Shown: positions 1 to 35,726 of the stretch, one piece after another
How positions within the stretch are numbered: the stretch's first letter is position 1
How the letters are laid out: each line of letters begins with the position of its first letter
Origin: Tolypothrix carrinoi HA7290-LM1
GTDB lineage: Bacteria; Cyanobacteriota; Cyanobacteriia; Cyanobacteriales; Nostocaceae
Assembly (NCBI GenBank): GCA_019358935.1
Contig: JAHHIK010000088.1
Coordinates: forward strand, 1-35,726
Length of the DNA stretch: 35,726 bases
Reading direction: 5' to 3'
The notes under the pieces: generated by a model
What the model saw: only the letters and a program-made list of their open reading frames with translations
What the model was told of the DNA's origin: nothing
Databases searched by the model: none
Translations under genes and position numbers: made by a program

Positions 1-125
1 CCTAGCCAACCTCGAAACCGAGGAAGCGTAAGCACTAGGAAAGAACGCTTTCACTTACACCGTGGAGTGAGGTATGGACAAATTATCTAGCTAGTGGTAG
101 TTCTGTCCACACATTTAGAAGCGGT
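1..125 (+). mobile_element. End of a multicopy mobile element (structured non-coding end; possibly IS110/IS1111 family), copy 1
   Basis: Exact reverse complement of 35601-35725. It replaces the 3' end of the 87..887 gene. Hairpins at 10-14/19-23, 1-5/35-39, 51-56/65-70 and 75-87/96-109. The family assignment is inference only; no transposase is in the window. Confidence 0.75.
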
Positions 126-887
126 TACGGCTGGATTTGCGGTTCTATTGAGGATTTTTTCGGCAATCAATATGTCTAATCCTTGGGATTTGCCTGATAT
201 TTGTAATTGCTTGAGAGTAGCAGTTTGTGGCTGGACGAAACCGCTAAAGGTTAATCCTTCTTTGCTAGCTGTGTAATTGTAGACATAAAAAGATTCGCCT
301 TCAACCGTGCGTTGATCTGCTTTCAGGTCTAAATTGGGGGTCAAGCCAATTTGAGCTAAAATTTCTTTATCTGATAATTGACCGCGAGCAAGAATTTTTC
401 TGGCGTCACTGGGAATTTGCAGAAATAGGGAGGAGGACATGCCAATTAAAAAATAATCATCTGACTTGCCAAAATTATCGTAGGAAGTTACAGCGTATTC
501 TTTTGAGTCTGGTTTGTAAATTGAAACTTGTTTACCATCGGAAATTACTAGAGTAGGAGGTTTGGGTTGTTCTCCTTGTCGTGTAAAAGTAATTTCAGAG
601 CGAAATTTGCCATCAGACTGAGCGATAGTTTTGACTTTAGCGTAAGTAGTGAAATCAATGCCTTGATTTTTAGCACTAACTAAAATCTGAGACTCAGTTT
701 GATAGCGATCGCTTTGCAAAAAACCAGTAATAGTTTTAGCTAGTAAAGATATATCTACTGCTGTAGCTTGACTCAATTGTGTAGCAGAAGTTACTTGCAG
801 TTTGTTAGAGGCTTGTATTGCATTGGCTTTTGGCATCACCAAGGCAACAATACTCAAAGCCGTAATAGTCATGAGAATAGGTTTCAT
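87..887 (-). CDS. Secreted LolA-like/DUF2092-type periplasmic protein, C-terminus disrupted by the terminal element
   Basis: Signal-peptide-like N-terminus (MKPILM...ANA) and a LolA-like segment (VISDGKQVSIYKPDSKEY). The last codons (SKCVDRTTTS*) come from the 1-125 repeat. ATG at 887 preferred over TTG at 911. Confidence 0.65.
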   Translation of the reverse strand: MKPILMTITALSIVALVMPKANAIQASNKLQVTSATQLSQATAVDISLLAKTITGFLQSDRYQTESQILVSAKNQGIDFTTYAKVKTIAQSDGKFRSEITFTRQGEQPKPPTLVISDGKQVSIYKPDSKEYAVTSYDNFGKSDDYFLIGMSSSLFLQIPSDARKILARGQLSDKEILAQIGLTPNLDLKADQRTVEGESFYVYNYTASKEGLTFSGFVQPQTATLKQLQISGKSQGLDILIAEKILNRTANPAVTASKCVDRTTTS

Positions 888-1114
888 AAGCAATTTACAA
901 TTCAGTGGCAAACAACCTCATTTTTACGATCTGTTTTGTCATATTTATGTTCCATATATTTGTATTATTAGTGCCAATTTTGACTAAAAGTTGAGAATAA
1001 TTGATGTAATGATTTTATAATCTGCACAGTATTCATACTTAGCGCTAGCTAGAATCAAAGCAGGCAGCGCCGACAAGCAAATGTCTAGAAAACTTGTTAA
1101 ATCTGAGCGTATAA

Positions 1115-2489
<1,375 letters not shown>

Positions 2490-2491
<2 letters not shown>

Positions 2492-2557
2492 AGGTAAAAG
2501 GTAAAGGGCAAAAGGTAAAAGAAAGATATTAACTTTTGCCTTTTGTTTTTAACTTTT
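2490..2557. repeat. Inverted heptamer repeat arms (AAAAGGT/TTTTGCC-like), probable terminator after eno
   Basis: taaaggtaaaaggtaaagggcaaaaggtaaaa ... ttttgccttttgtttttaactttt directly after the stop codon. Confidence 0.6.
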
Positions 2558-2585
2558 GTAGAGACGCGACATGTCGCGTTTCTAG
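2558..2585. repeat. GTAG-type REP-like palindrome
   Basis: gtagagacgcgacatgtcgcgtttctag; near copy at 3915-3944. Confidence 0.8.
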
Positions 2586-2653
2586 GGACAAAAAAAATTG
2601 ATCGCGAATTATTTACGCGAACTTAAACTTAAAGAAGTTCTGAAAGTTAGGCG

Positions 2654-3247
2654 TTAGTTTGTATGTCGGATAACGCGCTCAAACTCTTGAACAGCATCAT
2701 ACTGGTCAGGCATTGCAATATATTGCAATAACAAATTTGGGTCTAAACCTGGGAAAAATCCACTTTGGTTTACTTCTTCATATTCACCTTGTTCGGTAAG
2801 GCGATATATTTTTATTTCATTCTTTTTCCAAAACCAAACTTCAGGCACTTTTTTAGGCTTATAAAGTTCCTTTCTGTTGATGGTTCCACTGGTGATAATA
2901 ATTTCAATAACAATGTCTGGGGTTTCTTTATCAGTGCCGATACAATAAGACTCATCAGGTGTGCCAGAAGCATATCCAGGTTCTTCCAGGGTGAAACCGC
3001 CGCGTTTGTAAAACCGAATGCCTTTTACTTTCATGTAAGCTTCTAGTAACAAACCAAGGGTGCTTTTGACTTTTTCATGTTTATCTCCAATCGGCGACAT
3101 AATTTCTAAAATTCCTGATAAATAAGACAGTCGGACATTACGGTTATCCTTTAGCTGTGCTTCAATACCTTTGAATTGCTCCCAAGAAACATCAGGCAGA
3201 GTTACCAGTTTTTCTTGTGTGGATTGTTCTATAAGTGGGATACTCAT
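2654..3247 (-). CDS. Uma2 (DUF820) family endonuclease
   Basis: VSWEQF, LEIMSP, PDESY, PDIVIEI, VPEVWFW pattern. Confidence 0.9.
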   Translation of the reverse strand: MSIPLIEQSTQEKLVTLPDVSWEQFKGIEAQLKDNRNVRLSYLSGILEIMSPIGDKHEKVKSTLGLLLEAYMKVKGIRFYKRGGFTLEEPGYASGTPDESYCIGTDKETPDIVIEIIITSGTINRKELYKPKKVPEVWFWKKNEIKIYRLTEQGEYEEVNQSGFFPGLDPNLLLQYIAMPDQYDAVQEFERVIRHTN

Positions 3248-3348
3248 ATCAATACTTCCTTAAAAAACTAAAGTTCTGCTCAATTTTCCATCGAACATCA
3301 CACACAAGAGTGTACGTCCGTATGAATAATAACTGCTATATTTAATAA

Positions 3349-3789
3349 TCATAAAATTGAATGGTAAGTATCTTTACCAGTCTCAGGTAGCAAGATTAAT
3401 CGCTGATTAATTACATCAGGTTGCAATCCTAGTTCTTCAAGTGGAATTACACCCAAAAATATATTCTCTCCACCTGGTAATTCAGTACAGGTGAATTCAC
3501 CTTTTCTTCCTTCTACTGTTAGACTTACCCGCTTAAAAAGACGTGTTTTACAGATACCCGCTGCGGTTTTAACATCTATTTCTCCGGCAAGCGGTAAGCC
3601 TAACTGAGCAATAATATTTGCTGGTAGACAAAGACGGGTTGCGCCTGTATTAACTAAAACATTATCTAGAGTAATAGAGCGAATTTGTTCGCTCGGAGTA
3701 AAACCCCGTTCTGCTAATATTTCATCGACTAAATTACTTAGAGTAATTGTAGTAGTGATAATTCCCATCTTGTTACTAGATTTAGTCAT
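3349..3789 (-). CDS. Clan AA (retropepsin-like) aspartyl protease homologue with the catalytic Asp replaced by Asn
   Basis: VLVNTGATRLCLP (canonical DTG) and LGVIPLEELGL. Confidence 0.8.
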   Translation of the reverse strand: MTKSSNKMGIITTTITLSNLVDEILAERGFTPSEQIRSITLDNVLVNTGATRLCLPANIIAQLGLPLAGEIDVKTAAGICKTRLFKRVSLTVEGRKGEFTCTELPGGENIFLGVIPLEELGLQPDVINQRLILLPETGKDTYHSIL

Positions 3790-3872
3790 GATTATTAATT
3801 CATGATTGAGGAACTAGAGAGAAAGTAAATAGATTTTGTCAACAAAAATCATCAATTGTGGGCACCGAAGTA

Positions 3873-3961
3873 GAGTTAGGAGTTAGGAGTGATGAGTTAT
3901 GAATTAAAAACTCCTGTACAGACGCGACATGTCGCGTCTGTACAATTTCTAACTCCTAACT
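3873..3961. repeat. Perfect 30-bp palindrome (3915-3944) inside inverted GAGTTAG/CTAACTC heptamer arms
   Basis: tgtacagacgcgacatgtcgcgtctgtaca flanked by gagttaggagttag and ctaactcctaact; lies just after the argC stop. Confidence 0.85.
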
Positions 3962-3964
3962 GAT

Positions 3965-5023
3965 TTAAGGATAAAATCCCAACTTGGGTAATCCCAAGGT
4001 TTCATCCCAGCCCATCATAATGTTCATACATTGGATAGCTTGACCTGCCTGACCTTTAATTAAGTTATCAATTGCTGACATAACAATCACGCGACCGGTG
4101 CGCGGGTCAACTTCTAAACCGATATAACAAAGATTACTACCGCAAGCCCATTTTGTTTGGGGATATTCGCCAGTTTCGCAAATTCTCACCCAAGGAGAGT
4201 TACGGTAAAAGGCTCTAAAAATAGTAATTAAGTCGTCTCGCACTAAGCCGGGATCGCGGAGGGTGGCGTATACGGTAGCTAAAATACCCCGCACCATTGG
4301 GATAAGGTGGGGTGTAAATTGAATCATAACTTCATGCCCCGCCAAATCACTGCAAATCTGCTCAATTTCCGGGGTGTGGCGGTGACGGGCGACACCATAT
4401 GCCCCTAGAGAGTTGTCTGCTTCGGCTAGCAAGAAGTTGATTTTCGCTTGCCGTCCGCCGCCGGAGGTGCCAGACTTAGCATCGACAATGGCGGTTTCGG
4501 GGACGATTAAACCTTGCTTCAAAAGTGGCGAAAGTGCCAGAAGGCTGGCGGTAGGATAGCAGCCGGGACAGCCAATTAACTGCGCTTCGGCAATGCGCGA
4601 GCGATACAATTCCGGTAAGCCATAAACTGCTGTCGCAGCTGTGGCGTTATCGTTTCTCTGTTTGCCATACCAAGTTGTGTAAGTTGTCAAGTCACTGAAG
4701 CGGTAATCTGCACTGAGATCGAGTACTTTACATTTTTTTTCCAACAGTTTTGGAGTCATTTCGCAAGCCAGACCATTTGGAAGAGAAAGAAACACCACTT
4801 CAGTGCGATCGCCGATAATTTCTGGATCTACCTCCTCAACTGGTAAATTAACTGCATGAGCCAAATGAGGGTAAAGTTCGCCAAACGGTTTGCCAGCGCT
4901 ACTCTCGCCACCTAAATAAACAACTTCGACTTCTGGATGATCCATCAGTAGTCGAACTAGCTGTACTCCGCCGTAGCCTGACGCGCCAACAATGCCAACG
5001 GGTACGCGTCTTAAATTGCCCAT
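3965..5023 (-). CDS. argC: N-acetyl-gamma-glutamyl-phosphate reductase
   Basis: [52 protein letters not shown]. Confidence 0.97.
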
Positions 5024-5124
5024 GATATCAAATCCTTATCCGATGAATGATTAATTCGTTATTGGCTATCAACTATCATCAACTAAATGCGACCATTCGC
5101 ATAACTGTTATTTAGCCGCCAAAC

Positions 5125-5299
5125 TGGGGAATGGGGAATGGGGCATGGGGCATGGGGCATGGAAAGAATCGTATTACAACGCGCATCACGAAAAGCCGCT
5201 TCTTTAATTCGAGCGTGCCCATTGCCCATTGCCCATTGCCCATTGCCCATTGCCCATTGCCCAATTACCAATGCCCAATGCCCCATTCCCCATTCCCCC
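5125..5299. repeat. STRR-type heptamer arrays in inverted orientation (TGGGGAA/TGGGGCA and CCCATTG/CCCCATT) in the argC-ribBA divergent intergenic region
   Basis: Tandem 7-mers at 5125-5162 and 5216-5299 with a unique ~53-bp core. Confidence 0.9.
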
Positions 5300-5366
5300 T
5301 TAAAGGTTGTACAATCGAAAAGTAGGTTTTGTTAAAAAAATTTACGTTGGTCGTTGGAAATACTCT

Positions 5367-7064
5367 GTGTCGCAGTCTTGGACCACATCCTCAACTTTTG
5401 AATTTGACTTGATTGATGCCGCTTTAGCAGACCTGAAAGCCGGTCGCTCTGTGGTGGTAGTAGATGATGAAAATCGAGAAAATGAAGGCGATTTGATTTG
5501 CGCCGCCCAATTTGCTACCCCGGATATGATTAATTTTATGGCGGTGGAAGCGCGAGGGCTGATTTGTTTGGCGATGACAGGCGATCGCCTTGATGAACTT
5601 GACTTACCATTAATGGTAAGCAATATTACAGACACTAATCAAACTGCTTTCACTGTCAGCATTGATGCTGGTCCTCATTTAGGTGTCAGTACTGGCATTT
5701 CCGCAGAAGACCGCGCTCGTACTATTCAAGTAACCCTCAATCCAGCTACACAGCCTTCAGATTTACGTCGCCCCGGTCATATTTTCCCGATTCGTGCCAA
5801 GCAAGGCGGTGTACTAAAACGCGCCGGACATACAGAAGCGGCGGTTGATTTAGCTCGATTATCTGGGCTATATCCAGCCGGGGTAATTTGTGAAATTCAA
5901 AACCCCGATGGCTCGATGGCGCGATTGCCTCAGTTATTTGAGTATGCTAAACATCATAAGCTGAAAATTATTAGCATTGCCGATTTAATCAGTTATCGCC
6001 TGAAACACGATCGCTTGGTTTATCGCGATGTCGTGACCAAATTACCGAGTCAGTACGGTCAATTTCAAATATATGGCTACCGTCACACCTTGGATAATAC
6101 TGAACATGTCGCGATTGTCAAAGGCGACCCAGCTACCTTTAAAGATGAGCCTGTAATGGTGCGAATGCATTCAGAATGCTTGACGGGTGACGCTTTAGGT
6201 TCTCTGCGCTGTGATTGTCAATTGCAACTGCAAGCCGCTCTGAAAATGATTGAGCAAGCGGGTAAAGGTGTCGTAGTATACTTGCGGCAAGAAGGGCGGG
6301 GCATCGGCTTGATTAACAAGTTGAAGGCTTACAGCTTCCAGGATATGGGACTGGATACAGTCGAGGCAAACGAGCGTTTGGGATTTCCCGCCGATTTGCG
6401 AGATTATGGTATGGGAGCGCAAATGCTGATGGATTTGGGCGTGCATAAGATTCGCTTAATTACCAATAATCCGAGGAAAATAGCAGGTGTTAAAGGCTAC
6501 GGATTGGAAGTAGTCGATCGCGTACCGTTGTTGATTGAGGCAAACGATTACAATTCTTATTATCTGGCTACAAAGGCGAGAAAGCTGGATCATATGCTGT
6601 TGCAGACTTATCTGGTAACAGTAGCGATTCATTGGCAAGATGACCCAGAAGCTGTTACCGAACGTTATGAACGTTTAGAGAAGCTGCGGCATTTAGCGAA
6701 AAGCCATGATTTATTGTTGCAAGAAGAAGCGCGTCCGTTAGCGATCGCTTTATTTGACAAACCATCTTTAACTGTACATTTGGGTTTCGATCAACCGCAA
6801 CTGGCTGCACCTGATTGGTATCAGCAAAACAGTCATCCTTATGTACAGGCGATCGGTCAAATACTTGACAATTTGGCAACTTTGCCTTATGTTGATAAGT
6901 TTGAATTTATGATTTCTCCAGGGATTGATCCTTTGAGTCATTTGCAAGTGCAATGCGATCGGCAAACCTTTCCTGATGGAACTTTACCTTCATCGATTTG
7001 TTGCGAACAACTGAAGACGCAAACAATTTATAGTTTTAGTCAAATGCAGCCCCAAGACGCATAA
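5367..7064 (+). CDS. ribBA: Bifunctional DHBP synthase/GTP cyclohydrolase II with cyanobacterial C-terminal extension
   Basis: [57 protein letters not shown] at 5367 is the likely start. Confidence 0.96.
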
Positions 7065-7092
7065 ATTGAAAGTCAGTAGACCGAAAAGTTTT

Positions 7093-7142
7093 GCGTTAGC
7101 GTTCGCGCAGCGTTCCGCAGGAAAGCTTACCGAAGGTATCGC
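7093..7142 (+). repeat. Two nested 21-nt SDR5-like insertions splitting a HIP1 site
   Basis: GCG[ttagcg(ttcgcgcagcgttccgcagga)aagcttaccgaaggt]ATCGC; both inner and outer inserts are exactly 21 nt. Confidence 0.75.
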
Positions 7143-7176
7143 TGTGTGATGATAATCAGCACTGCTAGATGGCGAA

Positions 7177-7839
7177 CTATTTGGTTGAAACTTCAGGCGA
7201 TCGCGCATAGGTAACTGCAAAAGCAAATCCCTTGAGAATTTGTAAAACGCTGTACAGTTCCCTGGCATTCGTAAACGGGGCGAACACCCGTGACAAGTCG
7301 TACTGTGGCGTACCTGCCTGTACCACCTTGATAAACAAAATATCGTCCCCATTCGTCACCATGCCAAATACGGGCAGATTGGGGTTGGGGTTCGCCATCA
7401 GATACGCCAAGGCTTGCGGTACTGCCGACCAAACCGACAGGGTGGTTTTTTTCGATTCCACCACCATGACCCAGAACCGATCTTGCAGGACGAGAACATC
7501 AATTCGTCCGCGCAGAATTTCCTCGCCATCATCCAGCACCAATTCTACCGCTGCTTCAGCCTTAATCTTAAAAGGAGGATCGTAGAATCCTGCAATACGC
7601 TGTATTGGTGACACTAGCAACAGCATGACCGTCCCTTCCAACAAATCACCCCCGGCACGATGATAAAGATACCTGCGCCGCACGACATCTAAGGAGGATT
7701 TGTCCGCTTCGGTAATTTCTGGTAATCCAGCAGACCACTCTTGGAAAAACTGCCCAGACTCAACACGGACGAGACCAAATCGGGTTTCTGCGTCCGTTAA
7801 GCTGGTAATCGCCTCTGTAATCGCTGCTGCCTGCGTCAT
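7177..7839 (-). CDS. Stand-alone HsdR-N-like (type I restriction subunit R N-terminal) PD-(D/E)xK protein
   Basis: GRIDVLV...VVESKK, QALAY, GMVTNG motifs. Confidence 0.8.
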   Translation of the reverse strand: MTQAAAITEAITSLTDAETRFGLVRVESGQFFQEWSAGLPEITEADKSSLDVVRRRYLYHRAGGDLLEGTVMLLLVSPIQRIAGFYDPPFKIKAEAAVELVLDDGEEILRGRIDVLVLQDRFWVMVVESKKTTLSVWSAVPQALAYLMANPNPNLPVFGMVTNGDDILFIKVVQAGTPQYDLSRVFAPFTNARELYSVLQILKGFAFAVTYARSPEVSTK

Positions 7840-7910
7840 GGTTATTTACCCCCAGTAGCCTTGAGAACGGCGTATCTTAATACTTCTTCATATTATAGTT
7901 TTGGAAAATC

Positions 7911-8489
7911 TTAAGCCCATACAAAAAGTAAATCTAAGACAAAACCAGGTAATATATCTTCTCCAGATAAGCTTGTAGGAGACTCTAATACTTCTTTTTG
8001 TTGTCCTTGTCTATAAATTTCAACACGGCGAGTTTTTCTATCAATTAGCCAACCTAACTTTACACCTGCATTCATATATTCTTGCATTTTGGCTTGCGTT
8101 TCACTCAAACTATCGGATGGGGACATTAACTCCAATACAAAATCGGGAGCGATAGGAGGAAACTTTTCGCGTTGTTTTGATGTAAGTGCATTCCATCGTT
8201 CTAATTTTATCCAAGATACATCGGGGGAGCGATCCGCACCATTGGGGAGTTTAAAGCAGGTGGAGGAGTCGAATACTTCTCCAAGTTTTGTTTGACGGTT
8301 CCAAATTACAAAATCCGTAATAATCGATGCATTACATTTTCCTGTTTCTCCTCCGGTTGGTGACATTATAATTAGTTCTCCAAAAGCATTACGTTCAAAT
8401 TTGACATCGGGATTATCACGACACAGTTGATAAAATTGGTCGTCGCTAAGTTTGAGGACATTATTAAAGTTGATGGTAATTGCGGTCAT
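7911..8489 (-). CDS. Uma2 (DUF820) family endonuclease
   Basis: GELIIMSPTGGETG, RSPDVSW, PDFVLELMSPSD, KMQEY..GVKLGWLID. ATG at 8489. Confidence 0.93.
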   Translation of the reverse strand: MTAITINFNNVLKLSDDQFYQLCRDNPDVKFERNAFGELIIMSPTGGETGKCNASIITDFVIWNRQTKLGEVFDSSTCFKLPNGADRSPDVSWIKLERWNALTSKQREKFPPIAPDFVLELMSPSDSLSETQAKMQEYMNAGVKLGWLIDRKTRRVEIYRQGQQKEVLESPTSLSGEDILPGFVLDLLFVWA

Positions 8490-8588
8490 AACTGTGCTTA
8501 CATATAAGTATAAAATTGCTTTGGGCAACAAACTAGGCTTTAATTTTAGCTTTCTTACTTCATTTTTGCGTTCTTGGTTGCTGAGTCA

Positions 8589-9419
8589 TTATTCACTTAC
8601 TTGACGAAAGTTATGAAGTAAGTTGAGAAACTTCTGTTGATCAAAACTTCTGGGATCGATTCGTGTTCCAGAACGATCTACTAGATGATGGGTGGTAATG
8701 CGATCGTCTGGCACATCACTTTGAGCGATTAACCAAGCTAGAGAATAATATTGAGCATCAGTATAACCGCTATGAATTGGTTCTGTGTCAGTCCAACCGT
8801 CTGGTGGGGTTTCTAAAGAAACGTGATAAGCAAAGTTATTTACAGATGGTGGTAAATTAGCATTAGTTTTCACGCTTTCTGAACCGTTAGCACTATCAAA
8901 TACTGAATTCGCTGCACCATAAGCGCGTTTATCTGGTGGAACTGTATAAATAACTGTTCCATCTAACTTAATCATCGCGTGGTAACTCGCTTGCACGTTT
9001 TCGTCGGTATGAGGTGTTTGAAAAAAATTAATGGCGCTGGAGGCAGAATTAGAAGTTTCATGGAGTACTATAATCGGTAGATTGTTGACAGGTACACCAT
9101 TAACGTCTTTGGTATAACGCTCTCCGTAGTTGCTTGGATCTGCCCAAGCAATCTCATATCTGGGTCTGTACTTTGTAAAAGCCGCAGTGGTTTTGAACAG
9201 AGATTTGGGAGGATTTGCAGTGCTGCTTGGTTTGATCGGCGATCGCATTTGCGCGTTTGGATATTGACTCCAAGAAGCGATGCCTGCGGCGGGCTGCGCC
9301 AACGCACTTTCTGGTGTATTATTTTCTAGTTGTGTAGTCCCAACAAGCAGCGCCACAATCAAAGCGACAAATATCAGAGAAATTAGCATTACTCTGGTTG
9401 CCCAGTCCTTAAAATTCAT
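8589..9419 (-). CDS. N-acetylmuramoyl-L-alanine amidase (Amidase_2/PGRP family) with N-terminal membrane anchor
   Basis: IVLHET, ASYH, HVSLE, ITTHH..DP zinc/catalytic pattern; hydrophobic N-terminus. Confidence 0.88.
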   Translation of the reverse strand: MNFKDWATRVMLISLIFVALIVALLVGTTQLENNTPESALAQPAAGIASWSQYPNAQMRSPIKPSSTANPPKSLFKTTAAFTKYRPRYEIAWADPSNYGERYTKDVNGVPVNNLPIIVLHETSNSASSAINFFQTPHTDENVQASYHAMIKLDGTVIYTVPPDKRAYGAANSVFDSANGSESVKTNANLPPSVNNFAYHVSLETPPDGWTDTEPIHSGYTDAQYYSLAWLIAQSDVPDDRITTHHLVDRSGTRIDPRSFDQQKFLNLLHNFRQVSE

Positions 9420-9526
9420 TATTTTATAATTAAATAATTAATCAAAATAATCCTAGTATCTTGATTTTAATTAAAAATAGGTTACTAGGATACTAATAAA
9501 AAATTACCAAGTTGCACACTTTTTTC

Positions 9527-10117
9527 TCAAGTATTAGTCACTTTTTTACTTGTTGAATCAATAAAGCTAATAATTTCACTCACACTTTTTTTAAATTCTC
9601 TACTAAATTCCCTACATTTATCGTAGTAGTTACTTAATAATTGAATACCTTGTTCTGTTGATTTTTCTAATATATTATAGGCTTGAGCAATTTCAGCGTC
9701 TAACTTATAGATATTTTCGATTAGTGGAGTTAACTTTTCATATTTATTTTTATTTAATGCTGCAATCAACATATGAGCTACAACAATTTATGTAAGTATT
9801 ACTTTCATTTCTTCATCGTATTTCAACATATCTTATTTTGTAAAATTAGTAGATGTAAACTTTGCTTTCCACGTAAACCAGGTCATTACATGTAATCCAA
9901 TACTTAGTTTTTTTGTAAGTTCTACAATTGCTAAACGAATATCTTTTTGCCTATCATCTTCTCTTAGTTGAAGCCATCTATTATTGTCATCAGCCTTAGC
10001 ACGAAGCCACTTGTCATATTCTAAGCGTGATTGTCTCCAACTAGTTAATAAAGCAACAGATAAGCCAGAAATAGCAGCAATTGCTGCTCCTATAATTACT
10101 GCTACTGGTTCATTCAC
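9527..10117 (-). pseudogene. AT-rich membrane-anchored hypothetical gene broken by two in-frame TAA stops
   Basis: ORFs 9833..10117 and 9527..9772 share one frame. Stops at 9833-9835 and 9788-9790 interrupt ...NFTK*DMLKYDEEMKVILT*IVVAHMLIAAL... Confidence 0.7.
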
Positions 10118-10308
10118 AATGTATTACCTCAAAACAGCAAGACTGTACTAATACGGTTTTATGTATGCGCTAAAAAGTTAGACTAACTGTTATAATTCTT
10201 ACCAAAAATTACTTTAGATCAAATTTACCAAATCCATCTTTATTTACAACAAATTTTTACACTACCGCTCTTACATCACTCTGGTCAAATAAAAATCTCA
10301 GCAAACTT

Positions 10309-10689
10309 TTAAATAATCGCACCTTTTTCCGCTACTCGGTTCATTTCTCTAATTGCCTTTTCTAAATTAGAAAAATGATGAATTGCTAAAATCCTGATAA
10401 CTGCATCCACAGATGCGGAAGGTAGAGGAATATCTTCTGCATAACCACTAATTGATTGAACTTGTGGATGTGGGATAGATTGCGATCGCATCACGGATGA
10501 AGGTTCTACCGCATAAACGTAAAATCCTCGGTCTGCAATTGCTCTACTATAACCTCCAGTACCAGCACCAATATCGGTGATCGTACTTTTGTTTGATAGA
10601 CGTAGTAAATTTACTACTGAATTGACTATCCGAGAATCCGGAACACGAGACTTTGAGTAGATTTTACCAATATCATCATAAATAGACAT
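10309..10689 (-). pseudogene. Class I SAM-dependent methyltransferase (Methyltransf_11-like), C-terminally truncated
   Basis: DIGAGTGGY, AVEPS, AEDIPL, AIHHF, EMNRV. The ORF stops in the middle of strand beta-5 (GAII*). Confidence 0.75.
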
Positions 10690-10884
10690 TTTTTTAACAC
10701 TAAGTTGCATATGTGAAAGAGGCTGTCAAGCAACTTGCTTCTGGGTTCCTCAGTTGTTATACCTAATTTACACAATCTTTATAGACACTTATTTTGAATA
10801 AATACTTCCGAAGCGCAAGAAATTGAGGAAAATATTAAATTAAGTGGAGTATCACTCGACTTATGTAAATTATTCTAGGAGAAT

Positions 10885-13800
10885 ATGACTCATTCCTTTC
10901 TAGAACGCTTGCACAGTCCAGACCGTCCGGTTCTCGTCTTCGATGGGGCGATGGGAACGAATTTGCAAACGCAAAACCTCACCGCTGAGGATTTCGGTGG
11001 TCCTCAGTACGAAGGTTGCAACGAATATCTCGTCCACACCAAACCCGAAGCTGTCGCTAAGGTTCACCGCGATTTTCTCAGCGCTGGTGCAGATGTCATC
11101 GAAACTGACACTTTTGGTAGTGCGTCAATTGTACTTGCTGAATACGACTTGGCAGACCAAGCATACTACCTAACTAAAACCGCCGCAGAATTAGCAAAGC
11201 GTGTCGCTGCTGAATTTTCCACCCCAGAAAAACCCCGCTTTGTCGCCGGTTCGATGGGACCGACAACGAAGTTACCTACCTTAGGACATATTGACTTTGA
11301 CACGATGAAAGCGTCTTTTGCTGAACAAGCAGAAGGACTTTGGGATGGTGGTGTCGATTTGTTTATCGTCGAAACTTGTCAAGATGTGCTGCAAATCAAA
11401 GCCGCGCTGAATGCAATTGAAGAAGTCTTTGTGAAAAAAGGTGATCGCCGTCCGGTGATGGTTTCTGTGACAATGGAAACTATGGGGACAATGTTGGTCG
11501 GGACGGAAATTAACGCCGTTGTCACCATTTTAGAACCGTATAAAATTGACATTCTCGGTCTGAACTGCGCTACCGGTCCAGACTTGATGAAACCACACAT
11601 CAAATATCTCTCGGAACATTCGCCTTTTATCGTTTCCTGTATTCCCAACGCGGGTTTACCGGAAAATGTCGGCGGTCAAGCACACTACCGACTGACACCG
11701 ATGGAATTACGGATGTCATTGATGCACTTTGTTGAAGATTTGGGTGTCCAAGTGATTGGGGGTTGCTGTGGGACGCGTCCAGAACACATTCAACAAATGG
11801 CAGAAATTGCCAAAGACCTGAAGCCAAAAGTTAGACATCCGGAACTTGAACCAGCAGCAGCGTCAATTTACAGCACGCAACCCTACGACCAAGATAACTC
11901 GTTCTTGATTGTCGGCGAACGTCTCAACGCCAGCGGTTCCAAAAAATGCCGCGATTTGCTCAACGCGGAAGATTGGGATGGACTCGTTTCAATGGCAAGG
12001 GCACAGGTCAAAGAAGGGGCACACATCCTCGATGTCAACGTCGATTACGTGGGACGTAATGGCGAACGAGACATGCACGAATTGGTTTCGCGCATTGTCA
12101 ATAATGTTACGCTGCCTTTGATGCTCGACTCCACCGAATGGGAAAAGATGGAGGCAGGTTTAAAAGTTGCCGGCGGTAAGTGTTTGCTCAATTCCACCAA
12201 CTACGAAGACGGTGAACCGCGCTTTTTGAAGGTGTTGGAGTTGGCGAAAAAGTATGGTGCTGGTGTAGTCATTGGCACTATCGATGAAGATGGAATGGCG
12301 AGAACTGCTGAGAAAAAATTCCAAATTGCTCAACGTGCTTATCGTCAAGCTGTAGAATTCGGCATTCCGGCAACAGAGATATTCTTTGATACGCTTGCTC
12401 TCCCGATTTCCACGGGGATTGAAGAAGACCGGGAAAACGGAAAAGCGACAATAGAAGCGATTCGGCGGATTCGTCAAGAATTGCCGGGAAGTCATGTAAT
12501 TTTGGGTGTATCGAATATTTCCTTCGGTTTAAACCCAGCAGCGCGGGTGGTGCTGAACTCGATGTTTTTGCACGAAGCGATCGCAGCGGGAATGGATGCG
12601 GCGATCGTTAGTCCTAACAAGATTTTACCACTTTCTAAGATTGAAGAACGCCATCAAGAAGTTTGCCTTCAGTTGATTAACGATCAGCGGAGGTTTGAGG
12701 GTGATGTCTGCGTTTATGATCCGTTGGGAGAATTGACAACATTATTTGAAGGAGTGACAACGAAACGCGATCGCTCTTTGGATGAAAGTCTCCCCATCGA
12801 AGAACGTTTGAAGCGTCACATCATCGACGGTGAACGCATCGGTCTAGAGGAACATCTGCAAAAAGCTTTAGAACAATATCCCCCCTTACAGATTATAAAC
12901 GTCTTTTTGCTCGATGGGATGAAAGTTGTCGGTGAATTGTTCGGATCCGGGCAAATGCAGCTACCTTTCGTATTACAATCAGCGGAAACTATGAAAGCGG
13001 CGGTTGCTTTTTTAGAACCGTTCATGGAAAAGTCAGAATCAGGCAATAACGCCAAAGGAACGTTTGTTATCGCTACCGTAAAAGGCGATGTTCACGACAT
13101 TGGTAAAAACCTGGTGGATATCATCTTGTCAAACAACGGTTACAAGGTGATTAATTTGGGGATTAAACAGCCGGTGGAAAATATCATTGAAGCATACGAA
13201 AAGCATCAAGCTGATTGTATTGCGATGAGTGGTTTGCTGGTGAAATCCACCGCTTTCATGAAGGAGAATTTGCAGGTTTTCAATGAAAAGGGAATTACTG
13301 TACCGGTGATTTTAGGTGGTGCAGCGTTGACTCCTAAATTTGTCCATGACGATTGCCAAAACACTTACAAAGGTAAAGTCGTTTATGGCAAAGATGCATT
13401 TTCTGACTTGCATTTCATGGATAAATTAATGCCGGCAAAATCCCAAGGACATTGGGATAATTTGCAGGGATTTTTGGGTGAAGCTGAAGACAACTCAGGA
13501 AATGGGCATAAAGAAGTAGCAGAAGAGAAAGCCAAACAAGAAACTGATGAACCTAAGGTAATAGATATTCGTCGTTCGGAAGCGGTGACGGTGGATATTG
13601 AACGTCCGACACCACCTTTTTGGGGTACGCAATTATTGCAACCTGGGGATATTTCTTTGGAGGAGATATTCTCTTATTTAGATTTGCAAGCTTTGATTGC
13701 GGGGCAATGGCAATTCCGCAAGCCAAAGGAACAATCGAAGGAGGAATATCAGGCTTTTTTGAATGAGAAGGTGTATCCGATTTTGGATAGTTGGAAGCGG

Positions 13801-14439
13801 CGAATTATTGAGGAGAATTTGTTGCATCCGCAGGTGATTTATGGGTATTTTCCTTGTCAAGCTGAGGGGAATACGCTGTATGTTTATGATACGAACCGCG
13901 TTGGCGAAGCCTCTCGAAGAGAAGACGCGAAGGACGCGAAGGTAAGAGCTAGTTTTGAGTTTCCCAGGCAGAAGTCGTTGAGGAGGCTGTGTATTGCTGA
14001 TTTCTTTGCGCCGAAGGAGTCGGGGGTAATTGATGTGTTTCCGATGCAAGCGGTGACTGTGGGTGAGGTTGCGACTGAGTTTGCTCAGAAGTTGTTTGCA
14101 AATAATCAATACACTGATTATCTGTATTTCCACGGTTTGGCTGTGCAGGTTGCAGAAGCGCTGGCTGAGTGGACGCACGCTCGAATACGGCGTGAGTTTG
14201 GGTTTGCGGCTGAGGAACCGGATAATATTCGGGATATTTTGGCGCAGAGATATCGCGGTTCGCGGTATAGTTTTGGCTATCCGGCTTGTCCGAATATTCA
14301 GGATCAGTACAAGCAGCTGGAGTTGTTGGGAACTGATAGGATTAATCTGTTTATGGATGAAAGTGAGCAGATTTATCCAGAACAGTCTACAACGGCGATT
14401 ATTTGCTATCACCCGGTAGCGAAGTACTTTAGCGCGTAG
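10885..14439 (+). CDS. metH: Cobalamin-dependent methionine synthase
   Basis: [39 protein letters not shown] (B12 motif), [10 protein letters not shown]. Confidence 0.98.
13891..13941 (+). repeat. In-frame composite repeat insertion inside metH (21-nt SDR-like unit nested in an acgaaccgc...cgcgaag repeat)
   Basis: acgaaccgcg[ttggcgaagcctctcgaagag]aagacgcgaaggacgcgaag; the outer part resembles 22720-22749. Confidence 0.7.
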
Positions 14440-14449
14440 TACCCCACCC

Positions 14450-14482
14450 CCTACCCCCTCCCCGCACGCGGAGAGGGGGAGA
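14450..14482 (+). terminator. C-rich/G-rich hairpin repeat after the metH stop
   Basis: cctaccccctccccgcacgcggagagggggaga; degenerate copy at 23600-23632. Confidence 0.6.
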
Positions 14483-14504
14483 AACAAAAGTTAAGAAATT
14501 TAAA

Positions 14505-14617
14505 TGGCGTTGCTGATTGAAAATATGAATTAGTCTCACGCAAAGGCGCAAAGACGCAAAGTTACAAAGAAAAAGAAGCATAATTTTATAATTTCATATT
14601 TTGATTCACCAACGCCA
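14505..14617. mobile_element. MITE-like element with 25-bp imperfect TIRs
   Basis: tggcgttgctgattgaaaatatgaa vs reverse complement of the right end tggcgttggtgaatcaaaatatgaa (22/25). Carries the internal tctcacgcaaaggcgcaaag repeat also seen at 28402-28429. Confidence 0.75.
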
Positions 14618-14631
14618 AGAAATGTAGAAAT

Positions 14632-14663
14632 GTAGGGTGTGTTGTCGCACAGCGCAACGCACC
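14632..14663. repeat. GTAGGGTG-type REP-like hairpin
   Basis: gtagggtgtgttgtcgcacagcgcaacgcacc; relatives at 19099-19135 and 29611-29687. Confidence 0.75.
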
Positions 14664-14672
14664 GTCAATAAT

Positions 14673-17600
14673 TCAAGATGCCATAACATACCCTACTAAG
14701 ACGCGGTAAGCTTGTAATGCAGCTTCTTTGACGGGTTCGGGAACGATGGGGAAAGTGCTGAGGATGTAGGCAAATTCTTCTTCAGTTAAGCCGTAGAGAT
14801 GGGCTATCATTCCGTCGAGTTCAGCACGGAGTTTTGCTCTTTCGCTTTCGTTGGTGACACCGTTTGCGTGGGAACCTAGTCCGACTTCTTGCGCGAGTTC
14901 GTCAAATTCTGGGGTGGTGCAGATGAGTTTGGCTGCGCGTTGTACGATTTCAGAGAAGTAGCGATCGCTTTCTGTTAGACGTGGAACAGGTAATTGGTAA
15001 ACATAGAACATATTGCAATGTGCCGTCACTTTTTGGCGAATTATAAAATCGCAAGCAAAGCTATTTAGTACAGCGCAGATAAACAATAATTCCTTTTGAT
15101 TGCTAAATGGCTTTGAGACAATTAGTGTATTACCTGCAAAAACATTAGGAGGGATAATTCCTGCAATCATAGTTCGGAAGTTAGTAGCATTTGCTACGTC
15201 CCTAAATCCTATACGATAACTTTGATAATCTAATTTTTTACCGTTATCTGTCTCATTTTTTCCTAATAAAGCTTCCCTACCTTTTTTCTCATCTATCCAA
15301 TATCTTGGTTCAGCAAAAAGGTGAGTGAATTGATGAATCATCTTACCTTCGTAAAGAGGTAGCCTTCCTTTTACAATTTGTTTGTTAAACAAATAGCTAT
15401 CACTTGTCATGTTTAATTCTTGCTTGAGCGATAGATTCCAGTTATCCTCAATCTTTTCACCCAGTAACGCAAACTGAGTTACTTTCTTAGCTATGCGAAT
15501 ATCAATTTTATTTTTCAACTCCATTACTGATAGAGAATCCGGAGAGAGCTTACGCACTAAATCAATATTAATTTTCAAGCTATCTTCACGCGGAAATCTT
15601 TGAAGTTCCTGGACATCAAGACGCATAAAAGCAGATGGAAATTCTTCTGTTTTACCACCTTTTTCAAAAGTAAGGACAGTGAACTTAAAACGACTATCGA
15701 CACCTTCAAAAATTTGTTTACGATTCTCAAAGCCGAATAATCCGGTGACTGTAGTTTGGCTAAAGAGCATTTCTCGCAGTTGCTTAGTTCCCAAGTCAGT
15801 ATAAATACCGCTAGGAATAACAATTCCACACTCAGCACCAGGACGCAGCAGATTGAAACACTGTTCGACAAACAAAAAGTATAGGTTAATCTTTCGTGCT
15901 ACACTTCTACCACCTATTTCTGAACGCTGATTTTTATATTGTTCAGATTTCTTAAAGTAAGCGCTTACGTGAGGATAACTACTACAATATTCTAACCAAG
16001 CTGTTTGAATTTCTACATCTTGCAGGAAATTTTCACGTTGCTTAGACCAAGATAAAATATCTAATTTTTTCTTCTGTATTAAATTGTCATATTTGGAAAA
16101 AAATTCTTTCTCATCAGTCTGAAATACTTCCCAAGGTGGATTAGTAATAATCGCATCAAAACCACCCCTTTCCAAAACCTTGTCAAAGTGATAACCCCAG
16201 TGAAAAGGCTTCAAAGCAGCAATATCATCAACTTTCAAAACACGCTTCTTAGGTTTCCCAGTTAACTGAAATTCCTCGTATTTAATACCCAGTTTTTGAT
16301 TAAACTCATCCAACAATAAAAAATTTAACTTCTTTTGCGATTCTTTATTCAGGTTGTCAATCGATTTCCGCAAATTTAACAACCTTCCATCTTGATGCGT
16401 TCCCACTTCTCCACCAGGAAGTTTTTCCTCACCAGGAATAAAAGCGTGTTTTTTGTAAAGTTCAATCGATTTATTCTTCTCTTCGAGAATTTTTTTGTAA
16501 TTATTTGCTGTCAACTGCTGTAATAAATTACCTTGTTTAGTATTTCCTACTGTATCAAAAGCAGTTTCATCGACTTTAATTAATCCAATCAGCGAATTAC
16601 CCGCCATAATATTAAAATCAATATTAGGTAGCGGTTCTAATTCATCGACATTGTGAGCAGAAGAAACCAACGCTAAGAAAAGACGCAATTTTGCAATTTC
16701 CGTTGCTTCCTCCATGATGTCTACACCAAAGAGGTTATCAGTTACAATCCGCTTTTTAATAAAATAAGATAGCGATTGATGAGATTTTTCTAAATCTTGA
16801 AGTTCTCTTTTTAGTTTTGCATCTCCCATCAATTTAATCGTGCCAATTACCGCACTGTAAACTTGAATTAGCGTCTTCATCGCTGCCACAAGAAACGCAC
16901 CCGAACCACAAGCCGGGTCAAGAATCGATAAATTGGGGAGAATATCTTTAATCAGTAAACGACAGACATTAGCATCTAGTTTGAGAAAGAGTTCATTAAT
17001 ATCTTCAAAAGGTTTATACTTATCTGAAATAGAATAATTTACGCGGTCTACAATTAATTTGTGAATTGTTCTGTCACAGAGGTATTCAGTTATTTGCGGT
17101 CTAGTATAGTAAGCGCCAAACGCTTTTTGGTTAATGTATTTTTCAAAAATGTACCCTAAAACATCCGGGTTAATTTCATCATCTTTACCCTCTGGGGTGT
17201 CATCCAAATTCCAAGAATAACGCCCAAAGAAATCTAAAACTTTCTCAAACGCTTCATCCGCTATGACAATATTATACTCTTGTTCAATGCGATGTCTTAA
17301 AAATAATCCACCATTTAAGTATTTAATATTTCCTACTAAAGCTTGTACAGATGGGTTGCGGTCTATCTCTGGTTTAGCAAAAGATTCAAAGAATAATACT
17401 TGCAAAAAGGTGTTATAATAAAGATTATCGCCTTGCTGTTTGCTTTCTTTTAGCTTGTTTTGCAGATAATTTAAATCACCATTATTAATAAAACCCTTAC
17501 GTTGCAGAAAATAAACAAACATCAGGCGATTGAGAAGCACCGATGCATACCAACGTCGGTCATGAGTATTATTAATGCCTTTAACGTAGGCTAAAAACTG

Positions 17601-18134
17601 CTTGTGCTGTTCTTGAAATTCCTTATAAAACTGTTTAGTTACTCGTTCAACATCAAAAGCTTTTTGCAGTCGATAAGCAATTTCTACAACAGTCGGTTCA
17701 CTGTTTTCTAGTTCAGTGATATCAATAACCAGAGAACCAAGTTTACTTAAAAATAAATCTCCTGGTTGACCTTTTACATATAAATGGTCACGAATAAAGC
17801 TTTTATTTTCTTCCCGCTTTACCCAATACCAAAGACTGCGGGTGCGTTTATTATCAATAAAAATCAGCAGATTTTCAGCTTTTAATTTAGTAATTTCTTG
17901 GTAAATAGCAGCGCGAATTTTAGCTTCTGGAATTTCACCATCTGCTGCGCTGACTTCATAAACAGCTACACCTGATATCTCTGCAATACATTTGTACTGA
18001 AAAATCTTGCCCTCAATTTCCAAGGTTACAGCCTTTCTGCGTATCGGTTGTGACCAACCCAACTCCTCGATAAACAAATCCTCGAATTCAAAGTTATAGA
18101 GTAAATCGCGTGTCTGTTTAAAATTGAGTGCCAT
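14673..18134 (-). CDS. Large N6-adenine DNA methyltransferase with TRD (Eco57I/type IIG-like, DrmMI/PglX-like architecture)
   Basis: YLNGGLF, GAYYTR, LDPACGSGAFL (motif I), FGVDI, IITNPPW (motif IV), C-terminal RAELDGMIAHLYGLTEEEFAYILSTFP; 1153 aa. Confidence 0.9.
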   Translation of the reverse strand: MALNFKQTRDLLYNFEFEDLFIEELGWSQPIRRKAVTLEIEGKIFQYKCIAEISGVAVYEVSAADGEIPEAKIRAAIYQEITKLKAENLLIFIDNKRTRSLWYWVKREENKSFIRDHLYVKGQPGDLFLSKLGSLVIDITELENSEPTVVEIAYRLQKAFDVERVTKQFYKEFQEQHKQFLAYVKGINNTHDRRWYASVLLNRLMFVYFLQRKGFINNGDLNYLQNKLKESKQQGDNLYYNTFLQVLFFESFAKPEIDRNPSVQALVGNIKYLNGGLFLRHRIEQEYNIVIADEAFEKVLDFFGRYSWNLDDTPEGKDDEINPDVLGYIFEKYINQKAFGAYYTRPQITEYLCDRTIHKLIVDRVNYSISDKYKPFEDINELFLKLDANVCRLLIKDILPNLSILDPACGSGAFLVAAMKTLIQVYSAVIGTIKLMGDAKLKRELQDLEKSHQSLSYFIKKRIVTDNLFGVDIMEEATEIAKLRLFLALVSSAHNVDELEPLPNIDFNIMAGNSLIGLIKVDETAFDTVGNTKQGNLLQQLTANNYKKILEEKNKSIELYKKHAFIPGEEKLPGGEVGTHQDGRLLNLRKSIDNLNKESQKKLNFLLLDEFNQKLGIKYEEFQLTGKPKKRVLKVDDIAALKPFHWGYHFDKVLERGGFDAIITNPPWEVFQTDEKEFFSKYDNLIQKKKLDILSWSKQRENFLQDVEIQTAWLEYCSSYPHVSAYFKKSEQYKNQRSEIGGRSVARKINLYFLFVEQCFNLLRPGAECGIVIPSGIYTDLGTKQLREMLFSQTTVTGLFGFENRKQIFEGVDSRFKFTVLTFEKGGKTEEFPSAFMRLDVQELQRFPREDSLKINIDLVRKLSPDSLSVMELKNKIDIRIAKKVTQFALLGEKIEDNWNLSLKQELNMTSDSYLFNKQIVKGRLPLYEGKMIHQFTHLFAEPRYWIDEKKGREALLGKNETDNGKKLDYQSYRIGFRDVANATNFRTMIAGIIPPNVFAGNTLIVSKPFSNQKELLFICAVLNSFACDFIIRQKVTAHCNMFYVYQLPVPRLTESDRYFSEIVQRAAKLICTTPEFDELAQEVGLGSHANGVTNESERAKLRAELDGMIAHLYGLTEEEFAYILSTFPIVPEPVKEAALQAYRVLVGYVMAS

Positions 18135-18300
18135 AGTATATTTAGCCTATTTCAGAAAAATAAAATTTTTCAGCATGACGAATCCGCCCGAAAAAGCTTT
18201 AAACTTCGGGCTGGAGAGGTTTATTTCAAGAATGAAAAATGTAAGAACTTTACAGGCGATCGCCCTGTATCTGTAATAGCCGCTATAATTACACTAAGGC

Positions 18301-18364
18301 TGAGTACAATTACTGAAATAAGCACTTTGAGTGTAAATACTTAAATCGTAAATGTATATACTGA
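18301..18364. promoter_or_regulatory. Possible repeated operator sites upstream of the MTase
   Basis: tgagtacaattactga (18301-18316), tgagtgtaaatactta (18328-18343) and a third tactga half-site ending at 18364. Confidence 0.3.
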
Positions 18365-18486
18365 TAATTTCAGGGTACTTTAAGTTAAAATTTTTAATTC
18401 AGTGTCAAAACTAAACCACAATCATTGTTCTTACCTCAGCACCACTTAGCTTTGGGGAACTTTGGGAAATTACTGAGGTAAATAAA

Positions 18487-18966
18487 TCAACTTGTCAATC
18501 TCTGCATTATTTGCTGTGCGACTTCGTAATCTTCATTAATCAAATAACAAAAGTGATAGTAACTAGCTAAATAAAAATCACAGCCAAATTTTTGATAGCG
18601 GTCTGCGACAGCTAGAAAACCATATCTTGCACCCCATGCATCTTTAAACCAATCTTCGTAAAAAGAATCATGCAAATAAAGCGTTATTGTCTTTTCATCA
18701 GCACTGGGAATCAAACGAATTAATTCAATATGGGGATGATGAGAACGGCTGACTGGTAAAAGTATGTCAAAACCATTAAAGTTGATAAAATCCGCTAAAT
18801 CATCTTCAGTCATTTCATAATATGAAGACGATTCTGGTAAAATAATAAAATTTCGCCAAGTCATCCAAAATTCATGCTTGGCATCAAATCCAGGGTCAAT
18901 ATCCAACCGCCAATTGTCTTCTTGACAAAGGTCATCGATGACTTCTTTTGGTAATGCTAAATTCAT
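18487..18966 (-). CDS. Hypothetical acidic/aromatic-rich protein (~159 aa) between the helicase and the MTase
   Basis: Clean ORF with protein-like composition; ATG at 18966; no recognised motif. Confidence 0.75.
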   Translation of the reverse strand: MNLALPKEVIDDLCQEDNWRLDIDPGFDAKHEFWMTWRNFIILPESSSYYEMTEDDLADFINFNGFDILLPVSRSHHPHIELIRLIPSADEKTITLYLHDSFYEDWFKDAWGARYGFLAVADRYQKFGCDFYLASYYHFCYLINEDYEVAQQIMQRLTS

Positions 18967-19098
18967 CAGAAAATTACCCAAGTAGACAGCATTAGTATTA
19001 TTGTACTATTAATGCGTCCAACCAATTTCTGCCACCATTGATAACAGTTTTTCGTTCTGGCTGTAGGTAACACCAATTCTCTCTGATGTTGAGTATAT

Positions 19099-19135
19099 GT
19101 AGGGTGCGTTAGCCTAACCGCATAACACACCCTAC
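19099..19135. repeat. GTAGGGTG-type REP-like hairpin downstream of the helicase gene
   Basis: gtagggtgcgttagcctaaccgcataacacaccctac. Confidence 0.8.
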
Positions 19136-19201
19136 CACTCTTTCTGTGTCCAAATTTATAAATGTTTATATGAAGTTTGTTTGCATTATATTTTTACAAC
19201 G

Positions 19202-22200
19202 TCACTTTTCCGGAAATAATCCCAGCGAACAAATAATTGATGGTTCTCTTTTCTCTACTTCTTCACTGACAATACATAAACGGTCATCCATCCGCAGGGC
19301 TACTATCAATTCTGCCAATTGCTGATTATTAATACCGCTTCTTAATTGCCGATTTAAAGTATCAATTGCTGACTGTCTTAACGGGTAACGATAAATATCA
19401 TCAATTGCCTTTAGCAGTTCTTCAGTAATAAATAACGTCTCCTTCATTTCCTGAACATAACTTTTTAATCGTTCATAAGTGCGGAACCTTGCACCTGATG
19501 GTCTTCCCAACTGACCACCCATATTTTTTTCTTCCTCCGCAATCAGTTCAGCACCTTTTTTAACTAACTCGTGGTGCTGTTCATCTCTGGGAATAGCGGG
19601 AGTATTTTCTTCACAAGCCGCCATTTTTAAAACTGCTAATTGCGACTGAGTGACGTTATTTCCTTCGCGGTCAACATAAATCAAAGAATCATTACCTTCG
19701 GTGGTTTTCATGTAAAGAAGTACCCCCTCTGGTTGTATTTCGGGAGTATGGGCGCGGGTAGAATAAACGACATTTGGCATGTCTTCAATCATCTTTTTCA
19801 AAGCCTGATTGTCATCAGTGGCTTTTTTCCAAATTTGAAATGCTTCCGAGGTCAAGTCTACTTCTGTATCTTCTTCGCCATCCAAAATCCCAGATTTTTC
19901 ATTGTAGATGTCGAGAATTACCTGAGTAGAATCATCTTCAAAAAATGCCTCATCAGTTCCCACTACCTCAGCATTTTCTTGTAGTCTTTGGCGTAATCTT
20001 AAGCGTAAATTAATAATGCGTTCTACACCCGCTGCTGGTAGAAAGGAATAACAAAGAATTTTTTCTGCATTTTGTCCAATTCTGTCTACCCGTCCCGCCC
20101 TTTGGATTAATCTAATAATTGCCCACGGTAAATCCCAATTAACAATAATCGCGCAGTCTTGTAAATTATGACCTTCACTCAAAACATCGGTGGCAATTAA
20201 AATACGTAATTCATGATTATTTGTGAGTTTCTCACCTTTCCCATTACTAATAGGACTAAACCTGACCGCCAGTTCCGTAGGGTCTTTTGATTGACCCGTC
20301 ACTCCTGCGACACTGGTAAGTTTTCTCGCCTGTAAATTATCAGCAAGGTAGCGTACTGTATCTGCAAATTGAGTGAAAATTAGTACCTTATCGTTGGGGT
20401 GAGTTTTTGTTAGCAGTTCGACCAAAGCCGCAAATTTTTCATCTTCTTTGGAATTCCACTCGCCACAGTGTTGTAACATATTAATTAGTGCTTTGGCATC
20501 TGTTAATAAATCCCGTTTTAATTTTTTAATATCAAACAGTGAAGAACGCAACCACTTAAACCGCCGTTTATATCGGGTTGCATATTCAGTGTAAATTGAC
20601 TCTGCTTTTTGTCGAAAACTTTTTTCTGTTATTTCTGTCTCTCCTAACTCTTGCAGAGATGAATCATCAACATCATCTTCGGTTTCAGTATCAAACATTG
20701 CTGCTACAGAATCCGCATCTTCATCATTGTTACTTGTGTCTAATAACTCAGCATCCTGAGTACCGATAGGAATATCAAGTTCCTGATCTAAAGCATATAA
20801 ATAAATAAAATTACGTAAAATGTGGCGTTCAATTGATTGGATAAAAGCAAAGCCACTACTTTCTAAACGTTTAAATAAATTAGTACGGGAAAATCCCATT
20901 AACCTACGTCCACCACGAAATAATGCATTAAGCTGGCGCTGTTCATTGTCAGTGGGTGGTTGTTTTTGTTTGGTGAAAACGTAATTTCCTAATCCATAAC
21001 GAGGTAGGTTAAGTTGATTTATTATCTCTACGATTGACTCAGAATAAAGGCGAGAATAAAGGTCAGTTTCCGAACCTTCTAAAGTAAACTTGACAGTCCG
21101 AGGAATGCGGTCTGGAAAATAAGAACGTCTGCCATCGGAAAATTCTAGATACTTGCGTCCGGTTTCATCAGTTTGGGCATAATTCTCTTTAATAAACGAT
21201 CGCGTTCGCCGCACCATGTAACGTTTCATTAACTCTCGCCAGTCATCGGGATGTTCGCTTTTTTCAAAAGCCGCTAAAGAGCGTACAGAACATTGATGTC
21301 TTCTGATAAACTCTAATTCTCCTACAGAACTGCCGCCTAGTTCATTAATTAAAGCTTCTGGTCGAAACCCCAAATCTTCGTCTTCTGGGACAAATAACCG
21401 CAGTTGGGAAGAAAGGTCAAGATAAGTTTTGTTGTAGGGAGTGGCAGATAGGAGAATGCATTTACTTTCGTTATTTTTAACATATTCTGCGATCGCTCTA
21501 TATCTCTTGCCTTCCCGATTACGTAAATTGTGACTTTCATCAATTAATACAACTCGGTAGCGGCGTAATTCTGGTAACTTACTTTGTACTTTACTTATCG
21601 GCAAAATTTTCGCATATAACTTATAATTATCTACATATTGCTGCCACATTTGCACCAAGTTTTTCGGGCAAATAATTAGCGTTTCTAACAAACAATCTTC
21701 TTGTAATATTTTGGCAAGGGCAGTTCCTATTAAAGTTTTCCCCAAACCAACCACATCCCCCACCAACACACCACCGCGTTTGGTGACATGACGCGCTGCT
21801 AGCTGCACTGCTGCTTTTTGGAAATCAAACAAATTATTAAATTCACGGGGGATGCGGAACTCAGATAAACCTGCGATCGCTTCATGAGACAAATGATAAA
21901 CAATCTTTAGGTAAATATGGTAAGGCGGAATTAATTCTTTTCTCGCCCAACTCTCATCAATGATATCTGCGAGTTCTTGGGAAATATCTACACAGCCATA
22001 ATCTTTCCAGCGGTCATCAAACCATTTTTGCAGCTTATTGCAGGCATCGTGATCTAAAATATCAACATTCAATTCTCCTTGTTTCGCAAGTCCAGGCAGA
22101 GTCAGGTTACTGCTACCCAAAAATCCCACGGTCGGAGTATTGGGGTCATTGCGATGCACCAAGTATAATTTGGCGTGGAGGGAGTGACGCAAAAACAGTT

Positions 22201-22591
22201 TAATAATTAGTTTCTTTGTTTTTAGCTGATGACTTAACCGTTGCAACCCCGCTTCATCTAGATTCGTAGGGGCACCAATAGTTAACTGCTTGCGAAATTC
22301 GGCTGCCATCCGTTTTTTGAAGCGCACGATCGCACTGTTGTCAATACGCCCGTCACCAGTGCCAAGGGTGAATGCTGCATGAACTTCATCACTGGGTAAG
22401 CTTTGCATTCCAATCAGCAGACGGCAACAAGCCTTTTCACTGCCAAGATATTGTTCAATTAAATCATCTATTTTCCGCCAACCTCTGAGATTGAAGTAGC
22501 CAACGCAAAAATCTGACCTGTAAGAGACTTTGAGAGTCTCTCGTAAAATCGGTAGCAGTTGCAAATCTATGTTGTCAAAGATGCGTGGCAT
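19202..22591 (-). CDS. PLD (HKD)-nuclease domain fused to an SNF2-family helicase/ATPase
   Basis: N-terminal LHAKLYL...GSSNLT...ELN. SF2 motifs GDVVGLGKT, DESH, LSATP, LIFTQF, DVLSEGHNLQ, QRAGRVDRIG. Confidence 0.92.
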   Translation of the reverse strand: MPRIFDNIDLQLLPILRETLKVSYRSDFCVGYFNLRGWRKIDDLIEQYLGSEKACCRLLIGMQSLPSDEVHAAFTLGTGDGRIDNSAIVRFKKRMAAEFRKQLTIGAPTNLDEAGLQRLSHQLKTKKLIIKLFLRHSLHAKLYLVHRNDPNTPTVGFLGSSNLTLPGLAKQGELNVDILDHDACNKLQKWFDDRWKDYGCVDISQELADIIDESWARKELIPPYHIYLKIVYHLSHEAIAGLSEFRIPREFNNLFDFQKAAVQLAARHVTKRGGVLVGDVVGLGKTLIGTALAKILQEDCLLETLIICPKNLVQMWQQYVDNYKLYAKILPISKVQSKLPELRRYRVVLIDESHNLRNREGKRYRAIAEYVKNNESKCILLSATPYNKTYLDLSSQLRLFVPEDEDLGFRPEALINELGGSSVGELEFIRRHQCSVRSLAAFEKSEHPDDWRELMKRYMVRRTRSFIKENYAQTDETGRKYLEFSDGRRSYFPDRIPRTVKFTLEGSETDLYSRLYSESIVEIINQLNLPRYGLGNYVFTKQKQPPTDNEQRQLNALFRGGRRLMGFSRTNLFKRLESSGFAFIQSIERHILRNFIYLYALDQELDIPIGTQDAELLDTSNNDEDADSVAAMFDTETEDDVDDSSLQELGETEITEKSFRQKAESIYTEYATRYKRRFKWLRSSLFDIKKLKRDLLTDAKALINMLQHCGEWNSKEDEKFAALVELLTKTHPNDKVLIFTQFADTVRYLADNLQARKLTSVAGVTGQSKDPTELAVRFSPISNGKGEKLTNNHELRILIATDVLSEGHNLQDCAIIVNWDLPWAIIRLIQRAGRVDRIGQNAEKILCYSFLPAAGVERIINLRLRLRQRLQENAEVVGTDEAFFEDDSTQVILDIYNEKSGILDGEEDTEVDLTSEAFQIWKKATDDNQALKKMIEDMPNVVYSTRAHTPEIQPEGVLLYMKTTEGNDSLIYVDREGNNVTQSQLAVLKMAACEENTPAIPRDEQHHELVKKGAELIAEEEKNMGGQLGRPSGARFRTYERLKSYVQEMKETLFITEELLKAIDDIYRYPLRQSAIDTLNRQLRSGINNQQLAELIVALRMDDRLCIVSEEVEKREPSIICSLGLFPEK

Positions 22592-22680
22592 AATTTCATA
22601 TGTAGTTTCATCTGATGATAAATCGTGGGTTAGGCGATCGCCTCTATAAAAAACTTAACGGTTAGGGCGATCGCAACTCA

Positions 22681-22795
22681 TATAGCAATTTTATTTGAGT
22701 TGTGAGAATTATTTTTTAAACGAACCGCCAAAGCGCCAAGAGCGCCAAGATAAGAAAGAAAGAGAAAATCTCACGAATCATTTAGGATTGCTATA
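22681..22795. mobile_element. MITE-like element with TATAGCAAT termini
   Basis: 27-bp imperfect TIRs (21/27): tatagcaattttatttgagttgtgaga / tatagcaatcctaaatgattcgtgaga. TA at both ends; internal cgccaa(a/g) tandem at 22720-22749. Confidence 0.78.
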
Positions 22796-22800
22796 TCTTA

Positions 22801-23454
22801 TTACTGTTGCATCTGCTGTCGTACCCAAAGACGAAAAGCCTTGAGTGTTGCATTTCTACCAGCTGTTGTACTTTGCTCAAGATATTGAGGAATCACCTCT
22901 GTTAACGCAAATTTCGGAAAATTTAAGCTTGACTGAGATTCTACATAACTTCCATTTTGCAGGATATTAATTCGTAACTTACCTTTTTCAAAACGCCAAA
23001 GTTCCGGAACTTTTAATGCTTGATAAATATTAGGATGAGTGCGTGAAGTTATATCAACTTCTAATGCTAAATCTGGAGGAGGGTCTACTGTTAAATCTAG
23101 TCGCTTCTTTCCGCGAATCTTGGATTCGTTTTTTATAGAAAAACACTGGTCTGGTTCTATACCTTGAGCCATTGCTTGATTTTTGAAAGTGGTAGAACCA
23201 AGACATCTAAACTCAATATCCAGTTCTTCCAGAAGCGCTTTAACTAAATCGCTAATAATTTCTTTATCGTCTTCATGTTCTGGCAATGGTGCCATAATTT
23301 CTAGTATTCCCCTGTCGTATGCAATTCTGGCTGCACGGTGTTCTCCTAAATCTTCGAGAATTGTTTTGAATTCTTGCCAGGTTACATCTTTGAGCAGCAC
23401 TCTTTGTCCCGGTGGAACTTGGATGCGCTTTAATTCCAACAACATCTTCTCCAC
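22801..23454 (-). CDS. Uma2 (DUF820) family endonuclease
   Basis: VTWQEF, LEIMAPLPEHE, GSTTF, IEPDQCF, PPPDLALEVD, VPELWRF. Start is GTG 23454 or ATG 23445. Confidence 0.92.
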   Translation of the reverse strand: MEKMLLELKRIQVPPGQRVLLKDVTWQEFKTILEDLGEHRAARIAYDRGILEIMAPLPEHEDDKEIISDLVKALLEELDIEFRCLGSTTFKNQAMAQGIEPDQCFSIKNESKIRGKKRLDLTVDPPPDLALEVDITSRTHPNIYQALKVPELWRFEKGKLRINILQNGSYVESQSSLNFPKFALTEVIPQYLEQSTTAGRNATLKAFRLWVRQQMQQ

Positions 23455-23492
23455 TCCCAGTAGTTCATATCTAAGTTTAGGTTATTTCAGTT

Positions 23493-23641
23493 AAGCGCAT
23501 TAATCTGTCTGCGACGGGGATTATTTGCGATCGCAAGATTGCGGGCGCTCAGTGCGATCGCGCAGTAGCGAAGGAAGGAGAAGCACGTAGTACAAAACAC
23601 CTACCACCTCCTTGCAAGCAAAGAGGGGGAGACTCAAAAGT
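23493..23641 (+). pseudogene. Decayed duplicate of the metH 3' end and its downstream hairpin
   Basis: attaatctgt (23499 = 14341); 23507-23534 vs 14385-14412 (23/28); shared gtagcgaag; agcacgtagtac vs agcgcgtagtac; 23600-23641 vs 14450-14491 (34/42). Confidence 0.8.
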
Positions 23642-23777
23642 AGAGTAAGCATTACCACCTTCACTAATTGCCTGTTATTGCGTAGGAATTTTAGGGAATT
23701 CTACAACTAAGTCCTCTCTAGATTTTTCAATTCATAAGGACTGTGTTGTTTAGCAAAGTAAAACTTGATAGTGCGTT

Positions 23778-25403
23778 ATGGCAAAGATGTTCCCTGAAAA
23801 CCTGCGTTCTGATGTCAAAAGCAATGCAGAAAAATTTTTATACAAAGCATTTCAAAAACAGTTATCGGATAGTTTCACAGTCTTTCATCAGGTTCGCTGG
23901 CAAGTACGTAATATAAGTAACGGTGCTAGAGATGGTGAAGCTGACTTTGTTATCGCTTGTCCCAATCTAGGTATTTTAGTACTAGAAGTCAAAGGTGGCA
24001 AAATTAGCTATAACAGCAGAACAAACGAATGGCACAGCAATGAAAATTCGATCAAAGACCCTTTCAAACAAGCGTGTGACAGCAAATACAGTCTAATTAG
24101 TCGTTTGAAGGAACTGTCTTACTGGCGTTACCGTTGGATTCCAATAGGACACGCTGTAGCTTTCCCCGATGTTGAAGTCAAAGGTATGTTACCTTTAGAT
24201 GCTCCACGCCAAATCATACTGGATTGTACAAAGTTAAACGATTTATCAGTATGGGTGCAGACTGTCTTAAACTACTGGCGCGGTGAAAATCCACCTCAAA
24301 ATCAATCTAGAAGCAATTTTGATGCAAGTAGCATTAAAGAACTTATCAAAGTAATTGCACCAATTCTGCCAGTATTACCACCACGCCACGATGATGATAT
24401 TTTCAAAACTTTAACTGACCAACAAAACGGCGTATTAGATTTTCTCGCAAATCATCGGCGTGTAGCTATTAGTGGTTGTGCTGGTTCAGGCAAAACTTTA
24501 TTGGCACTTGAAAAAGCTCGTCGCCTAAACGAGCAGGGATTTAGCGTCTTACTAACCTGTTTTAATAAAAGCTTGGCTCAATTCATGCGTCAGAGTCTTG
24601 GTTGGAAATCAAATCTGCATATTTACACCTTTCATGCATTATGTCAAAAATTATTTAACCAAGCTGCTCTTGCACCAAATGAAGACCAAATCTCGAAAGA
24701 CAAACTCTTCAACGAAATTTATCCTAACTTGTTGATAGATGCTGCCGATAGGTTGAGATGGCGCGTTGATGCAATAATTGTCGATGAAGGACAAGACTTT
24801 CACGAAGATTGGTGGTTGGCGCTCAAGTTCTTACTCCACGATCCAGATAATGGCATCTGCTACTTATTTCACGATGATAATCAAAATATCTTCGGTAGTG
24901 GCTGGAAGCCTCCTCTAGAAGAAGCTCCTTTTGCTTTAAATAAAAATTGTCGTAATACTCAAAAAATACACGAGTATGTTTTAAAATTTCACCCAGAATC
25001 GAATTCAACGTCATCTTTATGCCCATTAGGACAGGATGTAGAAATTCATAGTTATACAAACGATACTCAATTAAAAAATACACTTGGTCGTCTTCTTCAT
25101 CGTCTAGTTATTAATGAGGCTTTTACCAGTAAAGACATCGTGATTCTGACAACCACACGAAGACAATCACTTCAAAATCAGGTTGTAGGACAGTTTCGCA
25201 TTAAAGCAACTCCTGATATCAATCATCATGAAATTTTGTGCAACACAATTTATCAGTTCAAAGGGCTTGAGAGTAAAGTTGTTATTTTAATTGAAACTGA
25301 ATCTAATTCTCCAAATCACAAGCAATTACTATATGTTGGTGCTTCTCGCGCTCGTCATCACTTGATTATTCTCCAAGCAAATGCTTCAGTGAACAGGCGT
25401 TAG
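23778..25403 (+). CDS. NERD nuclease fused to an SF1 (UvrD-like/DUF2075) helicase
   Basis: DGEADFVI..GILVLEVKGG, P..QA, Walker A GCAGSGKT, VDEGQD, NCRNT, FKGLE, LYVGASRA. Confidence 0.9.
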   Translation: MAKMFPENLRSDVKSNAEKFLYKAFQKQLSDSFTVFHQVRWQVRNISNGARDGEADFVIACPNLGILVLEVKGGKISYNSRTNEWHSNENSIKDPFKQACDSKYSLISRLKELSYWRYRWIPIGHAVAFPDVEVKGMLPLDAPRQIILDCTKLNDLSVWVQTVLNYWRGENPPQNQSRSNFDASSIKELIKVIAPILPVLPPRHDDDIFKTLTDQQNGVLDFLANHRRVAISGCAGSGKTLLALEKARRLNEQGFSVLLTCFNKSLAQFMRQSLGWKSNLHIYTFHALCQKLFNQAALAPNEDQISKDKLFNEIYPNLLIDAADRLRWRVDAIIVDEGQDFHEDWWLALKFLLHDPDNGICYLFHDDNQNIFGSGWKPPLEEAPFALNKNCRNTQKIHEYVLKFHPESNSTSSLCPLGQDVEIHSYTNDTQLKNTLGRLLHRLVINEAFTSKDIVILTTTRRQSLQNQVVGQFRIKATPDINHHEILCNTIYQFKGLESKVVILIETESNSPNHKQLLYVGASRARHHLIILQANASVNRR

Positions 25404-25433
25404 CTATCCTAGAAATAAACAAGGAGCAAGAAT

Positions 25434-25712
25434 ATGCAAGCTTACAAACTCAAGGGAAAAATTGACGACGCAGGTAATTTAGTAATTGCAGAACCTGTGA
25501 AAATGCCTCCTGGAGACGTGGAAGTGATTGTTTTGCAGGTAGTTGAGAGTGCGACCACAGTTTCCAAAATCGAGTCAGAACCAGAGAAACCAAAGAGAAA
25601 ATCTAAGGTAAAATCACTTAGGGAGTTACTAGAAAATGCTCCTCCCGTTCCGCCTGACTTTGACCCGGAACAGGCGAGATGGGAAGGATTGAAGGAAAAA
25701 TACGATTTGTGA
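25434..25712 (+). CDS. Putative antitoxin (small protein upstream of the PIN gene)
   Basis: MQAYKLKGKIDDAGNL..PPGDVEVIV beta-rich N-terminus; RBS aaggag; stop overlaps the PIN start (GTGA). Confidence 0.7.
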   Translation: MQAYKLKGKIDDAGNLVIAEPVKMPPGDVEVIVLQVVESATTVSKIESEPEKPKRKSKVKSLRELLENAPPVPPDFDPEQARWEGLKEKYDL

Positions 25713-26125
25713 TAGTACTTCTAGATACCAACGTTATCGTAGACGTAGCCCTTGAACGTCAGCCTCATTTTGAGGCAAGTCAACAAATATTATTACTGGT
25801 TGAGCAAGGTCAAATTGAAGGTTATATCTCAGCCTCAACCTTCAGTGACCTTTATTACATTATCCGCAAATCACGAGGTCGAGAATGGACAACAGATTTT
25901 TTGAATTGGTTGGTCACATATTGTCAAATTGCTATTGTCAATGAAGCAGTAATTAGAATGGCATTAACTGCCAACTTTAGAGATTTTGAAGATGCAATTC
26001 AATATAGCACTGCTGTAGTTAATCAATTAGATGCAATTGTTACCCGCAATCCTCAAGATTTTCCGGTTACAACTCCGCGAATTCTCACACTTGAACAGTT
26101 GATTCAATTAACAAATTCTTCCTAG
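25709..26125 (+). CDS. PIN-domain (VapC-like) toxin
   Basis: LLDTNVIVD, DFEDAIQ, IVTRNPQDF; GTG at 25709 coupled to the upstream stop. Confidence 0.9.
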   Translation: MIVLLDTNVIVDVALERQPHFEASQQILLLVEQGQIEGYISASTFSDLYYIIRKSRGREWTTDFLNWLVTYCQIAIVNEAVIRMALTANFRDFEDAIQYSTAVVNQLDAIVTRNPQDFPVTTPRILTLEQLIQLTNSS

Positions 26126-26149
26126 AGACATCTCTACTTTCTGGTTACT

Positions 26150-26226
26150 GGGCTGCTGCCTTATAACGCGATTAGTGGAGGCAGCAGCCCTCCCGGATAT
26201 ACGTTCCCACGCAGAGCATGGGAACG
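26150..26226. repeat. Two hairpins between the convergent PIN and carotenoid oxygenase genes
   Basis: gggctgctgcct (26150-26161)/aggcagcagccc (26179-26190); cgttccca (26202-26209)/tgggaacg (26219-26226). Confidence 0.7.
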
Positions 26227-26252
26227 AGATTGCAGGAAATTGTGGTGTTTAT

Positions 26253-27632
26253 TTACACAGAAACGCTCAACTGTTCTTCACTCACCCATGCACCGTGAAA
26301 GCCGTGGGGTACACGTTGCGGAATTAACACTCGCGCTACAGGTTCGGCATTTACATCTTGGGCATTGACTACCACGAGTTCTGATGTATCTTCAGTTGTA
26401 TCGTGAACAAAAGTTATCAGCCAGCCTTCATCTTCTGATGTCGGATTAGGGGAGGGTGCAAACACCGCTTCACCACCGTAGCGTCCTTTTCCAAATTCGT
26501 GAGTTTGAGACTTACCATTGCTGAAGTCGTATTTAATCAAACCCTCGCCGATTTTGCTAGCGTAGCCGTATCGGGTTTGTCTTCCTAAGAAATTTTCATT
26601 AACGCGAGGAAATTCTGTAGGTACATCGTCTAACATTTCCTCGCACACCGCACCTGTAACGAGGTTAAATCGCCATTGATGCAAGCGGGTAATATTGGCT
26701 TGAGGATCGGCGTGTGTGTCTTGTGGTGAAGCAAAGATAGTAGTAGAATTCATCCGACAGGCGATAAGCACTACTTCGTCGCCTTCTTCGTAAGCGTTGA
26801 GGGTGTGAAAGACGTAGCAAGCGGGACTTTCAAACCAGCGGATGTTGCTGTTGTCGCCGTGACGGGGGACAATACCAAAACGACTGGGGCGATCGCGCTC
26901 AAACATCATCGCCGGTTCTCCCCTCTGTGCCCGTTGTGGGCTAAATGTCAAGGGCAAATCCATAAAAATTGTATAATTTTCGGTGATGGCGAAATCATGC
27001 ATCATCACTCCCATCGGTAAATCAATTGGTACTGTCCGCAATAATTCACCCGACGCAGAAACTACACTATATTGCAGATATGGTGGCGCGAACGAGTAGC
27101 CAAAAAACATCATCTCACCCGTAACCGGGTCTACTTTCGGATGTGCCGTAAAAGCAGATTTGAGCTTACCATTATAAGTATATTCACCAATTGTATCTAA
27201 ATCAGGAACTTTGATGACGTGAGGCGCACCACCTTCCCATAGCGCTAATAATTGTCCTGCGTGCCAAGTTAGGGCAGTATTAGCAGTATTCTTGTAGAAA
27301 CCGTCGGGGTTATCTTTCTGTGACGGTTCTAATATCCCACTCCATAAAGCTTTACCGGCTTCATGTTCTATTTTCCATCCTTTTGTTTGCACGTAGCGGT
27401 TGCGATAAGTAGCTTTACCGTTGCTAATTCGCACACCATGCAACATTCCATCCCCATCAAACCAGTGATACTGTCCGATCGGTGTCCATTGCGGGTTGGG
27501 ACCATTTCGCACGAACATCCCTGATAAGTCGGGAGGTAGTTCACCGATGACTTTTAAAGTATCGGTGGTGATTTCTTTGTGTATCGGTGCAAAGTTTCCA
27601 TCAAGATAGGGATTGACTGCTGTTGTAACCAT
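26253..27632 (-). CDS. Carotenoid cleavage oxygenase (RPE65/CCD family)
   Basis: RNGPNP, HWFDGDGM; four Fe-binding His (TAHPK, MHDF, FHTLNAYE, GFHG); EFPRVNE, GGEAVF. Confidence 0.95.
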   Translation of the reverse strand: MVTTAVNPYLDGNFAPIHKEITTDTLKVIGELPPDLSGMFVRNGPNPQWTPIGQYHWFDGDGMLHGVRISNGKATYRNRYVQTKGWKIEHEAGKALWSGILEPSQKDNPDGFYKNTANTALTWHAGQLLALWEGGAPHVIKVPDLDTIGEYTYNGKLKSAFTAHPKVDPVTGEMMFFGYSFAPPYLQYSVVSASGELLRTVPIDLPMGVMMHDFAITENYTIFMDLPLTFSPQRAQRGEPAMMFERDRPSRFGIVPRHGDNSNIRWFESPACYVFHTLNAYEEGDEVVLIACRMNSTTIFASPQDTHADPQANITRLHQWRFNLVTGAVCEEMLDDVPTEFPRVNENFLGRQTRYGYASKIGEGLIKYDFSNGKSQTHEFGKGRYGGEAVFAPSPNPTSEDEGWLITFVHDTTEDTSELVVVNAQDVNAEPVARVLIPQRVPHGFHGAWVSEEQLSVSV

Positions 27633-27754
27633 TTGTGAGGATAAGTGAATCTATTACTAGCACTTTTTTCAATATATTAGCGATCGCTTGTATTCTGGTT
27701 CTGGCTACATTTATGGATATCCGCCCTGCATAACAATCTCAAATCTAAAATCCC

Positions 27755-28393
27755 ATGACTTTAACTCTTTATTTCCTCCGTCACGGACAAACTGAATGGA
27801 GTCGCAATAATGCTTTTTGCGGTTCGCTAGATCCAGAACTGACACCAGATGGTATGGAAATGGCAAAGGCTTTTGCTAATGCATACAGTTCTACTCCTTG
27901 GACGGCGATTTTTTGCAGTCCGATGCATCGAACTTTGGCAACTGCAAGACCTTTGTGTGAAGCTATTGAAATGCAACCACAACTGCGGGATGGTTTAAAG
28001 GAAATTCACTACGGTAAGTGGGAAGGAAATACACCCGAAGCGGTAAGTAAAGAATTTCACGATGATTATATCCGCTGGTTAGCAGATCCGGCGTGGTATG
28101 CGCCGACTGGGGGAGAAATGGCAGTTGCGATCGCTTCTCGATCTACTCAGGTTATTGAAGAAATTAAGCAGCTTTATCGCGATGGTAATGTGTTAATTGT
28201 TTCTCATAAGGCTACTATCAGAATTATGCTGTGCAGTCTGTTGGGAATTGATGTGGGACGCTTTCGTTTTCGTTTGGGATGTCCGGTTGGGTCGGTCAGT
28301 GTTGTAGAATTTGGTTCGCACGGTCCTTTGTTGAGGGTTTTGGCTGACCGCAGTCATCAATCGGAGCGGTTGCGGAATTTACCGGGGACTTAA
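27755..28393 (+). CDS. Histidine phosphatase (phosphoglycerate mutase-like) family protein
   Basis: LRHGQTEW, SPMHRT, LKEIHYGKWEG, GGE, VSH. Confidence 0.93.
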   Translation: MTLTLYFLRHGQTEWSRNNAFCGSLDPELTPDGMEMAKAFANAYSSTPWTAIFCSPMHRTLATARPLCEAIEMQPQLRDGLKEIHYGKWEGNTPEAVSKEFHDDYIRWLADPAWYAPTGGEMAVAIASRSTQVIEEIKQLYRDGNVLIVSHKATIRIMLCSLLGIDVGRFRFRLGCPVGSVSVVEFGSHGPLLRVLADRSHQSERLRNLPGT

Positions 28394-28401
28394 GAGGATA
28401 A

Positions 28402-28429
28402 TCTCACGCAAAGGCGCAAAGGCGCAAAG
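28402..28429 (+). repeat. tctcacgcaaaggcgcaaag-type short dispersed repeat
   Basis: Near-identical to 14534-14561. Confidence 0.7.
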
Positions 28430-28441
28430 AGTGTATTTAGG

Positions 28442-29566
28442 ATGATTCCAGAGATTGTGACGATTAAGTTGCGTCAAATGGCTAGTGGTGATGTTTTATC
28501 GCTACAAGTTTACAAGTTTATTGGCGGTAATGCTGGTAAGAAGGTTTACATTCAATCTAATCTGCATGGTGCGGAAATTGCTGGTAATGCTGTTATTCAC
28601 CAGTTGATTTCGTTTTTACAGACGATAAATGATACGGATTTGGCTGGGGAAGTTTGGCTGGTTCCGGTTTGTAATCCGATGGGAACTAATCAGCGATCGC
28701 ATGTTTTTTCTTCTGGTAGATATTGTGTTTATGAAGCGAAGGATTGGAATCGCATTTTTTGGGATTATGAAAAGGAAGCTGATGATTTACTAACTTTTGC
28801 TAAATCTCAACTTAATCTTGATATTGAGGTTGTCAGACAGAATTATCTCAGCAGAATCAAACAGAAGTTTGGAGAACTTTTAGATAAAATTAATTCTCCT
28901 AGTAGTGTACCTTATACTGAGCGGTTTCGCTATAAATTGCAATCTCTTAGTTTGGATGCAGATTATTTGATTGATTTACACAGTGCTTCAAATCAAGGCA
29001 TAAATTATCTTTATTATTTCCGAAATCGAGAAGAAAGTGCTAAATACTTTTTACTGAAAGACGGATTTTTACTTGATAAATATGATGGTGATGCTTTTGA
29101 TGAAGCTTTTATCAAACCTTGGTTAGCGCTGGAAGATTGTTTTCAACAGCTTGGTAGAGAAGTTAAGTTTGATGTGGAAGCTTGGACGCTTGAACTGGGT
29201 ACGGGAATGCAAATGATTCCTGATTCAGTTGCTAAAGGTGTGCGGGGTGTGAAAAATTATTTAATTAAAAAAGGTGTTTTGCTTAACTTAACTGTGGAGG
29301 AAGGCATTTCTCAAGAAATGTGTTTTCGAGCTAGAAGTAATGTGATAAAGTATTATGCTTCCGCAGGGGGAATGATTCAATCAAGGGTAGAATTGGGTAG
29401 TGAAGTCAAAGCTGGAGAACGACTTTATCAAATTCTTAGTTTTAATAAAGAGGCTAAGTTACCTGTTGTCGTTGATGTCTGCTGCGAACAAGATGGATTG
29501 GTTTATGATACTTCTAGCAATCAAGCTGTGAATGAAGGTGAGTTTGTGATGGGAGTTATCAGTTAA
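28442..29566 (+). CDS. Succinylglutamate desuccinylase/aspartoacylase (M14-like) family protein
   Basis: LHGAEIAG, PVCNPMG, DWNR, IDLHS, TLELG. Confidence 0.9.
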   Translation: MIPEIVTIKLRQMASGDVLSLQVYKFIGGNAGKKVYIQSNLHGAEIAGNAVIHQLISFLQTINDTDLAGEVWLVPVCNPMGTNQRSHVFSSGRYCVYEAKDWNRIFWDYEKEADDLLTFAKSQLNLDIEVVRQNYLSRIKQKFGELLDKINSPSSVPYTERFRYKLQSLSLDADYLIDLHSASNQGINYLYYFRNREESAKYFLLKDGFLLDKYDGDAFDEAFIKPWLALEDCFQQLGREVKFDVEAWTLELGTGMQMIPDSVAKGVRGVKNYLIKKGVLLNLTVEEGISQEMCFRARSNVIKYYASAGGMIQSRVELGSEVKAGERLYQILSFNKEAKLPVVVDVCCEQDGLVYDTSSNQAVNEGEFVMGVIS

Positions 29567-29687
29567 ATGGGGAATGGGGAATGGGGAATGGGTAATGGGT
29601 AGGAGTAGACGTAGGGTGTGTTATAGCCGAGAGTACGGCACCCTAAATTATTAATGGTGCGTTAGCCTTCGGCATAACACACCCTAC
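29567..29687. repeat. TGGGGAA STRR array followed by a paired GTAGGGTG REP-like element between convergent genes
   Basis: Heptamers at 29567-29600; gtagggtgtgttat (29611) ... ataacacaccctac (29687). Confidence 0.8.
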
Positions 29688-29707
29688 TGGCTGAAGACAA
29701 AATTAAT

Positions 29708-30790
29708 TTAATCTCCCAAATAAATACCGATACCACGAGCGGTTTTAACAAGAGTACCATTTGGATCGACAGCTCTATATTGAGCGATCGCTTCGGCAAT
29801 TGGTACGCTGACAACTTGACGATTTTGCCACGTTACCATCTGGTCGTATTTACCCTCTGCAATCAAATTAACTGCTGCTACACCAAAAGCTGCTGCAACT
29901 AATCTATCCAAGGGTGAAGCTGTTCCACCTCGTTGAATATGTCCTAAAACGGTGACTCGTGTTTCTGCATTAATACGCTGGATAATTTGGTCGGCTAAAT
30001 ATTCACCAATACCACCATATCGAGATTGACCTAAGCGATTTGTAATTGTGACATTTTCACCTTCTTGAGTGCGAACTGCCTCAGATACAATTATCAAACA
30101 ATAATTTTTGTTTTTCTCTTGCTGTTCTTTGATTCTTTGACAAATATGCTCAATTGTGTAGGGAATTTCTGGAATTAAAATTACATCCGCTCCCCCCGCA
30201 ATTCCCGCAGCAATGGCAATGTGTCCGGCATCACGTCCCATCACTTCTAAAATCATGACACGGCTATGACTTGCAGCGGTAAAATGTAAGCGATCTAGTG
30301 CTTCGGTGGCAATATTTACTGCTGTATCAAAACCGATCGCATGTTCTGTAATCCCAATATCGTTATCAATTGTTTTGGGAATACCAACTAAATTTATACC
30401 ACCTTGTTGTGCAAGCCGGCGGAGAATTGCCAAACTACCATCGCCACCAATTCCAATTAAAGCATCTAAATTCAATTGGTGATAGCCTGCAATAATTTCA
30501 TCAGAGCGATCGCATACACTTCCATCTGCCATCGGGAAGGCAAAAGGATCGCCTTTGTTAGTTGTTCCTAACATTGTACCACCAGCAGTTAATAGCGTAT
30601 TAACTTGGTCAACTTCCAGTTTTGTGAATTGTGGAGGACGCACCATCAATCCTAAAGTCGCTTGCCGAATTCCCAAAACCTCCCAACCATAAGTTCCCAC
30701 AGCGCAATACACTACAGCTCTGATTGCAGCATTTAAACCAGAGCAATCTCCACCACTAGTCAGAATTCCAATACGTTTTGGTTCTCCCAT
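29708..30790 (-). CDS. pfkA: 6-phosphofructokinase (PfkA family)
   Basis: TSGGDCSGLNA, GGTMLGT, IGGDGS, PKTIDND, EVMGRDAG, LGHIQRGG. Confidence 0.95.
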   Translation of the reverse strand: MGEPKRIGILTSGGDCSGLNAAIRAVVYCAVGTYGWEVLGIRQATLGLMVRPPQFTKLEVDQVNTLLTAGGTMLGTTNKGDPFAFPMADGSVCDRSDEIIAGYHQLNLDALIGIGGDGSLAILRRLAQQGGINLVGIPKTIDNDIGITEHAIGFDTAVNIATEALDRLHFTAASHSRVMILEVMGRDAGHIAIAAGIAGGADVILIPEIPYTIEHICQRIKEQQEKNKNYCLIIVSEAVRTQEGENVTITNRLGQSRYGGIGEYLADQIIQRINAETRVTVLGHIQRGGTASPLDRLVAAAFGVAAVNLIAEGKYDQMVTWQNRQVVSVPIAEAIAQYRAVDPNGTLVKTARGIGIYLGD

Positions 30791-30926
30791 ATCTTTTATG
30801 ACATTATTCTCCGAATAATATAATTAGTAGTAAATTAAACTTAAGTAAAGGCAATCGTCGAAACTTCCAGGGTGATTTTATGTTTGTTTTGTGTCCAATT
30901 AAATCAACTTACCATATATATAAACT

Positions 30927-31901
30927 ATGACGGTGGAGCCAAAGGTGAAAAGTATTGATAATTATACCTTCTCTTTTTCAGGAGAAGTAACTGTCCCCCA
31001 GGCTCCTCCTGAATTCAAATCGGGTTTTATCGGCATTATCGGTCGTCCAAATGTCGGTAAATCTACGTTAATGAATCAATTAGTAGGACAAAAAATTGCC
31101 ATAACTTCTCCAGTAGCGCAAACTACACGCAATCGTTTGCGAGGCATTTTAACGACACCAGAAGCGCAGTTAATTTTTGTTGATACACCAGGAATTCACA
31201 AACCCCATCATCAATTAGGGGAAGTGCTGGTGAAAAATGCGAAAATTGCGATTGAATCGGTGGATGTAGTGCTGTTTGTGGTGGATGGCTCGACAAGTTG
31301 TGGTACAGGCGATCGCTATATTGCCGATTTGTTGACTAAAAGCGAAACACCTGTAATTTTGGGTGTAAACAAAATCGATCAACAACCGAAGGATTCTCAG
31401 GTTATAGACGATAGTTACGCTGAGTTAGCACAATCCTATAAATGGCAAACAGGAAAATTTTCCGCCAAGACTGGAACCAGATTGCCAGAACTGCAAGATT
31501 TATTAATTGAACATTTAGAACGAGGACCCTTCTACTATCCACCCGACTTGGTAACTGACCAACCGGAACGCTTTATTATGGGGGAATTGATTCGAGAACA
31601 GATTTTGCTGTTAACTCGTGAGGAAGTTCCCCATTCGGTAGCGATCGCTATCGAAAAAGTCGAAGAAACACCAGCTATCACTCGCGTACTTGCCACCATC
31701 AACGTTGAACGAGATTCCCAAAAAGGCATTCTCATCGGTAAAGGTGGAGCTATGCTCAAAGCTATAGGTAGTGCAGCTCGCGAACAAATCCAAAAGTTAA
31801 TCGCCGGCAAAGTCTATCTAGAATTATTCGTCAAGGTACAACCAAAGTGGCGTCAGTCTCGCGTCAGTTTGGCTGAACTCGGTTATCGCGTGGAAGAGTA
31901 A
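30927..31901 (+). CDS. era: GTPase Era
   Basis: GRPNVGKSTL, QTTR, DTPG, NKID, KH domain ILIGKGG. Confidence 0.97.
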   Translation: MTVEPKVKSIDNYTFSFSGEVTVPQAPPEFKSGFIGIIGRPNVGKSTLMNQLVGQKIAITSPVAQTTRNRLRGILTTPEAQLIFVDTPGIHKPHHQLGEVLVKNAKIAIESVDVVLFVVDGSTSCGTGDRYIADLLTKSETPVILGVNKIDQQPKDSQVIDDSYAELAQSYKWQTGKFSAKTGTRLPELQDLLIEHLERGPFYYPPDLVTDQPERFIMGELIREQILLLTREEVPHSVAIAIEKVEETPAITRVLATINVERDSQKGILIGKGGAMLKAIGSAAREQIQKLIAGKVYLELFVKVQPKWRQSRVSLAELGYRVEE

Positions 31902-31903
31902 AA

Positions 31904-32152
31904 GAGTTAGGAGGAGCGGAGTTAGTTGTTGGTTGATAGTGGATAGTGGTTAGTTGATAGTGGTTAGTTGATAGTTGTTGGTTGATAGTTGTTGGTTGTT
32001 GGTTGTTGTTTGTTGTTTGTTGGTTGGAGCGTTGTTGGTTGACAATTAACCACCATCCACGCTTCCACCATCCACGCTTCCACCATCCACGCTTCCACCA
32101 TCCACCATCTACCAACCACCAACCACCAACCACTATCTACTATCCACCAACC
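31904..32152. repeat. Inverted low-complexity heptamer arrays (GTTGATA/GTTGTTG vs CCACCAA/CCACCAT) with a 15-mer tandem x3
   Basis: G/T-rich arm at 31920-32040 and C/A-rich arm at 32048-32152; ccaccatccacgctt at 32050, 32065 and 32080. Confidence 0.85.
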
Positions 32153-32160
32153 CAACGGGA

Positions 32161-32295
32161 GAGCCAGTTGCTTCAAGTCGGCAGAGCCGACGGCAGATGC
32201 TTCAAGCCGGGAAACCCTTGCGGCAGTCGCTCATGGGGGGAACCCCCAAGACCGCGCTGCCTTACCAACGCACTGCCTCCCCAACGCACTGGCTC
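32161..32295 (+). repeat. Triple-nested SDR-like hairpin elements
   Basis: gagccagttgc..[cggcagatgc..[cggcagtcgc..gcgctgcc]..ccaacgcactgcc]..ccaacgcactggctc. Confidence 0.75.
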
Positions 32296-32334
32296 ACCAC
32301 TATCCACCAACCAGTAACCACCAACACACAAAAA

Positions 32335-33012
32335 ATGTCTTCAAATACAGTCTCTGCGTTCAATATACCTTTAGATGCTCCTCCGTTGCGGGTGTTAATT
32401 GTTGAAGACGATCCGATGATGCAACTCGGATTAGAACAGTCATTAATGGCTCATCCGCAGTTGGAAATTGTCGGACAAGCGGAAGATGGTTATTTGGGTG
32501 TGCAAGCTGCACTGAAACTGAAACCTGATTTGGTGGTGATGGATATTGGTTTACCGCGATTGGATGGAATTGCCGCGACACAGCAAATCAAAGCAGCATT
32601 ACCAGAAACGCATGTAGTAATGCTGACATCTCACAAAACAGAGACAGAAATAATTGCCGCGTTATCTAGCGGTGCTGATGCTTATTGTATCAAAGGGGCG
32701 AGTGTCGAGCGGTTGTTGAATGCGATCGCTGCTGCGGTTGAAGGTGCAGCTTATCTCGATCCGCAAATTGCCAGACAAGTAATTGAAAATCTCAAACCCC
32801 CTACCCCCACAGGTAATACGGCAAATTTATCTGGACGCGAGTTAGAAGTTTTGAAACTGATGGTAGACGGATTAAGCAATCCAGAGATTGCCGAAAAACT
32901 CTATCTCAGTCCCAACACTGTGAAAACTCACGTCCGAGGGATTATGAACAAATTAGCAGTTGACGATCGCGTGCAAGCAGCAGTTGTCGCTCTGCGTTCC
33001 GGGTTGGTGTAA
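32335..33012 (+). CDS. NarL/LuxR-family response regulator
   Basis: VLIVEDD, PDLVVMDIGLPRLDG, YCIK, HTH LSGRELEVL..GLSNPEIAEKLYLSPNTVKTH. ATG at 32335; the upstream ORF extension is repeat DNA. Confidence 0.95.
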   Translation: MSSNTVSAFNIPLDAPPLRVLIVEDDPMMQLGLEQSLMAHPQLEIVGQAEDGYLGVQAALKLKPDLVVMDIGLPRLDGIAATQQIKAALPETHVVMLTSHKTETEIIAALSSGADAYCIKGASVERLLNAIAAAVEGAAYLDPQIARQVIENLKPPTPTGNTANLSGRELEVLKLMVDGLSNPEIAEKLYLSPNTVKTHVRGIMNKLAVDDRVQAAVVALRSGLV

Positions 33013-33308
33013 TTAAAAGAAAGTGCGACGTTCTAGGTTATAGTTTGCTTGAATTCGCCGAATATCTTCTCTTGCTTGAGCAGAAGCATAGATTGTAGTT
33101 TTTCTGTGATTCTCTTTGCCAGAGAAGTGCGGATTTTTGTCAGATTTCGGCTGAATTAAGTTGATATTTGGGATTTTGGAATATACAAACAGTAGCACAA
33201 CAAATCCTCTTGAATTCAGCAACCTTATGAGTGTAAGAATTAAAGTTACAAGTATACTTCACCCGAAAGGATGAAAAGTCACTCGATGCAATTGCGATAG
33301 AGTGTAAT

Positions 33309-34403
33309 TCAACTTTTTGCTTTTTCTGGCATTTCCTCTATAATTTCGTTACACAGCCTCACGCAGTCATTACAAATGTGCAGCCTAACGTAGTCATTGC
33401 GGATGTGGATCATCGGACCAGAAATTATCACCTCAACCTGCTTCTGATTTCTACCGCAGAAGGAACAAGCGATCGCGAATTCCACATCATCATAAATTCT
33501 TCGGATGTATGATTCTACCCAGCGACGGAAACGCTCTGATTCAGTAGATTGCTCTTGGGCAAAGCTAGGCTCGGTTACAATTCCTTCTGGATAAGCAATG
33601 ACAATAGTTTGCTCACCCTTAATAAATTCGACCTTTGCATTCAGGGAATCTTGGGAAAGAGATATGGTACAGCGATAAGGCTTTTTATTTATGTAATAGC
33701 CAAAATGGGCAAGTTTTCCATCTGGATAAAACTCTGCATAAAATTGTTCTTTGCGATTTGTGCGATATCCTGGTTTGAGGAAAGAAGCATCAATTATCAT
33801 TGTCTGTGACTCCTGGTGATTAATCGATTTGATTTGACCAGACGGCATTAACTGCGATCTAAGCTGGTTGCGAGCCTTGTGTAAGCGACCTTTCGCTGCC
33901 ACGATAGAGATACCCAAGCTTGTCGCAACTTCTTGCATAGTTAACTGTTCTTGGTAAAACAGCAGGGTAGCCATCCTGTTTTTTGGGGATAGGGTGTTGA
34001 CTGCTTCGAGAATTAATTCGTGAAGTTCATGCTCCTCTGCTAATTGCTGAGGATCGGGAACTACCTTAGTAGATGACAGAATGTCGAAATTTTGACTTTC
34101 GGCGATCGCTTCAAGTGAGAGAAAATTGCGAGTGCGATCGCGAAGATAGTTGCGGCATAAATTCAATACAATGCTGTAAAGCCAGTTTTTGAAACGTTTA
34201 GCGTCTCGGAGATGGTTAAGCGACAGGTAAGCTTGCAGCAAAGCTTCTTGAGCCAATTCTTGAGCAATATCTTCATTTGCCACCATACCGATAGCAATGC
34301 GCTTAGTCATCGACTGATAGCGCTTGACAAGGAGACTAAAAGCAGCTTTGTCTCCATACTGTGCTAAAATAACCAGCTCTGTATCTGTTTGTGCCACTGA
34401 CAT
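33309..34403 (-). CDS. ECF sigma-70 factor with a C-terminal extension ending in a ClpX C4-type zinc finger
   Basis: Region 2 ([36 protein letters not shown]), region 4 ([16 protein letters not shown]), C-terminal CSFCG...[13 protein letters not shown]. Confidence 0.88.
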
Positions 34404-34426
34404 TCTTCGCCAACACTGCTATTTAA

Positions 34427-34454
34427 TAGAGGAATAGCAGGCACAAAAGGTTAC
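34427..34454 (-). promoter_or_regulatory. Putative ECF-type autoregulatory promoter
   Basis: The minus strand reads GTAACC-N17-CTCTA ending ~24 nt upstream of the sigma start; an AAC-containing -35 is typical of ECF promoters. Confidence 0.4.
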
Positions 34455-34543
34455 TTTTTTTGAACGAACAGTATAGCCGCACCATAAATGTGGGTGTCGG
34501 TACCTATTGATAAATTGAAAATTCTTAACATTTTCTCTTGTCT

Positions 34544-34942
34544 CTAGACTGGGCAAAGACGGTGCAGAAGATTCATCAACTGTTCTGCATCTTCTAGGTA
34601 GGTTACATACTCACTTTCACCCACTTTAATATCCTTACCTTCCATATCCTCCCCGTACTTTTCAGCTATGACAACAATCGGGGTGTGGCTGGGAAGTCCT
34701 GCGCCTTGACGTATGCGCCGCCCCATGTTAATAAACTCTTCTATCGACAGCCTCACTTGGTTAATCAATATCATATCAGGGCGATGGTGTCCACCAATCG
34801 TCCGTTCTATCGCGCCTTCTTCGTCTAGTGCCACAATTACGTGGTAGCCAGCGTTGCGGAGATTATTTATCATAAGCGGGCGCGTCTCGTCATCTTGTTC
34901 GAGTAGCAAAATTGACGGCGGCGTGTTTTGTTTATCGCTCAT
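34544..34942 (-). CDS. Stand-alone atypical receiver-domain protein
   Basis: ILLLEQDDETR..LRNAGYHV..PDMILIN..PIVVIA; phosphoacceptor position is Asn; ATG at 34942. Confidence 0.8.
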   Translation of the reverse strand: MSDKQNTPPSILLLEQDDETRPLMINNLRNAGYHVIVALDEEGAIERTIGGHHRPDMILINQVRLSIEEFINMGRRIRQGAGLPSHTPIVVIAEKYGEDMEGKDIKVGESEYVTYLEDAEQLMNLLHRLCPV

Positions 34943-35087
34943 GAGTGGGACTTTCCTCGTTTGTGAAGTGTTACTTCTAGACGGAAGCAAAGTCATAATA
35001 ATACAATTCCCAGTTTTATTTGCGGTGATAATACGTAGATAACTAAAGCCTCCGTTTTTTGCTGTACCACAAAAGGTGAGAACGATT

Positions 35088-35600
35088 TTATCGTGAGCCT
35101 CTGTGCTTTTCTCCAAGTAAGCGATCGTATTCGTCTTTGACAACTCGGAAACACTCGCACGCACCCGCTTCGAGTCCCTGTAGGTCGAGGATATCGACGT
35201 GACCGCGCGTGTAGCGTATGAGACCGCTATCCTGAAGCTTTTGGGCGGCTTGGGTGACACCGGCGCGGCGCACGCCCAGCATGTCGGAGATGAACTCCTG
35301 CGTCAGCCTCAGTTCGTTCGATTCAACGCGGTCTTGCACTTCCAGCAGCCAGCGTGCCAAGCGTTGTTCCAGACTGTGCAAGCGGTTGCAGGCGGTGGTC
35401 TGGGAGATTTGCGCGATAAAAGCTTGCGTATAAGGCAGCAGCACGTCGCGCAGGTCTTTATTGCGATCGAACTCCTCCAGCAGTGGACGCGCATCCATTT
35501 TGAACGCGCTGCCTGCGACCTGTACTATGTATGTGGTCTGCGTAGTCTCGCTTCCACCCATAAAGGCATTGACGCCGATCACTTCACGCTTGCCGACTAT
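35088..35600 (-). pseudogene. Crp/Fnr-family transcriptional regulator, 5' part cut off by the terminal element
   Basis: GIVGKREVIGVNAFMGG, ACNRLHSLEQRLARWLL, LTQEFISDMLGVRRAGVT (HTH), ACECF; the frame runs into the repeat at ~35601. Confidence 0.88.
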
Positions 35601-35726
35601 ACCGCTTCTAAATGTGTGGACAGAACTACCACTAGCTAGATAATTTGTCCATACCTCACTCCACGGTGTAAGTGAAAGCGTTCTTTCCTAGTGCTTACGC
35701 TTCCTCGGTTTCGAGGTTGGCTAGGA
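35601..35726 (-). mobile_element. End of a multicopy mobile element, copy 2 (inverted relative to copy 1)
   Basis: 35601-35725 is the exact reverse complement of 1-125; it interrupts the Crp gene. Confidence 0.75.

Follow-up and report, generated by a model that had tools for sequence, protein, structure and literature searches.

Termini of a Tolypothrix carrinoi contig as right ends of a non-autonomous IS607-family element with a likely TnpB guide RNA scaffold

Contig JAHHIK010000088.1 of Tolypothrix carrinoi HA7290-LM1, all 35,726 nucleotides of which form the window analysed here (contig C88 of assembly G000), begins and ends with the same sequence: the 125 nt at 1-125 and those at 35601-35725 are perfect inverted copies, with 100% complementarity. 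Which kind of element left these ends, and does the structure predicted in them belong to a guide RNA? A first-pass annotation, made from the sequence of the window, regarded the repeat as the downstream non-coding end of a recently active IS110/IS1111 element encoding a bridge or seek RNA. We consider it highly probable that each terminus is a right end of an IS607-family element that is non-autonomous and has the order left end, Arc-like gene, tnpB and right end, and that the last ~130 nt of this element are likely the omega-RNA scaffold that loads TnpB, the host flank being the predicted guide. This reading combines 16 right and 16 left ends, the gene layout, a GGG target with GG at both junctions, and covarying stems and a pseudoknot, all of which were observed directly.

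Copies of the repeat, their boundaries and the interrupted genes

A BLAST search of the T. carrinoi genome identified 16 right-end copies that are identical over 123-125 nt, in agreement with the proposal of a recently active multicopy element; 15 of these lie at contig ends and one, internal and truncated, lies in contig C54. A second family of contig ends, which matches the left part of the related elements L022 and L023, supplies 16 left ends, and nearly all left and right ends coincide with contig breaks. The contig-end copies of this element and of other repeat families uniformly retain ~120-127 nt and the smallest contig of the assembly is 10,054 nt, suggesting that the assembly collapsed the repeat and lost its interior; the idea that the length of the repeat reflects an assembler overlap at a collapsed repeat fits these remnants. 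A public metagenome assembly contains six further identical right ends, also at contig ends (L038-L043).

All 16 right ends finish in AGAAGCGG and diverge beyond it, which places the boundary of the element at positions 124 and 35602, and base 125/35601 is a host T outside the element. The 125-nt repeat is real, and the element within it is one base shorter than had been assumed. On the basis of the BLAST copies and the comparison of flanks with the empty allele, copy 1 of the right end occupies positions 1-124 (+ strand) and is cut by the contig start, and copy 2 occupies positions 35602-35726 (- strand) and is cut by the contig end; the matching left ends are on contigs C19 and C18, respectively. 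As the first-pass annotation had noticed, the two copies break different genes: (i) the gene broken at 125 encodes a LolA-like protein (125-911, - strand; weak PF03548 match) and is cut near its C-terminus, so that the ORF at 87-911 now stops inside the element, and (ii) the gene broken at 35601 encodes a Crp-family regulator (PF13545), the C-terminal half of which lies at 35088-35601 (- strand). Uninterrupted alleles of both split genes are present in genome G025. In the reading frame at 35088-35686 (- strand) the right end continues in frame for ~28 codons into the C-terminal half of the Crp regulator, which keeps its DNA-binding domain and which read-through from the element might express.

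Several other repeats were observed along the way. At the start of its contig, the 274-nt truncated copy in C54 (C54:1-400, L001) adjoins another repeat family. A further family, with 16 members at contig ends C103_L, C116_R and 14 more, ends in GGGTTA, prefers TA-rich flanks and is another active element. Contig ends C125_L and C70_R carry sequence with a possible resemblance to domains V-VI of group II introns. The window itself contains short tandem heptamer arrays, some as inverted pairs, at 5122-5314, 29565-29599 and 31909-32340; such arrays are typical of heterocyst-forming cyanobacteria.

Gene content and insertion sites of the element

The C54 copy, in which 274 nt of the element are assembled, encodes the C-terminus of a protein with a stop codon that corresponds to positions 29-31 of the window. 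Positions 1-31 (+ strand) accordingly contain the last nine codons (LANLETEEA) and the TAA stop of tnpB, as indicated by the C54 translation, a 72% match to the C-terminus of TnpB in L022 and a 95% match to the protein P0037 over the 59 residues known from T. carrinoi. Since these bases are the 3' end of tnpB, where the gene and the 5' stems of the putative RNA scaffold share sequence, 1-125 is not wholly non-coding; the description of a non-coding end is wrong for 1-31.

A DNA search of 201 genomes of the taxonomic family gave a match in 29. The best relatives, L022 (91%) and L023 (83%), contain a 486-aa ORF that ends at the same place as tnpB of T. carrinoi and, on the opposite strand ~60 bp upstream of it, an ORF of 60-66 aa. 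The order in these full relatives is left end, small ORF, 486-aa TnpB and right end, and the ~270 bp between the left end and tnpB are occupied by the small ORF. The repeat had thus correctly been recognized as a downstream end, with tnpB upstream of it. Two public contigs have the same layout: one (X2 record 1) carries the left-end letters of the T. carrinoi copies and extends from there across the small ORF and into tnpB, the other (X3 record 9) spans tnpB from its start as far as the right end, and both are collinear with L022, the only gaps in the aligned parts being compensating single-base ones. These contigs complete the element and are not independent support, because the underlying runs may be the source of the T. 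carrinoi assembly. The Microcoleus records L088, L095 and L082 contain the closest right ends (92-93% over 274 nt), and same-genus elements (L126) are at ~81%, a pattern in the sequences that hints at horizontal transfer. A plasmid BLAST gave no match. Right-end matches in L005, L006, L008, L012, L013 and L014 have no long TnpB ORF upstream and are possibly gene-less derivatives or stand-alone omega-RNAs. Weak DNA matches in WD40 genes (L017-L021) were dismissed as chance.

The 486-aa protein matches the NCBIfam model guided_TnpB with an E-value of 4e-10 and 39 bits, below the 100-bit cut-off, no Pfam family matched it, and a search of PDB sequences with the TnpB profile returned a marginal Cas-phi3 match only. 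The best structural matches of the TnpB model (pLDDT 69) are Cas12f proteins (E 3e-7, low TM-scores). The assembled tnpB of T. carrinoi comprises the C-terminal part only and the catalytic residues are thus read from relatives: the RuvC residues D283 and E342 are invariant across eight sequences, and of 112 homologues with a length of at least 460 aa, 87, the closest ones included, have all of D283, E342 and D412, the third of which is an inferred position (two have Ala, 23 escaped the patterns). All three acidic residues are kept in P0037, the closest full-length protein. No CxxC motif lies between RuvC-II and RuvC-III in any of 78 ORFs, i.e. the proteins are without a zinc finger. Judged by sequence and predicted fold, the large protein upstream of the right end is TnpB, and at the level of the family it is a predicted RuvC nuclease with three acidic residues.

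How does such an element move? Among 85 distinct loci of the family, a TnpA gene lies upstream in 27, the small ORF in 13, both in none and neither in 45 (within 1.5 kb, single-query tblastn). The family transposase that was tested contains MerR-HTH and Resolvase domains, i.e. it is an IS607 serine recombinase, and family members with the serine transposase have the same terminus as the element in T. carrinoi. All 16 left ends are preceded by GGG (background 0.24 given GG, p ~1e-10), and at the fourth target position A, C and G occur and T never does (0/16). Of 11 right flanks compared with empty alleles in same-genus genomes, nine could be paired (C113 gave no match, C140 a match away from the junction), and in seven of these nine the sites are equal in length with the GG core alone at both junctions; the other two differ by +1 base, an extra G at the left copy of the window, and by -3 bases. 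At the right junction this comparison places the GG core at 123-124 (+ strand). The C19 left flank that belongs to the junction at window position 125 has a G that the empty allele in G025 lacks; use of the alternative GG register, or an indel that arose earlier, would fit this extra G. Terminal inverted repeats are absent and the left and right termini differ, as expected from the first-pass annotation; subterminal similarity between the two ends is weak and equally high in 13 of 300 shuffles. IS607 elements are described as having a (G)GG target without duplication (PMC6188088). In total, the traits observed are (i) a TnpA_S with HTH, at family level only, (ii) the GG core and (G)GG target, and (iii) no terminal inverted repeats. 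No transposase is present in cis in the T. carrinoi copies, for which the relatives and the public contigs give the layout; these copies are non-autonomous IS607-family elements.

These data refute, by gene content, the IS110/IS1111 assignment, in which the downstream non-coding end would be a bridge or seek RNA and to which we now give essentially no weight. The lack of long terminal inverted repeats, a target duplication of at most 2 bp, the structured end and the weak subterminal similarity of the ends would all suit such an element. Yet the adjoining gene encodes TnpB in T. carrinoi and in all full relatives examined, neither a DEDD_Tnp_IS110 nor a Transposase_20 domain was found by Pfam in two TnpBs of the family, the family transposase is a serine recombinase, and the 16 flanks have GGG and a following T in common and no extended fixed target. 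An IS200/IS605 element with a Y1 transposase (IS1341-type) and a TnpB omega-RNA is also very improbable, even though databases name these proteins IS605 OrfB and TnpB alone with Arc is described for IS605 elements (10.64898/2026.09.24.754181): the sole type of transposase found beside this TnpB clade is serine (27/85, in a search not aimed at Y1), and a G-rich target that leaves GG at each junction is characteristic of IS607. A group II intron was likewise rejected on gene content. We also rejected an IStron, given that the ~270 bp with the small ORF inside leave no room for a group I intron and that of the nine paired insertions six are in long reading frames, four in sense and two in antisense orientation.

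For the IS607-family element, the helper for transposition is either one of the IS607 TnpA proteins of T. carrinoi acting in trans or a cognate transposase, the gene for which is on an unassembled contig or lost. The assembled genome has no cognate transposase of the element and five IS607 TnpA genes, which are 38-45% identical to the family TnpA and have different ends. Whichever helper is used, the GG junctions indicate movement by a serine recombinase. The left end of an IS607 element in contig C50 (~12100-12213) shows, by eye, TGT-M-Y-A motifs ~11 bp apart like those in the ends of our element, which makes the C50 element a lead for the helper transposase.

The right end as a likely guide RNA scaffold

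The stems named in the first-pass annotation and its G-U pairs 56-65, 83-100 and 86-97 are all present, and the stems covary among homologues. The folding energy alone hardly picks a strand, as the z-score of the minimum free energy of the window end is -2.7 in sense and -2.0 in antisense; across the family, z-scores of whole ends are weak (median -0.9 sense, -0.7 antisense) and do not separate the strands. Covariation was followed in 58 right ends, i.e. 57 ends of less than 90% identity drawn from 93 plus the window, sequences that are related and not independent. In this set 93.7% of cells are paired, 26 of them with two-sided changes, compared to 85.3% paired in shuffles, none of 500 of which reached as high, and 32-69% with partners slid. 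RNAalifold on the same set recovered the pseudoknot helix alone. Because the upstream part of the set aligns poorly, the 5' stems were analysed in a subclade of 19 sequences (L123, with a long insertion, was dropped), in which the stems named earlier reappeared, 10 of their 19 pairs showing two-sided changes.

From 5' to 3' on the + strand, the predicted structure is as follows. A stem (1-5/35-39), which extends a few bases upstream of the window start, encloses a hairpin (10-14/19-23) and a GUAA-capped hairpin (26-33), the whole covering 1-39 with two-sided changes in 4/7 and 2/5 pairs in the 19 subclade sequences. A hairpin at 52-69 (52-56/65-69) presents the loop ACCGU (59-63) and has two-sided changes in three of four pairs (n=58), with one pair being CG in 34 sequences and GC in 16. 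In each of the 58 right ends the hairpin with loop ACCGY sits 41-70 nt from the end, and RCGG at the terminus (GCGG in the window) is base-paired with this loop in 58/58. In the window this predicted pseudoknot (60-124) consists of C60-G124, C61-G123, G62-C122 and U63-G121, and 100% of its cells are paired (n=58); two of its four pairs are invariant and none shows two-sided changes. The last pair is UG in 32, CG in 24 and UA in two sequences, and U-G works solely on the tnpB strand, which supports the earlier notion of a strand-specific structured RNA of guide type. A terminal stem-loop of variable length (75-109) forms a hairpin of at least 5 bp in 57/58 sequences and is more stable in sense in 46/58; it overlaps a subterminal DNA motif that recurs inverted at the left end and likely represents transposase sites. 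Rfam gave no match for window positions 1-300. RNA runs X15-X20 contain 0.35-0.39 of the sequence words searched, which is not evidence of transcription.

Considering the sequence comparisons together, the right end likely encodes an omega/reRNA scaffold with a pseudoknot that would guide TnpB. The putative scaffold overlaps the 3' end of tnpB, its pseudoknot reaches to the last bases and a variable flank follows. From the literature on IS607 TnpB, the host flanks at 125-144 (+ strand, copy 1) and 35582-35601 (- strand, copy 2), both of assumed length, are the predicted guides. The first flank base is T at 14 of 16 sites in T. carrinoi (background 0.25) and at 57 of 76 homologue sites; this T could pair with the conserved A59 and lengthen the pseudoknot by one base, or could reflect a preference of the transposase.

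Alternatively, the element may be the same, with a dead TnpB in T. carrinoi or an RNA that is not made, and the structure of the right end may be maintained chiefly for its DNA sites, which the transposase would use. The overlap of the terminal stem with a motif also found at the left end would fit this scenario, as would the absence of the tnpB interior from the assembly and the observation that, among 78 near-full ORFs of the family, 9 are broken and the third Asp is missing from some. Against it, U-G pairs possible on a single strand and the two-sided changes observed in stems within coding sequence are constraints of the RNA type, the three acidic residues are kept in the closest full-length proteins, and the public contigs show, over their aligned parts, no gaps but compensating single-base ones. 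We consider this alternative improbable and favor a functional TnpB scaffold.

The divergent small gene, a model for retention and known systems

The small ORF is present in 85 of the 201 genomes of the taxonomic family. Among its best 30 loci, 29 have an ORF opposite to it, and this ORF matches a TnpB profile in 26 of the 29, from several clades. Pfam and a Foldseek search of the model gave nothing for the small protein. The model contains an extended segment and two helices, and the top rows of its structural matches are almost all ribbon-helix-helix proteins, at low scores (Z up to 4.0); the Atlas returned unnamed cyanobacterial clusters only, with ribbon-helix-helix-type families (0.87-0.89) as leads. 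In L022 the region between the small ORF and tnpB contains a promoter-like site, identified as a consensus match only. Arc proteins of IS605 elements, including elements with arc and tnpB, bind and repress the divergent promoter (10.64898/2026.09.24.754181). By analogy, the small protein likely represses the promoter of the element. Elsewhere in T. carrinoi the same small ribbon-helix-helix-like gene lies head-to-head with TnpB-like ORFs of other clades (C105:25815-25976, C85:36092-36205 and C50:6402-6587).

We suggest a model in which (i) an IS607 serine transposase supplied in trans would excise the element and insert it at GG, (ii) the tnpB transcript would read through the right end and be trimmed to scaffold plus guide, (iii) TnpB would cut the empty allele, which has GGG next to the guide match, and spare the filled allele, which has CGG, (iv) repair from a sister chromosome would restore the element, such that retention is favored, and (v) the small putative ribbon-helix-helix protein would repress the shared divergent promoter. 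Retention through TnpB and a right-end RNA has been reported for other IS607 elements. More speculatively, and in our estimation rather unlikely, the unannotated Arc-like gene may have replaced the serine transposase in this cyanobacterial TnpB clade, whose elements would still multiply in bursts, here to 16 copies that are identical, with the help of a distantly related IS607 TnpA of the host (38-45% identity); in the extreme version of this idea, the Arc-like protein together with TnpB would suffice for movement, without TnpA.

A guide scaffold of IS607 TnpB is a known principle, of which this element is a new example. The IS607 IStron of C. botulinum is reported to target TGGG, to end its scaffold in UCGG and to discriminate self from non-self at -3 (10.1101/2023.11.20.567912), and ISXfa1 to have a GGG motif and a required pseudoknot (PMC10711439). 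As described there, both share with our element the GG core at both junctions, a GGG-type target, tnpB upstream of the scaffold, a scaffold that ends in CGG and a pseudoknot from a loop to the 3' end; owing to this CGG, base -3 distinguishes the end of the element itself from a target. In contrast to these systems as described, the T. carrinoi copies lack a transposase and leave no space for a group I intron, their fourth target base is never T (0/16), TnpB is 486 aa long and has no zinc finger, and a single stem-loop separates the pseudoknot hairpin from the end. The Arc-containing IS605 elements (10.64898/2026.09.24.754181) have a small ribbon-helix-helix gene divergent from tnpB with a short intergenic region, comparable to the putative one here, and elements with arc and tnpB and without tnpA are among those tested there. 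The likeness is one of layout and predicted fold, whereas ends and target are of the IS607 type here, the host is a cyanobacterium, a word that is absent from the main text of that paper, and small gene and TnpA never occur together at the 85 loci. Lack of a C4 zinc finger is shared with the TnpB clade RIIIr-4 as reported in PMC10691335, which has His at RuvC-III; our proteins mostly have Asp at the inferred position. IS110/IS1111 elements with bridge or seek RNAs resemble the element in having a structured RNA in the element end and no long terminal repeats, and differ, as they are described, in using an RNA-guided DEDD transposase, whereas here the RNA follows the gene for a RuvC nuclease and mobility is by a serine recombinase. 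In the open-access literature we found no study of this TnpB clade.

The element brings to attention a divergent TnpB clade without a zinc finger that is missed by standard profiles and has the predicted target motif VGGG, together with a natural scaffold that is compact (41 to 70 nt between pseudoknot loop and end) and has defined boundaries. Moreover, a family of 60-aa ribbon-helix-helix-like proteins without Pfam annotation is found beside several TnpB clades in cyanobacteria, which would extend the idea of an Arc repressor to elements with IS607-type ends.
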